Assembly (NCBI GenBank): GCA_965248925.1
Contig: CBDFLE010000006.1
Location: 640,001 to 704,000 of the forward strand
Direction of reading: 5' to 3'
Origin: Candidatus Multivoradales bacterium
GTDB taxonomy: Bacteria; Acidobacteriota; Thermoanaerobaculia; Multivoradales; J023
Length of the DNA stretch: 64,000 nt
Part shown: piece by piece, positions 1 to 64,000 of the stretch
Layout: every line of letters starts with the position of its first letter
Position numbering within the stretch: position 1 is the stretch's first letter
Program-made: the position numbers and the translations under genes
Notes under the pieces: model-generated
The model's input: the letters and a program-made list of their open reading frames with translations, nothing else
What the model was told of the DNA's origin: nothing
The model's database searches: none

Positions 1-1449
1 CGGCGGCCCGCCCTGGAACAGGTAAGCCAGTAGATAGAGCGGATCGGCGATGTTCAAGCTGCCATCGCAGTTGACATCGCCCGGCAAGAAGGGGCACTCA
101 TCGGCCCCGATGTCGACTCTCGCCACCCCGTCGTTGTCACTGTCGGACCAGCGCGGGTCGCACTCGAAGTCCAGAGCACCCGGAGGTGGTGCCAGCGAAC
201 CAGCGTCGAGAGTCGGCGAATCGACGGTTTGCCGGTAATCCCCAATCAGTGGCGCAGCGAAGGCCGGATCGGCGTTGATCATTCCGGCCCCGACCACCAC
301 CGTGCCGAGGAATCCAGCCGGGTCGACATCGCTGAAGCTCGCCGAGACGGCGAAGCCCGCCGCAACAGAGATCTCGTCTCCGCCCATCACCGCGGAGTCA
401 TTCCACAGGATCGAACTCTCCACCGTCGCACTGCTGTCACTGATCGACAGAGCACCGCCAAAGAAGCCGGCCGAGTTATCGCTGAAGGTCGACTCGCGGA
501 TCGTCACCGTGCCGCTACCACTGCCGATCACCGCCATGCCACCGCCGGAGGAACCCGCCGAGTTGCCGGTCAACATCGTGCTTCGCACAGTCAGAGCATC
601 ACCCAACACGCGCCCCAAGATGCCACCGCCGCCGCTACCGGCCTGGTTGTCGGCGATGGTGCTCTCATGAATCTGGTAACCGGCGCCGAGTGGGAAGCTG
701 AACTCCACCCCGCCACCTTCACCGCTGGCGATATTGCCCAACAGCTGGCTCTTGAACAACGTCATCTCGGCCTCGATCACGTACAGTCCAGCGCCATCGG
801 CGGCCTGGTTCAGGCGCAGCTCGCTACCCTCTATCAGGTGGCTACCTCCCTCGATCCAAACACCGCCACCGTCACCTCCGGCGGTGTTGAAGCTTATGTC
901 ACTGTCGCTGATCGTCAGATCGCTGAAAGCCGCCAGAATGCCGCCGCCGGAGCCGCTCGCGCTGTTGTTGGTAATCAACGTACTGTCGATCACCATGCCG
1001 GCGGCCTGCTGCACCCAGACGCCACCGCCATTACCGACACCACTGGCCACGTTATTGGTGATCGCACAGGCCTCGATCGTCACATTCGGGGTGAAGACGC
1101 CGACCCCACCACCCGAGGATTCCAAGCCATCGGTGAAGGTGAAACCACGAATTGTCGTGCCGGCGGCCCTGGCCAGGGTCAGAACGCGACCTGTTCCGCT
1201 GGCGTCGACGATCGTCTGGTTGCGACCACCGGTGCTATCCAGGGTGATGGACTTGTCGAAGATCACCAGGGTCTCGAAATAGGTACCTGGGCTGACCAGC
1301 ACGGTATCGCCACTGCTCGCGTCGTCAATCCCATCTTGGATGGTCGGCGCGCTCAGCGAGGGTACGATGATCGTCGTCTGTGCGCCGGCGGTCGACGCCA
1401 GCGAAGAGACAAGCAAGAAAAGGCCGGTGATAAACGGGATTCTGCGCAT
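1..1449 (-). CDS. Secreted right-handed beta-helix (pectin-lyase-like/polymorphic repeat) protein with C-terminal dockerin-like domain; runs off left edge
   Basis: Not in ORF track (no stop inside window). Manual translation from ATG 1449 with GGAG RBS: signal peptide MRRIPFITGLFLLVSSLASTAGA, then PTIQDGIDDASSGDTVLVSPGTY, repeated NxAxxxGGG motifs, DIGADE, then GDVNCDGSLNIADPLYLLAYLFQGGPP. Confidence 0.85.
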   Translation of the reverse strand, partial: MRRIPFITGLFLLVSSLASTAGAQTTIIVPSLSAPTIQDGIDDASSGDTVLVSPGTYFETLVIFDKSITLDSTGGRNQTIVDASGTGRVLTLARAAGTTIRGFTFTDGLESSGGGVGVFTPNVTIEACAITNNVASGVGNGGGVWVQQAAGMVIDSTLITNNSASGSGGGILAAFSDLTISDSDISFNTAGGDGGGVWIEGGSHLIEGSELRLNQAADGAGLYVIEAEMTLFKSQLLGNIASGEGGGVEFSFPLGAGYQIHESTIADNQAGSGGGGILGRVLGDALTVRSTMLTGNSAGSSGGGMAVIGSGSGTVTIRESTFSDNSAGFFGGALSISDSSATVESSILWNDSAVMGGDEISVAAGFAVSASFSDVDPAGFLGTVVVGAGMINADPAFAAPLIGDYRQTVDSPTLDAGSLAPPPGALDFECDPRWSDSDNDGVARVDIGADECPFLPGDVNCDGSLNIADPLYLLAYLFQGGPP

Positions 1450-1734
1450 GGTTCTTCTCCCGCGACGCTCGTTCAGGAGCGGTCGCTGTGGTTCTCGGCG
1501 AGAAGCCGAGACATTTGCCAACGAATATCTGGCTGCGCAGCACACCAGGCGGAAGTACATCTCCCGCGGCCTGTCTCCCCACTGGTCAGCAGCGAGGATC
1601 TCGGCTTCATCAGGAGACGCGACAAAGGGACGCAGAGTCACCAGAAGGGAATCCTGGCGGGGTGCCGGGGAGAGGAACCTCAGCTGCCGCCGTCCGCCAC
1701 CAAGGAAAGGCCCGCGGCTCTCTGTGCCTGGTAC

Positions 1735-1865
1735 CGCGGCAGCGAGAAATCAAAACACATCGCCCACCTAGAGAAAGAGCTGGGTCGCCGCGCGCAAGTG
1801 ATCGGCGAGCTGTCGATCGCCAACGGCCTTTTAAGAAAACTTCAGGAGTACCAACGAGCTTTGGC
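1735..1865 (+). pseudogene. Possible IS3-like transposase OrfA C-terminal remnant
   Basis: IAHLEKELGRRAQVIGELSIANGLLRKLQ resembles the OrfA coiled-coil tail; no intact transposase or clear terminal repeats. Confidence 0.25.
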
Positions 1866-2279
1866 AGGCGGATGTGACCTACATCCACATCCCTGGCGTC
1901 GGCTGGTGGTACGCGGTGACGGTGATCGACTACTCAAGGTTGGGCGAAGACGGCGAAAAAGAAAATCGATACCATGTTAGGTGGGGACGACCAGCGAAAG
2001 GTCGCCTGAAGACAGGACCGGTAGGGTAAGAAAAGCGACGTTCACACAAAACACGCCCTTTTGGCTCCAACCGAACTGCGTGGCAGGACAGTGGAAAATC
2101 CCACCTCACGCCGCTGATACTCGCTGGTCTTAAAATCACTTCACCGTCTAGGCTGGCCCTTCGCCGGGTCTTCCCGGTGGCTCAGAGCCCGCAGCAGAAT
2201 CCAGGTGCAAAGCGAAACCGTACCGCGCTTTGGCTGGCTCATTGAGGTCAGCTTCAGGCACTACAGACACTCACCACAC

Positions 2280-2876
2280 TCAGCCGTCGCCGATTTGATC
2301 GTAGAGAAAAGCCCGTGCCAGGCGGGCTTCATTGACCACCGTGGCGGTCGAGACTTCGAGCACCTGGGCGGTCTCGGCCAAAGTCAGTCCGCCGAAGAAG
2401 CGCAGTTCGAGGATGCGCGCCTTGCGTGGGTCAAGCTGGGTCAGGTTGGTGAGGGCGGCATCCAGCGCTAGCAGATCGGCGGCTCGATCCGGCGAGAAGA
2501 TCGCGGTTTCGTCCTGCAACGGCACCCGCACCGCGCTACCTCCCCGCTTGATCGCCCGATAGGCACGCGCGTGGTCGACCAGCAGGCGGCGCATCAGCTG
2601 CGCCGCCACGGCGTAGAAATGCACCCGATCGTGCCATCGCGGATGGGTCTTGTTGACTAGGCGGATGTAGGCCTCGTGGACTAGCGCGGTGGCTTGCAAG
2701 GTGTGGTCGCTACGTTCGCGACGCAAGTAACTCGCCGCCAACCGGCGGAGTTCGGAGTAGACCAACGGCAGGAGCTCGTCCAGCGCTCCATGGTCACCGT
2801 CACGCCAGGCGTGGAGCAGATGGGTGACCTCATTGGGCAACGGCGATTTGCTAGGCGGAGTCATGGTGATTGCCAA
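2280..2876 (-). CDS. ECF sigma factor, TIGR02999/ECF43-like (orphan, no adjacent kinase)
   Basis: VTHLLHAW, LLPLVYSELRRLA, HTLQATALVHEAY, ELRFFGGLT motifs. Confidence 0.92.
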   Translation of the reverse strand: MAITMTPPSKSPLPNEVTHLLHAWRDGDHGALDELLPLVYSELRRLAASYLRRERSDHTLQATALVHEAYIRLVNKTHPRWHDRVHFYAVAAQLMRRLLVDHARAYRAIKRGGSAVRVPLQDETAIFSPDRAADLLALDAALTNLTQLDPRKARILELRFFGGLTLAETAQVLEVSTATVVNEARLARAFLYDQIGDG

Positions 2877-2894
2877 TTCTATCCTCTTCAGCGG

Positions 2895-2922
2895 GGAACT
2901 TTACTCAGCTTGATTGCGTCAA
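2895..2922 (+). promoter_or_regulatory. RpoE/ECF-type promoter GGAACTT-N16-GTCAA
   Basis: Close match to the sigmaE consensus about 70 nt upstream of the 2994 ORF. Confidence 0.6.
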
Positions 2923-2993
2923 CCGATGCAAGAGCCCATCCACCCGTTGAACCCTTGGGTAGCCGCCCGCAATCAAAGATGCTGGAGAACTCC

Positions 2994-3797
2994 ATGCCGC
3001 GAAATATCTCGATGCTCACTAAGACCTCGGTGCAACTCGTCATCGGCCTGTTCCTGGGCCTCGCTGTGGTGCTGGTGTGCGAGGCTACCCTGGGCAACCT
3101 CGACCTGGGCACCGGCACCTTGGTTCACAGCATTGGCAACACCACCATAGTGCGGATCTCGGACCCCGCCGGGAGACTCGAAATCCGCTTACGAGGCGAT
3201 GTCGAGATGCTCGCGGATGGCCGCGGCGTGGCCCGTATCGGGCCCGGATCTCAACTGCGGCTGAGCCACAAAACCGCCGCTGGGCGGCGCCGACTGGAAG
3301 TGGTGCGGAACAGCGACGGCCAACCCGAATACAACTATCGACAAGGTCACCGCAAGGCTACTTTCGATGCCGCGGCCCGAGCCTGGCTGACGGATTCCAT
3401 GGTCCATTTCTACCGTGCCAGTGGTGTCGACAGCGAGCGCCGGGTAGCCCTCCTGCTGGCCAGCGGCGGACCACCCGCGGTGCTCGCTGAGGTGCTGGCG
3501 ATCGCCGGCGATCGGGTCCAGGGGATCTACTTGCTCGAACTCTTGCAGCAGAGCAACCAACCGACCACCACCGCCCAAGTGCTCAACTGCGCAATTCGCG
3601 AGATAGGTTCGAACTACGGAACTCGACGCTTACTGTGGCAAGTCGACAGCCAACAGTTGACCAACCCCGGAGTCCGCGACGCATACCGGCGTCTGGCTCT
3701 GGCAACAGGCTCGGACTATGAAATCCGACATGCCACCGAGGCCCTCGCCACGGTAGCCGAGCATCCTCTCGAACCCGTTCCTCAGGGCAACCCATAG
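2994..3797 (+). CDS. Hypothetical membrane-anchored/exported protein
   Basis: GGAGA RBS before ATG 2994; N-terminal hydrophobic helix, beta-rich middle, helical C-terminus. Confidence 0.7.
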   Translation: MPRNISMLTKTSVQLVIGLFLGLAVVLVCEATLGNLDLGTGTLVHSIGNTTIVRISDPAGRLEIRLRGDVEMLADGRGVARIGPGSQLRLSHKTAAGRRRLEVVRNSDGQPEYNYRQGHRKATFDAAARAWLTDSMVHFYRASGVDSERRVALLLASGGPPAVLAEVLAIAGDRVQGIYLLELLQQSNQPTTTAQVLNCAIREIGSNYGTRRLLWQVDSQQLTNPGVRDAYRRLALATGSDYEIRHATEALATVAEHPLEPVPQGNP

Positions 3798-4714
3798 CGT
3801 CTGCGCTTCTCCCACAGTGCCTTGCGGCTGATACCTAAAACCTCGGCGGCCTGCCCTTGGTGACCGCGAGTATAGGCCAGCGCGCGGCGAATCTGCAGCT
3901 TCTCGCTCTCAGCCAGCGATACCGGGCGGGCAATATGTTCACCATCTCTGGGCGGCGCCGGATCCAACACCTCACCTCTGTGAGAGATCAGCTCGCGCTC
4001 CAACAAATTGCGCAGCTGGCGCAGATTCCCCGGCCAGGAGTAGCGCTCCATCCAGCGCTGAGCCGCCGCCGAGAGGCGCGGCAGCGGACGGGCGAATCGA
4101 GACGCCAAGTCGGCCAGTAGGAACTCGGAGATACCAGCTAGGTCAGCTCGGCGTCGACGCAGAGGAGGCAGGTGGAACGCCAACACTTCGAGGCGGTAAA
4201 AGAGATCTTGGCGAAAGGCGCCACCCTCGACCCGCAGCTGCAGATCGACGCTGGCAACGCTCAAGAAACGGACATCTGCAAGGCGTTCTTCGCCCCCCAA
4301 GGGGGCGTAGTGCCCTTCTGCCAGCAAACGCAGCAGCTTGGGCTGTAGGTTCAGTGGTAACTCCTCGACATGGTCCAGCACCAGGCTACCGCCCGACGCC
4401 AACTCAACCCGACCCCGACGGCCGCTCTCAGCGCCGGTGAAGGCACCAGCGAGGTGGCCGAACAACTCACTCTCGAACAGGGTTGGTGGCACCACCCCGA
4501 CATCGAACTCGACCAGCGGTGCCGCTGCCCGACGGCTCGCCGCGTGCAGCGCCCGCACCAGCGTCGAGCGGCCGCTGCCGGGCTCTCCGAGAATCAGAAT
4601 GGGTGCGTTGCTACGGGCTGCGCGGCGTATCCCATACAGCGGATCGGCCAGCGAAGGAGACGCCGCCAGTAGCTCATCGAGAGCAGCAGCCGACGGCGAG
4701 CCGCTTTCATCCAC
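3782..4714 (-). CDS. Sigma-54-dependent activator-like protein (AAA+ and Fis HTH, no N-terminal regulatory domain)
   Basis: ESELFGH, GAFTGA, QPKLLR, FRQDLFYRL, WPGNLRQL and C-terminal HTH AAEVLGISRKALW. Confidence 0.9.
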   Translation of the reverse strand: MDESGSPSAAALDELLAASPSLADPLYGIRRAARSNAPILILGEPGSGRSTLVRALHAASRRAAAPLVEFDVGVVPPTLFESELFGHLAGAFTGAESGRRGRVELASGGSLVLDHVEELPLNLQPKLLRLLAEGHYAPLGGEERLADVRFLSVASVDLQLRVEGGAFRQDLFYRLEVLAFHLPPLRRRRADLAGISEFLLADLASRFARPLPRLSAAAQRWMERYSWPGNLRQLRNLLERELISHRGEVLDPAPPRDGEHIARPVSLAESEKLQIRRALAYTRGHQGQAAEVLGISRKALWEKRRRYGLP

Positions 4715-5096
4715 CTGCCGACCCGGCGAACTCGGCGGTCAGGTCCGGAGCGTCCGACCACAGCCGTTCCAAATCGTAGAAATGCCGCGTTTCGTCTAGA
4801 AACACATGCACCACTAGATCACCGCCATAGTCGAGCAACACCCAGGTGCCGCGGTCGAGACCTTCGACATGCAAAGGCCGCACTCCGGCATCGCGCAGCT
4901 GCGCGAGAATTGCTTCGGCGATGGCTTGCACTTGGCGCTCGTTGTTGCCGCTACAGATCATGAAGCGATCGGTGAAATCGCTGATCTTGGCAAGATCGAG
5001 CACCCGCAGGTCGCGGGCCTTGCGGTCCGCCGCCGCGGCGGCGGCCAGTTGTATCTGGGTTTGGAGATCAGGGCGCTCATTAAGTCGCGGATTCAT
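4707..5096 (-). CDS. rsfS: Ribosome silencing factor
   Basis: DFTDRFMICSG..RQVQAIA, WVLLDYG, R.FYDLERLW; canonical position after nadD. Confidence 0.95.
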   Translation of the reverse strand: MNPRLNERPDLQTQIQLAAAAAADRKARDLRVLDLAKISDFTDRFMICSGNNERQVQAIAEAILAQLRDAGVRPLHVEGLDRGTWVLLDYGGDLVVHVFLDETRHFYDLERLWSDAPDLTAEFAGSAGG

Positions 5097-5163
5097 AGGC
5101 TAGCGGGTTCTCTTCAGGAGATGTTCAGGGCGGGAATTCAGGGCTGCAGACTTCCGGCAAGGC

Positions 5164-5787
5164 TCAAACAGCAGACGTGGCTCGATAGAGATCGTACTTG
5201 CGCAAGTAGTCTAGCACCGCTGGCGCCAAGGCTCCGGCCGGTGGTCGCCGACCTGCCTCCAGCGCTCGGCGTAGCTGGGAGGCCGCTAGGTCGACCAGTG
5301 GATTGCCGAGCCACTGAACCTGGGCGGCATCTAGGGCGCCTCGCAACTCACCACTTAACACGGCCTCGACCTTGGATCTCTCCCAGCCCGGCCTCGCCAG
5401 CACCGCCAAGGCGACCTCATCGACCAATGCTCGCCACTCATGCCAATGATCGAGCTGGGCCAGAGAATCGGCGCCGATCAGCAAACTCAACTCTGCGCGT
5501 GGCCACAGGCGATGAAAGTGTCGCACGGTGTTGAGAGTGTAGGTCGGCCCTTGGCGCAACAGCTCAAAAGACGACACCCGCAGCTCCGCATAAGGCAACA
5601 AAGCCAGCTCGACCATCGCAAAGCGAGCCAGTGCTGGCGCCATTTGCTGCCCGACCTTGTGTGGCGGATGGGCGGTCGGCAGGAAGATCACTCGGTCGAG
5701 TCCCAACTCGCGCAGCGCCGCTCGCGGCGCCGAGACATGGCCGCGATGAATCGGATCGAAGCTACCGCCATAGAGCCCGATCTTCAT
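5164..5787 (-). CDS. nadD: Nicotinate-nucleotide adenylyltransferase
   Basis: GGSFDPIHRGH, PPHK, IGADSL..W; obgE-nadD-rsfS synteny. Confidence 0.95.
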   Translation of the reverse strand: MKIGLYGGSFDPIHRGHVSAPRAALRELGLDRVIFLPTAHPPHKVGQQMAPALARFAMVELALLPYAELRVSSFELLRQGPTYTLNTVRHFHRLWPRAELSLLIGADSLAQLDHWHEWRALVDEVALAVLARPGWERSKVEAVLSGELRGALDAAQVQWLGNPLVDLAASQLRRALEAGRRPPAGALAPAVLDYLRKYDLYRATSAV

Positions 5788-6803
5788 CCGTCAGCCTCAG
5801 CCTTCCGTCCTGCGGCCAGCAGCTGACGCAAAGCGCCGGTCAGCTCACCCAGACCGCTGCGGGTTGCAGAGCTGATCAGCAACAAGGGAACACCGCGTCG
5901 CTTCGCCAGCTCGATCAGTGCCGTCCGACGTTCGTCCAGCGCAGCGTCGGTCTTGCTACCAACCAGCAGAGAAGGGCGCTCGAGCAGCGCCGCATCGAAA
6001 GCGCGCAGTTCCCCCTCGATAGTCTCCACCGCCTCGACCACGTCGATCTCTGGAGTCGCCAGGTCGACCAGATGCACCAGCACGCGGCAGCGCTCGACGT
6101 GGCGCAGGAACTGGAACCCTAGACCGCTGCCCTCGGACGCCCCGGCGATCAACCCCGGCAGGTCGGCGATAACAAAAGTGTCTTCCCACTCGCGGCTATC
6201 GGCCACCACTCCAAGCTGCGGTACCAAAGTGGTGAACGGATAGTCCGCAACCTTCGGGCGGGCCGCTGAGAGGGCGGCGATCAGAGTTGACTTACCGGCA
6301 TTCGGTAGGCCCACCAGACCAACATCGGCGAGCAACTTGAGTTCCAGCCGCAAGGAACGCTCCTCGCCGTCTTCGCCAGGCTGGGCATAGCGTGGAGCCC
6401 GTCGGGTGGCGGTGGCGAAGCGGGCGTTGCCCCGCCCCCCCCGGCCACCGGCAGCCACTCGCAAGCGCTCGCCGTCCGCTAGCAACTCGCCCAGCAGCTC
6501 GCCGCTTTCGCTATGCCGAACGATGGTTCCGATCGGCACCGTCACCAGGCGGTCCTCGCCACTGCGCCCGGTGCGGTTGGAGCCCTCGCCATGGCGCCCG
6601 CGAGGAGCGGCAAAGCGTGGCTGATGGCGCAGGTGGTGAAGGGTGTTGAGTCGTTCGTCAGCGACCAAGAACACTGTGCCGCCATGACCACCGTCACCAC
6701 CCGACGGACCACCGCGCGGGACGAATTTCTCGCGCCGGAAAGCCACGCAACCGGCGCCGCCGTCGCCGCCGACGACATGGATAGATGCTTCGTCGATAAA
6801 CAA
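5784..6803 (-). CDS. obgE: GTPase ObgE/CgtA
   Basis: FIDEA, FRREKFVPRGGPSGGDGG, GLPNAGKST, DYPFTT, DLPGLI; probable TTG start at 6803. Confidence 0.97.
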   Translation of the reverse strand: MFIDEASIHVVGGDGGAGCVAFRREKFVPRGGPSGGDGGHGGTVFLVADERLNTLHHLRHQPRFAAPRGRHGEGSNRTGRSGEDRLVTVPIGTIVRHSESGELLGELLADGERLRVAAGGRGGRGNARFATATRRAPRYAQPGEDGEERSLRLELKLLADVGLVGLPNAGKSTLIAALSAARPKVADYPFTTLVPQLGVVADSREWEDTFVIADLPGLIAGASEGSGLGFQFLRHVERCRVLVHLVDLATPEIDVVEAVETIEGELRAFDAALLERPSLLVGSKTDAALDERRTALIELAKRRGVPLLLISSATRSGLGELTGALRQLLAAGRKAEADG

Positions 6804-6828
6804 ATCGAAGACCTCGCAAGCCGATACC

Positions 6829-6853
6829 AAAAAAGCCGCCCGCAGGCGGCCTT
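6829..6853 (-). terminator. Intrinsic terminator-like hairpin after rpmA
   Basis: Minus strand GCCGCC-TGCG-GGCGGC followed by TTTTTT. Confidence 0.7.
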
Positions 6854-6881
6854 CAAGGGAATGCTGAGGGGCGTGCTCTAC

Positions 6882-7139
6882 CTACTCGGCCGGCAGAATG
6901 TGGATGAATTTGCCCCGCCGGCCGCGATTCTGAAACTCGACCACGCCATCGACCAGCGCGAACAGGGTGTCATCCTTGCCGCGGCCAACGTTGCGACCGG
7001 GAAAGAACTTGGTGCCCCGCTGGCGAACCAGGATCGAGCCGCCGGTAACCTCCTGCCCGCCGAAGCGCTTGACGCCTAGGCGCTGCGCGTTCGAATCTCT
7101 ACCGTTACGGGTCGAGCCCTGACCTTTCTTATGAGCCAT
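6882..7139 (-). CDS. rpmA: 50S ribosomal protein L27
   Basis: [28 protein letters not shown]. Confidence 0.99.
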
Positions 7140-7164
7140 CTGGGATATCTCCTCTCACCGTCAC

Positions 7165-7479
7165 TCAGGCTTGAATGTTCTCGATCCGCACCCGCAGCAG
7201 ATCCTGCCGGTGGCCGTTCTTGCGGCGGTAGCCCTTGCGTCGTTTCTTCTTGAAAACAAGGATCTTAGGGGCACGGATGTCAGCCACCCGAACAGCGGCC
7301 ACCTCGGCTCCAGAGAGCACCGGGTCACCCACTTTGACATCTCCTTCGCCACCGACCATCAACACACGATCGAAGATCACTTTATCTTCGTCGCCCGTGG
7401 CAGGCAGAAGCTCGACGTCAATCACGTCACCCGGCTCGACCCGGTATTGCTTTCCACCAGTTTCGATCACTGCGTACAT
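7165..7479 (-). CDS. rplU: 50S ribosomal protein L21
   Basis: MYAVIETGGKQYRV...KKKRRKGYRRKNGHRQ. Confidence 0.99.
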   Translation of the reverse strand: MYAVIETGGKQYRVEPGDVIDVELLPATGDEDKVIFDRVLMVGGEGDVKVGDPVLSGAEVAAVRVADIRAPKILVFKKKRRKGYRRKNGHRQDLLRVRIENIQA

Positions 7480-7754
7480 GCTACTTCTCCAAACGCTGGT
7501 TCGCCCGGCCACTCCCTGGCGGCATCGCTGATCGCGATTCGGGCGGATGCTGGTTGCGCCGTCATGCTTCTCGGTGCAAGGCGGGTCAGGGACCCCGATC
7601 CGGGCGCACGAATCTCATGCACCAGACGGCGAAAGCGGAACTTACCACGGCCACAGAACCCCGGTCAACGAAGATCCGCTATCATCGGCCCACCGAGTCG
7701 GCGGCATGCATCTGACCGCCATCGGCCACCCGTCCGACCCTAGGAGGCGAACCC

Positions 7755-7928
7755 TTGAGCGAGGGCCCCGACTATCTGATCTGCCTGGAATGCGAGACTC
7801 CGTGCTACACCTTCGAGTGGAAATTCGGCGATGTCATCGCGGCCCAATGCCTGGTCTGCGGCAGCGAAGACGTCGATAGCTTCATGATCGAAGAAGACTA
7901 CGAAGTAATGAGCACGATGGACCACTGA
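7755..7928 (+). CDS. Small acidic zinc-ribbon protein (57 aa), below the ORF track cutoff
   Basis: AGGAGG RBS then TTG; MSEGPDYLICLECETPCYTFEWKFGDVIAAQCLVCGSEDVDSFMIEEDYEVMSTMDH with two CxxC pairs. Confidence 0.75.
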   Translation: MSEGPDYLICLECETPCYTFEWKFGDVIAAQCLVCGSEDVDSFMIEEDYEVMSTMDH

Positions 7929-8069
7929 GGGCTGCGACGGCTACCGCGCCTGGGGATCGAAGGCTGGTTTCCAGCCGACGGACCTCGTGCTAGACTTGCC
8001 ACCCGAAAGTGGCCGAGGCAGCCAAAGCGCACGACAACGCAACCGCTCTCGCCAACAGACCATTTTGCC

Positions 8070-8555
8070 ATGAATCTCGAAGACCTCCGCACCGTGCATC
8101 CAGTGCTTCAGTTCTGCCCCATTGATTACGCAATGAGCGCGGCTTTGGCGTTGCAGACCGCGGGGCACGAGCCCGTCGTGAGCTTGCAGGTCAACGACCG
8201 GCCTGACGAGACGCTCGAGTGGACCAGCCGGGCCATCGAGGGATCAGCGTGGGATCCCGTACGAACCATTGAGGACGGAGCAGAGGGGGTGGCGCTTCGA
8301 TGGGTGCATCACGATGGCAATTGGGTGGTTTCACGTCGAATGCGTCGTGGTGAACATGCGGATTGGCTGTTACATTTCAGGCAGACATTCCAGGCCCTCG
8401 AGGTCAGCGGTACCGGTACCTCGAGTGAATCCACCGCACGCCTGACAAAGAAGCTGGCACAAGTCAGCCGGTGCCCGCTTCCAGTGAAGCGAATGGCGGT
8501 CGTGGTCTCCTTCGAAGAGCCGGCACTGCAATCGGCAGTCGCGGAGGAGCTGTGA
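8070..8555 (+). CDS. Putative PD-(D/E)xK-like nuclease
   Basis: Helix EDGAEGVAL, then ADWLL and LEVSG (ExS variant of ExK), then RLTKKLAQV helix and AVVVSF strand. Confidence 0.6.
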   Translation: MNLEDLRTVHPVLQFCPIDYAMSAALALQTAGHEPVVSLQVNDRPDETLEWTSRAIEGSAWDPVRTIEDGAEGVALRWVHHDGNWVVSRRMRRGEHADWLLHFRQTFQALEVSGTGTSSESTARLTKKLAQVSRCPLPVKRMAVVVSFEEPALQSAVAEEL

Positions 8556-8983
8556 GTTTCACGGCCCTACAGACCACAGCTATCGAAGCGCTCGTAAGCG
8601 GGGCCATTCTGCGGGCAGAGCTGCTCGACGACGCTGGCCTTGCCACGGCCCGCGATGCCTGGCGGGAGGTGATGGAGTTGGAGGTCGAGCTCAGCAGCAG
8701 GCATCCTGCCGGGTCGGTGCCAGGTGGGGTGGCGCGCGCGGGTGCGGTGCATGCTGCTTTCGCCGCAGGTGCCGATGGGTGGGATCTTGCGGATCGGTTT
8801 CTGGCCGAGCAGGACCTGCCGAAGGAAAGGAGACAAGCGATCACTACGGTGATCGCGGAGCACGAAGAGTGTTACTCTTCACAGTTTCCCCGACTAGCCG
8901 AGATTCACTCTGCCCGAGCCCTAAGTTCCTGGAAGCACGCGCTTGCGCAGGCCCCCTTGGCTCTGTTCCCTGTCGCGGCCTGA
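8552..8983 (+). CDS. Small all-helical (TPR-like) hypothetical protein
   Basis: GGAGGAG RBS; GTG start overlaps the upstream stop (GTGA); amphipathic helical pattern. Confidence 0.7.
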   Translation: MSFTALQTTAIEALVSGAILRAELLDDAGLATARDAWREVMELEVELSSRHPAGSVPGGVARAGAVHAAFAAGADGWDLADRFLAEQDLPKERRQAITTVIAEHEECYSSQFPRLAEIHSARALSSWKHALAQAPLALFPVAA

Positions 8984-11184
8984 TGGAATCCGTCGCGTTC
9001 TATTCCTACAAGGGGGGAGTCGGACGTTCGCTGCTCGTCGCGACCACGGCGCGTTTCCTGGCGATGTGCGGTCGCCGTGTCGTGGCCCTCGACTTGGACC
9101 TCGAAGCTCCTGGGTTGACGTATAAATTCGGCCTGCCAGAAGCCCCCGCCGGCGCCGTGGATGTCCTGACGGCGATCCTCTCAGGCAGCGACAGTCCGGA
9201 CCTCTCGGAGATCGCGATGCCGGTCGCTCTGCCCGGCGACAGCGGCTCACTTCTCGTGCTTGCGGCCGGAACGGCGCCATCGACGGCTTATTGGGCACAG
9301 GTGGCCGCGCTGCACCGGCCGGCGTATGGCTCCCGAGGCGGCATCGTCGAGGCGGCTCTGGAGTTCCAGGCCAGGATCGCGTCCGAACTCACCCCGGAAT
9401 ATCTTCTCATCGACGCCCGCACCGGCGTGAGCGAGTTCGGCGGCCTCGCGACCACGGCGATGGCGGACCGGGTGGTGCTGGTCTGCACCCGCATACCCGA
9501 GAGCGTCCACGGCACCAGCGCGGTTCATCAGGCCCTGAGATCGATGCCCACCCTGGCGGGCCGAGCGCAACGCAGCCTGGAGGTGGTGGTGTCCCGCTCG
9601 GCGCCTGGGCAGCTCGTGGGCGACGACGAGCTGAAGACCCTCTTCGGTTCCTGGTTCGAGCTTCCACACGATGCCCGGGACGGTGCGATCGAGCGCACGG
9701 CCAAGGTTGCGTCGCGTCCGGTAGTGAGCGAAGGTTGGACGGCCGGTGAGATCACCGGCACCGCGGGCAAAGTCGATTTTCCGAAGTCGCCTCAATCCCT
9801 ACTCGCTGAATCGCTTTCCTGGGTCGGTCGGACCTTTACGAACCTCGGAGCCCGTGCCGACCAGGCGCGCCGTCGGCTGCTCGAGATCGATGCCGCGATC
9901 GATGATCTCACTCGACCGGTGATGCGGCTGGGGCCGGTCCTGCACGCCCGACCCGCCTGGGATCCGGCGGCGATCACCAGGAGCTACGCTGACGGCGAGC
10001 GCACGGCGGACCTGGTCATCCACCACCCTCACGGCAAAGTGGGGGTGGTGCTGGAGTACGTCGATGGTGAAGACCCCGCTGCCGTGGCCAGGGCATGGTT
10101 CCTGGGGACCTCGGCCCGGATCGTCGTGATCCGCGGCCCGAAGTGCGCGAGATTCGGGTGGGCCGATCGGCAGGTGCATGACTTCCATGGTTACGCCGGC
10201 GGTTACCGTCTCCCCCTGCCTCACGACCTCGAACTGCTGGAGCAGCCCGCGGACTTCAGCCTGAAGAGCCTGCTCACCGCGGTGCATCGCACCCGCCTTT
10301 ACGACGGCGAGATCTTGAGCCATTGGGCCCAGCTGAACAATCTCGGCATCGATGGCGGTAGTCCAGGGGATCGGCAGAGTACCGCCCTCGTGTTGGACAC
10401 CGTTGCCGGCATGGACGACGCGGAACGCTTCGCCCAATTCGTCGCTTGTGCGGCCAAGCTCCACGAGCCCTGGGTCGAACGTCAATTGATCGGCCAGGAA
10501 CCCATGCGGCGGCGCGCCCTGACCGAGCTCGTCGCACCGCTGGTCTGGCGTGGGCCGCCCGCTGCGCTGGCCCGGCTGTCCGATAGACGGTTCGGCAACC
10601 CCCCACTCCTCTTCGGCCTGCAGTTCCTCGCCCACCACATGGGGCTGCGCTACGATCCCGACGCACTGTTCCGCGACTACAAGCGGCGGCGCGAGTCAGG
10701 CGCGGGTCGGTGGATGGAGCTCCGTTTCAACTGGCAGGAGGCAGCCGACACCACACCTGCCCGGTACGAGGCGGAAACGGGCACCGTCCACCTCGAGGGT
10801 CTGGCGATCCAGGAAGCCGCCGACCGGGTCGGTACCCCGCCGCGGGCATTGGGCAGCGTCCTGTCGATGATCCAGGCCGTTCGCGGTCTGCTCCATGTGG
10901 CGACTGACCTGGACGGCCAGCCGTGGCGAGGCGCTCCACGCAGTGAAGCTACGCAGGTGGTGCATGCCCTCGTTGCTGCGGTGGTTGACCGCGTCCTCGA
11001 CACCCTGGCCGACCCTGGCCTGCGTGCTGCTTTCGAGGTCGCTGATGCGCTGCATCCGCAAGGCCACGGGGCCTGGCGAGGCTTGCAGAAGGCGTCCAAT
11101 GAAGCTCTGCACCACGCGATCCTCACGCTCCGACGAGGCCATGCTCCCACAATGGCTCTCGATGCCGCGCTCGATCGCCGCTGA
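8983..11184 (+). CDS. KGGVGR-variant ParA/MinD-like ATPase with long C-terminal extension
   Basis: ATG overlaps the upstream TGA (TGATG); FYSYKGGVGRS, DLDLEAPGL, LLIDARTG; about 450 aa C-terminal region with ADLVI..VVLEY. Confidence 0.85.
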   Translation: MESVAFYSYKGGVGRSLLVATTARFLAMCGRRVVALDLDLEAPGLTYKFGLPEAPAGAVDVLTAILSGSDSPDLSEIAMPVALPGDSGSLLVLAAGTAPSTAYWAQVAALHRPAYGSRGGIVEAALEFQARIASELTPEYLLIDARTGVSEFGGLATTAMADRVVLVCTRIPESVHGTSAVHQALRSMPTLAGRAQRSLEVVVSRSAPGQLVGDDELKTLFGSWFELPHDARDGAIERTAKVASRPVVSEGWTAGEITGTAGKVDFPKSPQSLLAESLSWVGRTFTNLGARADQARRRLLEIDAAIDDLTRPVMRLGPVLHARPAWDPAAITRSYADGERTADLVIHHPHGKVGVVLEYVDGEDPAAVARAWFLGTSARIVVIRGPKCARFGWADRQVHDFHGYAGGYRLPLPHDLELLEQPADFSLKSLLTAVHRTRLYDGEILSHWAQLNNLGIDGGSPGDRQSTALVLDTVAGMDDAERFAQFVACAAKLHEPWVERQLIGQEPMRRRALTELVAPLVWRGPPAALARLSDRRFGNPPLLFGLQFLAHHMGLRYDPDALFRDYKRRRESGAGRWMELRFNWQEAADTTPARYEAETGTVHLEGLAIQEAADRVGTPPRALGSVLSMIQAVRGLLHVATDLDGQPWRGAPRSEATQVVHALVAAVVDRVLDTLADPGLRAAFEVADALHPQGHGAWRGLQKASNEALHHAILTLRRGHAPTMALDAALDRR

Positions 11185-11470
11185 CTGTTCGTCCGAGTGG
11201 CAGAGAGTAACTTGGCTAGTCCTCCCAGGCTCGCCGGGGGTCTGCATCATCCAGGCGGATCTCGGGTAACCCAGTCTTTCTGCCGTGGTCTAGCAGGCCA
11301 GAAAAACGGCGCGGGCCACACCTCATATTCCGGCACATGAAGAACTCTTCGCGACATGAGTTATTGGTGGATCCAGATCGGTAGGCCAAGATCTGCTCAG
11401 TAAGTTCTCTGGACACCTGCCGCTCAACCCAAGCCCCTGGGCAACGACTTTACAGGCCCCTCAGCCGCGC

Positions 11471-12889
11471 TCAGCCGCGCTCAGGCAAGCCCTGGATGGG
11501 GATCTGGCCGGTGACCGTGGTGGCATCTTCCTCCCCCATCGCCACCGCTAGACGCAACCGCAGTACGGCACCACCTCCGGGGGCCAGATCGGCCTCTAGA
11601 TGAGCGTCGTGGGCCTCTGCGATTCGCCGCGCTATCGCCAATCCCAATCCGGTGCCGCCCTTGCGCTGCGAGTAGAACAATTCGAAAACTCGCTCGCGCT
11701 CTGCGGCTGGGATGCCGGGCCCGTTGTCGACGATCTCGAGCAAGACTTCCTCGGGAGACTCGATGCGGGCCACCAAGCGCACCCGCGGCCGGGACTGTCC
11801 AGCAACCGCGAGCAGAGCGTTCTGGGTCAGGTTGAGCAGCAACTGGCCGATCTGCGCTGCGTCAACTTCGACCCTGGCTCCACCACTACGGTCGTCAATC
11901 GTGACCTTCACCGCCCGAGCTTGAATCTCACCAGCCAACACCTCGACCACTCGCCGCAGCAACTCGATCGCAGTCACCTCCCGACGCTCAATCTTCGGCG
12001 ACCGGGAGTAGGATAGAAAATCGCCCGCCAAATGCTCCAGGCGACGAATCTCAGATCGAGTGATCGACAACAGGCGCTCGGAGGATGCCGAGCCCCCGGT
12101 CTCCTGGGCCTCTTCTTCGAGCATCTGCATATTCAAGCTGAGGGAGTTGAGCGGACTGCGAATCTCGTGTGCCAAACCGCTCGCCAAAGTGCCGATGTAA
12201 GCCATCCGCTCAGCTTCGCGCGCTTGCTCTTCGAGCTGACGGGTGCGCAGAAATAAGCGCCACACCGCCACGTACGCCACTGCCAGCAGCAGCAGGGTGA
12301 GGCCGCCAATCAGCGACGCCTGGCTGATCAGGTCGCGGCGCAAGCCGGCAATCCGCCGCTCGATTTGCTGCTTGCTGATGCCGATCACCAGAGTGCCTAG
12401 TTCGCCGATCGGCAGCTCGACTTCTTCGAACAGCCGATCACTACCGGCGAAGGTCTCAGGCAACTCGCCGATATCAACCCGGGTCACCGTGCGCACTTCG
12501 TCGCTATCTGCCGACCGGCTCTCCTCTCGGCTCTGCTTGTAGACCACGGTTCCTTGGGGATCTCGGATCTCGACCCCGCGCACGATCTCTCGCTTCTGCA
12601 GTAGAGCCTCTAGATTGCGAGTGTAGGTCTGCCGATCTTGCACCGTAGAAACCACCACCCAGAGGTCGGCTTGTCCCAGCTTGTCGGCTTCCGCTTCAAG
12701 TTCACGAACCAACGGAGCGGCTTCTTCTCGCGTCTCGACTAGAGCCCGCTCCATGAAGCGCTGCGATAGGCTATTGACGATCAACCAGCCGAAAAGGGCG
12801 ATGTCGAAAGCAATGAATAGGCCGAGCACAACCGCTGCCAGCAAGAGCTTCCTCGAGCGCGACCGTCGGGCATGCAAGAAACCAGACAT
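11471..12889 (-). CDS. Membrane sensor histidine kinase (HisKA/HATPase)
   Basis: Two TM helices, LAHEIRSPL H-box, NLTQNA N-box, DNGPGI, GGTGLGL. Confidence 0.93.
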   Translation of the reverse strand: MSGFLHARRSRSRKLLLAAVVLGLFIAFDIALFGWLIVNSLSQRFMERALVETREEAAPLVRELEAEADKLGQADLWVVVSTVQDRQTYTRNLEALLQKREIVRGVEIRDPQGTVVYKQSREESRSADSDEVRTVTRVDIGELPETFAGSDRLFEEVELPIGELGTLVIGISKQQIERRIAGLRRDLISQASLIGGLTLLLLAVAYVAVWRLFLRTRQLEEQAREAERMAYIGTLASGLAHEIRSPLNSLSLNMQMLEEEAQETGGSASSERLLSITRSEIRRLEHLAGDFLSYSRSPKIERREVTAIELLRRVVEVLAGEIQARAVKVTIDDRSGGARVEVDAAQIGQLLLNLTQNALLAVAGQSRPRVRLVARIESPEEVLLEIVDNGPGIPAAERERVFELFYSQRKGGTGLGLAIARRIAEAHDAHLEADLAPGGGAVLRLRLAVAMGEEDATTVTGQIPIQGLPERG

Positions 12890-13071
12890 GAGCAGCCAGC
12901 ATAGCAGCCTCGGGCACCCATGGAGCAGTCGCGGAGAGCGCTGCGGGAGTTCGCTGAACCCCCTGCAATGGCTAGTCCAGGCAGTAAGATTGGCGAATTG
13001 AATAGTTTGACCGCCTGCGGTCGAACCGGTAGCATCTTTTACAGCTTTGCAGCTCTCGGGGTAAAAATCGG

Positions 13072-14754
13072 ATGGTGGAGAAGACACGGCTGCCGCAGAC
13101 CGAGCGGCCAGAGGTCAGTTATCGGATTGGCCGCAAGTCGGGATACTTGTGGCAATTCGGAGTGATGGCTTGTGCCGCAGTATTACTACTGAGTAGCTGC
13201 TTGGCTAACAAGCCCTCCCCGGCGGAAGAATCCACCGCCCCTTCCTCGGTGGTGATCTCGTACCCCTGGGACATGTCCGGCATCAACGAACTGGTCGCGC
13301 CGTCGACGGCCCTCAGTCCGACCCTCAACTACTTTGCCCTCTATCTTCAGTTGCTCGAAGAGCAGCCGGACTTCGCCAACGGTCCGGCGGAGTTCAAGCC
13401 TCGCTTGGCGCAGTCCTACGAATTTTCTGAGGACCGCCTAGCCTTAACCTTCCACCTCCGCGACGGCATGGAATGGAGCGACGGCGCGCCGATGACTGCC
13501 GAGGACGTTCGCTTCACTTGGCAGGCACAGACCCATCCGGACGTTGGCTGGGACTTGGCCTATACCAAGACCCGCATTCACAATGTCGAGGTCATCGATC
13601 CGCTGACCGTTCGCTTCCACTTTACCGAGGCCTACGCCACCCAGATGCTCGACGCCAACAATGGGGTCATCCTGCCCAAACATGCTTGGGGGCAGCTACC
13701 GTTCGAGCAGTGGGCAAAGAACCTCAATTGGTTTCAGCAGCGGATCGTGGTCAGCGGGCCGTACACGCTGACCACCTGGGATCCAGGGCAACGCATCGTT
13801 CTGGATCGCAATCCACGCTACTTCGAAGCTGGCCTGCCGAAGATTGATCGGGTGATCATCCAAATCACGCCCGATCAAGACAGCCAGATGGCGATGATCC
13901 GCGCCGGCCAGGCTCAAATTGTCGAAGCAATCCACCCCAGCCAGGCTCAGGGGGTGATCGACAACCAGGATCTCGAGTTGCTGAGCTACGACTTTCGGCA
14001 GTTTGTTTTCCTCTGCTGGAATACTCGACTCGAGCTATTTGCCGATGCCGAGGTTCGCCGCGCCTTGACTTTGGGCATTGATCGTCAGCGGATCGTCGAC
14101 TCGGTCTATCGCGGCTACGCCAAAGTCGCCTACTCCCCCTATCCATCGTTCAGTTGGGTAAGTAACAAGAATCTTCAACCGCTGGCTTACAATCCCGCGG
14201 AGGCCCGACGAATCCTCGCCGCCAAGGGCTGGGTTGACAACGATGGCGATGGCATCCTCGAACGCCAAGGTAAGCCGTTCAGCTTCAGTATCTTGACCGG
14301 TACCGGTAACCAGATCCGCATCGACATGCTGGTCTTGATCCAAGAAAATCTGCGCCGTATTGGGATCGACGCTAAGCCGCGAGTCGTCGAGGCTAACTCC
14401 CAGATCGACATGCAGAACAAGGGAGAATTCGAGGCGGTGATTTCTGGTCTCGGTATCGACACCAGCTTCGATGTCAGCTATCTGTTCCAGACTGGTGGAC
14501 TCTACAATTGGGCGGGCTATAGCGACGCCGAAGCCGATCGCCTGCAAGACGAAATCGCCAGCACCATCGAACCAATCACCGCCAAACCGCTCTACGATCG
14601 GCTGCAAGAGCTGCTGCAGCGGGATCAGCCACTAACCTTCCTCTACGAACCGCAGAGGCTCGTGGCCGTCCACCGAAACCTGCAGCAAGTCAACCCCAAC
14701 TCGGTCAATACCTACTACAACCTGCGCAGCTGGCAACTCGCTGGCGACCACTGA
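13072..14754 (+). CDS. Peptide/nickel ABC transporter substrate-binding lipoprotein (OppA/AppA-like); true start may be near 13165
   Basis: Lipobox LLSSC; TFHLRDGMEWSDGAPMTAEDVRFT family-5 SBP signature. Confidence 0.92.
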   Translation: MVEKTRLPQTERPEVSYRIGRKSGYLWQFGVMACAAVLLLSSCLANKPSPAEESTAPSSVVISYPWDMSGINELVAPSTALSPTLNYFALYLQLLEEQPDFANGPAEFKPRLAQSYEFSEDRLALTFHLRDGMEWSDGAPMTAEDVRFTWQAQTHPDVGWDLAYTKTRIHNVEVIDPLTVRFHFTEAYATQMLDANNGVILPKHAWGQLPFEQWAKNLNWFQQRIVVSGPYTLTTWDPGQRIVLDRNPRYFEAGLPKIDRVIIQITPDQDSQMAMIRAGQAQIVEAIHPSQAQGVIDNQDLELLSYDFRQFVFLCWNTRLELFADAEVRRALTLGIDRQRIVDSVYRGYAKVAYSPYPSFSWVSNKNLQPLAYNPAEARRILAAKGWVDNDGDGILERQGKPFSFSILTGTGNQIRIDMLVLIQENLRRIGIDAKPRVVEANSQIDMQNKGEFEAVISGLGIDTSFDVSYLFQTGGLYNWAGYSDAEADRLQDEIASTIEPITAKPLYDRLQELLQRDQPLTFLYEPQRLVAVHRNLQQVNPNSVNTYYNLRSWQLAGDH

Positions 14755-14786
14755 GGCGGTTAGTTCTTAGCGGACTGCTGGCGCTG

Positions 14787-15755
14787 ATGCTCGGACTCTT
14801 CCTACGGCGGGTCGGCGCTTCTCTGCTACTGATCTGGGTTGTGGTTAGCGCCACCTTCGCGATTCTGCAACTGGCTCCTGGCGATCCAACCAACTTGATC
14901 CTACCGCCCTATGCCCCCGCCGAAGCAATCGCTCAGTTAAAGGCCACCTACGGCCTCGACCAGGGACCCGTGCGGCAGTATTTTTACTGGCTGCGCTCGG
15001 TATTGCTGAAGGGGGATTGGGGCCAATCGTTCAGTGCCCGGCGTCCGGCCACCGAAGTTCTTGGCGAGGCGCTGCCGAATACCGTGCTGTTGGCTCTCTG
15101 CAGCCTGCTGGTGAGCTATGGCTTGGGAATCGGCCTCGGTATTTTGGCGGCCCGGCATCCGGATTCTCTGACCGACCAGGTTATCCGCGGCCTATCGATG
15201 GTGCTTTTTGCGGTGCCCTCTTTTTGGCTGGCCTTCCTCGCAATAGAGTTCTTGGCGGTGCGGCTGCCGCTGTTCCCGATCGGCCAGATGCGTTCCCTCG
15301 ATGCGGAGTTCCTGACCCCTGCGAATCGCTTTCTCGACTTGCTGCACCACCTCGCCTTGCCGGCGCTGACTCTCGGACTGACCAACACCGGCGCGATTGT
15401 CAGACTGGTGCGCAACGGCCTGTTGGACATTCTTAACCAAGACTTCATCCGCACTGCCCGCGCCAAAGGCGCCAGTCCAATGCGGGTGATGCTGGTCCAC
15501 GCCTTGCCGAATATTTCTGGCCCGCTAGTACAGCGATTTGGCATGACACTGCCCTTTCTGCTCGGCGGCTCACTGATCATCGAGGTGATTTATTCTTGGC
15601 CTGGAATCGGCCGAGTTGCTTTCTCCGCGATCCAGGCGCGGGACTACCCCGTGATATTGGCCAGCACCGCCCTGACCGGCATCTTGGTCGTATTGGGAAA
15701 TCTCTTCGCCGATCTGCTGCACGCGTGGATCGACCCGAGGCTGCGCAATGGCTAG
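14787..15755 (+). CDS. Peptide ABC transporter permease (OppB/DppB-like)
   Basis: PGDP, GDWGQSF, DFIRTARAKG, WPGIG, RDYPVI, DPRLR. Confidence 0.93.
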   Translation: MLGLFLRRVGASLLLIWVVVSATFAILQLAPGDPTNLILPPYAPAEAIAQLKATYGLDQGPVRQYFYWLRSVLLKGDWGQSFSARRPATEVLGEALPNTVLLALCSLLVSYGLGIGLGILAARHPDSLTDQVIRGLSMVLFAVPSFWLAFLAIEFLAVRLPLFPIGQMRSLDAEFLTPANRFLDLLHHLALPALTLGLTNTGAIVRLVRNGLLDILNQDFIRTARAKGASPMRVMLVHALPNISGPLVQRFGMTLPFLLGGSLIIEVIYSWPGIGRVAFSAIQARDYPVILASTALTGILVVLGNLFADLLHAWIDPRLRNG

Positions 15756-16743
15756 AGCCCGGCCGAGACTTTACCAACGCCTGGCGGTCACCTTGCTGGT
15801 AGCGATCGCCAGCGCCGCGTTGCTCGCACCTTGGCTTTCTCCTGCTGATCCCACCGAGCAACTCGACAGCTTGGCCGGGCGCCAGCTACCACCCCTGAGC
15901 TTCCGCCAGGCCGTCTCCCTGACCGACGGCAGCTGGCTGCTTGCCGAGCAGGCCGAACGAACTCCCGACGGCCTGCGCATCTTGCGCCTCGGTAAGGTCA
16001 CAATGTTGCCCAACGACACGGTCGCCAACCTTAGCGACCAAGGGGTCAGCGACCACCGCTTCTTCCTGCTCGGCAGCGATCAGTACAGCCGCGACGTGCT
16101 GTCCAGGTTGCTGCACGGCGCGAGAGTGTCTTTGTTTATCGGCTTGACCTCGGTCGCTCTAGCGCTGTCCCTCGGTATTCTGGCTGGTGCCGCCGCCGCC
16201 CTCGGTGGGCCCTGGGTCGACTTTTTGATCATGCGCACCGTCGATGGCCTGCTGAGCTTTCCTTGGATATTTCTGCTGATCGCCCTGGTGGCGATCTTTC
16301 CGCCGAGCACTCTCTCCTTGGTGATACTGCTCGGAGCCACCGGCTGGATGGGCATTAGTCGACTGGCCAGAGGCGAGATCAAATCCCTGGCTAACCGCGA
16401 ATTCATCGTCGCGGCCCGTTCCGCTGGCGCCCACCCTCTGGCGATCCTTTGGCGCCACCTGCTGCCCAACGCGATGACTCCGTTGGCGGTCGAAGCGACC
16501 CTGCGGGTGGGTCGGTTGATCCTGGTTGAGGCTGCCCTCTCCTTCCTTGGCTTCGGCGTTCAACCGCCGCAGGCCAGCTGGGGCACGATGATTGCCGACG
16601 GTCGGGGCCAGATGTTCAGCGCCTGGTGGGTGTCGACTTTTCCCGGCCTGGCGCTGGTGGCAACGGTGCTGGCCATCAGCCTCTCCAGCGATGCCCTGCG
16701 CGACCGGCTGGACCCCTATCTAGAGGCCCGGCCGGAAGCCTGA
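15748..16743 (+). CDS. Peptide ABC transporter permease (OppC/DppC-like)
   Basis: LGSDQYSRDVLSRLLHGARVSL, EAALSFLGFG, DALRDRLDP. Confidence 0.93.
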   Translation: MARARPRLYQRLAVTLLVAIASAALLAPWLSPADPTEQLDSLAGRQLPPLSFRQAVSLTDGSWLLAEQAERTPDGLRILRLGKVTMLPNDTVANLSDQGVSDHRFFLLGSDQYSRDVLSRLLHGARVSLFIGLTSVALALSLGILAGAAAALGGPWVDFLIMRTVDGLLSFPWIFLLIALVAIFPPSTLSLVILLGATGWMGISRLARGEIKSLANREFIVAARSAGAHPLAILWRHLLPNAMTPLAVEATLRVGRLILVEAALSFLGFGVQPPQASWGTMIADGRGQMFSAWWVSTFPGLALVATVLAISLSSDALRDRLDPYLEARPEA

Positions 16744-16744
16744 A

Positions 16745-17158
16745 TCACCGCTTGCGCCACACCGGTCGACGGCCGGTACGCTCGAAACTCACCGGCACCA
16801 TGAAGAACAGGAGAAAAACCAAATGCGCGTAGAGTGGCACCAGTGGTGCCGCCTGCTGCTGAACGATCGGCGCCAAGCCTCGAAGTAGATAGAGCACCGC
16901 TGGTGGCTGCAGAAGATATAGCAGCCACAGCCGACGCCGCAGCAGCGGATGCACAACCGCCGGCTCTTGCTGGGATTTAGCGCGACGCAGTAGAAAGGTG
17001 TTGCCCGCCAGCCAACCGAGAGCACTGGCCAAGCTGTAAAGAGGGTAGAGGCCAAGGCTCAAGCGCCCTGCTAGCGGCACCCAATGCAACAGAGCGGCGG
17101 CGGCAACCAGCCAGCAGGCGGTGCACAGAACCAGCGACAGAAGCTCGATGCGCCTCAT
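16745..17158 (-). CDS. Hypothetical membrane protein
   Basis: About four hydrophobic segments; follows gcvH on the same strand. Confidence 0.7.
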   Translation of the reverse strand: MRRIELLSLVLCTACWLVAAAALLHWVPLAGRLSLGLYPLYSLASALGWLAGNTFLLRRAKSQQEPAVVHPLLRRRLWLLYLLQPPAVLYLLRGLAPIVQQQAAPLVPLYAHLVFLLFFMVPVSFERTGRRPVWRKR

Positions 17159-17217
17159 CTCGAGCCTACCGCGGCTTACACCTCGAACTCATCGAGTTCT
17201 TCGCTTTAGAATCTCGA

Positions 17218-17601
17218 TCATTGGCCATCATCGAGCAATGCCTGGTACTGCTCCGCCGACATCAGTCGACCGAGTTCAGCGCTCGAACTGAGCCGAATCT
17301 TGACCAGCCAACCCTGTTGCTGGGGGTCCTGGTTGACCAGCTCAGGGGTATCTTCCAACTCGGCATTGACCTCTATCACCTCGCCGCTGACCGGGACAAA
17401 GACCTCGGCCACCGCCTTGACCGACTCGATCGAGCCAATCTCGTCACCGCTGGCTACGGTTTCGCCAACTTCTGGCAGGTCGACAAACACAACTTCGCCG
17501 AGTTCCTGTTGGGCAAAATCCGTGATCCCGATGACACAGATGTCTTCCTCAACACGGATCCACTCGTGCTCTTTGCTATAGAGACAGTCGTTCGGATACA
17601 T
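17218..17601 (-). CDS. gcvH: Glycine cleavage system H protein
   Basis: YSKEHEW, GITDFAQQELG, lipoyl-Lys motif IESVKA. Confidence 0.97.
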   Translation of the reverse strand: MYPNDCLYSKEHEWIRVEEDICVIGITDFAQQELGEVVFVDLPEVGETVASGDEIGSIESVKAVAEVFVPVSGEVIEVNAELEDTPELVNQDPQQQGWLVKIRLSSSAELGRLMSAEQYQALLDDGQ

Positions 17602-17658
17602 GCTACAGCTTCCTCGTCCAGATGGTGGGTGTAAGGGAATCGCTCGCCAACTCTGAGT

Positions 17659-18770
17659 TTACTTCGTCGCGGCGGCCAGGGTGCGTTTGTAGAACGGCAA
17701 CGGCACGATCGATGCGGACAGATGCCGACGACGGACGGCGATTTCCAAGCTGCCGGCCGCGGCCTGCTCGGCAGGCAGCAGGAGGGTACCGATGGCCTTC
17801 TCCAAGGTCGGGCTCCAACTACCACTGGCGACGACCCCGCATTCCTGGCCAGCGACTCGCACCGCATAGCCTTGCCGAGCGATGCCACGGCCATCGATCT
17901 CGAAACCCACCAACTTGCGTGGCGTACCCGCGGCCCGCTGTTTCTCGAGCGCCTCACGGCCGACAAAATCGCCCTTGGCGAGTTTCACTGTCCAACCCAG
18001 GCCAGCTTCCCAAGGAGTGGTTTCACCGCCGATCTCGTGACCATAGAGCGCCATGCCGGCTTCGAGGCGCAGAGTATCGCGAGCGCCAATCCGGCGGGAC
18101 TCAGCTCGGACTCAAGTTTGAGCAGCTGGCGCCAAACCGCCGGAGCGGCGGCCGGCGCCAGGTAGAGTTCGAAGCCATCTTCACCAGTGTAGCCAGTGCG
18201 GGAAATCAGCGACCGCGCACCGCACACCTCGCTCTCCACGAAGCGGTAGTAGCGCAAGGCCTCTAGGTCGGCGGGGCTGTGCCGAGCTAGCATCGCCGGC
18301 GCCAATGGGCCTTGCAGAGCCAGCAGCGCATATTGGTCGGAAAGGTCCTCCACCGTGCAGTCGCCCGGCTCGCGCGCGCGGATCCAGGCCAGATCGCTGG
18401 CGATGTTGGCGGCATTCACCACCAAGAGGTAGTCATTCTGCGCCAGTTGGTAGACCAGCAAATCGTCGACGTAGGTGCCGCCCTCATTGAGTAATGCGCT
18501 GTAGTGGGCGCGCCCGGGAACCAGCTTGCTAACATCGTTGGGAGTCAGCTGCTGCAAGAAATCTTCGGCCCCGGGTCCAGCAAGCCGCAACTCGCCCATG
18601 TGCGAGACATCGAACAAGCCAGCTCGCTGGCGTACTGCATGATGCTCGGAGACGATACCGGCATATTGCACCGGCATCTGCCACCCACCGAAAGCGACCA
18701 TCTTGGCGCCAGCTTCGAGGTGGCAGTCGTAGAGAGACGTCCGCCTTGGTTCGCTCAGCTGTTCGGCCAT
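17659..18770 (-). CDS. gcvT: Glycine cleavage aminomethyltransferase T, split by a 1-nt frameshift at about 18086
   Basis: [21 protein letters not shown]; adding one G restores [22 protein letters not shown]. Confidence 0.93.
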
Positions 18771-18953
18771 CGATTCCTCCGCGGTTCGAGAACCGGTCCC
18801 GAGCTGGATCATCCACCTCGGGCGGGTCAAGATACCACGCCCCCATCGATGCAGGCAGGTCCGGGCGCTGGCTATAAATTTGCAAATCGCATATTATCTA
18901 TATTTGGCCTTCCCGGAGGTCAATCTAAAGGGGTCCGACAGCAGGAAAGCAGA

Positions 18954-19831
18954 TTGACCGACCGCAAGTCTTCGCCAGCGCTCCCGGGGAAACTCGCCTT
19001 GCCGCACGGCGGCAAACTAAACCAGTCGAGGGTTTCTAACCGTTGTCGGGCTTTCTTGCGCGATCGAGCATCCGAGTGGCCACACTGGCGGTTGCAAGGC
19101 CGTCAACTGGGTGACGCCGAACTGCTGCTCAACGGCGCCTACTCCCCGCTGGCTGGATTCATGACCCGCAGCCAAGTCGTGGCGGTTTGTCAACAGCTGC
19201 GGCTGCCCGACGGCACTCCCTGGCCGCTGCCAATAACTCTCGAAATCGAACCACAGATTGTCCGCCAGACTGCCGCCGTCGGCCACCTGAGCTTGGTCGA
19301 TACCGACGGCGCCCTCTTCGCCGTCCTCCGCGTCGAGGATCTGTGGCATCCCGACCACCACAGCGAGGCCGCCGCTACTTATGGCACTTTGGATACTCGC
19401 CACCCAGGAGTAGCCGAGCACTTGCTGGTCACCAACCGGCTCGCTATCGGCGGGTCACTGCAGAGGATCGTCCAACCCGAGCCAGTCGAATTCCGCGATC
19501 TGCGCCTGACTCCCCGGCAACTGCGGCAACGCCTAAGCGAGCACCGCGGCCCATTAGTCGCCTTGGGCGTCCACCGACCGCTGCACCGTCGGCAGGCAGC
19601 ACAGTGGGCAGGCAGCACAGTGGGCAGGCAGCACAGTGGGCAGCTGCCCGGCGTGGTCTGCTGAAGCCCTTTCCCGGCATCACTGAGCCCTACGAGGTAC
19701 CGGCCGATGCCGAGTTGCGACTCGACACCGTGCGGCTGAGCCCGACACAGGCGGCGGCGAAGATTATCCAACACCTGCGGGCAGCAGGTTTTTTGCAGCA
19801 ACGGCAGGAATCAAGGGGTGGCGAGGCGTGA
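18954..19831 (+). pseudogene. Internally deleted bifunctional sulfate adenylyltransferase/APS kinase (sat-cysC) remnant
   Basis: N-terminal PHGGKL, ELLLNGAYSPLAGFM, WPLPITL, HPGV, RPLHR joined via a tandem repeat to an APS-kinase C-terminal tail (ARRGLLKPFPGITEPYEVP..ELRLDT) in another frame; catalytic cores missing. Confidence 0.8.
19591..19643 (+). repeat. Tandem repeat, 16-bp unit GGCAGGCAGCACAGTG x3.3
   Basis: Exact copies at 19591, 19607 and 19623 plus a partial copy at 19639. Confidence 0.97.
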
Positions 19832-20488
19832 GACCTGCTCGATGATCACTGGCTCGACCGGCACATTCTCCATCCGATTTCGTCGACTGGTCTTCACCGT
19901 CGAAATCGCGTCGACCGTCTCCATGCCCTCGACCACCTTAGCGAACACCGTATAGCCCCAGCCGGTTTGCCCTGGTTGGTCGCCAGTCTGCCCCGGAAGG
20001 TTGAGGAACTCGTTGTCGACGGTGTTGACGAAGAACTGAGACGTAGCACTGTGCGGCGCACTGGTGCGCGCCATGGCCAGCGAACCACGAACGTTCTTGA
20101 GCCTATTGGCGGACTCGTTCTTGATCGGCGGGCGAACCGCCTTCTTGGCCAGATCCGGGGAAAAACCGCCGCCTTGGATCATGAATCCTGGAATCACCCG
20201 ATGAAAGACCGTGCCATCAAAAAAGCCACTGTCGACATAGGCGAGGAAATTCGCCACCGACAACGGCGCTTCCTCCTCGTACAACTCGATCACGAAGGAA
20301 CCTAGCGAAGTCTCCAGCCGCACCCGCGGCCCCGCGGCCTCATCCATCGTCGCCTCATCCATCGAAGAAGAGTCTTGGGTCGCGGCCGCGGAGGTGGTTG
20401 CTTCAGTCTCACCTTCTTGCGCCTGGCTGACGCCGACGAGTAGGAACAGTGCCGCTAGCAGCGGCAGTAGCACTTTGCGCATGGTCAT
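19811..20488 (-). CDS. Exported cyclophilin-type peptidyl-prolyl isomerase (PpiA-like)
   Basis: Signal peptide; FHRVIPGFMIQGGG, AMART..HSATSQFFVN. Confidence 0.95.
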   Translation of the reverse strand: MTMRKVLLPLLAALFLLVGVSQAQEGETEATTSAAATQDSSSMDEATMDEAAGPRVRLETSLGSFVIELYEEEAPLSVANFLAYVDSGFFDGTVFHRVIPGFMIQGGGFSPDLAKKAVRPPIKNESANRLKNVRGSLAMARTSAPHSATSQFFVNTVDNEFLNLPGQTGDQPGQTGWGYTVFAKVVEGMETVDAISTVKTSRRNRMENVPVEPVIIEQVSRLATP

Positions 20489-20611
20489 CTCTCTCTTAGC
20501 GGTGAAAAGGGGCTCTGCCGAGGGGCCAATCCACTCCCAGCCCGGCCTCGGTCAGCCAACCTACACCGTCCCCGGTCACCCACGCAAGCACCACCGGCAA
20601 GCCGCGACGAC

Positions 20612-21199
20612 TCAGCCAGCAGGCAACGCTTCGCTTTCCCCAGTTGCCAGGCGGCCGAAAAGCCAGGCCTTCGCCATCCCCCATTCCCGCTTGACCGTGG
20701 CGACCGAGATCGACAGGACCTCGGCCGTCTCACGGATCGTCAGGCCGCCAAAGAAGCGTAACTCAACCACCCGGCTCTGCCGCGGATCGAGCTTGACCAG
20801 CTCCGCCAAAGCGTCGTCAAGGGCGATCAAATCGACCCCCCGCGGGCCGCTACTAGCCAGCGCATCGACCCATGTCAGGCGACGACCATAGCCCCGCTTG
20901 GCGGCTCGATGGCTGCGTGCATGGTCCACCAAAATGCGTCGCATCAAACGCGAGGCCACGCCGAAGAAGTGGGCTCGATTCTGCCACTGCACCCGACTTT
21001 GATCGATCAATTTGATGTAGGTCTCGTGCACCAGCACGGTCGACTGGAGGGTGTGGCTACCGCGCTCAGCACGAAAATAGTGCTCGGCCAACAGGCGAAG
21101 CTCGTCGTAGACCAACGGCAAGAGCTGGTCGAGTGCCGCCTCGTCGCCCCCGTTCCACTCCAACAACAGCTGAGTGACTCCCTTCGTCAGCGCCGCCAT
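20612..21199 (-). CDS. ECF sigma factor, TIGR02999/ECF43-like (orphan)
   Basis: HTLQSTVLVHETY, RAHFF, ELRFFGGLT, TVKREW. Confidence 0.92.
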   Translation of the reverse strand: MAALTKGVTQLLLEWNGGDEAALDQLLPLVYDELRLLAEHYFRAERGSHTLQSTVLVHETYIKLIDQSRVQWQNRAHFFGVASRLMRRILVDHARSHRAAKRGYGRRLTWVDALASSGPRGVDLIALDDALAELVKLDPRQSRVVELRFFGGLTIRETAEVLSISVATVKREWGMAKAWLFGRLATGESEALPAG

Positions 21200-21343
21200 C
21201 GGTATCCTCCACTCCTCATCTTAGTTTGATCGACAGTCTACAACAGGGTTTGGAGTCGGAAATCACGCTACCGCTGAACACCAAGGTTGGCGCTCGCAAT
21301 TGTCACGGGATATTGTCATTGCTCTAGCCAACAGGAGATGCCG

Positions 21344-21778
21344 ATGAGTGAGACACGAAGCAACACGGTGACCATCTGCCCGAACGGCCCCTTCGAGGTC
21401 AGCGGCTCCTCGAGCCTGGTGGGCCCCGGAAGCACCGCTGAGCCCGGCGAGCCAACCCTCTGGTTGTGCCGCTGCGGCGCCTCGGCCAACAAGCCATTCT
21501 GCGACGGTAGCCACTCGCAGATCGACTTCAGCGACCCCGGCACAGTGGCCAACCCGAAGGCCCTGCGCACCGACCCCAAGACCGCCGAAAAGAGCTGCCT
21601 GGAGATCACCCTGGCGGCCAATGGACCGCTGATCTTAAAAGGCGCGTTCGAGCTGGTCGACGGCGGCGGGGAGACCGCTGGCAGCGGCAGCCGCGCCGCC
21701 CTCTGCCGCTGCGGTGCGTCAGCCAACAAGCCGTTCTGCGATGGCAGCCACAACAAGATCGGCTTCAGCGCCCCCTGA
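21344..21778 (+). CDS. Tandem CDGSH iron-sulfur domain protein
   Basis: Two LCRCGASANKPFCDGSH motifs, each preceded by an NGP segment. Confidence 0.93.
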   Translation: MSETRSNTVTICPNGPFEVSGSSSLVGPGSTAEPGEPTLWLCRCGASANKPFCDGSHSQIDFSDPGTVANPKALRTDPKTAEKSCLEITLAANGPLILKGAFELVDGGGETAGSGSRAALCRCGASANKPFCDGSHNKIGFSAP

Positions 21779-21786
21779 TCCGGCGG

Positions 21787-22674
21787 TTAGAAATCTCGCT
21801 GGCCGCTGCGCCCGCGGCTCACCACCCCCTCGACAGTGAACACCAACAGAGCCAGCCAGATGAAGGCGAAGCCCACCAGCCGCTGGCGGTCGAAAGGTTC
21901 GCCATAGACCAACACCCCGAGCAGCAGCTGCATCACCGGCGCGATGTATTGCAAAACACCGATCAGCGACAAGGGCAACCGCTGGGCGGCGGCGGCGAAG
22001 AAAACCAAGGGTACCGCGGTGGCGACCCCCGAGCCGATGAGCAAGAGATCGGTCGCCCCTGACAGGCGAGTGAAGCTACCGCTATCGCTGATCTGGCAGA
22101 CAATCAGCACCGCGACTGCCGGCAGAAACATCAACGCGGTCTCGAAAGTCAGGCCCTCCACTGCGGGTAAGGGAGCGATTTTCTTCAGCACGGCATAGAT
22201 CGCGAACAAGAGCGCGAGCGAGAGAGAGATCCACGGCAAACGGCCGTAGGTGAGGGTCAAGTAGACCACCCCCACCGCGGCCAAGCCAATCGCTGACCAC
22301 TGGCCGAGGCGCAACTTCTCGTGGAATACCACCACTCCCAGAAAAACATTGACCAGAGGATTGATAAAGTAGCCCAGGCTGGTTTCGACGACGAAGCCAG
22401 AATTGACCGCCCAGATGTAGATGCCCCAGTTGGCGGCGATCAGCAGCGACGCGCCGAGGTAGATCCACCTCGTCCGCGGTTCGCCCCAGGCCCCGCGAAG
22501 CCTCCGCCAGCGACCGCTCAGCAGCAGCAGGCCGCCGAGGAAAACCAACGACCAAACCATCCGATGAAGCAGGATCTCGAGCGCCGGGACCTCGAGCAAC
22601 AGCTTCCAGTAGATGGGTAGCAAGCCCCACAGCCCATAGGCACCGAGGGCAAATCCAAGTCCTTTCTTGTCCAA
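21787..22674 (-). CDS. rarD: EamA-family transporter RarD
   Basis: LWGLLPIYWK, NWGIYIWAVN, SLGYFINPL, LQYIAP. Confidence 0.92.
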   Translation of the reverse strand: MDKKGLGFALGAYGLWGLLPIYWKLLLEVPALEILLHRMVWSLVFLGGLLLLSGRWRRLRGAWGEPRTRWIYLGASLLIAANWGIYIWAVNSGFVVETSLGYFINPLVNVFLGVVVFHEKLRLGQWSAIGLAAVGVVYLTLTYGRLPWISLSLALLFAIYAVLKKIAPLPAVEGLTFETALMFLPAVAVLIVCQISDSGSFTRLSGATDLLLIGSGVATAVPLVFFAAAAQRLPLSLIGVLQYIAPVMQLLLGVLVYGEPFDRQRLVGFAFIWLALLVFTVEGVVSRGRSGQRDF

Positions 22675-22836
22675 CTGATATCCCCTCGTCGAGGCTCACT
22701 AGAACCCCGGTGGCCAGCAGCTCGATCTTAGGGGCTACCCTAGAACAGTGGAGCGGCTCAGCAACAGTGCCGCGGCAAGGCGCTCGGCGGCAAATCTACG
22801 CGGGCTTCCTGGCGGCTCCGCTGATGACGAGATCCA

Positions 22837-23847
22837 CTAGCTGACAAGTGACAACTCGGCGGCAAAGTCCTCCGGCAGCCGAGTGTCTTGGCGCCGCAGC
22901 CGAGTCCAATCAAAGGTGTCCACGAGACTCGCTGGAGTAGACCTCGCTAGGTGCTCGCTCAAACCTAGAGAGTGCGCCATCCAGCCCACCAGCTGGGCGG
23001 CTTCAACCCCGGAATCCCGCAGCGCTTTCAAAGTCAGCCCAGTGTCGCGCTTGGAAAGCTTCTCACCAGCGGTATCGAGCACCATCGGCACATGGGCATA
23101 GCTCGGCCGCTGGCCACCGAGAGCCTCGATCAGCTGGATTTGGCGAGCGGTGGAATCGAGCAGCTCGCTGCCCCGTACCACTTCGTTAATGGCCATCTCG
23201 AGATCATCCACCACCACCGCCAGCTGATAGGCCCACAGCCCGTCGCGACGCTTGAGCACGAAGTCGCCGACCTCCAGATCCACCCGCTCTTCGCAGGCGC
23301 CGAACAGTCGGTCGGCGAAGATCACCGGCCGCTCTTCGACCTGGAAACGCAAGGCCGCATCCGGCCTCTCGGCCCTGCGCAGCTGCTCCAACCAGCCCCC
23401 CTCGAGCCGGCTAGGGCGCCACTCGGCGGCATAGGGAGATTGGCCGCTCGCACCGTGCGGCGCCTGTGTCAAACCGCGAAGATCACGCCGCGAAAGCCGG
23501 CAAGGAAAAAGCCGGCCGGCGTGGTACAAGCGGTCGATGGCGCGGTCGTAAAAATCACCGCGCAGCGATTGCTGGTAGGGACCGAAGGGACCGCCAAGGT
23601 CGCCTCCCTCATCCCAATCGAGGCCCAGCCAGGCGAGATCTTCCAGCGCCGCCGCGGCCACACCGACGACAGTACGCGGCGGATCAAGATCCTCAAGGCG
23701 CCAGATCAGACTGCCGCCACGACTGCGTACCGAAAGCCAGGCGAGCAGCGCCGTGCGGGCGCTGCCCACATGCAACAGGCCGCTCGGCGAAGGCGCCCAG
23801 CGGCCGCGCGGACGGTTGGAGGTGGGGAATGCAGCGATTTCTGACAT
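22837..23847 (-). CDS. gluQ: Glutamyl-Q tRNA(Asp) synthetase
   Basis: RWAPSPSGLLHVGS, EDLDPPR, GDFVLKRRDG..AYQLAVVVDD, KLSKR; no anticodon-binding domain. Confidence 0.9.
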   Translation of the reverse strand: MSEIAAFPTSNRPRGRWAPSPSGLLHVGSARTALLAWLSVRSRGGSLIWRLEDLDPPRTVVGVAAAALEDLAWLGLDWDEGGDLGGPFGPYQQSLRGDFYDRAIDRLYHAGRLFPCRLSRRDLRGLTQAPHGASGQSPYAAEWRPSRLEGGWLEQLRRAERPDAALRFQVEERPVIFADRLFGACEERVDLEVGDFVLKRRDGLWAYQLAVVVDDLEMAINEVVRGSELLDSTARQIQLIEALGGQRPSYAHVPMVLDTAGEKLSKRDTGLTLKALRDSGVEAAQLVGWMAHSLGLSEHLARSTPASLVDTFDWTRLRRQDTRLPEDFAAELSLVS

Positions 23848-23898
23848 TGGTGAGCGATAGTACCGCCACCCACCGCGACAGCGGGACGCTGAGAAGTC

Positions 23899-24130
23899 TC
23901 AACGACTCCAAGCAGCCGCTTCGCGAGCAGTCGGCAAGGCAATGTTGATCTCCCCCGACAAACCCAGTTTCTGTTTGCCTTGCCGCGGCAGATCGAGCAC
24001 CTCCACCGCCTCTCCATACGGCGCCTCGGCGAGGGGTCTAACCATCACCGGCTTGTCCGGGTTGGCGGTCAATCGTGGGCGCAGGTAAGGCAGTAGCTGG
24101 CCCCGTCGCATGAGCTGGCCGCTACCCGAC
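23899..24130 (-). pseudogene. Possible ExbD/TolR C-terminal fragment
   Basis: LRPRLTANPDKPVMVRPLAEAPYGEAVEVLD resembles the ExbD periplasmic domain; no TM anchor or exbB. Confidence 0.45.
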
Positions 24131-25531
24131 TCAACTCTCTGCCGCGAGGCTAGTCTCGCGGATCGCAACCTCCCGCATGCCACCGGGGTGGGTTTCGATC
24201 AACTTCGTGCCGCGGCCATCCGTGGCGCGCTCGAAAATGAGCACGAAACCCTCGCTACCAATCTGATGGAAACGGTCTTCAGCCAATGGCAGGAGCTGGT
24301 AGGTGCTGCGCTCGCGGAAGCGCAGGTACAGCGTGTCACCCTCCAGCCACACCCGCCGCTTGCCGTAGGTGCCGACCAGTTGCTCGAGCTCGGCGGCGGC
24401 GATGACCACCGGCTCGAGTTCGGCACGGAGTGCCGCCGCGACCCGGTCGAGCACCCCGGCGTAGACCTCCTCCTCCTCGCGAACATTCGCCGCTAGCTGC
24501 TCTGCGGCCAGCAGGTGGGCGCGCAACAAGGCTTGCTCAGCCGGCACCGCTATGTCGGGCTCGACCCCGGTGCCTTCCCAGTTGGTGCCGGTCACCGGAT
24601 TGACCGCCGCGCCGGTGGAAACAAAGATGCCGAAGCCCTGCACCGCCTCCAAGAAACCACCCGGATTGGCGCCACCCGCGGTGGTCTCGCCGATCAGAGT
24701 GGCGCGTTCGCGGGTCTGCATGTTGTAGGAGAATTCCTCGGCTGCCGAGGCAGTCCGGCGGCTGGTGAGAACATACAGCGGCACTTCGGGTAGGCGCTTG
24801 CCAGGCACGTAAGGCAGCGTCCAAAACTGATTCGTAACCTCGCCTTCTCGCCAGTACAGACTGTTCAAATGCACCGGCGAATCGGCGGCAAAGAAGTACG
24901 AGCACAACAGCTGCACCATCGCCGGATCACCGCCGCCATTGCGCCTCAAGTCAATGATCACCGCCGCTGAGTTGGCCAGCGTACCCATCGCCGCGGTCGC
25001 CACTTCCGCCGCCACCTCGACCGGCAAGAACCCTCGTAGGTCGAGATAGCCGATGTTGCCATCGAGACGCTGGATGGCATAGAAGCCAAAATTGCGCCGT
25101 TGGGCACTACGCAAGCGGCGAGCCTGGTTGGCCTTCTGCTCTTCGGGGGTGGCCTCCTGAGTGCGCCCTTGCCAGTACTCAGGCGGCCGCCAAGAGACGC
25201 CGAAGTGCCCGTCGTACTGACGCAACTCCTGGCTTAACGCGCCGGAGAAAGAGCGCACATCCTGATGCTCGTGCCAACGGTCGGTGGTGGCGGCGGCGCG
25301 CAATTCGCCGGCGATCTCTGCCGCCTTGTCGGGATAGACGTAACGCTCTTCGATCAGCTCGGCCAAGCGCTCCAACACCTCGCCGCGCAAAGCGGCGCTC
25401 AGGGCGGGTGGCTCGCTGGCCTCAGACCTTGTCCACGGTGTCGCCCCTGGCGCCAGGCTGATACCGGCGACCAGCAAGAGAAAGAGAACCACTCGACGAT
25501 TCGAGGTAAGACTGTACGGACGCATCGGCAA
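24131..25531 (-). CDS. Secreted S41-family peptidase (IRBP-like) with C-terminal beta domain
   Basis: Signal peptide; NIGYL, IIDLRRNGGG, TASAAEEF, IGETTAGG, WEGTGVEPDI. Confidence 0.92.
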   Translation of the reverse strand: MPMRPYSLTSNRRVVLFLLLVAGISLAPGATPWTRSEASEPPALSAALRGEVLERLAELIEERYVYPDKAAEIAGELRAAATTDRWHEHQDVRSFSGALSQELRQYDGHFGVSWRPPEYWQGRTQEATPEEQKANQARRLRSAQRRNFGFYAIQRLDGNIGYLDLRGFLPVEVAAEVATAAMGTLANSAAVIIDLRRNGGGDPAMVQLLCSYFFAADSPVHLNSLYWREGEVTNQFWTLPYVPGKRLPEVPLYVLTSRRTASAAEEFSYNMQTRERATLIGETTAGGANPGGFLEAVQGFGIFVSTGAAVNPVTGTNWEGTGVEPDIAVPAEQALLRAHLLAAEQLAANVREEEEVYAGVLDRVAAALRAELEPVVIAAAELEQLVGTYGKRRVWLEGDTLYLRFRERSTYQLLPLAEDRFHQIGSEGFVLIFERATDGRGTKLIETHPGGMREVAIRETSLAAES

Positions 25532-25572
25532 CCTCCTGGAGGATCATTGTTCCAGCTTGGTTTCAGTTCTTA

Positions 25573-25600
25573 ATGACGAGATTCTGCCTGCCAAGGTTCC
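25573..25600 (-). promoter_or_regulatory. RpoE/ECF-type promoter GGAACCT-N16-GTCAT
   Basis: Minus-strand motif about 40 nt upstream of the S41 peptidase start. Confidence 0.55.
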
Positions 25601-25703
25601 TTATTGGGCAGGATGCAGCTCGACAGCAGCGCCGGCCGAAAGGCTACAATGGGCCACCCAATTCGTGTCTACCGTCTGCCAGCCGTGGAGGTCCGCCGCA
25701 GCA

Positions 25704-26207
25704 ATGACCCAGAACGCCGTTCAGAGTTCTTGTCAGATCTCGCTCCAAGTCAACGGGCAGACTTACCAGCGGACGGTCGAGCCGCGGCTGCTGTTGTCCG
25801 ACTTCCTGCGTCACGACCTTGGTCTCACCGGTACCCATGTGGGTTGTGAGCACGGTGTCTGTGGTGCCTGCACCATCCTGATGGATGGTCAGGCGGTGCG
25901 CGCGTGCCTGCTTTTCGCGGTGCAGGCCGACGGCGCCCAGCTCGACACGGTCGAGGGCCTGGCCGAGGCCGATGGCACCCTGCACCCCTTGCAGGCCGCC
26001 TTTCAAGAGTCCCACGGCTTGCAATGCGGCTTCTGCACGCCGGGTATCCTGATGTCAATCCTGCCCTGGCTGAAGGAGAATCCCGAGCCCAGCGACGATG
26101 ACATCCGGCACGCCCTGGGCGGTAACCTGTGCCGCTGCACGGGATATCAGAACATCGTCAAGGCCGTCCGCCTGGCGGCCGAGAGCCGGCGCCGGAGCCG
26201 GGCATGA
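25704..26207 (+). CDS. (2Fe-2S) small subunit, CoxS/xanthine dehydrogenase family
   Basis: GCEHGVCGAC, QCGFCTPG, NLCRCTGY. Confidence 0.95.
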   Translation: MTQNAVQSSCQISLQVNGQTYQRTVEPRLLLSDFLRHDLGLTGTHVGCEHGVCGACTILMDGQAVRACLLFAVQADGAQLDTVEGLAEADGTLHPLQAAFQESHGLQCGFCTPGILMSILPWLKENPEPSDDDIRHALGGNLCRCTGYQNIVKAVRLAAESRRRSRA

Positions 26208-28561
26208 CGAGCCGCTTTTTCGGTCAGCCGATCAAACGGCAGGAGGATCCCCGCCTGCTGCGCGGCGAAGCCCTATTCGTCGACGATGTGCAGCTGCCGG
26301 GGATGCTGCACGCCGCCTTCCTGCGCGCCGACTTCGCCCACGCCACCCTGGCTGGAGTCGATCTCGACGGCATCCGCGACCGCCCTGGAGTGGTGGCCGC
26401 CTACAACGCCGAAGACCTGGGCGACTACTGGCAGCCGGGACCGCTGCTGGTGCCACCGCCACCGATCGACGACCTGGTGTTCCACGCCCGCACCCAGGTA
26501 CCGCTGGCCAAAGACAAAATACGCTATGCCGGCGAGCCGCTAGCGGTGGTGGTCGCCGAGAGTCGCTACCTGGCCGAAGACGCCGTCGCCGAACTCTATG
26601 CCGACTGCGACCCGCTGCCGCCGGTGGTCGATATCGAGCGCGCCCTGGAACCCTCAGCGCCGCGGGTTCATGACGACCTCGATTCCAACTTGGCCGCCCA
26701 CGTGGTGCAACGCAAAGGCGACTACCCGAGCGCCCGCGCCGCCGCTACCCACTTGATCCGGCGCACCTTCCGCTACGACCGCGGCACCGCCGCGGCGATG
26801 GAAAACCGTGCCGTGGTGGCCGACTGGGATCGCCGGGGCGAAAAGCTCACCGTCTGGGACACCACCCAAGCGCCGATACCGATTCGCGGCGGCTTGGCCG
26901 ACATGCTCGGTCTGTCGGCATCTCAAGTGCGGGTAATCGCCCCCTTTATCGGCGGCGGCTTCGGCCCCAAGATCATGATGTTCTATCCTGAAGAGGTGCT
27001 GATCCCGTGGATCTCGATGCGCCTCGGCCGGCCGGTGAAGTGGATCGAGGATCGGCAGGAGAACTTCTTCGCCACCACCCACGAGCGCGGCCAGGTACAC
27101 GACGCCGAGATGGCCCTCGACGCCGCTGGCCACATCCTCGGCATCCACGACAGCTTCTTGCACGACACCGGCGCCTACGACCCCTACGGCCTGACGGTAC
27201 CGATCAACAGCCAATGCACCCTGCTCGGCCCCTACGCCGTGCCCCACTACGAGAGTGAATTCCGCGCCGTCTTTACCAACAAGCCAATCGTCACTCCTTA
27301 CCGCGGTGCCGGCCGCCAGCACGGGGTGTTCGTGATGGAGCGGCTGCTCGATCTGGCAGCTGAAAAGCTCGGTCTCGACCGGGTGGAGATCCGCCGCCGC
27401 AACTACGTTGCCAAGGATCAATTCCCACAGCACCACGAGATCATTTACCAGGACTTCACTGAGTTGGTCTACGACAGTGGCGACTACCAGCCGGCGCTCG
27501 AACGGGCCGCCGAGATGATTGGCTTCGAGGGCTTCGCCGAGCGCCAGCGCCAGGCCCGTGCCGCTGGGCGTCAGCTCGGTTTGGGCATCGTCTCCTACGT
27601 CGAAGGCACTGGCATCGGCCCCTACGAAGGCGCCCGGATCACCGTCGAATCAAGCGGCCAGGTGTCGGTGGCCACCGGCATCGGCACCCAGGGCCAGGGA
27701 CACTACACCAGCTTCGCCCAGATCGTCGCCGACCAACTCGGGGTCCAACCCACCGACGTGCGCCTGGTGACCGGCGACACCGCCGAGTTCTACTGGGGCG
27801 CCGGCACCTTCGCCAGCCGCGGCGCGGTGGTCGCCGGCAACGCCATCCACGCCGCCGCCCTCAAGGTGCGGCGGCGGATCTTGCACGTCGCCGCCGAGGA
27901 GCTGGAAGCCGCCGAGGAAGATCTCGAATTGGTGGACGGTCAGGTGCGGGTCAAGGGAGCGCCAACAAGCGCTATCACCCTCGGTGAGCTGGCCAAGCGC
28001 GCCAATCCCTTGCGCGGCGCGGTCAAGCCCGGCACCGAGCCCGGCCTGGAAGCCACCGACTACTTCGGCCCCCAACGTGGCGCCACCGCCAGCGGCGTTC
28101 ACGCGTTAATTCTGGAGGTCGACCCGGAGACTTTCCAGGTCACTATCGAGCGCTATGTGGTAGTCCATGATTGCGGTCGGGTGATCAACCCGATGATCTT
28201 GGATGGCCAGATCCATGGCGGCGTCGCCCAGGGAATCGGCAACGCCTTCTACGAACAGCTGGTCTACAGCGACCAGGGCCAGCTGCTCAACGCCTCGTTC
28301 ATGGACTTTCTTATTCCCACCGCCACGGACGTGCCGCCAATCGAGGGCGATCACATCGAGACTCCGTCGCCGCTCAATCCGCTGGGCGTCAAAGGGGCCG
28401 GCGAGGCGGGGGCAATTCCGGTGGCCGCCGGTTTCGCGCAAGCCATCGAAGATGCCCTCGGCCTTGAAGGGCTGGAGATCTTGGAGATCCCCCTCTCACC
28501 CAACCGCTTGTTCGAGCTGGTCAACGCCCACAACGCCCAGACTGCGGGAGGCGAACGATGA
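26204..28561 (+). CDS. Molybdopterin large subunit, form II CoxL-like/xanthine dehydrogenase family
   Basis: GGGFGPK, PYRGAGR active-site loop, GQIHGGVAQGIG, KGAGEAG. Confidence 0.93.
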   Translation: MTSRFFGQPIKRQEDPRLLRGEALFVDDVQLPGMLHAAFLRADFAHATLAGVDLDGIRDRPGVVAAYNAEDLGDYWQPGPLLVPPPPIDDLVFHARTQVPLAKDKIRYAGEPLAVVVAESRYLAEDAVAELYADCDPLPPVVDIERALEPSAPRVHDDLDSNLAAHVVQRKGDYPSARAAATHLIRRTFRYDRGTAAAMENRAVVADWDRRGEKLTVWDTTQAPIPIRGGLADMLGLSASQVRVIAPFIGGGFGPKIMMFYPEEVLIPWISMRLGRPVKWIEDRQENFFATTHERGQVHDAEMALDAAGHILGIHDSFLHDTGAYDPYGLTVPINSQCTLLGPYAVPHYESEFRAVFTNKPIVTPYRGAGRQHGVFVMERLLDLAAEKLGLDRVEIRRRNYVAKDQFPQHHEIIYQDFTELVYDSGDYQPALERAAEMIGFEGFAERQRQARAAGRQLGLGIVSYVEGTGIGPYEGARITVESSGQVSVATGIGTQGQGHYTSFAQIVADQLGVQPTDVRLVTGDTAEFYWGAGTFASRGAVVAGNAIHAAALKVRRRILHVAAEELEAAEEDLELVDGQVRVKGAPTSAITLGELAKRANPLRGAVKPGTEPGLEATDYFGPQRGATASGVHALILEVDPETFQVTIERYVVVHDCGRVINPMILDGQIHGGVAQGIGNAFYEQLVYSDQGQLLNASFMDFLIPTATDVPPIEGDHIETPSPLNPLGVKGAGEAGAIPVAAGFAQAIEDALGLEGLEILEIPLSPNRLFELVNAHNAQTAGGER

Positions 28562-29436
28562 AGCCCGCACCCTTCGAATACCACCGCCCGGAGACCCTCG
28601 CTGAAGCCCTGGCGCTGCTAGCCGAGCACGGCGACGAGGCCAAGCCCCTGGCCGGCGGCCAAAGTCTGGTGCCAGCAATGAATTTTCGCCTCGCCCAGCC
28701 GGGGATCTTGATCGACATCAACCGCCTCGACGGCCAGGGAGCCGACCTGCTCGGCGGCATCGAGCCAACCGCCGAGGGGGGAGTGCGCATCGGCGCCATG
28801 GCCCGCCACCGCGCCGTCGAACTGAGCCAGCTGATCCGCCAACGCGCGCCACTGCTACACCAGGTTATGCCGTCGATCGCCCACCCCCAGATCCGCAACC
28901 GCGGCACGGTGGGCGGCAGCCTGGCACACGCCGATCCGGCCGCCGAGTTGCCGGCGGTGATGCTGGCTTTGGGCGCTCGCTTCTTCCTCCGCAATACCAC
29001 TGGCGAGCGCTCGGTTGCTGCTGAAGATTTCTACACCGGCCTGTTTGAAACCGCTCTACGACCCGGCGAGCTATTGGCCGCCATCGAGGTGCCACCCACC
29101 TCGGCGGGCAGCGGCTCGGCGTTCCTGGAGCTGTCGCGACGCCAGGGTGACTTCGCCCTGGTGGGAGTCGCCGTGCATCTGGAGCGGGCCGCGGACGGCA
29201 CCCTCCGCCGCCCCAAGATTTGCTACCTGAGCGTCGGCGACGGACCGGTCGAGGCTCGGGCGGCACAAGCGATGCTCACTGGCCAACCGCCCTCGACCGA
29301 GCTGTTCGCAGCCGCCGCAGCGGCTGCCGCCAAGGACGATGTGGACCCGCCCGCCGACATTCACGCCTCGGCAGATTACCGGCGGCATCTGGTCCGGGTG
29401 CTGACCCGGCGGGCGCTCGCGGCAGCACTGCCCTGA
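28558..29436 (+). CDS. FAD-binding medium subunit, CoxM-like
   Basis: MKPAPFEYHRP, LAGGQSL, IRNRGTVGGSLAHADP. Confidence 0.95.
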   Translation: MKPAPFEYHRPETLAEALALLAEHGDEAKPLAGGQSLVPAMNFRLAQPGILIDINRLDGQGADLLGGIEPTAEGGVRIGAMARHRAVELSQLIRQRAPLLHQVMPSIAHPQIRNRGTVGGSLAHADPAAELPAVMLALGARFFLRNTTGERSVAAEDFYTGLFETALRPGELLAAIEVPPTSAGSGSAFLELSRRQGDFALVGVAVHLERAADGTLRRPKICYLSVGDGPVEARAAQAMLTGQPPSTELFAAAAAAAAKDDVDPPADIHASADYRRHLVRVLTRRALAAALP

Positions 29437-29591
29437 ATTAACAAACCGCTCAAAATACAGAGCTTACGACGACGACTTGCTATTGAACGCGGTTCCTCGC
29501 CAACTTTCTCGTCCGCCGTGGCCGATCTGGCGCATGGACGTCGCAGAGAGGAGTAGACACTCAGATCTGCCCCTTTTCTTGCGAGGTACCC

Positions 29592-32321
29592 ATGCTACGA
29601 ATCCCCAAACACCTGATCCTGTGGGCAATGCTCACCGTCAGTTGGCCCGCTCTCGGCCAAACTCCCGAGCTGATCCTCGACATAGCCACCATCGGCGACA
29701 GTGCCGCTGATCTCCGTCCTTCTTCATTCCTGTCCGCAGGTGGAGTGACGGTCTTTTCCGCTGACGATCAACTGCACGGCACCGAACTCTGGATCACCGA
29801 CGGTACCGCCGCCGGCACCGAGATGATCATCGACCTATTCCCTGGGCCCACCAACAGCAACCCGGTTCCATTGGCCGTCTTGGGCTTGGACTTCTTCTTC
29901 GTCGGCGAAGACGTCATCCATGGGAAGGAGCTGTGGAAGACCGACGGCACCACTGCGGGTACCGAGCTGGTGCTCGACATCCTGCCCGGAACCGGGGGTT
30001 CGTTTCCCAGTCACTTCGTCGTCCTGGGCGGCAAGTTGGTCTTCAAGGCTCTCGGCAGCTCAGGTGATGAGCTGTGGATCAGCGACGGCACCACCGCTGG
30101 AACCGAGATGGTGGATATCAATCCCGGTCCAACATCGTCGAGTCCTGATGACCTGGAGTTGGTCGGTCTAACTGCCTATTTCTCCGCCGACGATGGCACC
30201 CACGGGCGCGAGCTGTGGCAGACCGATGGGACGGTCGCGGGTACCGAGCTGGTGGCGGACATCGAGCCCGGTGCGGTGGGCTCGGACCCTCACGGTTTGG
30301 AACAGACCGCCTCAATCGTCGTGTTTTCGGCGGAGACAGCAGCCTCGGGTCGCGAGCCCTGGCGCAGCAATGGCACAGCCGTCGGCACCACGCTGCTCGA
30401 CGACATCGTGCCTGGCTCCGGCAGCTCGAACCCCTCTCAATTCAGCTTTGACGGTGCCACCGCGGTCTATTTCGTGGCCGATGACGGCACCACCGGGGCT
30501 GAGCTGTGGAAGGGCGATGGTAGCGGCGCCACCTTCGTCCGCGACCTCAATCCGGGAACTGGTGGAGGTTCGATCTCGCAACTCACTCCCCTGGACGGCA
30601 AGATGATCTTCTCGGCCAACAACGGTTCTGCCGGCCAAGAGCCCTGGGTGTCCGACGGCACCTTCGCCGGCACCTTCATGCTCGGAGATCTGGCGGTGTC
30701 CCCAGGTATTACCAGCTCCACACCCAACAGCGTTACAGTCTTTGACGATATGGTCTACTTCGCTGCCTTCGGTAGCAGCCTCGGACGAGAGCTGTGGCAA
30801 ACCGATGGAACAGCCCTGGGCACTACGCTGGTCATCGACCTGGATCCAGGCAGCAGCGGCTCGAACCCCACCTCCTTACACGCTACGGCCTCCATGTTGA
30901 TGTTCCAGGCCGAATCGAGCAACGAGCTGGGCATCGAGTTGTGGGTCAGCGACGGCACGGAGGTCGGCACTGAAACCCTCACCGACACCCAGGAATTCAG
31001 CTCCGAGCTCACCACTCCGGTGTTTGTCGGCGACCTCGCCTTCTTTCTCGCCGACGAATCGGTTCACGGCGAGGAACTATGGATCAGCGATGGCACCGCC
31101 TCTGGCACCTTCGTGGTGGACATTCGCCCAGGGCTTGACAGCTCCAACCTAGCCGACCTGACGGCCTGGGACGATCGCCTTTTCTTTGTTGCCGACGACG
31201 GCGTCCACGGTAGAGAGCTGTGGGTTTCTGACGGCACGGTTCTCGGAACCGTGCTCTTTGCAGATCTGGAGATTGGAGCTTCAGGCTCCAACCCTGGCCA
31301 GCCCACCGTGGTCGGCGACCAGCTATTCTTCAGAGCTGACGTGGGTCTTGAGCAGGCCGAGCTGTGGGCCAGCGATGGCACCGAGTTGGGCACGGCTCTG
31401 GTCAAGGACATCTGGCCCGAGGATGACGAGTCTTCGTACCCCGATAATCTCACCCGGGTGGGGGATCGGTTGTTCTTCACCGCCGAGAACGGAGTCGACG
31501 GCGACGAGCTGTGGATCAGCGACGGCACTGAGGTGGGCACAACGCAGGTACTCGATATCCGCCCCGGCAGCAGCGGCGCGAATCCCGAGAAGCTCACCGA
31601 CGTCGACGGCGCCATCTTCTTCTCCGCCGATGACGGGGTCGCCGGACGCGAGCTGTGGACCAGCGACGGTACCGCTTTTGGCACTTTCTTGGTACTCGAT
31701 ATCGAAAGCGGCTCCAACGGCTCTCGCCCCGAAGACTTGACCGCCTTGGGCTGTTTACTGGTCTTTGACGGAGACGACCCGCTGACCGGCGATGAGCCCT
31801 GGGTGAGTGATGGCACGGCCCTTGGTACTTTCCCCTTGGCAGATATCGACCTGGGAAGCTTAGGCTCGGATCCGACGGATTTCCTGTCGGTCGGCAATCT
31901 GGTGTTTTTCAGCGCCGAGGATCCTCTGACCGGCGACGAACTCTGGGCCACCGATGGCACGATCGCCGGCACAGCATTGGTGGCTGACCTGGTACCGGGC
32001 GCCGTGGGCTCCAATCCACGCAGCCTTGCCAGCGACGGTGAGCGCCTGTTCTTTGCCGCCGACGATGCTGCCGCTGGACGGGAGGTCTGGCAATCCGACG
32101 GCAGCGAGGCCGGGACTCACCGCTTGACCGATCTGTGGGCCGGAGCCGCGAACAGCGACCCCGAGCACCTGGCGGCATCCCCGGATGGCCGTTGGCTGTT
32201 TTTCGCCGGCTGGACTGAGGCGACCTGGGAGGAGCCTTGGCGGCTGGACGTCGAAGTACCACTCTTCGCCGACGGCTTCGAATCTGGCGACACACTGGGC
32301 TGGGATATTACTGGCCCTTAA
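29592..32321 (+). CDS. Secreted ELWxxDGT-repeat beta-propeller protein
   Basis: Signal peptide; many (more than 12) ELWxSDGT/EPWxSDGT repeats; C-terminal LFADGFESGD. Confidence 0.93.
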   Translation: MLRIPKHLILWAMLTVSWPALGQTPELILDIATIGDSAADLRPSSFLSAGGVTVFSADDQLHGTELWITDGTAAGTEMIIDLFPGPTNSNPVPLAVLGLDFFFVGEDVIHGKELWKTDGTTAGTELVLDILPGTGGSFPSHFVVLGGKLVFKALGSSGDELWISDGTTAGTEMVDINPGPTSSSPDDLELVGLTAYFSADDGTHGRELWQTDGTVAGTELVADIEPGAVGSDPHGLEQTASIVVFSAETAASGREPWRSNGTAVGTTLLDDIVPGSGSSNPSQFSFDGATAVYFVADDGTTGAELWKGDGSGATFVRDLNPGTGGGSISQLTPLDGKMIFSANNGSAGQEPWVSDGTFAGTFMLGDLAVSPGITSSTPNSVTVFDDMVYFAAFGSSLGRELWQTDGTALGTTLVIDLDPGSSGSNPTSLHATASMLMFQAESSNELGIELWVSDGTEVGTETLTDTQEFSSELTTPVFVGDLAFFLADESVHGEELWISDGTASGTFVVDIRPGLDSSNLADLTAWDDRLFFVADDGVHGRELWVSDGTVLGTVLFADLEIGASGSNPGQPTVVGDQLFFRADVGLEQAELWASDGTELGTALVKDIWPEDDESSYPDNLTRVGDRLFFTAENGVDGDELWISDGTEVGTTQVLDIRPGSSGANPEKLTDVDGAIFFSADDGVAGRELWTSDGTAFGTFLVLDIESGSNGSRPEDLTALGCLLVFDGDDPLTGDEPWVSDGTALGTFPLADIDLGSLGSDPTDFLSVGNLVFFSAEDPLTGDELWATDGTIAGTALVADLVPGAVGSNPRSLASDGERLFFAADDAAAGREVWQSDGSEAGTHRLTDLWAGAANSDPEHLAASPDGRWLFFAGWTEATWEEPWRLDVEVPLFADGFESGDTLGWDITGP

Positions 32322-35092
32322 CTTTCGGCCCGCTTCGCGGCCTGGCGGCTTGCCTCCAACCACTGCGGGTCCGCCAAACCCCAGGTCGCGAGGGTGCTCA
32401 GGCAGCCGCTAAACAACACGTCTGCTTCCGCCGTCAGGCCCTGAGCTTCCAAAGCCCGGGCGAGCCCGCAAGCCGCCTCTGCCACACGGGGATGGCCGGG
32501 ATCGAGAAACGACTTGCGCAGCAGCAGGGCGTGGCGAAACAGCTCGGCTGCTTCCTCCAGCCGGCCTTGAGCCAACCGCGCTGCCGCCAGCAGGATCTCG
32601 GTGTCGGCAAGGCGGTAGTCGCTCTCGGCTGGCCCTGCCAGAGTCGCAAGCACACCCGCCAGGGAATCTGCAGATTCGTCGACCCTCCCAAGGTGCAGCA
32701 GAACTCCAGCTAGCTGAACGTCTAGGAAGGGATCGCGGTCTAGGTCTCCCCGAGCCCTGTCTGAGCTCTGCAGCAGCAAGAGAGCCTCTTCCAGCCGGCC
32801 CTGGAGCTCGATCACCCGCGCCAAGTTGCGGTTGGTGCTGGCAATCTGCGGGTGCTGCTCGCTCACCAGACGCGACCACAGATCCAAAGCCTGGCGTAGC
32901 ACCGACTCCGCTTCTTGTAGCTTTCCCTGAGTCGCCAATGTTGCCCCCAGGTTGTTGAGCGAATTAGCAGCCGCCGTCGACTCCTCGCCGTAGACCCCCT
33001 GCTTCTGGGCCAGCAGCCGTCGTTCCACCGCCTCCGCTTGATCCAACCGGTTCATCCGCAAGAGTGCCGAGCTGAGATTGCCTCGGAGGGTCAACAAGAA
33101 AGGATGTTGGTCACCCAACTCCTGTTCGACCAAGTCCCGCGCCTCGCCAAGCAGGTCCACCGCCTCTTGCGGACGGGACTGCTCCAGCCTAAGGATCGCC
33201 AAGGAATTGAGATTCGACGCGGTAGCCAAACCCGGCGTCGGCTCCAACTCGCGGCGCAGAGCAAGGGCATCCTCCAGAAGGACCGAAGTCTCCTCGGCCG
33301 TGGCTGGCAACACCATGGCCAGATCCTGCAGGCACTGCGCCACCGCTTCCCCCTGCATTCCCAGCAGCCGGCGATGGTTGGCCAAGGACTGCCGCAGCAA
33401 ATCCTCGGCAACCTCGGGGTCGCCCGCAGCAGCCTCCAACTTGGCCAAGTCGTGGGCAATAGAGAGGCCCTCGAGGTCATCGGCACCCCCGAGTTCCCGG
33501 CGCTGGGCTAGGGCCCGCCCCAACAACTGCCGGCTACTTTCGAATTGGCTGTGCGCCCGATGCGCGATGCCGAGCACATGCCGCAGCCGTGCCTGCACTG
33601 CCGGCTGGTCCGCCAACTCGTCGATCACTCGATCCGAGTAGCGCTCCAAAAGCTCGTCGACCCGCATCGACTTGCCGTCCGGGGTCTGGGTGGGATTCGC
33701 CAGCTCGAAGAGCTCTACCAGGACGCCGCTGACCTGCTCGGCAGAGTTGCGTTCCAGTCGGGCTTGGTCGCGTTCCTCGGCTAGCGCCCGGGACTGCAGC
33801 AAAGTCGTGATTGTGAACGCGAGGCCCAAAAGGACCAGAGCAGTGACCGCTACTACTCCCCACCGATGCCGCTGGACGAAACGCCCGGCGCGGTAGCGGA
33901 TCGTGTCCGGACGAGCACGCACCGGCTCTCCTTCCAGATGCCGCCGAATATCCTCCGACAGCTCTTCTGCCGTACCGTAGCGCCGTTCTGGGTCCTTGCG
34001 CAGGGCTTGGCCGACGATGGTGTCGAGATCACCGAGCAACAGCCGGCGCCAGCGCTCCGGCCGGAGGCGCCGAGCGGCGGCCAGCTCCGCACCGTCTGTC
34101 CCGCCACCGGCTGGGCGAACTACCGAGCTGGGTGCCGCGGGCTCGATCTCGCAAATCGCGGTCTCCAGCTGCGCGCTGCTCAGCTCGGCACCGGTGAATG
34201 GCCGGCGACCGGTCAACAACTCGTAGAGCAGGATTCCGAGACCATAGGTATCCGTGGCTAAGGTGATTGACTGGCCGCGAATCTGCTCTGGCGAAGCGTG
34301 CTCCGGAGTCATCAGGCGCTGCTGCGACCGAGTCAAGCCGAGCTCGGGTTCCTCCGAGCTGAGCAGCTTGGCGATGCCGAAATCCAGCAGGTGAACCTGG
34401 CCATCGGGGGAAACAAGAATATTCGACGGTTTGAGGTCGCGGTGCACCACCAGATTCTGGTGGGCGTATTGTACCGCTTGGCAAACCTCCCGGAAGAGCT
34501 TCAATCGGTCGCTGATCGGCAGAGCTTGTCGGTCGCAGTAGTCGGTGATCGGCAGGCCTTCGATCAATGGCATGACCAGAAAGGGACGACCATCGTCGGT
34601 CATGCCACCGTCGAGAAGCTGGGCGATATTGGGATGTCGCAGCCGCGCCAATATCTGCCGTTCGCGTCGAAAACGAGCCGCGATCTCGAAGGCCTGAAGC
34701 CCAGGACGGATGACCTTCAGCGCCACCAGATGGCGATAGTCATCGACTCGCTCGGCCCGGTAGACGGTGCCCATACCACCACGGCCGATCTCCTCGATCA
34801 CCTGGTAGGCCCCGATGCGCAGCCCCTCCACGACCGTTTCGCTTTCCGGGTGAGCTTGAAACAACTGTTCGATCTGCAGCCGGGGAGGATCGCCGTGGGC
34901 AGCCAGCATGGCCTCTACTTCGCTCCTCAACCCGGTGTCCACCGGGGTGCCAGGACCGTTACCTTGTTCGACCTCCAGCCACCACGCCAAACGCTCCTCG
35001 GGCGCAACTTCCAGCAGCTGCAAAAAGAGCTCCCGCACCCTGCGCCAACGGCCTTCGTCCACCGGTCCTACCCGCCGCTGCCGATCATCCAT
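32318..35092 (-). CDS. Hanks-type Ser/Thr protein kinase with TM helix and TPR repeats
   Basis: IGRGGMGTVY, VALK, HRDLKPSN, DFG, SPE; TM helix; TPR repeats; start overlaps the ECF stop. Confidence 0.95.
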   Translation of the reverse strand: MDDRQRRVGPVDEGRWRRVRELFLQLLEVAPEERLAWWLEVEQGNGPGTPVDTGLRSEVEAMLAAHGDPPRLQIEQLFQAHPESETVVEGLRIGAYQVIEEIGRGGMGTVYRAERVDDYRHLVALKVIRPGLQAFEIAARFRRERQILARLRHPNIAQLLDGGMTDDGRPFLVMPLIEGLPITDYCDRQALPISDRLKLFREVCQAVQYAHQNLVVHRDLKPSNILVSPDGQVHLLDFGIAKLLSSEEPELGLTRSQQRLMTPEHASPEQIRGQSITLATDTYGLGILLYELLTGRRPFTGAELSSAQLETAICEIEPAAPSSVVRPAGGGTDGAELAAARRLRPERWRRLLLGDLDTIVGQALRKDPERRYGTAEELSEDIRRHLEGEPVRARPDTIRYRAGRFVQRHRWGVVAVTALVLLGLAFTITTLLQSRALAEERDQARLERNSAEQVSGVLVELFELANPTQTPDGKSMRVDELLERYSDRVIDELADQPAVQARLRHVLGIAHRAHSQFESSRQLLGRALAQRRELGGADDLEGLSIAHDLAKLEAAAGDPEVAEDLLRQSLANHRRLLGMQGEAVAQCLQDLAMVLPATAEETSVLLEDALALRRELEPTPGLATASNLNSLAILRLEQSRPQEAVDLLGEARDLVEQELGDQHPFLLTLRGNLSSALLRMNRLDQAEAVERRLLAQKQGVYGEESTAAANSLNNLGATLATQGKLQEAESVLRQALDLWSRLVSEQHPQIASTNRNLARVIELQGRLEEALLLLQSSDRARGDLDRDPFLDVQLAGVLLHLGRVDESADSLAGVLATLAGPAESDYRLADTEILLAAARLAQGRLEEAAELFRHALLLRKSFLDPGHPRVAEAACGLARALEAQGLTAEADVLFSGCLSTLATWGLADPQWLEASRQAAKRAES

Positions 35093-35708
35093 CGGCAGGT
35101 CCGATTTCACCCAAGCCAGCGATGAGGCCCTCGGCACCCAGGTCGCCAGTCACCTCCTTGCGCAACCAAGCCCGGGCGCAGATCCAATCCCGACGAACTG
35201 TGCGCACGGAAATCCCCAGAGCGGTCGCCACCTCTTGCATGTCGAGGCCGGTGAAGAACCGCAGCTGTACCACACTGGCCGCTCGATCGTCCACCGCAGC
35301 CAAGCGGGCCAGGGCGTCGTCCAAGGCCAAGATCTCGTCGGCCTGCCGGGTGGTGAGAAAAGCTTCGGCCTCGTCGAGCGGTACCGGGGTGGCACCGCCG
35401 CCACGCTTCAGCCGCTTGCGGGCTCGGGCATAGTCCACCAATACCCGACGCATGGTGCGGCTGGCGGCGCCAAAGAACTGTCCGCGATCCGCAACGCTGA
35501 CCTTGCCGCCGCCGAGCAATCGCAGATACGCCTCATGAACCAACGCCGTGGTCACCAGAGTGTGGTCCGGTCGCTCGCGACGTAGGTTCTCTCGGGCGAT
35601 TCGCCGCAACTCCCCATAGAGCAGCGGCATCAAATCGTCCAATGCCTCGCGCTCCCCTCGCCCCAGGCAGTGCAGCAGGCGGGTCACCTCGCCGGACTTC
35701 TCCATCAC
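35085..35708 (-). CDS. ECF sigma factor, TIGR02999/ECF43-like, coupled to the kinase
   Basis: HTLVTTALVHEAYLRL, RFFTGL, RTVRRDW. Confidence 0.93.
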   Translation of the reverse strand: MMEKSGEVTRLLHCLGRGEREALDDLMPLLYGELRRIARENLRRERPDHTLVTTALVHEAYLRLLGGGKVSVADRGQFFGAASRTMRRVLVDYARARKRLKRGGGATPVPLDEAEAFLTTRQADEILALDDALARLAAVDDRAASVVQLRFFTGLDMQEVATALGISVRTVRRDWICARAWLRKEVTGDLGAEGLIAGLGEIGPADG

Positions 35709-35901
35709 CCGACGAACCTATCACTGGCCTACCCGTCGCTCGCTCAGCAGGCCAGCATCAAGCGACAGTTCCTCTGGTTGATTGGCGCGGCCTGCCAGCG
35801 CCGAGCAGCGAGGCCCGAGCGGGCCGGGGACCAACGACTGCTCAGCGGCGTGCCGGATCGAGATGGAGCTCACCGCGAACCGGCTCCTGATCTCAGCAAG
35901 C

Positions 35902-37299
35902 CTACCGGCCGGTGAAGCGATCTCCGTCCAGAGATTCCGCGGGCTTAGCATCCTCCTGAGCGGCGATCTTGTAGAGATAGCGGCGGCCACGCAAGAAGAG
36001 CTCTTTTCCGGCGATCGCAGGAGAGGCATCGAAGTCATCGTCGAGCTGATTCTCGGCCAGCACCTCGAAGCTGTCGCCAGCGCGGAGTACCACCGCCGCA
36101 CCATCACGGCCAATGACATAGATCCTGCCGGCCGCTACCACCGGCGAGGCATAGACGTTGCTGATCCCCGGCAAACGCTGCTCGGTGAAACGCACCTCAC
36201 CGCTGGCGGCATCAAGACAGGTGTAGATGTTCTTGAATTGCTTGATGAAGCACAACCGCTCGCCATCGAGCACCGCAGAAGGTACGTAGGGAGTGTGTCG
36301 TTCGTGGGTCCAGAGGAGCGCTTCGCTATCTGCCAAATCACCCTTGGCCTTCGCCAAATCGATCGCCTGCACGACCTGGCCACGGTAGCCGCTCGCCAAG
36401 TAGACCACCGAGCCGAGCGCCAACGGCGTCGGAATGGTGTTGACGGTCATGCCGCCAAGAGTCCAAAGCTCTTCACCGGTAGCCAGGTCGTAGCCGCGGC
36501 TCTTACCGGTGGCGGGCACCACAACCTGGGCCCGACCCTCGACCTCGACCACCAACGGCGTGGCCCAGCTGGTCACCTCACTTGGCCTCTCGGCGCGCCA
36601 GCGCTCAGCACCGGTGGCGGCGTCGAGCGCCACCAGGAATGAGTCGCCTTCGTGATCTCAAGTCAAGACCAATGTATCGCCGAACAGGGCCGGCGAACTA
36701 CCCTCCCCAAAACCGTTGCGAGTGGTCATATCGCCGAGGTCGACTTGCCACAGCTGCTGACCGTCGAGATCGTAGGCGAACAAGCCGTTGGAACCAAAAT
36801 TAGCGAACAACCGTCGACCGTCGGTGAGCGGCGAGGCCGATGCCCAGGAGGCATCGATGTAGTGACTCTCGTGGGGCACTCGCTCAGCAGCCGTGCGCTG
36901 CCAAATCAGGCTGCCGTCGTGGCGCGAGTAGGCCAACACCAGAAAGCGCTGCCTAACCGGTTCGACAGCCGGCGGCCACTCCTTGCGCTGCTGCTTGTCG
37001 GCCGCCACCTGCTGCGAGACGGCATAAGCCGCCGGATCTACGGCCACGGCGCTCAACACGAAGACCCGATCGCCCCAGACCACCGGCGAGGCCAATCCGA
37101 GACCTGGCAGCTCGATCTTGAAAGCGACGTTGTTGTTCTCGCTCCAAGAGATCGGCGGATCACCGGCCGGACTCTGGCCGGTGTGGAGCGGACCGCGCCA
37201 CTGCGGCCAATAGCCGGCAGCCTCTTGGGCTGCCAAGGCTAGCGCGGCGAATTGTCCTACGATGACGACAGCTAGCAACACGATCCGATCTAAGCGCAT
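35902..37299 (-). pseudogene. PQQ-like/BamB-like beta-propeller protein interrupted by an in-frame TGA at 36660-36658
   Basis: Signal peptide, WPQWRGP and ASP repeats; the two ORFs are in the same frame: ...LVLT*DHEGDSFLVALD. Confidence 0.8.
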
Positions 37300-37454
37300 C
37301 AGCAGACTCCTCCTCTTGTTTAGTACATCCATCCTAACTTCCGTTGGGACAAGTACAGACCTTCGGCAGATGTTTCACGCCGCCGAGCAGGGCACACTAT
37401 AGATCGCCGGCCCGATGTCGAGCCGGCCTCCCTGATCGGAAGCCCTGCGTCTTC

Positions 37455-37485
37455 AAGGCCCGGCGTCGTTGCCGGGCCTTCTTTT
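37455..37485 (+). terminator. Intrinsic terminator-like hairpin upstream of the S8 peptidase
   Basis: AAGGCCCGGC-GTCGTT-GCCGGGCCTT followed by CTTTT. Confidence 0.65.
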
Positions 37486-37681
37486 CGTGCACTCAGAACG
37501 TGCGTTCAGAACGTCGACCTCGCATGCAGATATCTCATACAGATATCTATAACTCTGCTCCAACCTTTGTTAGGACCAAATCCCAACGCGGGTCAGTGGT
37601 CCGACATCGCAGCCGCGGCCAGTATTGACTCGCGGCTGGCACTGCTTTTCCGATCAACATCGACACTCAGAGGATTCTGAC

Positions 37682-39553
37682 ATGCACGCAGAGACTGCCC
37701 TCGCGAACCCACTTCGTCCTACCACCCTCAACTCGGTCGAACGCTTGTTGAGTGTGCTCTTGATCGGCCTGGTGTTGAGCTTGGTCGGCGCCGCTTCAGG
37801 TCATGCCCAACCACAGGTGACCGCCTCGGCGGCGGAACAGATCAGCCTGGTGCAGCAAGTCAAGGCGAGCCGCAACCCGGCCCAACGCAAGATCTCCTCA
37901 CAGTTGCTCCAGGAACTCGACCAACAGCGCGGCGCCGCCTACTTGGCCCGGCTGCCGAAACTCCAGCCCAGTTCCTTGCTCAACGCTGACGGCACTTTCC
38001 TCATAGACATGACTGCAACCGTCGACAGCGACCTCTTGGCCCGCGCCGAGGCGCTCGGCGCAACCGTGATCAACGCTTTCCCACAATGGAATAGCGCCCG
38101 GCTACGGTTGCCTTTGGATGCACTCGAGGACCTGGCCGCTGAGAGTGCGGTCAAGAGTCTTCGCGCCGCCGACCTCTACATGCTGCAGATGACCAACACC
38201 ACCGAGGGCGATATCGCCCACGGCACCGCGGCGGTCCGCGCCGCCACCGGCGCCGATGGTAGCGGCGTCAAGGTGGGCTCGATGTCCGACAGCGTCGAGT
38301 CCCTGGCCGCCCTACAAGGCACCGGCGACCTGCCGGCGGGGGTCACTGTGTTGGCCGGTCAGGCCGGTACCGGCACCAGCGAGGGCACGGCACTGATGGA
38401 GATCGTCCACGACATGGCCCCCGGCTCCGAGCTGTTCTTCGCCACCGGCCAGGGTGGACAAGCGCAGATGGCGCAGAACATCATCGATCTCGCCGCCGCC
38501 GGCTGTCGGGTGATCAACGACGACATCCTCTATTTCGTCGAGTCGGTGTTTCAGGACGGAGTGATCGCCCAGGCGGTCGACCAAGTGGTGGCCGCTGGGG
38601 TGCAGTACTTCTCCGCCGCCAGCAACTCCGGCAACCTCGACGCCGGCACCGCCGGGGTCTGGGAAGGAGAGTTCGTCGCTACCTCCCTGCCCACACCGCT
38701 GGTCGGCGCCGCCGCTGCCGCCCATGACTTCGGTGGCGGGGTGAACAACAACCTGATCACCTTCGACGCACCGGTGCTAATCACCCTGCAATGGTCCAAC
38801 CCGCTCGGCGCTGCCAGCGATGACTTCGATCTGTTCGTACTCGACGCGGCGCTGGCCAATGTGGTGGCGTTCTCGACCAGCGTCCAGGACGGCGACGACG
38901 ATCCGCTAGAAGTCATCGATTCGACCGCTCGCGACGATGCTGGCAACCGCCTAGTCATCACTCAGTTCGGCGGCGGCCCGGCCTTCCTGCACGTCAACAC
39001 CCACCGCGGCATGCTGAGCACCGCCACCGACGGCCAGATCTTCGGCCATCCGGCGGCGGTAGGCGCCATGGCGGTGGCGGCAATCAACGTCGCCACTGCA
39101 GGTGGCGGCGAGTTCGTCGGGGGTCTAGGCGTGCCGGTCGAGGCGTTCAGCTCTGACGGTCCACGGCGGATCTTCTTCGACCCCACGGGCGCACCGATCG
39201 CAGCTGGCGACGATTTCGACCTGCGCGGCATTCCCACCGGTGTGGTGCGGCAGAAGCCAGACATTACCGCCGCCGACGGTGTCTCGACCGCCACACCAGG
39301 TTTTGACCCCTTTTTCGGCACTTCCGCTTCGGCCCCCCACGCCGCGGGTATCAGTGCCTTATACCAAGACCTATTCCCAGCGGTGCCAGCTGACGTCGCC
39401 AATGACCTCTTCAAATCGAGTGCCCTCGACATCGACCAAACCGGCTTCGACCGCAACTCCGGCGCCGGCATCGTCAACATGGGAGGGGCAGTCAACGAGA
39501 CGATCTTCTCTGACGGTTTCGAGTCCGGAGACACGGCTGCCTGGTCGAAATAG
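37682..39553 (+). CDS. Secreted S8/S53-like serine peptidase
   Basis: GAGG RBS; signal peptide and propeptide; GVKVGSMSD, EGTALMEIVHDMAPG, SNSG, FFGTSASAPHAAG; C-terminal IFSDGFESGD. Confidence 0.88.
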   Translation: MHAETALANPLRPTTLNSVERLLSVLLIGLVLSLVGAASGHAQPQVTASAAEQISLVQQVKASRNPAQRKISSQLLQELDQQRGAAYLARLPKLQPSSLLNADGTFLIDMTATVDSDLLARAEALGATVINAFPQWNSARLRLPLDALEDLAAESAVKSLRAADLYMLQMTNTTEGDIAHGTAAVRAATGADGSGVKVGSMSDSVESLAALQGTGDLPAGVTVLAGQAGTGTSEGTALMEIVHDMAPGSELFFATGQGGQAQMAQNIIDLAAAGCRVINDDILYFVESVFQDGVIAQAVDQVVAAGVQYFSAASNSGNLDAGTAGVWEGEFVATSLPTPLVGAAAAAHDFGGGVNNNLITFDAPVLITLQWSNPLGAASDDFDLFVLDAALANVVAFSTSVQDGDDDPLEVIDSTARDDAGNRLVITQFGGGPAFLHVNTHRGMLSTATDGQIFGHPAAVGAMAVAAINVATAGGGEFVGGLGVPVEAFSSDGPRRIFFDPTGAPIAAGDDFDLRGIPTGVVRQKPDITAADGVSTATPGFDPFFGTSASAPHAAGISALYQDLFPAVPADVANDLFKSSALDIDQTGFDRNSGAGIVNMGGAVNETIFSDGFESGDTAAWSK

Positions 39554-39675
39554 AACACCGCCCAGAGTCACCACTGGCGATGCAGAGCCGATCATCCTGC
39601 CCTTGGGATAGACTCCCCGCGCCATCTATACGCCTCCGAGTTCGTCGGGGGCGTTTCCCGTGAGGAGATATATCC

Positions 39676-40464
39676 ATGAAGCTCATCGACCTATCCCAGC
39701 CGCTCAATCAAGACTGCCCGCCCTGGCCCTACTATCCGCCCTTCGAGGTCAAGTACATCAAGCGCAAGGCCGAGCACGGGGTCAACGCCCAGTACATCCA
39801 GACCTCGAACCACATGGGCACCCATCTCGACGCGCCACGCCACTTCGTTACTGGCGGTATGACCATCGACGAGATCCCCATGGAGTGGCTCTGCGGCCCC
39901 GGCGTGATCGTCGACCTGAGCGACGCTATGGACGACTGCGCCGTCTACACCCCGAAGATGATCGAAGATCGGGTCGAGGTACGCGAAGGCGACATGCTGC
40001 TGCTACACACCGGCTGGCATCGCTACGCCCAATTCGGCAGCCAGCCCGACGAAGAGAAGTACATCCACCTACACCCCGGCGCTCACCCCGACATGGTGCA
40101 GTGGCTGCTAGACAAGAAAATCCACATCTGGGGAGTCGACTGCATCTCCACCGATCACCCGATGAACCTGCCCATCGGCCGCTTCCTGGGCAAAGGCATG
40201 CACGGCCACTGCGACCGGGTGCGGGCCCTGTGCGAAGAGAAATTCGGCGCCGAAGGGATGCAGGAGCTTTTCCCAGATTCGGCTTACCAGCTGACCCACA
40301 ACGCCCTCTTCCCCCACCACTGCATGCACATCGAGAATCTAGGCGGCGACCTCAGCCTGCCCGAATTGCAGAACCAGCGTCTCACCTTGGGCTGTTTCCC
40401 GTGGAAGTTCAAAGGCGGCGAAGCGGCCTTCTGCCGCACGGTGGCCTTTCTCGACTTGGTATGA
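39676..40464 (+). CDS. Cyclase-family metallohydrolase (kynurenine formamidase-like)
   Basis: IDLSQ, HMGTHLDAPRH, GVD, IENL. Confidence 0.92.
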   Translation: MKLIDLSQPLNQDCPPWPYYPPFEVKYIKRKAEHGVNAQYIQTSNHMGTHLDAPRHFVTGGMTIDEIPMEWLCGPGVIVDLSDAMDDCAVYTPKMIEDRVEVREGDMLLLHTGWHRYAQFGSQPDEEKYIHLHPGAHPDMVQWLLDKKIHIWGVDCISTDHPMNLPIGRFLGKGMHGHCDRVRALCEEKFGAEGMQELFPDSAYQLTHNALFPHHCMHIENLGGDLSLPELQNQRLTLGCFPWKFKGGEAAFCRTVAFLDLV

Positions 40465-40557
40465 GTCCTACCATGGCTAAGGCCGTCGAAGAATTCGTTG
40501 CCAGGGCGGCCGCGGCCCAGCGAGTCACGATGGCCGAGTTACGGCAGTGAGCGGCCG

Positions 40558-40998
40558 ATGAGAAGAGCCCTCCTCGGTGCGCTGCTGATCGTCAGCGGCG
40601 TAATTCACTTGCTGCCGCTGACCGGGGTGCTCGGGGCGGACAGCTTGTCGAAGCTCTACGGCCTAAGCTTCGAGGATTCTGGCCTGTTGATCCTGATGCG
40701 TCACCGGTCGGTGCTCTTCGGCCTGCTCGGCGCGCTATTGGTCTACAGCGCGTTCCGGCGCCGTCTGCAAGGATTGGCCATCGCCGCCGGACTGGTCAGT
40801 GTGATTTCGTTCTTGATCCTCGCCGGGGCCGCGGACAGCTATGACCAACCCATCGGCCGGGTGGTGACCGCTGACTGGGTGGCTTTGGTCTGCCTGGTCC
40901 TCGCGACAGGTCTTCGGTTGAGCCAAGGCCGCCAAGCACCTGAGCCTCGACCAACTGCGCTCGCTGGCGGCGAAGATGCTCGGCCGAATCGCCGCTGA
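40558..40998 (+). CDS. Hypothetical 4-TM membrane protein
   Basis: IHLLP..GVLG...LYG, LMRHRSVLFGLLG; hydrophobic profile. Confidence 0.75.
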   Translation: MRRALLGALLIVSGVIHLLPLTGVLGADSLSKLYGLSFEDSGLLILMRHRSVLFGLLGALLVYSAFRRRLQGLAIAAGLVSVISFLILAGAADSYDQPIGRVVTADWVALVCLVLATGLRLSQGRQAPEPRPTALAGGEDARPNRR

Positions 40999-41016
40999 AA
41001 GCCCGGCGACCGACGC

Positions 41017-41145
41017 ATGAGAAAGGCGTTTCTGAGTACGCTACTGATCATCGCCGGGGTGATCCGCTGGCTGCCAACGGCAGGAGTCTTGGGGCGGACA
41101 AACTCACCAAGCTGCACGGAATTAGCTGCGAGCAAGACGAGTTGA
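41017..41145 (+). pseudogene. Degenerate paralog fragment of the 40558 gene
   Basis: MRKAFLSTLLIIAGVIRWLPTAGVLG then, after a frameshift in a G run, ADKLTKLHGISCE aligns to MRRALLGALLIVSGVIHLLPLTGVLGADSLSKLYGLSFE. Confidence 0.75.
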
Positions 41146-41296
41146 CCGGAGCGACCTTGGACACCAGGACACTGGAAGTCGTATCTACAAGTAGCTGTGC
41201 AAGACTCCACAGCATCAAAGGGCCCGCGAAGAAATAAGTTCCGAGTACCGAGACGTAGCCCGGTACGCCGCAGGGAGCGCAACGCCGTAAGAGGCG

Positions 41297-42139
41297 ATGC
41301 ATGAGTGGCCGATAACCGGAAGTTATTCCTTCACGGGTCCCGACCCAACGAAGCTCAACTCAGCGATGCTCGACACAAGACTAACGAAACGGCTTCTGCC
41401 AATGGTCTTCCTGATCTGCTGCGGCGGCAGCCCGCTAGGCGCTAGCACTGCCCCATTGACGCTGCCGGACCTCGAAACCCCTCGCTCAGTTCGCGAACAG
41501 CTTCCTGAGCGAGCTCTTGCCCTGGCTTGCTCCGACCTGGAATTCACTGATTGGCGAGCGCCAGCCGAGTCCGGAAAAACTGGCCTCCTGATCACCTTGC
41601 TGATGGATCTAGCTGAAGAGCACGCTCCACTGCTGCTCGATGCCGACTGCGACCAAGCGCGGTTCCTAGCTGCAGTTCTCTTGCAAGAAGCCGTCACCGC
41701 GGCCAACCCTGACGTACTCGCCAAGATCCGCCAAGCTTCGATCCAGATCAGCCGCGAAGACTCTGCGGCGGCGCGCGATCTTGCGGCCTACCTGCTCAGC
41801 ATGACCGGACCGCCGACCGCGGCGGTCCTGAGGGCCCTCGAGCAGATGCTGTGGGACCCAGATTTCGAGATCTGGGCGGCGGCGATGATCACGATCGGCA
41901 AGTTTGGTCCCGCTGCGAGCGAGCTCGAATCCGCGGTCGAGGTGACTTCCACAGCCCATGACTCCACCGACTGCAGCCAATCGGTGCTACGCGCCTTGAA
42001 CACTTCCGAGGCCTTTAAGGGGACCGCCTGCCAGCAGGCCCTCCGGCGAGTCCGCATGGAACGCCGGAGGGCCTCAAAGATGCGAACCTTGCCCCGCGGT
42101 TTGACCGGCTCCAGACCTACCACCAGTGCCCCAGACTGA
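41297..42139 (+). CDS. Hypothetical exported protein with HEAT-like helices
   Basis: 280-aa ORF; ALEQMLWDPDFEIWAAAMITIGKFGPAA is HEAT-like; start uncertain. Confidence 0.5.
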   Translation: MHEWPITGSYSFTGPDPTKLNSAMLDTRLTKRLLPMVFLICCGGSPLGASTAPLTLPDLETPRSVREQLPERALALACSDLEFTDWRAPAESGKTGLLITLLMDLAEEHAPLLLDADCDQARFLAAVLLQEAVTAANPDVLAKIRQASIQISREDSAAARDLAAYLLSMTGPPTAAVLRALEQMLWDPDFEIWAAAMITIGKFGPAASELESAVEVTSTAHDSTDCSQSVLRALNTSEAFKGTACQQALRRVRMERRRASKMRTLPRGLTGSRPTTSAPD

Positions 42140-42359
42140 GCTGCAGCCCGCAAGAAGTACTTGGCACGGCCGGAACTGCACGGCCGGGGCTTTTCCGAGA
42201 TTTCGTAACGCCCGCAAGGGCTAGAGAGTCGCGCCCCTGATCTGAAGGCTGCAACCGCCCTAAAAACCGTAACGGCCAGGCCAAGTCCAACCCTGGGACT
42301 CGACCTGGCCGCACCTGCTAGTCGCCGCTTACTTAGCGCCAGCGGCAAGCTGTTGGCAG

Positions 42360-45300
42360 CTAGGGCTCTTGGTAGTAGTACGCGTTGGTGCCGGAGAGGT
42401 AGAACGCGTTCGTACCTGCCGGGGCGGAACCCAACCAGCAGCCACTACCGTCGAGGATACCCTCATCGCAGCTGCCGCTACCCTGGATGTAGACGGTGTA
42501 CTGACCGCCGCCGGTGTATTGCCCGTAGTAGTCCGAACCCGTGTAGCCCGCCGGCGGTGTGGTTTCGCACAGCCGGTAGACACCCGGTATGTAGGTGACC
42601 GTCGTCCAGCCGAAAGGGCAAGCCGGTATCGGGCCGCCGAGTCTTAGCAGTCTCAGCTGAGGCTTGGCTCCTGAAGTGATAAGCGTGACTGACGCGCCAA
42701 AGGGGTTGACGACGGTGTCGACACAGCCATTGCCGTCCCACGGATAGCCCGTCGGACAGCTGGACTCAGACTCGATGTAGTAGCCGTTGTTGGCAATGAA
42801 TGGTGTCGAGCCGGCCGGTGGGCTGGTAACCACACAGTTGGCATTGTCCCACCAGGCATCGATCGTCGAACCGTCCCACCACAGCACATCGGGCAGACAG
42901 TGCAGATCGGGATTGCTGCCGCAAACGGTCAGCAAGTTCCAGGCATCGGGGCTTAGATCGAAAGACCACAGGGTCCAGTGTGGGCGGGGGTCGGGATTCC
43001 AGCCAGACCAGAAGGTCCAGTACTGCGCCCAGGCATAGAGCTCCATGTCCGCCGCCACCAGCTGTGCATCGATCTTGAAGCAGACCGTCGGCGCATCCTG
43101 GAAGAACATCTCGGCGTCGGCGTAGATTGGGAAGTTGATGCCAACGACGGTGCCATCGATACCGATTCCACCACGCACAATCAACAAGCTCAAAGTCGCG
43201 TAGCCATCGACATAGAGATTCACTCCAGGAGTCAACCCGACCTGCAGATCGTCGTTGGCGGTACACCAACCACCGTCGCGGTAAAAGTTGACGTAGAACT
43301 CGAGCGCTCCTGTAACCGTGAAGCTCAAGGTCAGCGGACCGGCGATAGGAATCGGCGGCGAGCTGATGTCGAACAGGTCGACGGACTCTTCCCACAAGGT
43401 GTTCGCCGCATCGACGGTGCAGACCTCGGTGTCGTCAATGTTGGCGATCTCGTTACCGACCAGCATGATGAAGAAACGGAAGCGGCGTTCCTGAGCACTG
43501 ATCCGCTCGGTCAGCAGCTGCACTTCGGCGATGTCGAACTGGTTGCCGAACACCTGGGCCTCAGCCCCGGCCTGAAGGTCGATCAGGTACGGCTCGTCCT
43601 CGACCAAAGCGCTGGCGCTGAAGGTGGCGCTGGCGATGTTACCGCCGAAAGTGTCGGACCAGGACCAATCGATCAGCACGTCGCGGGCGTAGCCGACATC
43701 AGTGCTGAGGCCGGCCTCGGCGCGCTCGGCGATCACCTGCTGGATGGCTTTTCGCACCGACCGGGCCGGCTCATTTGGGTAGTGCCCGAGCAGCAGTTCC
43801 TCGATCCGCGGCGATTCGATCTTGCGCATCGCGACGACCGCCGACAGACGGCTCAACATGTCCTTGGATCCGAGGTAAGGCGTCAGCAACCCGAGAGAGC
43901 TGTTGAACCCGGCGTTGCCGAGAGCGCGCATATAGAGCACCGCCTCGTCAGCGTCGGCGGCGAATCGCAACCCGGCGTTCAGATCTTCGACCAAAGCGGC
44001 AGCCCGGCGCTTCGCGCCAGCGTCGCTCAAGGCATCGGCGTAGGCGCCAAGCGCCAGCGTCGCGGCCGGCCAGCTGGCCTGCTGGTGACGGCCGGCGATG
44101 GCGGCCACCGCCGCCACCAAAGCAGGACTCGGAGCATCGAGCAGAGTGCTGAGACCGAGGATCCGCTGGGCTGTGTCGGCGTCGATCGCGCCGCCGAGCA
44201 GGTGATCGACCAACGTCGCCTGAGCGGCGACGCTGCCCTCGCTGATCAACAGCGATGCCAGCGAGCGGGCGAAGCGGCCGGTGGGCCGAAGACGCTCGAT
44301 ATGTCGGCTCAGGTGGGAGATGCCGGCGGCGTCGCCGCGCACTGCCTGGGACAGTCCGCTGAGCAGCTCCCCATGACTCGGCTGCTCGTGCAGCCGCTCC
44401 ACTAGCTCAGCGATCTGCTCGCTATTGTCCTCGTCCACCGTCGACAGGCCGATCGCCGCCGCCACCGGCAGACGAAGCATGTCGCCACGGCGCAGACCCT
44501 GGCGCAACTTTCCAGTGTCATGCCTCATCGACATCGCGGTGAGCGTCATGTTGACCGCCGCACGCACCTTGACCGTCTCGTGGTGATAGTGGGCGCTGAC
44601 CACCGGATCGGAAGCGTCGGGCTGAGCAATGATCACCAGCTCGTCGATGTTGACCTGCGAGATGACGCAGCTCTCGAGACTAAAGTTGATGCTCGACGTA
44701 TGCGTCAAGGCAATGTTCTGTGCCAACTTGCGGCCGTTTTTGCCAGCCGTGTAGTCGGCCTCGCTCTTGGTGCGCGACAGGACCACCTCGCGTTCGCCAC
44801 GGCTCACCGAGTAGTTCGCCGAATAGCTGCCTGAGATATCGCTCTCGAACACCTCGTACTGGTCGTCTGCGCGCAACGTCAGATTTAGAGCATTGACCAA
44901 TCCGCGCTTGAATGTAATGACCTCCGGAATGTCCTCGCGACCCACCGTCACGTCGACGATCTGGCCATCGCTCGCCTGAGTAAAGTAAAAGACCTGGTTG
45001 ATGGTCTCGCCGATCTCTTGCTCACCGGCCGACTCCACCGTCTTGTCCTCGACCAGCTCGGCCACCGCCACCTCGCTCAGCTGGACGGCGTAAGTGCACA
45101 GATTGTCCTGGCTGGCCACCGCAGTTAGCGACACCGTCGCCTCGCCGGTCAGGGTCGCCGAGTTGTAGCCCGAGGTGGCCACCGTCTCGACATCCGCTTC
45201 ACTGGTGAAGATAGCGTCGTAGTCGTAGATCAGGCTCTGGCCGACACGGCAAGCCAGCGCCGTCTCACCGCAGGCTACGGCGGCCTGCGCCGCCGGCAGC

Positions 45301-45389
45301 GAGCCGAGCAGCATCGAGAGCGCCAGTCCTAGTACCAGCGACACCTTTCGCAAGTGTGACCGTTGCATGATTTCCCCTTTCTCAGTCAT
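42360..45389 (-). CDS. Secreted vitellogenin/MTP-like large lipid-transfer-domain protein with Cys-rich C-terminus
   Basis: AGGAGG RBS; signal peptide; YDYDA, FYFTQ..DGQI, FKRGLVNAL, ESDISG, LALGA, MRALGNAG, RLSAVVAMRK motifs. Confidence 0.75.
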   Translation of the reverse strand: MTEKGEIMQRSHLRKVSLVLGLALSMLLGSLPAAQAAVACGETALACRVGQSLIYDYDAIFTSEADVETVATSGYNSATLTGEATVSLTAVASQDNLCTYAVQLSEVAVAELVEDKTVESAGEQEIGETINQVFYFTQASDGQIVDVTVGREDIPEVITFKRGLVNALNLTLRADDQYEVFESDISGSYSANYSVSRGEREVVLSRTKSEADYTAGKNGRKLAQNIALTHTSSINFSLESCVISQVNIDELVIIAQPDASDPVVSAHYHHETVKVRAAVNMTLTAMSMRHDTGKLRQGLRRGDMLRLPVAAAIGLSTVDEDNSEQIAELVERLHEQPSHGELLSGLSQAVRGDAAGISHLSRHIERLRPTGRFARSLASLLISEGSVAAQATLVDHLLGGAIDADTAQRILGLSTLLDAPSPALVAAVAAIAGRHQQASWPAATLALGAYADALSDAGAKRRAAALVEDLNAGLRFAADADEAVLYMRALGNAGFNSSLGLLTPYLGSKDMLSRLSAVVAMRKIESPRIEELLLGHYPNEPARSVRKAIQQVIAERAEAGLSTDVGYARDVLIDWSWSDTFGGNIASATFSASALVEDEPYLIDLQAGAEAQVFGNQFDIAEVQLLTERISAQERRFRFFIMLVGNEIANIDDTEVCTVDAANTLWEESVDLFDISSPPIPIAGPLTLSFTVTGALEFYVNFYRDGGWCTANDDLQVGLTPGVNLYVDGYATLSLLIVRGGIGIDGTVVGINFPIYADAEMFFQDAPTVCFKIDAQLVAADMELYAWAQYWTFWSGWNPDPRPHWTLWSFDLSPDAWNLLTVCGSNPDLHCLPDVLWWDGSTIDAWWDNANCVVTSPPAGSTPFIANNGYYIESESSCPTGYPWDGNGCVDTVVNPFGASVTLITSGAKPQLRLLRLGGPIPACPFGWTTVTYIPGVYRLCETTPPAGYTGSDYYGQYTGGGQYTVYIQGSGSCDEGILDGSGCWLGSAPAGTNAFYLSGTNAYYYQEP

Positions 45390-45648
45390 GACTCCTCCTT
45401 CCGACTCTCGGTCTCGAAAGTCGCGTTGGGAGTCGGCCGAGGAGTCTCAAATTGAGCACTCGCGCCGACTCTGTTTCGGTTGTCGGGGATAGATTCGCCG
45501 CCAGCTCTTGCAATCTGACAGTCGCGGCTAAAGCACCAACGCCGCGCCCGCCTGCACTCGGGCCGGGATTATCTTGGTGGCCGAGCGGAGATTTGTGACC
45601 GACGGATGAATATCCCTACACCGGCGCTCGGCGCTACAATCGAATTCG

Positions 45649-47067
45649 ATGAATACTCAACACTCCGACTTCGAGTTCCTGCAGAAGCCCGCTAGCGAGT
45701 TGCGCCGGCGGCTAGAGACCGGCGAGTTGTCGGCCAGCGAGCTGACGGCGGCCAGCTTGCGTCAGATCGACCGCGCCAACCCGCGGCTCAACGCCATCTG
45801 CACGGTCTCGGATCAAGCCCTTGACGAGGCCCGCGAACTCGACCGACAAACCGCCGCCGGCCATCCTCGCGGGCTGCTGCACGGTTTGCCGATCGGCATC
45901 AAGGACATCACCGAGACCCAGGGCCTGCGCACCACCTACGGCTCACCCCTCTACGCCGACCATGTGCCTGAGGAAGACGCTGAGGTGGTGCGCCGCCTGC
46001 GAGCCGCCGGGGCGGTGATCCTGGGCAAGACCAATGTGCCGGAGTTCGCCGCCGGCGGCAACACCTTCAACGAAGTGTTCGGCGCCACCCGCAACCCGTG
46101 GAATCCAGCCCGCAGCGCCGGCGGCTCCACCGGCGGCGGCGCGGCGGCACTGGCCAGCTGCATGGTGGCGCTGGCCGAAGGCACCGACCTCGGCGGCTCG
46201 CTGCGCATGCCGGCCTCGTTCTGCGGTGTGGTGGGCATCCGCCCGTCGGTCGGCCTGGTGCCAAATTGGCCCACTCCATTCGCCTGGGACACTCTCAGCG
46301 TGCATGGACCGATGGCCCGTACCACCGAGGATGTCGCCCTCTTGCTCGAAGTGATGGCGGGGCCCAGCCGGCGCTCGCCGCTGTCCCAACCCAATGCTGG
46401 ACGGCGCTTCGTAGAGGCCGTGCGGCAGCGCCGCGGCAGCGGCCTGCGGCTGGCCTACTGTCCTGATATCGCTGGCATCGGCATCGATTCGCAGGTCGAG
46501 AGGGTGTGCCGCTCGGCAGCCTTGGAGTTGGCTCAAAGCGGTGCGCAAATTGAGGAGATCGAACTCGATCTGTCCGCGGCCCGCGAAGCCTTCCTCGCCC
46601 TGCGCGGACTGTGGATGGTGACCCATCACCGCCAGCACTTGCAGCAGCTCGACCGGCTCGGCGCCAATATCGCCGGCAACATCCGCGCCGGGCTCGAAGT
46701 CAGCACCCACCAGCTCGCCGCGGCCGAGGCGGTCCGCGGCCAGGTGCGCGACCAATTGCGACAGCTGTTCGAGAAATTCGACCACTTGCTGACCCCAACC
46801 ATGGCGGTGCCGCCATTCACCGTCGAGCAGAACTACCCGGCCCTTGTTGGCGGTCGCGAGATGGCGACCTACGTCGATTGGTTTGCCCCCACCTTCGTGC
46901 TTAGCATCACCGGGCTGCCGGTAGCGTCGGTGCCCTGCGGCCGCGACGACGGTGGCATGCCGGTGGGCTTGCAAGTCGTCGGCCGCAGCTTTGGCGAAGA
47001 GCAAGTTCTGGCCACCGCCGGATTGGTGCAAGACGCGCACCCAATTGGCCTACCGGACCTCCCCTAG
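45649..47067 (+). CDS. Amidase (amidase-signature family)
   Basis: IGIKD, GKTNVPEF, NPW, GGSTGG, GTDLGGSLR. Confidence 0.95.
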   Translation: MNTQHSDFEFLQKPASELRRRLETGELSASELTAASLRQIDRANPRLNAICTVSDQALDEARELDRQTAAGHPRGLLHGLPIGIKDITETQGLRTTYGSPLYADHVPEEDAEVVRRLRAAGAVILGKTNVPEFAAGGNTFNEVFGATRNPWNPARSAGGSTGGGAAALASCMVALAEGTDLGGSLRMPASFCGVVGIRPSVGLVPNWPTPFAWDTLSVHGPMARTTEDVALLLEVMAGPSRRSPLSQPNAGRRFVEAVRQRRGSGLRLAYCPDIAGIGIDSQVERVCRSAALELAQSGAQIEEIELDLSAAREAFLALRGLWMVTHHRQHLQQLDRLGANIAGNIRAGLEVSTHQLAAAEAVRGQVRDQLRQLFEKFDHLLTPTMAVPPFTVEQNYPALVGGREMATYVDWFAPTFVLSITGLPVASVPCGRDDGGMPVGLQVVGRSFGEEQVLATAGLVQDAHPIGLPDLP

Positions 47068-47071
47068 CACC

Positions 47072-47265
47072 TTGGGCACAGAGCAACTCAGCCAGCCGCG
47101 CCAGCTGGCCGCCATCGCCCGTTCCACAGGGTGGCTGATGGACGCCCTTCGAGCCGCCCACGAAGTGGCTGCTCCCGACTGGCACATCGGCGGCGGCGCC
47201 ATTCGCGACGCCGTGTGGGACCACCTGCACGACCTCGAACCGAGGCTGCCCCGGGATATCGACGC
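47072..47265 (+). pseudogene. N-terminal fragment of a DUF925-like nucleotidyltransferase
   Basis: LMDALRAA...PDWHIGGGAIRDAVWDHLH...PRDID; similarity ends just before the converging response regulator. Confidence 0.65.
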
Positions 47266-47308
47266 GGCGAGCGCATCGAGCCGGTGCTCATCACGACCCT
47301 CCGAAACC

Positions 47309-47950
47309 TCAGAGCAACCCCATCTCCAATCCCCTGAGCACCGCCCGAGTCCTATCCCTCACCCCGAGCTTCGACAGGATGCTCGAGATGTGGTTCTTCG
47401 CCGTCCCCTCGGCCAGCGCCAGCGACTCGGCGATCTCGCGGTTGCTCAGACCGCCGGCGATCAGCCGCAGCACCTCGGTCTCGCGGCCGGTCAACGGGTC
47501 GGGCGGATCGAGCCCTCCGACGTCCACCTCGAGCTTGGCGAAGCGACGCTGCACTCCCTGGGTAACCGCCGGTTGGAAGTAGGTGCCGCCGGCAGCGACC
47601 GTGCGGATCGCCCGCCTTAGCTCGTCGAGTGACACGTCCTTGAGCAGGAAGCCGCGGGCGCCAGCGCGGACGGTCTCGATCATCAGCGCTTCGTCGTCGA
47701 AGGTGGTGAGCGCCACCGTCGGCGGCAGGGCGTTCCGACGGCTCAGCTCTTCGAGAACTTCGACGCCGCTGAGCTTCGGCAGCCGCAGGTCGAGCAGCAC
47801 CGCATCGGGCCGTTCGCGACAGATCGTCTCCACCGCTTCTTCCCCGTCCACTGCCTCGGCCACCACCTCGACCTCTGGGGTCAGCCGCAGCAAGCTGAGA
47901 ATCCCCTCGCGGACCAGCGCCTGATCCTCGACCAGGCAGAGACGGATCAC
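47309..47950 (-). CDS. NarL/LuxR-family response regulator
   Basis: VEDQ, LLDLRLP, LTTFDD, GFLLK, LTGRETEVL..GLSNREIA. Confidence 0.95.
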   Translation of the reverse strand: MIRLCLVEDQALVREGILSLLRLTPEVEVVAEAVDGEEAVETICRERPDAVLLDLRLPKLSGVEVLEELSRRNALPPTVALTTFDDEALMIETVRAGARGFLLKDVSLDELRRAIRTVAAGGTYFQPAVTQGVQRRFAKLEVDVGGLDPPDPLTGRETEVLRLIAGGLSNREIAESLALAEGTAKNHISSILSKLGVRDRTRAVLRGLEMGLL

Positions 47951-49149
47951 GCCGAGGCCTCCCACTCCGCCCGCGCCGAGGCCGAGAGCGGCAAGCGCAG
48001 CCGCGAGCGAAAGCCCTCGCCCGGGGCCGGGTCGATCTCGAGCGTCCCGCCCAATCCCTCGATGCGCTCGCGCATCCCCGCCAGCCCACTACCGGGCACG
48101 AAGCAGGCCGCCCCCGTGCCGTCGTCTCGTGCCGAGAGTTCCAGCCAACCGTCGCGCCGCTCCAGGTCAAGCCAAAAGTTGGCGCCGCCGGAGTGGCGTA
48201 CCGCGTTGGTGATCAGCTCCTGGACCGCGCGCACCAGAGCGTTGGCCCGCGCCGGGTCTTCGATCACCAGGCGGTCAGTGGCGGTGAGATGAACGCGCGG
48301 CCTTGGGATTCCGGTCGCCAAACCCCGGAGCGAAGCGGCGACATCCACTGACCGCCGATCGCGCAAGGTGCGCACAGTGCGACGCAGATCCTCGAGGATA
48401 CGGCCGGTGATCTCGCGCGCGCGGGCCACCGGCTCCGCTGCCGCGCCGTCGCCAACGTGGGCCGCGACCTCGAGCTGGAGACTCAGCGCGGTCAGGTGAT
48501 GGCCGAGCCCATCGTGCAACTCGCGCGAGATGCGCAGCCGCTCGGCTACCCGTGAACTCTCGGCCAAGAGTTCACGAGCCGCCTCGAGCTCAGCGTTGGT
48601 ATGCGCCAACTCGCGGCGCGCCGCCGCCTCTCGCTCGGCCATGGTCACCGCCAGAAACGCGAAGAGTTGGAAACCGACGAACGCCGCGGTGACCGCCAGC
48701 CCTGGCCCCACCGCGTTCTCGCGACTGAAGATCAGGGCGAGCAGCGCCGACTGCCCGACTATCCAGGCCGAAGCCTCCGCCACGCTGAACAGGACGGCGG
48801 TCTGGGTGGCGACGATCACCAGAAGAGCGGCTTGCAGCGGATCACCGGCGGCCGCCGTGGCGGCCAGAGCGCTGATCGCCTGCACTCCGAGCAGAAGAAC
48901 GCGAGGCCATCGCGGCCCCTCGATCAAGCCCAGCCAATAGCCGGCGAAGAGAGCGGCGAGAAAGGTCAAATGCGCGCTCCCCCAGAGTGCCAGCGATGGC
49001 CCCATATTTGCGCCCGCCGCGTTCGCGAGCTGCCGATTCCAGCCGGCCAACCAGTACGGCAGGCCCACCGCGGCCCAGGTTAGTAGCGCGGCACCGAGCA
49101 TCAAGCGTCCTCTCAAGGACCGTCCTTCCATGCCTCCAGTATGCGGCAT
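47947..49149 (-). CDS. DesK-like membrane sensor kinase (HisKA_3)
   Basis: Multiple TM helices; ERLRISRELHDGLGHHLT, QELITNAVRH, DDG, GSGLAGMRER. Confidence 0.94.
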   Translation of the reverse strand: MPHTGGMEGRSLRGRLMLGAALLTWAAVGLPYWLAGWNRQLANAAGANMGPSLALWGSAHLTFLAALFAGYWLGLIEGPRWPRVLLLGVQAISALAATAAAGDPLQAALLVIVATQTAVLFSVAEASAWIVGQSALLALIFSRENAVGPGLAVTAAFVGFQLFAFLAVTMAEREAAARRELAHTNAELEAARELLAESSRVAERLRISRELHDGLGHHLTALSLQLEVAAHVGDGAAAEPVARAREITGRILEDLRRTVRTLRDRRSVDVAASLRGLATGIPRPRVHLTATDRLVIEDPARANALVRAVQELITNAVRHSGGANFWLDLERRDGWLELSARDDGTGAACFVPGSGLAGMRERIEGLGGTLEIDPAPGEGFRSRLRLPLSASARAEWEASA

Positions 49150-49167
49150 TCCCGGTCCGAGCGGGAG

Positions 49168-49205
49168 GTGCCGAAAGTCACCCTCGAGGCGATGACTTCT
49201 GGCAC
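49168..49205. promoter_or_regulatory. Inverted repeat, probable response-regulator operator
   Basis: GTGCCGAAAGTCA-N12-TGACTTCTGGCAC between the divergent two-component system and the 49282 gene. Confidence 0.55.
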
Positions 49206-49281
49206 ATGCGCGCGGCCGGGGCGTCCCCTAGGGTGATAGAGAACCGCCGGAACACCGGCTTGAACGAAAGGAACTGACACC

Positions 49282-50796
49282 ATGCGTACTATATCTTTGT
49301 CGCGGCTGAGATCGTTGTTCCAGCCCGCCGCCTGGCTGCTCGCCGCCGGCTTCGGCTCTGCGGTGCTGCTCGCGCCACCGGTATTGACCGCCCAGCAAGG
49401 CGGACCGGACCCCGGCCCAATCGCCTCGCAGCTGCCACCCTTACCGGTCGCCAACGGCGAGGTTGAGCTACCGCTCGGCGGCGACTCGCCCTTTGCCTGG
49501 GTGGCGATCGCCGACGGTCCGGCGACCGACCATCAGGAAGGCCAGCTGAGCGTCCACTACACCATCACCACCGGCCGACCCGCCGGCGCGGGCCTGATCT
49601 TCCGCGCCGGTACCCTCGACCGTCTCGACCGTCTGCAGATCGAGATCCGCGGCAACCGCTCCACCCAGCTGGTACCTACCTTGCGCGACACCGCCGGCGG
49701 TGTCTACCGCTTCCCGGTAATTCCTGTGCAGGTGGGCAGTCCGCGTTTCCACAGCTTGCGCGTAGAAGAAATGCAACACTTCCCCGGCCAAGCCGAGGGA
49801 CCGGATCCTGGGAGCTTCGATCCCGGCGAGGCGATCCTGCTCAGCCTGATCGACATCTCCGCCTTTACCGGCGCGGTTCCTGCCGGTACTGAGATCGAGT
49901 GGACCGTGTCCAGCTTGACCGCCGTGCTCGAGAAGGAGAGCAAGAAGACGGCCGCAGCGACCCGGACCACAGCCCGCAGAATCGCGCCAACCGCTCGTGC
50001 CCGCCGGGCCCAAGCAGAGCACGCCGAAACCCGTTTCTTCGAGGTCTTCAGCGACCCGCTCGGAGACCGGCCGCTGGACCGTTCAGCAGCGCTCAACGAC
50101 CTGAGGATCGCCTTTTTCTCCAATCCATCGGACCCGCGGACCGCGCTGTTGCTCGGTCTTAACTACCTCTGGCTGGTCGCCGAAAGAGACCCCACCGATC
50201 CACGGACGATTGACTTCTTGGTCCTCGCCGAGCACTTTCTAGAGCGCGCCCAGCGGCTGGCTCCTGACGACTATCGCATCCCGAGTTGGCTGGTCCCCAC
50301 GCAGCAGGGGTTGGCCAGCATCGACGGCGACGCCGTGCGCGCCGAAGAACTCGAAGCGGCGCTCCTGGCCGCCTACGCCGAGGACCCCGACTTCCATTCT
50401 TTCTCTGTCGCCTTGGCCGGCTTCGGCTCCCCCCGTGGCTCCGAGCAGTTCAGCCGCGGCCTCCGAGCCCTGCGCAGCTCCAACACGGCTTGCCCGGATG
50501 ACGACCCAACCTGCGACAACCGACCCCGCTGGCCGCACAACCTCGAGGGTTACTTGACCTTCGCCGCCGACTACGAACTCAAGGCCGGCAACCGCGACGC
50601 CGCCCGCCGTCTGCTCCGAGAGGTGCAGGCCACCCCCGATTACCCCAGCTGGCCCTACCGCGGGGAGGTAGAGGACCGCCGCGCCAACCTCGCTCTCTAC
50701 GCCGACCTCTACGCCAACACTGACCCCACCGACGACCCACCGGCGCTGGTGATCAACAGCCGGCATTCCTGCCAAGTCTGTCACCGAGCGGAGTGA
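49282..50796 (+). CDS. Secreted hypothetical protein: beta-sandwich, helical repeats, C-terminal CxxCH
   Basis: AAGGA RBS; signal peptide; ends with SCQVCHRAE. Confidence 0.8.
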   Translation: MRTISLSRLRSLFQPAAWLLAAGFGSAVLLAPPVLTAQQGGPDPGPIASQLPPLPVANGEVELPLGGDSPFAWVAIADGPATDHQEGQLSVHYTITTGRPAGAGLIFRAGTLDRLDRLQIEIRGNRSTQLVPTLRDTAGGVYRFPVIPVQVGSPRFHSLRVEEMQHFPGQAEGPDPGSFDPGEAILLSLIDISAFTGAVPAGTEIEWTVSSLTAVLEKESKKTAAATRTTARRIAPTARARRAQAEHAETRFFEVFSDPLGDRPLDRSAALNDLRIAFFSNPSDPRTALLLGLNYLWLVAERDPTDPRTIDFLVLAEHFLERAQRLAPDDYRIPSWLVPTQQGLASIDGDAVRAEELEAALLAAYAEDPDFHSFSVALAGFGSPRGSEQFSRGLRALRSSNTACPDDDPTCDNRPRWPHNLEGYLTFAADYELKAGNRDAARRLLREVQATPDYPSWPYRGEVEDRRANLALYADLYANTDPTDDPPALVINSRHSCQVCHRAE

Positions 50797-50859
50797 GGCC
50801 CACCGGCGTCATTCGTCCGTTCTCGCGATCACCGCCAGAAGTCGCGGTGATCGTCGCTG

Positions 50860-51675
50860 CTACGGTGATGCACTCGCCGAGCGTTGGCGCGGCAGCTCCC
50901 TTTCACCGTAAGCAATCGCCAGAGCAACCTCAGCGGCGACCTTCAACGGATCAACCATGACGGTGGCGGCACCCGAATCACCAAGGGAGACAGAGATCTC
51001 GGTACAGCCAGCGACCACACATCGGGCACCGGCAGCATGCGGTCTATCGACCGCTTCTTCCAGCGCGTCGCGGTGTAAACGACCGGTCTCGCTGTCGCCC
51101 GCGCTGCCAAACTTGATGCCGTCGCGAACTCGGCTGCCATCGCCGAGCAAATGGCCGTAGATGGGACCCATGGTCAACGCCTCCTGCAAGTGATGGCCAT
51201 CGTCGAGGCCTTGAAGACCGACCCACTCGAGCCCAGGCGCCAGGCGCTGGGCGACCTTGGGATAAAGCCGGCTCTCCAGCATCGCGCTGACGCCGAGAAC
51301 TCCCACCCGCGCATCCTCACCGACGAGCGCCACCAGCCGAGTAACGACTTCCGCGACCATGTGCACCAAGGGTAGAGGCGAGCGTGGCTCGATGTCGTCG
51401 AAAAAGATGTGGGCCGTGTTGCATGCGATCACCGCGAAGTCGGCCACCGGATGCAGACGTTCGAGACTGCGCAGCAGTGCGGGCACCGGCGACGGGCCGC
51501 TGGCGAAGATGGCCTGAGCGAAGCTCGGCGTAGCCGGGATCGACGAGAGCAACCAGGCTGGATAGTCCTGATCTCGCGCTGTTGCGCCCATCGCTTTCAA
51601 CAGGCAGCGCTCGAACTCCAGATGAGCGTAGGGGCCGACTCCGCCAACGATGCCGAGGATTCGTTCTTGTTTCAT
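50860..51675 (-). CDS. Aspartate/glutamate racemase family protein
   Basis: LGIVGGVGP, RDQD, IACNTAH, AGCTE (two catalytic Cys). Confidence 0.88.
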   Translation of the reverse strand: MKQERILGIVGGVGPYAHLEFERCLLKAMGATARDQDYPAWLLSSIPATPSFAQAIFASGPSPVPALLRSLERLHPVADFAVIACNTAHIFFDDIEPRSPLPLVHMVAEVVTRLVALVGEDARVGVLGVSAMLESRLYPKVAQRLAPGLEWVGLQGLDDGHHLQEALTMGPIYGHLLGDGSRVRDGIKFGSAGDSETGRLHRDALEEAVDRPHAAGARCVVAGCTEISVSLGDSGAATVMVDPLKVAAEVALAIAYGERELPRQRSASASP

Positions 51676-51746
51676 TGTTCTGGCACGGCGTGCGCTCACC
51701 GGCTCGGCGATCGAAACCGGGCGCATGCCATGCTCCCCTACACTCT

Positions 51747-54700
51747 TCATGGTGTCTCCCCGCCACCACTTTGGCCCAGATTATGTCCAGGGCTGGCCCC
51801 TTGCCCTTCTCTGCCGCGCACTGTCTCAAAGATCTCTCGCGCCAGAATAGGCAAGGCTGAACCGCGAAAGTCCCGGTCGGACATGTAGCGGGTGACGATC
51901 TGGTCGTTATCCGCCATGCGCTCAATCATCAACTCTTCGATCAGCTTGCGGATACCCAGCTCAAACTTGTCGAGCGGGTTGGCAAGGGCGGTTTGCACGA
52001 TTCGCTCGCTGTTGCAGGCTTTCTCTTTGATCTGCTGGAAGAAGAGCCGATCCTCTTCGGAGAACTGGGTGCCGAAGCGCTCGTTCAGCACTTCGATGAT
52101 CTCTGACAAGGGCGCCTTCTCCTCGTCGACCGCCCCGGTGCCGACCTCGGTGGGGCTCCTGACGTATTGCGACTCACCTTCTCTGATGTCGATGGCGCCG
52201 GAGAACACCCGTTCGAGGCGGTAGTACTGCAAAGCCACCTCGTCGCCCACCTGGACGATGGAGGCATCGCGATCGAGGGGCAGCTTGGTCAGCAGGAGGC
52301 GGCCGTAGCTGTAGAGCATCTCCAAGTCGGCATCGGCGTAGGGCACGATCTGACTCAGGAAGGCGTAGACCCGCACGTAGCTGGAGAGCTTCTGGCGGAA
52401 ATCCTCGCGCCTCTCCTCATCCTCGATCACCCGGAAACGGTCGATCGCCGGCTGCAGGTGGCTTTCCAGATGGGCATGGTCGGCGCTGTTCTGGCGCTGG
52501 GTGGGTTTGTAGAAGACCTGGGCGAAGGCTTCTACCTCGCTCCAATAGTAGACCTGCATGCCGTCGAGCTGGTGCTTGAGCTGTTCGAGCTTCGCCGGGT
52601 CAGAGGACTCATCCAGCTCGGTCTTGTCGTAGTAGGGCTTGAAGGCGCGGAAGATATTCTCTGCGTCGTTGACGAAGTCGAGCACGAAGGGGGCGTCCTT
52701 GCCCGGGATCTTGCGGTTGAGCCGCGACAGGGTCTGCACCGCCTGCACCCCATCGAGGCGTTTGTCGACGTACATCGCGCAGAGCAGGGGTTGGTCGAAG
52801 CCGGTCTGGTATTTGTTGGCGACCAGCAGAACCTGGTAGTCCATCGAGGCGAAGCGAGCGGCCAGCGCTGCCTCGCCGATCGCTTTGCCGGTGACCAGAT
52901 CGGGGTTCATGCCGGGCTCGGTGTACTCGATCCCCGAGTCGGGGTCTAGTACCGTGCCGCTGAAGGCCACCAGGGGGCGGATGTCGCGGTAGCCGTGCTC
53001 TTCGAGGTAGCGCTCGAAGGCGAGCTTGTAGCGCACCGCGTGCAGCCGCGAGGAGGTCACCACCATCGCTTTGGCCCGGCCACCCAGGCGCGGCAGCACG
53101 CTGCGGCGAAAGTGCTCGACGATGACTTCGGTCTTCTGCTCGATGTTGTGTGGGTGCAGGCTCATGAACTTGGCCAGCGCCCGCGCCGCCTTCTTCTTCG
53201 GCACTTCCGGGTCGTCTTCGGCCGCCTTGAGCAGCCGGTAGAAGACGGTGTAAGTGGTGTAGTTGGCGAGCACGTCGAGGATAAAGCCCTCTTCGATCGC
53301 CTGGCGCATGCTGTAGAGGTGGAAAGCCTCGGGGGTGCCATCGCCCGTCGCGCGACCGAATAGTTCCAGGGTCTTGCCCTTGGGGGTGGCGGTGAAGGCG
53401 AAGAAGCTCAGATTGGGCTGCCGGCCGCGGGAGGCCATAATCTGGTTCAACCGGTCCTCCCAATCGACCGAGCCCTCGGCGTCCTCTTCTCCGCCGGCAC
53501 CGAGAATCTCCTTCAGCTCTCGCGCCGTCTCCCCGGTTTGGCTGGAGTGGGCCTCGTCGACGATCACTGCGTAGCGGCGCTGGGCGATCTCCGCCTCCCA
53601 TTCTCTGGCCCGTGCCAGCTCCGCCGCGTTCGCCGAGCTGGCGCTGCCGGTGGTCGCCACCCGCAGCAGGCCGCGCAGCACCCAGGGGAATTTCTGCAGC
53701 GTGGTGATGACAATCTTGGTGCCATCGATCAACGCCTCGGCGAGCTGTTGGCTATCCCGGTCGATCGCCTTGACCACCCCTTGGGCATACTCGATCTGGT
53801 AGATCGCATCTTGCAGCTGGCGATCGAGCACCCGCCGGTCGGTGATCACCACCACGCAATCGAAGATCTTACGATCGGCGCCATCGTGCAAGCTGGCCAG
53901 GCGGTGCGACAGCCAGGAGATGCTGTTGGTCTTGCCGCTGCCCGCCGAATGCTGAATCAAGTAGTTGTGTCCCGGCCCTTCGTCACGGGCTGCCTCGACG
54001 ATTTTGCGCACCGCGGCAAGCTGGTGGTAGCGGGGGAAGATCAAGGTTTCTTGCTGGATCTGGCGCTGCCCACCGCGGCCGTCGTCGACCTTCTTGTCCT
54101 TGGTTTCGACGTAGAGGAAGTGGCCGAGGAGGTCGAGAAAGCTGTCCCGCTGCAGCACGTCTTGCCACAGGTAGCCGCTGCGATAGCCCGAGGGGTGCTG
54201 CGGGTTGCCGGCGCCGCAGTGGATCTGGCCGGGGTGGCTGCCGCGGTTGAAGGGCAGAAAGTAGGTCTCCTGACCCCGCAGGCGGGTGGTCATGTGGACC
54301 TCGCTGGGATCGACCGCAAAGTGCACCAGCGCCCGCGTCTTGAAGCCGAAGAGGGGCGCCCGCGGGTCGCGATCGGTCTTGTACTGCTGCACCGCATGGC
54401 GCCAGCTCTGGCCGGTGCCGGGATTCTTCAGCTCGCAGGTGGCCACCGGCAGGCCGTTCAGTGCCAACAGCAGGTCGACGGTGTCATGCTTGCCGGGGTG
54501 GCAAGGAACCTGGCGGGTGAGGGTGAGGTAGTTCTTCTCGTAGAGGGCGAGCACCTCGTCATTGAGCCGGTGGGCGGGCCGGAAGGTGGCCATGCGAAAG
54601 GTTTTGCCGTAGAACTTGAAGCCGTGGCGCAGCACATGCAAGGTGCCCTTGAGCTGGAGTTCTTTGACCAGCGCGGTGATCAGCATCTCCTCCAACCCGG

Positions 54701-54890
54701 CGCCGTGCAACTGACGCATGGTGGCCCAGAGCTTGGGCTGAGTGGCTTCCAGGTAGGCCCAGACGTGGGCCGGGAAGAGAGCGCTCCCCACCACCCAATC
54801 GGCGTTCGAACCCCGCCGCCAACCCCCCGCCCCGAGCAGCATCTGCTCGACCTGGCTCTCGAACGCGTGTTCGTCGGTTTGCTGACTCAT
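51747..54890 (-). CDS. hsdR: Type I restriction endonuclease R subunit
   Basis: VDLLL..NGLP..ELKN nuclease motif, HSAGSGKT, DEAH, FTATP, TGFDQP, QTLSRLNR. Confidence 0.96.
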   Translation of the reverse strand: MSQQTDEHAFESQVEQMLLGAGGWRRGSNADWVVGSALFPAHVWAYLEATQPKLWATMRQLHGAGLEEMLITALVKELQLKGTLHVLRHGFKFYGKTFRMATFRPAHRLNDEVLALYEKNYLTLTRQVPCHPGKHDTVDLLLALNGLPVATCELKNPGTGQSWRHAVQQYKTDRDPRAPLFGFKTRALVHFAVDPSEVHMTTRLRGQETYFLPFNRGSHPGQIHCGAGNPQHPSGYRSGYLWQDVLQRDSFLDLLGHFLYVETKDKKVDDGRGGQRQIQQETLIFPRYHQLAAVRKIVEAARDEGPGHNYLIQHSAGSGKTNSISWLSHRLASLHDGADRKIFDCVVVITDRRVLDRQLQDAIYQIEYAQGVVKAIDRDSQQLAEALIDGTKIVITTLQKFPWVLRGLLRVATTGSASSANAAELARAREWEAEIAQRRYAVIVDEAHSSQTGETARELKEILGAGGEEDAEGSVDWEDRLNQIMASRGRQPNLSFFAFTATPKGKTLELFGRATGDGTPEAFHLYSMRQAIEEGFILDVLANYTTYTVFYRLLKAAEDDPEVPKKKAARALAKFMSLHPHNIEQKTEVIVEHFRRSVLPRLGGRAKAMVVTSSRLHAVRYKLAFERYLEEHGYRDIRPLVAFSGTVLDPDSGIEYTEPGMNPDLVTGKAIGEAALAARFASMDYQVLLVANKYQTGFDQPLLCAMYVDKRLDGVQAVQTLSRLNRKIPGKDAPFVLDFVNDAENIFRAFKPYYDKTELDESSDPAKLEQLKHQLDGMQVYYWSEVEAFAQVFYKPTQRQNSADHAHLESHLQPAIDRFRVIEDEERREDFRQKLSSYVRVYAFLSQIVPYADADLEMLYSYGRLLLTKLPLDRDASIVQVGDEVALQYYRLERVFSGAIDIREGESQYVRSPTEVGTGAVDEEKAPLSEIIEVLNERFGTQFSEEDRLFFQQIKEKACNSERIVQTALANPLDKFELGIRKLIEELMIERMADNDQIVTRYMSDRDFRGSALPILAREIFETVRGREGQGASPGHNLGQSGGGETP

Positions 54891-56269
54891 GCGACTGCCT
54901 CTCGTACGTCGATCTTGCCGGTCACGGCGGCGGTGATGAGGGCGCTGCGATATTCGCGCAGGCGGTCGATAGCGGTTTCGACCTTGCTGAGGAGAGCATC
55001 GATCTTGGCGGTCTCGCGGTCGAGGTAGTCGGCGATGGCGCGTTGTTCAGCCGCCGGAGGGCACGGTATGGGCCAAGCACGGACGTGACCTTGACCCAAC
55101 TTCACCATGGAGCCGCTGGACCCCCTTGCATCGGCCTCGATCCGGGCTCGCGCATTCGTTGACAGGAGGAAAGAACACATAAATCTCGGCTCGGCAAGGT
55201 CCCGCCTTAACTCCACGCGGTAAAGAAGGTCGGGAATCAAAAGCCTAGGACAGTTCACATCGACAAGCGCAACATCGCCCACTCGGTCAGGGGTGTTCGC
55301 GCGCGAGATCAGCAGGTTGCCAGCGCGAGGAGTCGCCATGCCACTTGCTTCGAACTCATCGTAAAGTGCCTTGTTCTCGGAGGCATGGAAGTGACCATCT
55401 CGCGCCGCACTCAATTTCAGGACGCCCCATTCACCGTGGCCAGCGGGCCAGCTCGCTGCGACGGGGCTCCAGCCTTGATCCAATCGGCGAATTACATTGC
55501 GGAACTGCTTCATCTCCCAATGCTCCGGCACCTCCCCGATCCACTCGACACCAGAGGGTTTGAGCTTGGGGTGGGGGTCGAGGCCGGCCTGGCGGGCGGC
55601 GTCGGGGGGAAGGCCGCGGGTGACGGTGCGGGAGATGAGGGCGGTGCGCTTCTCCTTCATGCGTTCGATCAAGGCGCGTTTCTTCGCTACCAACGTGTCG
55701 ATCTTTGCGGTCTTGTGGTCGAGGAAGTTGGCGATGGCGCGTTGTTCCTTGAACATCGGAAGAACCACAGGCAATCTGGCCACCTTCTCGACTGAAATTC
55801 GACGTAGCGCAGCACCAGCAAGTTGGAGCAAGATGTTCTGCTGCAGCAAGCTGTCGTTGAGCCAGTACTCGAGAAACTGGGAGTCGAGCATTGCTACCCT
55901 GGGAGAAATGATAACAAGCGAACTCGCTACTACGAATTCTACTCCAGTACGGACAACAGCTGTCCTACCTACAGTCCCATCCTTGCTAAATAAAACATCA
56001 CCGTATTTGGGCTGGCAACCGGTGTGCGCAAGATATTCAAAACTCTCCTTCGCGGTCCAAAGACAACTCACCACATCGATGTTTCCATCCGAAATGTCGA
56101 CCGTAGACACAAACGGGTAATCGGCACTTGAGAGATCAGGCGAGATATGTGCGCCGTCGGTCACGCGCATGCTCATTCGTTTCAACCGGTCAACGCTCCA
56201 ACCCTCCGGCAGTTCACCCAACCACTCGATCCCACTCGGCTTGTATTTCGGATAGGGCGAGAGCTTCAC
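54887..56269 (-). CDS. hsdS: Type I R-M specificity subunit
   Basis: YKPSGIEWLGELPEGW and LKPSGVEWIGEVPEHW, two EQRAIA.FLD conserved regions, ALITAAVTGKIDVR. Confidence 0.95.
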   Translation of the reverse strand: MKLSPYPKYKPSGIEWLGELPEGWSVDRLKRMSMRVTDGAHISPDLSSADYPFVSTVDISDGNIDVVSCLWTAKESFEYLAHTGCQPKYGDVLFSKDGTVGRTAVVRTGVEFVVASSLVIISPRVAMLDSQFLEYWLNDSLLQQNILLQLAGAALRRISVEKVARLPVVLPMFKEQRAIANFLDHKTAKIDTLVAKKRALIERMKEKRTALISRTVTRGLPPDAARQAGLDPHPKLKPSGVEWIGEVPEHWEMKQFRNVIRRLDQGWSPVAASWPAGHGEWGVLKLSAARDGHFHASENKALYDEFEASGMATPRAGNLLISRANTPDRVGDVALVDVNCPRLLIPDLLYRVELRRDLAEPRFMCSFLLSTNARARIEADARGSSGSMVKLGQGHVRAWPIPCPPAAEQRAIADYLDRETAKIDALLSKVETAIDRLREYRSALITAAVTGKIDVREAVA

Positions 56270-58407
56270 GACGCTGCCTTATCGCTACCGGTCACTTCGG
56301 CAAGCAGCTCGATGATCTCCTTTTCGAGGGTCTTGATGTCGGCCTCGATCACCTCCAGCGGGCGTGGCGGCTCATATTCATAGAAGTGCCGGTTGAGGGG
56401 GATCTCGTAGCCCACCTTGGTCTTGCTCTCGTCGATCCAGGCATCGGCGACGTGGGGGCGGACTTCGCGCTCGAAGTATTCTTCGATGCTCTCTTTGAGG
56501 GGCACGGTCTCGGTGTCGCGCAGGCTCGGGTCGGGCTCGGGGTCGCCGTGCCGGTCGCGGCAGATCTCGGCGGACTCGTCGCGCTTGCCCAGGGCGGCGA
56601 GCACCGCCTTGAGTTCGGGGGCCTTGAGCCGCACCCTGGCGGCTCGGTCGAGATCGCGCAGATCGGTGAGGAAGGCGAGGCGGTCGCGGTAGAGCCGCTC
56701 GCCATACTCCTCGGCGAAGCCCTCCAGCAGCAGGCGGATGGCCTCTTGCCGCTGTTGACCAGCCTCGATCTCCTCCAGCCGGGCCTTCTCGTTCTTCTTC
56801 CTGCTGCTGGCCAGGCGGATGAAAGCGCGCTCATCTTCGAGCAGCGCCAGCCGCTCCGGCGTCGCCTGGAAGCTCAGCCGCAGGGGTCGCTCGACGGTGA
56901 TCTTGTGGAAGCCAAAATCGGTGTTGTCGAAGATCTTGCTCAACACCCGGACCTTCTCCACCGGCTGCCGGGTGATCGCATCCAGCTCGCTGAAGGTGCG
57001 GGTCGCACCGTCCTTGAACTTGCCGAAGAGGCGGGTGATCTCGCCGAGCTGGTCGGGCTCGCTCGCCCGGTCATTCGGGTCGCCGATCTTGTGCCGCTTG
57101 TTGCCCAGGCTCTTGGCCATCTTGACGAACAGCCGCCGGGCGTCGATCAGCTGCACCTTGCCCTTGCGGCGCCGCTGCTTGCGGTTGCTCAGCACCCAGA
57201 TGTAGGTCGAGATGCCGGTGTTGTAGAACAGCTGATCGGGCAGGGCGACGATGGCTTCGAGCCAGTCGTTCTCGAGTATCCACTGGCGGATGTTGCTCTC
57301 GCCGCTGCCGGCGTCGCCGGTGAAGAGAGGCGAGCCGTTGAAAACGATGGCGATGCGACTGCCCCCCTCCTTGGGAGCACGCATCTTGGCCAGCATATGC
57401 TGCAAAAAGAGCAGCGAGCCATCGTTGATGCGCGGCAAGCCGGCGCCGAAGCGACCGCTGTAGCCGAACTCGCCGGCCTCGCGCTGAATGTACTTCTGCT
57501 GCTGCTTCCACTCGACGCCGAAGGGGGGATTGGCCAGCATGTAGTCGAAAGTGTGGCGCTGGCCGCTGGCGTCGCGGTCGAAACCGTCCTTGGTGAAAGT
57601 GTCGCCGAGGACGATGTTGTCGGCGTCCTCTCCCTTGATCAACATGTCGGCCTTGCACACCGCCCAGGACTCGTCGTTCCAATCCTGACCAAAGAGGTGG
57701 GGGTCGGCCTCGGCATTGAGATCGTGGATGTACTGCTCGGCCACCGACAGCATGCCACCGGTGCCGCAAGCCGGGTCGTAGATGGTCTTGACGATGTGGC
57801 TCTGGCGCAGATCCCGCTCGGGAGCGAGCAGCAGATTGACCATCAGCCGGATGACCTCGCGGGGGGTGAAATGCTCCCCCGCTTCCTCGTTCGACTGCTC
57901 GGCGCCGATGCGGATCAGCTCCTCGAAGACGTAGCCCATCTGGGCGTTGTCGACCCGCTCGGGAGATAGGTCTACCACGGCGAACTTCTTGATCACCTCG
58001 TAGAGCAAGTTCTTCTCCGCCAGCCGGGTGATCTGCTGGTCGAAAGCGAAGCGCTCCATGATCTCGCGCACGTTCTTCGAGAAGCCGTTGATGTAGGCGT
58101 TGAGATTGGGTGCCAGCTGGTTCGGATCGTCGAGCAGCTTGGGCAAGTCGAGCTTGGAGAGGTTGTAGAACGGCCGGCCGGTGATCTTCTCCAGCAAGCT
58201 GCGCACCACCGTCTGGGGCTTGGCTTTGATCTTCGAATGCTTGGCCAGCACCCGTGCCTTGGTCGGCGCCAGCAAGCAGTCGAAACGGCGCAGAACGGTC
58301 AGCGGCAAGATGACCTTGCGATACTCGTTGCGTTTGTAGGGTCCGCGCAGCAGATTGCACAGACTCCAGATGAAGTTGGCCAGTTGTGAGTGGGTTTCGG
58401 CGGTCAT
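56266..58407 (-). CDS. hsdM: Type I R-M N6-adenine methyltransferase M subunit
   Basis: GEHFTPREV, YDPACGTGG, NPPF, FYNTGI. Confidence 0.96.
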   Translation of the reverse strand: MTAETHSQLANFIWSLCNLLRGPYKRNEYRKVILPLTVLRRFDCLLAPTKARVLAKHSKIKAKPQTVVRSLLEKITGRPFYNLSKLDLPKLLDDPNQLAPNLNAYINGFSKNVREIMERFAFDQQITRLAEKNLLYEVIKKFAVVDLSPERVDNAQMGYVFEELIRIGAEQSNEEAGEHFTPREVIRLMVNLLLAPERDLRQSHIVKTIYDPACGTGGMLSVAEQYIHDLNAEADPHLFGQDWNDESWAVCKADMLIKGEDADNIVLGDTFTKDGFDRDASGQRHTFDYMLANPPFGVEWKQQQKYIQREAGEFGYSGRFGAGLPRINDGSLLFLQHMLAKMRAPKEGGSRIAIVFNGSPLFTGDAGSGESNIRQWILENDWLEAIVALPDQLFYNTGISTYIWVLSNRKQRRRKGKVQLIDARRLFVKMAKSLGNKRHKIGDPNDRASEPDQLGEITRLFGKFKDGATRTFSELDAITRQPVEKVRVLSKIFDNTDFGFHKITVERPLRLSFQATPERLALLEDERAFIRLASSRKKNEKARLEEIEAGQQRQEAIRLLLEGFAEEYGERLYRDRLAFLTDLRDLDRAARVRLKAPELKAVLAALGKRDESAEICRDRHGDPEPDPSLRDTETVPLKESIEEYFEREVRPHVADAWIDESKTKVGYEIPLNRHFYEYEPPRPLEVIEADIKTLEKEIIELLAEVTGSDKAAS

Positions 58408-58517
58408 GCAAGGTCCTCGATTTATGCGACAAGGGCTAGGAGAGACCGCGGCCACGTCCGGCCATCGGCCGCCGCCTGTCAGGACCGATGGTAGCCTCGA
58501 CTCAAGGAGGAACACCA

Positions 58518-58853
58518 ATGGACGACTCTCACCCGAACCCCCTTCAACCCGATACCGAGTACACGAAAGTATTGGCAATCATCGCCGGACTGATGCTGCT
58601 GATGGCTCTCAGCTTCTCTAGCTTGATTCTGACCGGCGCCGACGAACCTATTTTCTTGCTCATGTTCTGCGCTGCAGTGTTGTGGACTCTTACCGCCGGT
58701 GTGGCGGTACTTTATCGTCTTCGCCGCCTTCGCGGCTGGCGCTTCGCCACCAGCATCGCCAACGTCATGCTGATCTTCCAGTTCCCCCTGGGCATGGGAG
58801 CCGTCGGCTACTGGCTCTTTGTCACCCGTAAAAGAGAGATGGGAAGCGGCTAG
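58518..58853 (+). CDS. Small hypothetical membrane protein
   Basis: AAGGAGG RBS; three hydrophobic helices; FPLGMGAVGYWLF. Confidence 0.7.
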   Translation: MDDSHPNPLQPDTEYTKVLAIIAGLMLLMALSFSSLILTGADEPIFLLMFCAAVLWTLTAGVAVLYRLRRLRGWRFATSIANVMLIFQFPLGMGAVGYWLFVTRKREMGSG

Positions 58854-58855
58854 CT

Positions 58856-59023
58856 CTCATCGATCCAGGTGAGCAGACCTCCACCGCAGCCGGCTCCACA
58901 ACTTCTCGCGCAGGTGGTCTTGCCCACCTGGCGGGCCCCGAGCAGGGCGGTGACCGGGGATTATCGCAGCCGCAACTCGATATCATGGAGCAGGGAATCG
59001 CGTGGTATTTGTTGTTTATCCAT
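58856..59023 (-). pseudogene. Remnant of an AAA_14/DUF4143-type ATPase
   Basis: MDKQQIPRDSLLHDIELRLR*SPVTALLGARQVGKTT with an in-frame TAA at 58963-58961; truncated after Walker A. Confidence 0.7.
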
Positions 59024-59206
59024 AGGTATACCAACGAAATACGACAATTATACGCGATTCTGGGCGGTGTCTAGAGTTCCAACTCCCACAACGCCCGCAG
59101 TGGCACCGCAAGCTGTCGGTCGTCGAAACCACCTTGGGGAGACGCGGCTCAGCAAGACGCAAGCGTGAGACGGGGTCGGACACCGGCCAATCGTCAGTCC
59201 AGAGTC

Positions 59207-59289
59207 CGGCTGATCGCAAGCCTTCTACTCGGCTGATTGCAAGGTTCAAGGTCGGCTGATTGCAAGTTTCTTTGTCGGCTGATTGAAAC
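59207..59289. repeat. Four direct repeats (CGGCTGATTGCAAG consensus) at an exact 23-bp period
   Basis: Copies start at 59207, 59230, 59253 and 59276, with 9-nt variable spacers. Confidence 0.92.
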
Positions 59290-59311
59290 TCACCCGTGCA
59301 GCACGGATCGG

Positions 59312-60673
59312 CTAGTTCTCGCCACCCGGCAGCAGGACATTCAGCAGCAGATTGAGTCCCACCCCGAGCAGCACCGCCAGCACCACGGTGTTGGTGAGCA
59401 GCAGGCCGAGCACTGGCGGCAGGCCGGCGAGCCACTCGGGGCCGAGGCTCGACTTAACGTAGATCGGCACGGCGATGGCCGCGATCAAGGTGCTGCCGAC
59501 CAACAGCTGATTGGCGGTGGTGGGTGGGGCCGCCGACAGCAGCTTGAGGCCGGAGACGGCGATCATGCCGCACACCACCAGGAAGACGCCGCCGAGCACC
59601 GGTCGCGGCAAAGCCACCAGCAGAGCACCGAATTTGGGGCACAGGCCGTAGAGCACCAGGATGCACGCGGCCACCTGCACCACGAAACGGCTGGCGACCC
59701 GAGTGGTGGCGATGATGCCGATGTTCTGGGTGTAGCTGGTGCAAGGCAGGCCGCCGAGCGCCGCCGCCAACATGCTGCCCAAGCCCTCGGCCAGGATGCC
59801 TCGGTTCATGTGCTTCTCGGTGTAGGGCTCGCCGGCCACTTCGCAGGTGGCGGCATAGTCGCCCAGGGACTCGACCATCGAACCAAAGTAGCCGGCCAAC
59901 ACCGCCAGCACCGCCGCCGTGCTCCACTGCCAACCACTTATCGGTCCACCGAAAGGAAACAGCGAGGGCAGCTCCAGCCACGGTTTCGCCGCCACCAAGG
60001 CCCAATCCACCGCACCCAAAGCCGAGCCAACCCCCAATCCGACGATCCAGATGGCAAAGAAGATAGCGCCGCGAGCCAACAAGCCCCCCAACACTCCCCG
60101 CAGCAGGGTTTGGAAAAGAAAAATCACCCCGATCACCAGCCCCGCCAAGGCGAAGTTGCGCGCCGAGCCATCACCGATCGATAGGCGCACGGCGAGCTGG
60201 CCCAAGGCCAAGCCAATCGACAGGATTACCACTCCCGAGACCGCCGGCGGCAGGAAACGCCGCAGAATTCCCGGCAGGCGGGTGGCGCCGACCAAAGTCT
60301 CGATCATCCCGCCAACCATCACCCCGCCCCACATCGCGCCGGCGCCGAGCTGGCCCGCCACCGGCGCCAAGGTGCCGGTGAGGGTGGCCGACGGCCCTTG
60401 GATGATCGGCAAGCGATTGCCGAAAGTGGTCTGCAACAGGGTGGCCAGGCCCATCGCCACCAAGCCGTAGTTGATCAGCCGCGCTTCGTCGCCAGCCGAC
60501 AAGCCGAGGGCGCCCGCCACCGCCAACGGCAACACGAAGGGAGAAATATCGACCAACGTGTGCTGCCAGCCATAGAGCAGGCACTCCCACCAAGTCGCCG
60601 GCCGCTCATCGATACGGTAGAGCGGGGGACGGGTTGGCTCGGTCGCTGGCGCGGCGGGTTCGGAACTCGGCAT
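59312..60673 (-). CDS. NCS2 (uracil/xanthine) nucleobase permease
   Basis: GWQH, RLPIIQGPS, ESLGD, TSYTQNIGIIATTRVASR NAT signature. Confidence 0.93.
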   Translation of the reverse strand: MPSSEPAAPATEPTRPPLYRIDERPATWWECLLYGWQHTLVDISPFVLPLAVAGALGLSAGDEARLINYGLVAMGLATLLQTTFGNRLPIIQGPSATLTGTLAPVAGQLGAGAMWGGVMVGGMIETLVGATRLPGILRRFLPPAVSGVVILSIGLALGQLAVRLSIGDGSARNFALAGLVIGVIFLFQTLLRGVLGGLLARGAIFFAIWIVGLGVGSALGAVDWALVAAKPWLELPSLFPFGGPISGWQWSTAAVLAVLAGYFGSMVESLGDYAATCEVAGEPYTEKHMNRGILAEGLGSMLAAALGGLPCTSYTQNIGIIATTRVASRFVVQVAACILVLYGLCPKFGALLVALPRPVLGGVFLVVCGMIAVSGLKLLSAAPPTTANQLLVGSTLIAAIAVPIYVKSSLGPEWLAGLPPVLGLLLTNTVVLAVLLGVGLNLLLNVLLPGGEN

Positions 60674-60767
60674 GGGCGCTCCTCGGTTTACCTCGGTCGA
60701 TCATCGAATCACGATAGCAGCAGAGCGTTGACCGAGGCGCGAGCCGCTCAGCAACTGCCAACGTGCC

Positions 60768-61055
60768 TCAGAACATGCTGCCTCCAGGCCGTTTGCCGAC
60801 CACCATCACACAGTCCCCGAAGTTGGTGGTGCCCATTTTCTGCGAATCGATACAGCAGTATGTGCCGTTGTGAACATCACCCGGCGAATACCACTCGGCG
60901 CAGATCCGGCTAGCACAATCGAAGACCAACGAGGCGTTGATCCAGGTACCACCGCCACCGCCACCGCTACCGCCGCCCCGTGCGGCCTCGGTGGGCAAAT
61001 CCAGCGCCAGGACGGTCAGCCCGATCAAGGCAACAACCCACAGAATCCTCTTCAT
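60768..61055 (-). CDS. Small secreted Gly-linker, Cys-rich protein (95 aa)
   Basis: GAGGAGG RBS; signal peptide MKRILWVVALIGLTVLALDLPTEA; GGGSGGGGG linker; five Cys. Confidence 0.75.
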   Translation of the reverse strand: MKRILWVVALIGLTVLALDLPTEAARGGGSGGGGGGTWINASLVFDCASRICAEWYSPGDVHNGTYCCIDSQKMGTTNFGDCVMVVGKRPGGSMF

Positions 61056-61224
61056 CTCGACCTCCTCTGGTCTGCTGTGCACCGCAACCGTGTCGGCGGC
61101 GGTGCTTTCGTTAGATCTACGCGTAGATCGTCGGTCATTCGTATCAGGTCGGCGCAGAATCTCTGGCCGACCTGCTTCTGCTAATCTGGCCCCCAAGATC
61201 AAACTAAACCCTGTCGGACAAGCG

Positions 61225-61809
61225 ATGCAAAGCTCAGAGCCAGAGGACATTACCCGGCTGCTGCTGGCCTGGAGCCAAGGCGACAGCGCCGCCTTCGAGC
61301 AGCTGTCGGCAGAGGTCTACAAGCGCCTCTCGAATCTGGCCGCCAGCTATCTGCGGGGGGAACGCCCGGATCACACTTTGGAAACCGCCGCCTTGGTTAA
61401 CGAAGCATTCCTGCGCTTGGTCGACCAGCATAGTGTGCGCTGGCGCGACCGCTCACACTTTTTCGCCATCGCCGCCAAACTGATGCGCCGCATCTTGGTC
61501 GACCACGCTCGCCGCCACGCGGCCAGCAAACGGGGCGGTGGGGCACAGAAGATTCTCTTCGAAGACCTGGCCCAGCTCAGTCCACGCCAGCACCCCGATC
61601 TGCTGGCCCTCGACGATGCCCTGCAAGACCTGGAACGGCGTGACGGCGAACTCGCCGAAGTGGTCGTCTTACGTTACTTTGGCGGCTTGACCAAAGAGGA
61701 GGTGGCGGAGGTCATGGGCCGCTCGACGGCGACCATCGCCCGCCGCTGGCGAACCGCTCGCGCCTGGCTCTATGCCTACCTGGTAGAAGGCGAGGTCGAT
61801 GAGTTCTGA
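61225..61809 (+). CDS. ECF sigma factor, TIGR02999/ECF43-like, coupled to the kinase
   Basis: ITRLLLAW, HTLETAALVNEAFLRL, RYFGGLT. Confidence 0.93.
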   Translation: MQSSEPEDITRLLLAWSQGDSAAFEQLSAEVYKRLSNLAASYLRGERPDHTLETAALVNEAFLRLVDQHSVRWRDRSHFFAIAAKLMRRILVDHARRHAASKRGGGAQKILFEDLAQLSPRQHPDLLALDDALQDLERRDGELAEVVVLRYFGGLTKEEVAEVMGRSTATIARRWRTARAWLYAYLVEGEVDEF

Positions 61810-64000
61810 AGGCTGGCGGCAAGCCAATCGGATCTTCGAGCTGCTGGTGGAGCGACCGCCAGCAGAGTGGGCAGCCCTGCTTGATCGCGAGTGCGGTAGC
61901 GATCGACCACTGCGCACCGCCGTTGAACGTTGGCTAAACGCCGACCGCGCCGCCGAGGATTTTCTGGAGACCCCTCTGGTCCACCCAGCCACCATCCCAG
62001 CCGCGGCCGACGACAACCCGCCGACCCATGTGGGCCCCTACCGCCTGCTCGAGAGGATCGGTCAGGGCGGCATGGGCACCGTCTATCTGGCCCTCCGCGA
62101 CGATGACACTTTTCGCCGCCAGGTCGCGGTGAAAATCATCTCCCAAAGCGCTTCAAGTGCCGCCGCCCGCCAACGCTTCAGCAGCGAGCGACGCATCCTC
62201 GCCACCCTGGAGCATCCATGGATCGGGCGCATCTACGATGGCGGCGAGACCGACGACGGCACTCAATACCTGGTGATGGAGCATATTCGCGGCCTGCCCA
62301 TCGACCAATTCTGCGACAGGCGACAGGTCGCCTTCAGCGACCGCCTCGAATTGTTGGTCAAGGTCTGTTCAGCCGTTCACTACTCGCATCAAAAACTGGT
62401 CGTCCACCGCGACCTCAAGCCGTCCAACATCCTGGTCACCGAAGACAGTGAGCCCAAGCTGCTCGACTTTGGTGTCGCCAAGTTGCTACAGCCCCTGGCC
62501 GGGACGGCAGAGACCGCACCCACCGCCACTTGGATGCGCCCGCTGACACCACACTACGCCAGCCCGGAGCAGGTTCGAGGTGAGGCGGTGTCGACCGCCA
62601 GCGACGTCTACTCCCTCGGCGTGTTGCTGTTCAAATTGCTCACCGGCGAACTGCCTTTCGGCCTCGCCGGCAAGTCGCTGCGGGAAATCGAAGAGATCGT
62701 CACTGACCACGACCCTCCTCCCCCCAGTTCACTGGCCACTGCCGGCGAGGTGGGCCGAACCGCCTGGCGAGACCTCGACTGCATCGTCCTCAAGGCCCTG
62801 CGCGGCGAGCCGGCCGAGCGCTACAGCTCGGCCGAACGGCTGGGCGAAGATCTACGCCGCTTTCTCGATGGCTTTCCAGTCACCGCCAGGCGTGGCAACT
62901 TCGCTTATCGCAGCCGCAAGCTGCTGCGCCGCCATCGGTTGGCGGCTACTTTCGCCGCCCTGCTGGCTGGCTTGCTGACCGCCTACACCGTCAACGTCGC
63001 CGTCTTGGCCCAGCGCCTGGAGCGAGAACGGGCCGCTCTGGAAGAGGTGGTGGACTTCTTTGTCGACATCTTCCAAAGCGCCGGACCGATGGTCGCCGCC
63101 GGCCGTGCCGTCACCGTCCGCCAGGCGATCGACGACAGCGCCGAGAGGCTCGCCAATGAACTGACCGACCAACCGCAGGTCAGAGCCGAGATCCTAGGCG
63201 CGCTGGCCGACATCTATCTCGATTTCGGCGACGCCGAACCAGCCCTGCTGCACTCGCGCCAAGCCCTCGAACTATACCGCGGCCTGGCTGGCGATCACGG
63301 CGACCGAGTAGCTGCCGGGCTCGACCGGGTCGGCGCCGCCTTGCGTGAGGTTTGGCAACCGGAGGAAGCCGAACGGCTCGGCCAACAAGCCCTGGCCTGG
63401 TTTCGAGCCCATCCCGACCACAATCCGCGCGATCTGGTGCGCGCTCTGAACAACCTGAGCACCCTCTATTGCTATCGCGGCGACTATGCCGGCGCCGCGC
63501 CCTATGCCCACGAAGCCTTGGAGCTGGCCCGTTCGCAACTCGGCGAAAGCGTTCACGAAACCGCCGTAGCGACGGTCCAACAAGGCCAAGTGCTATTCAA
63601 TCTGGGCCACCGGGAACGTGCCGAGCAGATGTACCAGCGCGGTCTCGAACTCTACCGCCTACGCTTTGGTGAACCTCACCCCCTGCTAGCTACCCTGCAC
63701 CAGAACTTGGCACGCATCCACGCCGAACGAGGTGATGTCGAACGTGCCCGCGAGAGCTTCCGTCAGGCCGACAGCCAATATCTGCGGATCTTCGGCGCCA
63801 ACTACCACGAGCGGGTCAAATCCCTATCCGCGCTGGGCCGTCTGGCGAGTGAAAACGCCCACCCCGAGGAAGCCGCGGAGTTGTTTCAGCAGGCTCTCGA
63901 AATCGGCCTCGCAAACGGTTCTCCACCCTACATTCTGCGTCCGGCCATTGGCCTGGCCGCCACCGCCCTCGAAAGCGACAGCTGCGCCAACGTCATCCCT
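61799..64000 (+). CDS. Ser/Thr protein kinase with TM helix and TPR repeats; runs off right edge
   Basis: Not in ORF track (no stop inside window). Manual translation: MSSEGWRQANRIF..., IGQGGMGTVY, VAVK, HRDLKPSN, DFG, YASPEQ. Confidence 0.93.
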   Translation, partial: MSSEGWRQANRIFELLVERPPAEWAALLDRECGSDRPLRTAVERWLNADRAAEDFLETPLVHPATIPAAADDNPPTHVGPYRLLERIGQGGMGTVYLALRDDDTFRRQVAVKIISQSASSAAARQRFSSERRILATLEHPWIGRIYDGGETDDGTQYLVMEHIRGLPIDQFCDRRQVAFSDRLELLVKVCSAVHYSHQKLVVHRDLKPSNILVTEDSEPKLLDFGVAKLLQPLAGTAETAPTATWMRPLTPHYASPEQVRGEAVSTASDVYSLGVLLFKLLTGELPFGLAGKSLREIEEIVTDHDPPPPSSLATAGEVGRTAWRDLDCIVLKALRGEPAERYSSAERLGEDLRRFLDGFPVTARRGNFAYRSRKLLRRHRLAATFAALLAGLLTAYTVNVAVLAQRLERERAALEEVVDFFVDIFQSAGPMVAAGRAVTVRQAIDDSAERLANELTDQPQVRAEILGALADIYLDFGDAEPALLHSRQALELYRGLAGDHGDRVAAGLDRVGAALREVWQPEEAERLGQQALAWFRAHPDHNPRDLVRALNNLSTLYCYRGDYAGAAPYAHEALELARSQLGESVHETAVATVQQGQVLFNLGHRERAEQMYQRGLELYRLRFGEPHPLLATLHQNLARIHAERGDVERARESFRQADSQYLRIFGANYHERVKSLSALGRLASENAHPEEAAELFQQALEIGLANGSPPYILRPAIGLAATALESDSCANVIP

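Follow-up and report, generated by a model that had tools for sequence, protein, structure and literature searches.

A three-gene locus encoding a predicted PD-(D/E)xK nuclease, a helical partner and a KGGVGR ParA-like protein is a candidate TA-ParA conflict module

Introduction

ATPases of the ParA type have newly been proposed, from comparative genomics alone, as recurrent switches in bacterial immunity (bioRxiv 10.64898/2026.10.19.760177). In the main text of that preprint of 22 October 2026, Li, Burroughs and Aravind describe, purely computationally, ternary systems named TA-ParA, in which REase toxins are combined with ParA proteins fused to sensors, inactive metallopeptidases among them. 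The ParA switch is proposed to release the toxin. Trios of an REase, a partner and a ParA protein are placed in this toxin-antitoxin class, and HTH repressor antitoxins are taken as typical for it, while DNA interception and coating are proposed for other ParA systems. Two features mark the immune ParA branch ConB2: the Walker A Lys is replaced by Arg, and a PG follows sensor-1 (bioRxiv 10.64898/2026.10.19.760177).

Other described families bear on parts of such trios. NF047398 is a model for KGGVGR-motif variant AAA ATPases that is restricted to the ATPase domain and carries no functional assignment, PADLOC includes PDC-M28 as a candidate for phage defence, and ParABS (partition) and MinCDE are further systems for comparison. 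A word search of the literature returned no papers for "KGGVGR" or for "PDC-M28". Here, a locus that combines a nuclease-fold protein, a helical partner and a KGGVGR ATPase is compared with these systems.

Results

The locus lies in the 64,000-nucleotide stretch of DNA that was analysed (the window, C6:640001-704000) and consists of three plus-strand genes spanning 3.1 kb. ORF1 (8070..8555; 161 aa) encodes a PD-(D/E)xK (restriction-endonuclease-fold) protein, the predicted effector or toxin; ORF2 (8552..8983; 143 aa) has a GTG start and encodes an all-helical ORF1 partner, the predicted antitoxin or adaptor; and ORF3 (8983..11184; 733 aa) starts at ATG 8983 and encodes a multidomain ParA-like switch protein. 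An earlier reading of the window from its letters (the sequence-only reading) had described overlaps of GTGA between ORF1 and ORF2 and TGATG between ORF2 and ORF3, a position between the rplU locus and a histidine kinase, and no parB or minCE in the window, and all of this was borne out. The 5' flank carries rplU, rpmA and obg, and the 3' flank the histidine kinase, all on the minus strand. A longest-ORF listing puts the starts of ORF2 and ORF3 further 5'; the relatives all start at the positions of GTG 8552 and ATG 8983, and a GGAGGAG lies just 5' of the former. A promoter and terminator scan of 7500-11600 detected neither a sigma-70-like site nor, 3' of ORF3, a terminator on the plus strand. 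A 57-aa CxxC ORF (7755-7928) was considered as a fourth component and rejected, as no relative of it lies near other trios.

The genome has ParB_N (PF02195) matches only beyond the window, at C6:2685866 and C5:819000, and neither MinE nor MinC_C has a match in the whole genome; canonical ParA-ParB pairs sit elsewhere. By these searches ORF3 is neither a plain partition ParA nor part of a MinCDE set. The trio differs from ParABS and MinCDE in having no ParB, MinC or MinE partner, in the change of the P-loop Lys of ORF3 to Arg, in the 500-residue tail of ORF3 and in its rare and patchy distribution.

The N-terminal domain of ORF3 (residues 1-230; 8983..9672) is a KGGVGR-variant ParA/MinD ATPase domain with the ParA/MinD (SIMIBI) fold. 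It carries the Walker A motif KGGVGRS (10-16), a sensor-1 DLD followed by EAPG (DLDLEAPG, 37-44), a Walker B LLID and DARTG (144-148); ADLVI (342-346) and VVLEY (355-359) follow in the tail. Among 26 ORF3 sequences, K10, G11, G12, G14, R15, D37, D39, P43 and G44 are invariant. All motifs quoted in the sequence-only reading are present in the translations of ORF1 and ORF3, and since most of them are invariant across relatives, they are not chance patterns. NF047398 scores 127.1 bits over ORF3 residues 2-185 (cut-off, 90; E 1e-36), the best match of that model in the genome, and is silent on ORF1, ORF2 and the ORF3 tail. An AlphaFold2 model of ORF3 had a pLDDT of 79.7, and when the whole 733-residue model was searched with Foldseek (PDB, BFVD) and VIA-align, solely ParA/MinD-type matches were returned, over residues 1-288. 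PDB sequence profiles likewise matched the P-loop alone. Both marks of ConB2, as given in the main text of bioRxiv 10.64898/2026.10.19.760177, are present (R15 in KGGVGRS and PG in DLDLEAPG), which supports the view that ORF3 has an ATPase of a clade tied to conflict systems. A sequence search recovered 151 relatives of ORF3 at E<=1e-3, of which about 100 extend over the full length.

ORF1 is a member of the PD-(D/E)xK nuclease superfamily by fold, the REase superfamily listed for TA-ParA toxins, and a predicted nuclease. Its model had a pLDDT of 94.1, and every top row of the Foldseek and VIA searches was a PD-(D/E)xK nuclease; PDB sequence profiles gave no match. The core (residues ~61-161) has the alpha-beta-beta-beta-alpha-beta order (helix 63-83, strands 86-90, 99-103 and 106-115, helix 118-132, strand 140-147), with E72 in the first helix, HADWLL at 96-101, ALEVSG at 109-114, and K127, K128 and Q131 on the second helix. 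E72, R89, R90, E95, D98, E111, S113, G114, R124, K128 and Q131 are invariant across relatives. The canonical D...(D/E)-x-K motif is incomplete: D98 and E111 are invariant, and the Lys position is held by the invariant Ser113, as the sequence-only reading had recognised. Judged from the alignment, K128 on the following helix may stand in for the motif Lys. Compared with small PD-(D/E)xK nucleases (the archaeal Hjc resolvase, the lambda-type alkaline exonuclease core and the HsdR N-terminal nuclease domain), ORF1 has no sequence-family match, has Ser for the motif Lys with the invariant Lys128 and Gln131 on the next helix, and carries an additional N-terminal subdomain of 60 residues.

ORF2 gave no family match above threshold, with neither an HTH nor any other antitoxin family found, and the ESM Atlas gave no usable match. 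An alignment of 14 sequences shows V15, A18, I19, R21, A22, E23, G58, A61, R62 and G64 to be invariant. The helical character and the partnership with ORF1 that had been suggested for ORF2 agree with a predicted ORF1-ORF2 complex, for which ipSAE was 0.83 (runs, 0.85, 0.83, and 0.83) compared with 0.43 for the best of three controls. The mark attained by the ORF1-ORF2 model was reached for 58 of 80 solved complexes, but for only 2 of 110 mismatched pairs. For the partner, pLDDT was at least 83, and the runs share at least 98% of contacts. In the model, ORF1 contributes R89 and R90 to the interface and ORF2 its N-terminal helix, all of them invariant, which supports binding of ORF2 to ORF1. The confident contacts exclude E72, D98, E111 and K128, so that the model does not show a covered active site. 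The control scoring 0.43 paired ORF2 with an unrelated protein, suggesting that ORF2 may be somewhat sticky. A charge difference like that between classic toxins and antitoxins was also looked for and not found; because ORF1 (pI 5.5) and ORF2 (pI 5.1) are both acidic and pI varies among relatives, this test is uninformative. The ORF1 family has another partner, of 382 aa, in two loci (L093 and L094), indicating that the partner slot is exchangeable. A relationship of this protein to ORF2 as its long form was not supported (hhalign E 0.4).

The sequence-only reading rightly gave ORF3 a long tail but put it at about 450 residues instead of about 500 (233-733), and while it recognised the ATPase and a nuclease-like stretch, it overlooked a C-terminal zincin-like domain. 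The ATPase domain is followed by a low-confidence linker (233-269; 9679..9789), with pLDDT below 50 and variable length in the alignment, and by a domain consisting of a helix and a beta-rich part (~273-405; 9799..10197) in the order alpha-beta-beta-beta-alpha-beta. R340, A342, D343, E358 and W372 are invariant in this middle domain, which lacks the Lys of ExK. A sub-threshold match to HSDR_N_2 (E 0.053) was obtained with one relative, P0014, over its residues 329-372. The secondary structure of the model and this one match are compatible with a degenerate nuclease-like domain, so that the second nuclease-like domain previously proposed around ADLVI..VVLEY holds to that extent. Paralogy of ORF1 and the middle domain was rejected at the sequence level; when three tail segments (middle, helical and last) were compared by hhalign with the alignment of ORF1, the probabilities were at most 0.2%. 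The middle domain is the sole basic segment of ORF3 (pI 8.99).

A helical domain of no known family, as delimited from the model (~411-577; 10213..10713), leads to the last domain (~581-733; 10723..11184), which is zincin-like (metallopeptidase-like) and predicted to be catalytically dead in the window copy. The zincin assignment is suggested by the HExxH motif of the family and by Pfam matches that are all sub-threshold (SprT-like in 5, Zincin_2 in 4, M91 in 4, and M1 in 4 of 24). The best PDB profile match of the family was 3cmn_A (E 0.2); in BFVD, a phage "Endonuclease" (E 0.05) and an entry named "Zinc-binding metallo-peptidase" (E 0.12) matched too weakly to be used, and the ESM Atlas gave no usable match for residues 270-733. 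The family consensus HExxHAxxHLGxDxDG reads IQAVRGLLHVATDLDG in the window ORF3, where IQAVR stands in place of HExxH, and HALVAA is found at the site of the downstream HE..Q. With these residues at the ligand sites, the domain is filed as a degenerate relative of zincins and not as an active peptidase.

A profile of the last domain retrieved 965 proteins at E<=1e-3 in many architectures, and HExxH is kept in 82 of 131 instances among representatives. In the ParA-fused family, it is kept in 47 of 116 domains (for example, in loci L001-L003, L023 and L041), 46 of which also have the downstream Glu. The tail domains are reused in architectures of immune type. The helical and last domains together are fused to SIR2-like domains (profile positions 177-540 match the SIR2_2 proteins P0168, P0169, P0170 and P0186), and further partners are the kinase-like TCAD9 (P0156), the STAND-type nSTAND_NTPase5 (P0241, below its cut-off) and HEAT repeats (five proteins).

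The three genes are strictly linked. In each of the 15 loci where ORF3 has a full-length relative (13 of a first set, plus L083 and L095), relatives of ORF1 and ORF2 lie directly 5', in the same order and on the same strand, with genes that overlap or nearly abut. In one locus (L023), the ORF2 match is weak by BLASTP (E 0.041), yet full length in the ORF2 alignment. The hosts belong to at least four phyla, with Acidobacteriota, Burkholderiales, Verrucomicrobiota and two lineages of Actinomycetota represented. The trio is rare. Of 41 related genomes, 2 have a full-length ORF3; in a sample of 401 genomes from the phylum, 5 matched the ORF1 profile and 2 had the complete ORF3 tail, and the trio was found in 2. 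GC3 of the trio is far below that of the flanks in four loci (L002, L006, L008 and L023). In the window, it is 0.68-0.78 and does not differ from the flanks, which counts against a conflict module. An enrichment in defence islands was looked for and not seen: within 6 kb, clear defence genes occur in only 2 of 13 loci (an Eco57I-like methylase and a PLD-SNF2 helicase in L003, a TIR protein in L006), and the flanks are mostly housekeeping. No integrase or transposase family is among the 25 most frequent of 118 Pfam families in 90 flanking ORFs.

The sequence-only reading had not recognised the architecture as a named system, a claim that is superseded by TA-ParA (bioRxiv 10.64898/2026.10.19.760177). 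By the description in the preprint's main text, the trio fits this class: it has a predicted toxin of the REase superfamily, a partner, and a ParA that shows the change of Lys to Arg, the PG and a C-terminal tail in the place of the sensor region. "Inactive MPTase" is among the named sensors, and ORF3 ends in a degenerate, putatively zincin-like domain. The gating model put forward in the preprint agrees with that of the sequence-only reading. For the REase subtype, the main text offers no detail and no accession; the trio is matched by class description. It departs from that description in the three-part tail of ORF3 (nuclease-like, helical and zincin-like domains) and in the lack of an HTH in ORF2, which counts against a TA-ParA assignment. 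Unlike an "inactive MPTase", the zincin-like domain is not uniformly inactive, given the intact HExxH in 47 of 116 family domains. Among PADLOC models, PDC-M28B matches the ATPase part of ORF3 (2.1e-23), over positions 130-336 of its 438 only, and ORF1 and ORF2 match no model at E<=1. With PDC-M28B as the sole matching component, the trio was not assigned to PDC-M28.

Discussion

Collectively, these findings suggest, with a probability that we put at roughly 0.55, that the three genes form a self-contained module for biological conflict, of the TA-ParA type, and a candidate anti-invader system. A toxin-antitoxin pair with an added sensor is a reasonable reading of the trio. In such a module, the small nuclease ORF1 would act as a lethal or growth-arresting effector, and ORF2 would bind it and hold it harmless or tethered. 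ORF3 would be a dimerising nucleotide switch of the ParA/MinD type, with Arg replacing the P-loop Lys, whose tail of about 460 residues (degenerate nuclease-like, helical and dead zincin-like) would sense a signal of invasion. That signal would drive nucleotide switching in ORF3, the ORF1-ORF2 complex would be rearranged, and the nuclease would be freed. We infer the toxicity of ORF1, its neutralisation by ORF2 and an anti-phage effect, as well as the sensing of an invasion signal by the ORF3 tail.

The uncovered catalytic residues of ORF1 in the complex model and the exchangeable partner slot would also suit an arrangement in which ORF2 is an adaptor instead of an inhibitor and tethers the nuclease to ORF3, ORF3 coats the DNA of an invader and ORF1 cuts it, with no killing of the cell. 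DNA would then be recognised through the basic middle domain of ORF3, the only basic part of the protein, together with ParA multimerisation, in line with the interception and coating proposed for other ParA systems. We consider such an arrangement, including this route of recognition, unlikely: the middle domain has no complete catalytic or known binding motif, and trios of this composition are placed in the toxin-antitoxin class in the main text of bioRxiv 10.64898/2026.10.19.760177. That the trio is a three-part toxin-antitoxin cassette without a defence role, maintained by selfish spread or by post-segregational killing, appears quite improbable. Its patchy cross-phylum spread, the low GC3 in four loci and the mostly housekeeping neighbours with few defence islands would be expected of such a cassette; against it stand the missing integrases and transposases among the frequent flanking families, the sharing of the ORF3 tail domains with SIR2, STAND-type and TCAD9 architectures typical of immune systems, and the unusual cost of a big regulated NTPase for plain addiction.

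That ORF3 is a housekeeping ParA for chromosome partition, positioning or DNA repair, with two accessory proteins, is scarcely credible. A trio found in so few genomes (2 of the 401 sampled in the phylum, 2 of the 41 relatives), yet spread over at least four phyla, does not behave as a core function; the genome has canonical ParA-ParB pairs at other sites, and ORF3 has Arg for the Walker A Lys as in the immune branch (bioRxiv 10.64898/2026.10.19.760177). The core-gene neighbours (rplU, rpmA and obg) and the lack of a compositional anomaly in the window genome are what speak for it.

Within the TA-ParA reading, the zincin-like tail might itself remove the ORF2 brake, an extension that we regard as distinctly unlikely. 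ImmA/IrrE-type peptidases cleave their repressors, and by analogy the lineages that retain HExxH and the Glu might free the nuclease by ParA-controlled cleavage of ORF2. In the window lineage, the dead peptidase would, as a pseudo-enzyme, hold ORF2 or an ORF2 mimic, and release would come solely from the nucleotide switch together with binding of DNA or a ligand by the degenerate nuclease-like domain. If true, the trio would represent a toxin-antitoxin system whose antitoxin protease is built in and gated by the switch, and has more than once degenerated to a pseudo-protease, a device absent from the main text of the preprint (bioRxiv 10.64898/2026.10.19.760177).

For the TA-ParA class, the trio offers a practical first test case, being a conserved 3.1-kb unit across at least four phyla with a confident nuclease model, a predicted nuclease-partner interface and natural variants with intact and dead peptidase-like tails. 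It could reveal whether the ParA switch gates a toxin and what the ORF3 tail senses. The last domain of ORF3 is a widespread, unnamed zincin-like domain common to SIR2, HEAT, kinase-like and STAND-type proteins, and it would be useful for the annotation of further candidate immune genes.

Results

The sequence-only reading had proposed that three coupled ORFs at 8070-11184, joined by GTGA and TGATG overlaps, form a candidate undescribed defence or conflict operon. These genes were found on the plus strand at 8070-8555 (ORF1, 161 aa in translation), 8552-8983 (ORF2, 143 aa) and 8983-11184 (ORF3, 733 aa). ORF2 begins with a GTG at 8552 within the ORF1 stop and is preceded by GGAGGAG, while the ATG of ORF3 at 8983 lies within the ORF2 stop; in alignments, all three start sites are the same as those of all relatives. 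As had been claimed, the trio sits between the rplU-rpmA-obg cluster on one side and a histidine kinase on the other, both on the minus strand. The window also lacks parB and minCE, as had been stated: the two ParB_N matches of the genome lie elsewhere, each adjoining an ordinary ParA, and a genome-wide search returned no match to MinC or MinE. Between rplU and ORF1 there is a short plus-strand ORF (7755-7928, 57 aa, GC3 0.78) carrying two CxxC pairs; since no relative of it was found close to other trios, it probably does not belong to the operon. In several trios (L001, L002, L007, L010 and the window) a TAGAAT-like hexamer, TAGACT at 7991-7996 in the window, occurs 20 to 75 bases upstream of the first gene and could be a −10 element common to them. 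When the window was scanned by consensus, no sigma-70-type site turned up.

A search for related loci returned 80, and the 13 in which the match reaches far past the ATPase domain were examined. In all 13, relatives of ORF1 and ORF2 lie directly upstream of the ORF3 relative in conserved order, with the first two genes overlapping by 4 or 11 bases and 1 to 5 bases at the junction with the third. The weakest ORF2 matches were those of L041 (2.5e-7) and L023 (0.041, BLASTP), yet the L023 protein aligns with the other ORF2 sequences. Further trios in two more genomes (L083 in G012 and L095 in G394) bring the total to 15 of 15. No ORF1 or ORF2 relative was found within about 1.5 kb of five loci with ATPase-only matches (L082, L084-L086 and L088).

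ORF1 has no match in Pfam, NCBIfam or PADLOC. Its AlphaFold2 model, computed with 22 relatives, reached a pLDDT of 94.1 and a pTM of 0.91. Foldseek returned nothing at E<=1e-3 for this model; the best-scoring matches were all PD-(D/E)xK nucleases, namely HincII (1.4e-3), the SPARDA nuclease (TM 0.48 on the query), MGME1 and Hjc. Residues E72, D98, E111, S113, G114, K128 and Q131 are invariant across the aligned relatives. The position of the motif Lys is occupied by an invariant Ser, and K128 on the next helix may stand in for the missing Lys. All of the ORF1 and ORF3 motifs quoted in the sequence-only reading are present, and most are invariant among relatives.

ORF2 is all-helical and was assigned to no family, its Pfam matches all being far below threshold and no usable Atlas match being found. 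When ORF1 and ORF2 were modeled together, the complex test, in which the highest of three controls scored 0.43, gave 0.83 (runs of 0.85, 0.83 and 0.83). Among solved complexes 58 of 80 attained this mark, as did 2 of 110 mismatched pairs; the calibration is only approximate here, as our own alignments were used as input. The pLDDT of the partner was 83 or higher, and the runs had at least 98% of their contacts in common. The modeled interface comprises ORF1 residues 11-18, 87-93, 95, 100, 102, 107 and 136-139, including the invariant R89 and R90, and ORF2 residues 9-24 and 56-68. The predicted complex supports binding between ORF1 and ORF2, not inhibition.

Residues 2-185 of ORF3 match NF047398, the 'KGGVGR-motif variant AAA ATPase' (127.1 bits; cut-off, 90), and also the ATPase portion of the PADLOC model PDC-M28B. 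Invariant residues in this domain are K10, G11, G12, G14, R15, D37, D39, P43, G44, D144, R146, T147 and G148; beyond it, R340, A342, D343 and E358 are invariant. A second KGGVGR-type ATPase of the same genome, that of L088, lies outside the window at C5:423815-424495 on the minus strand, inside a 1718-aa open frame, and its NF047398 score of 123.3 bits is also above the cut-off.

In the AlphaFold2 model of ORF3, a disordered linker (residues 233-269) is followed by an alpha-beta-beta-beta-alpha-beta segment with D343 and E358 on consecutive strands, a helical domain (residues 413-577) and a small sheet plus helices (residues 581-731). The middle domain may be nuclease-like, as judged from its modeled topology and a single sub-threshold HSDR_N_2 match in one relative (E 0.053); it has no profile similarity to ORF1.

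A profile of the tail (residues 272-733) was built from the 13 loci; at E<=1e-3 it matched 965 representatives out of 1.84 billion, a figure that fell to 276 at E<=1e-10 and to 66 at E<=1e-30. The last 150 or so positions form a separate domain present in many other proteins. The helical and last domains are fused to SIR2_2 in four proteins (P0168, P0169, P0170 and P0186), and P0156 carries the entire tail joined to a TCAD9/APH kinase-like region. The last domain alone follows HEAT repeats in P0199, P0210, P0225, P0226 and P0237, and a STAND-type NTPase in P0241, where the nSTAND_NTPase5 score is under its cut-off. Its consensus reads HExxHAxxHLGxDxDG, then HETLAQ. The HExxH motif is present in 82 of 131 instances among representatives, with 11 gapped at that point. 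No Pfam family matched at threshold. Among 24 short members there were only sub-threshold zincin matches (SprT-like, 5; Zincin_2, 4; M91, 4; M1, 4), and the best PDB profile match was 3cmn_A at E 0.2; we therefore call the domain zincin-like, outside the named families. In the ParA-fused family, HExxH is kept in 47 of 116 domain instances (proteins P0003-P0122 and 12 locus proteins, with duplicates possible among them), and in 46 of these 47 the downstream Glu is conserved as well. At the two motif sites the window copy and its close relatives have [IV]QA[VI]R and HALVA[AT], residues from which their zincin-like domain is predicted to be dead.

Trio loci occur in Acidobacteriota, Burkholderiales, Verrucomicrobiota, Acidimicrobiales and Solirubrobacteraceae. 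Among 41 related genomes, full-length ORF3 was found only in the source genome and G012. Across 401 genomes sampled from the phylum, the tail profile matched four (two full, one SIR2-type and one last-domain-only) and the ORF1 profile five (two trios, two with a 382-aa protein and one partial match beside a ResIII helicase). At L093:4863-6549 (minus strand) and L094:5783-7467 (plus strand), an ORF1-family nuclease (E 8e-20 and 2e-17, respectively, against the ORF1 profile) is paired with this different, overlapping 382-aa protein, whose two copies are 32% identical and belong to no Pfam family. Both genes have GC3 below their flanks, and the pair looks like a separate two-gene module reusing an ORF1-type nuclease. 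At L096:3438-6480, an 895-aa ResIII/SNF2-type helicase gene is directly followed by a 117-aa ORF whose match to the ORF1 profile is confined to the first 80 positions of that profile.

The GC3 of the trio is 0.1 to 0.25 under that of the flanks in L002, L006, L008 and L023, and is not lower than the flanks in the window. Trio flanks are largely housekeeping; of the 13 loci, 2 have clear defence genes. In L003 the trio is directly preceded by genes for an Eco57I-like methylase and a PLD-SNF2 helicase (L003:14-4917), and in L006 a TIR-domain protein is encoded some 4 kb downstream (L006:12871-14241). One of 90 flanking ORFs, pooled from the 13 loci and untraced to its source locus, matches PADLOC Argonaute-associated TIR models (1e-145).

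Discussion

A recent preprint by Li, Burroughs and Aravind (bioRxiv 10.64898/2026.10.19.760177) defines an immune ParA branch, ConB2, marked by Arg replacing the Walker A Lys and by PG after sensor-1. Within it, the TA-ParA class comprises ternary systems that pair a toxin and an antitoxin with a ParA fused to a C-terminal sensor, which may be TPR, SAVED, an inactive metallopeptidase or NACHT; REase is among its six toxin types. Its authors propose that sensing of an invader leads the ParA switch to reorganize the toxin-antitoxin pair. The window trio has every feature of the class, as described there, that is testable here, and does not fit the other ConB2 systems of the preprint (PCTM, ParA-wHTH, APE and HINPO). 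PDC-M28 was likewise rejected, because only the ATPase part matches.

On what is described there, the trio is best filed within the computationally defined TA-ParA class, as a well-delimited family. The view that the architecture was unnamed is out of date. The functional idea of a toxin-antitoxin-like pair gated by an ATPase sensor is reasonable and now has in TA-ParA a published counterpart that is itself computational. What makes the family noteworthy is that the predicted binding partner of ORF1, ORF2, is non-HTH, and that ORF3 carries a three-part tail whose peptidase-like domain, judged by its motifs, would be active in certain lineages and inactive in the window copy.
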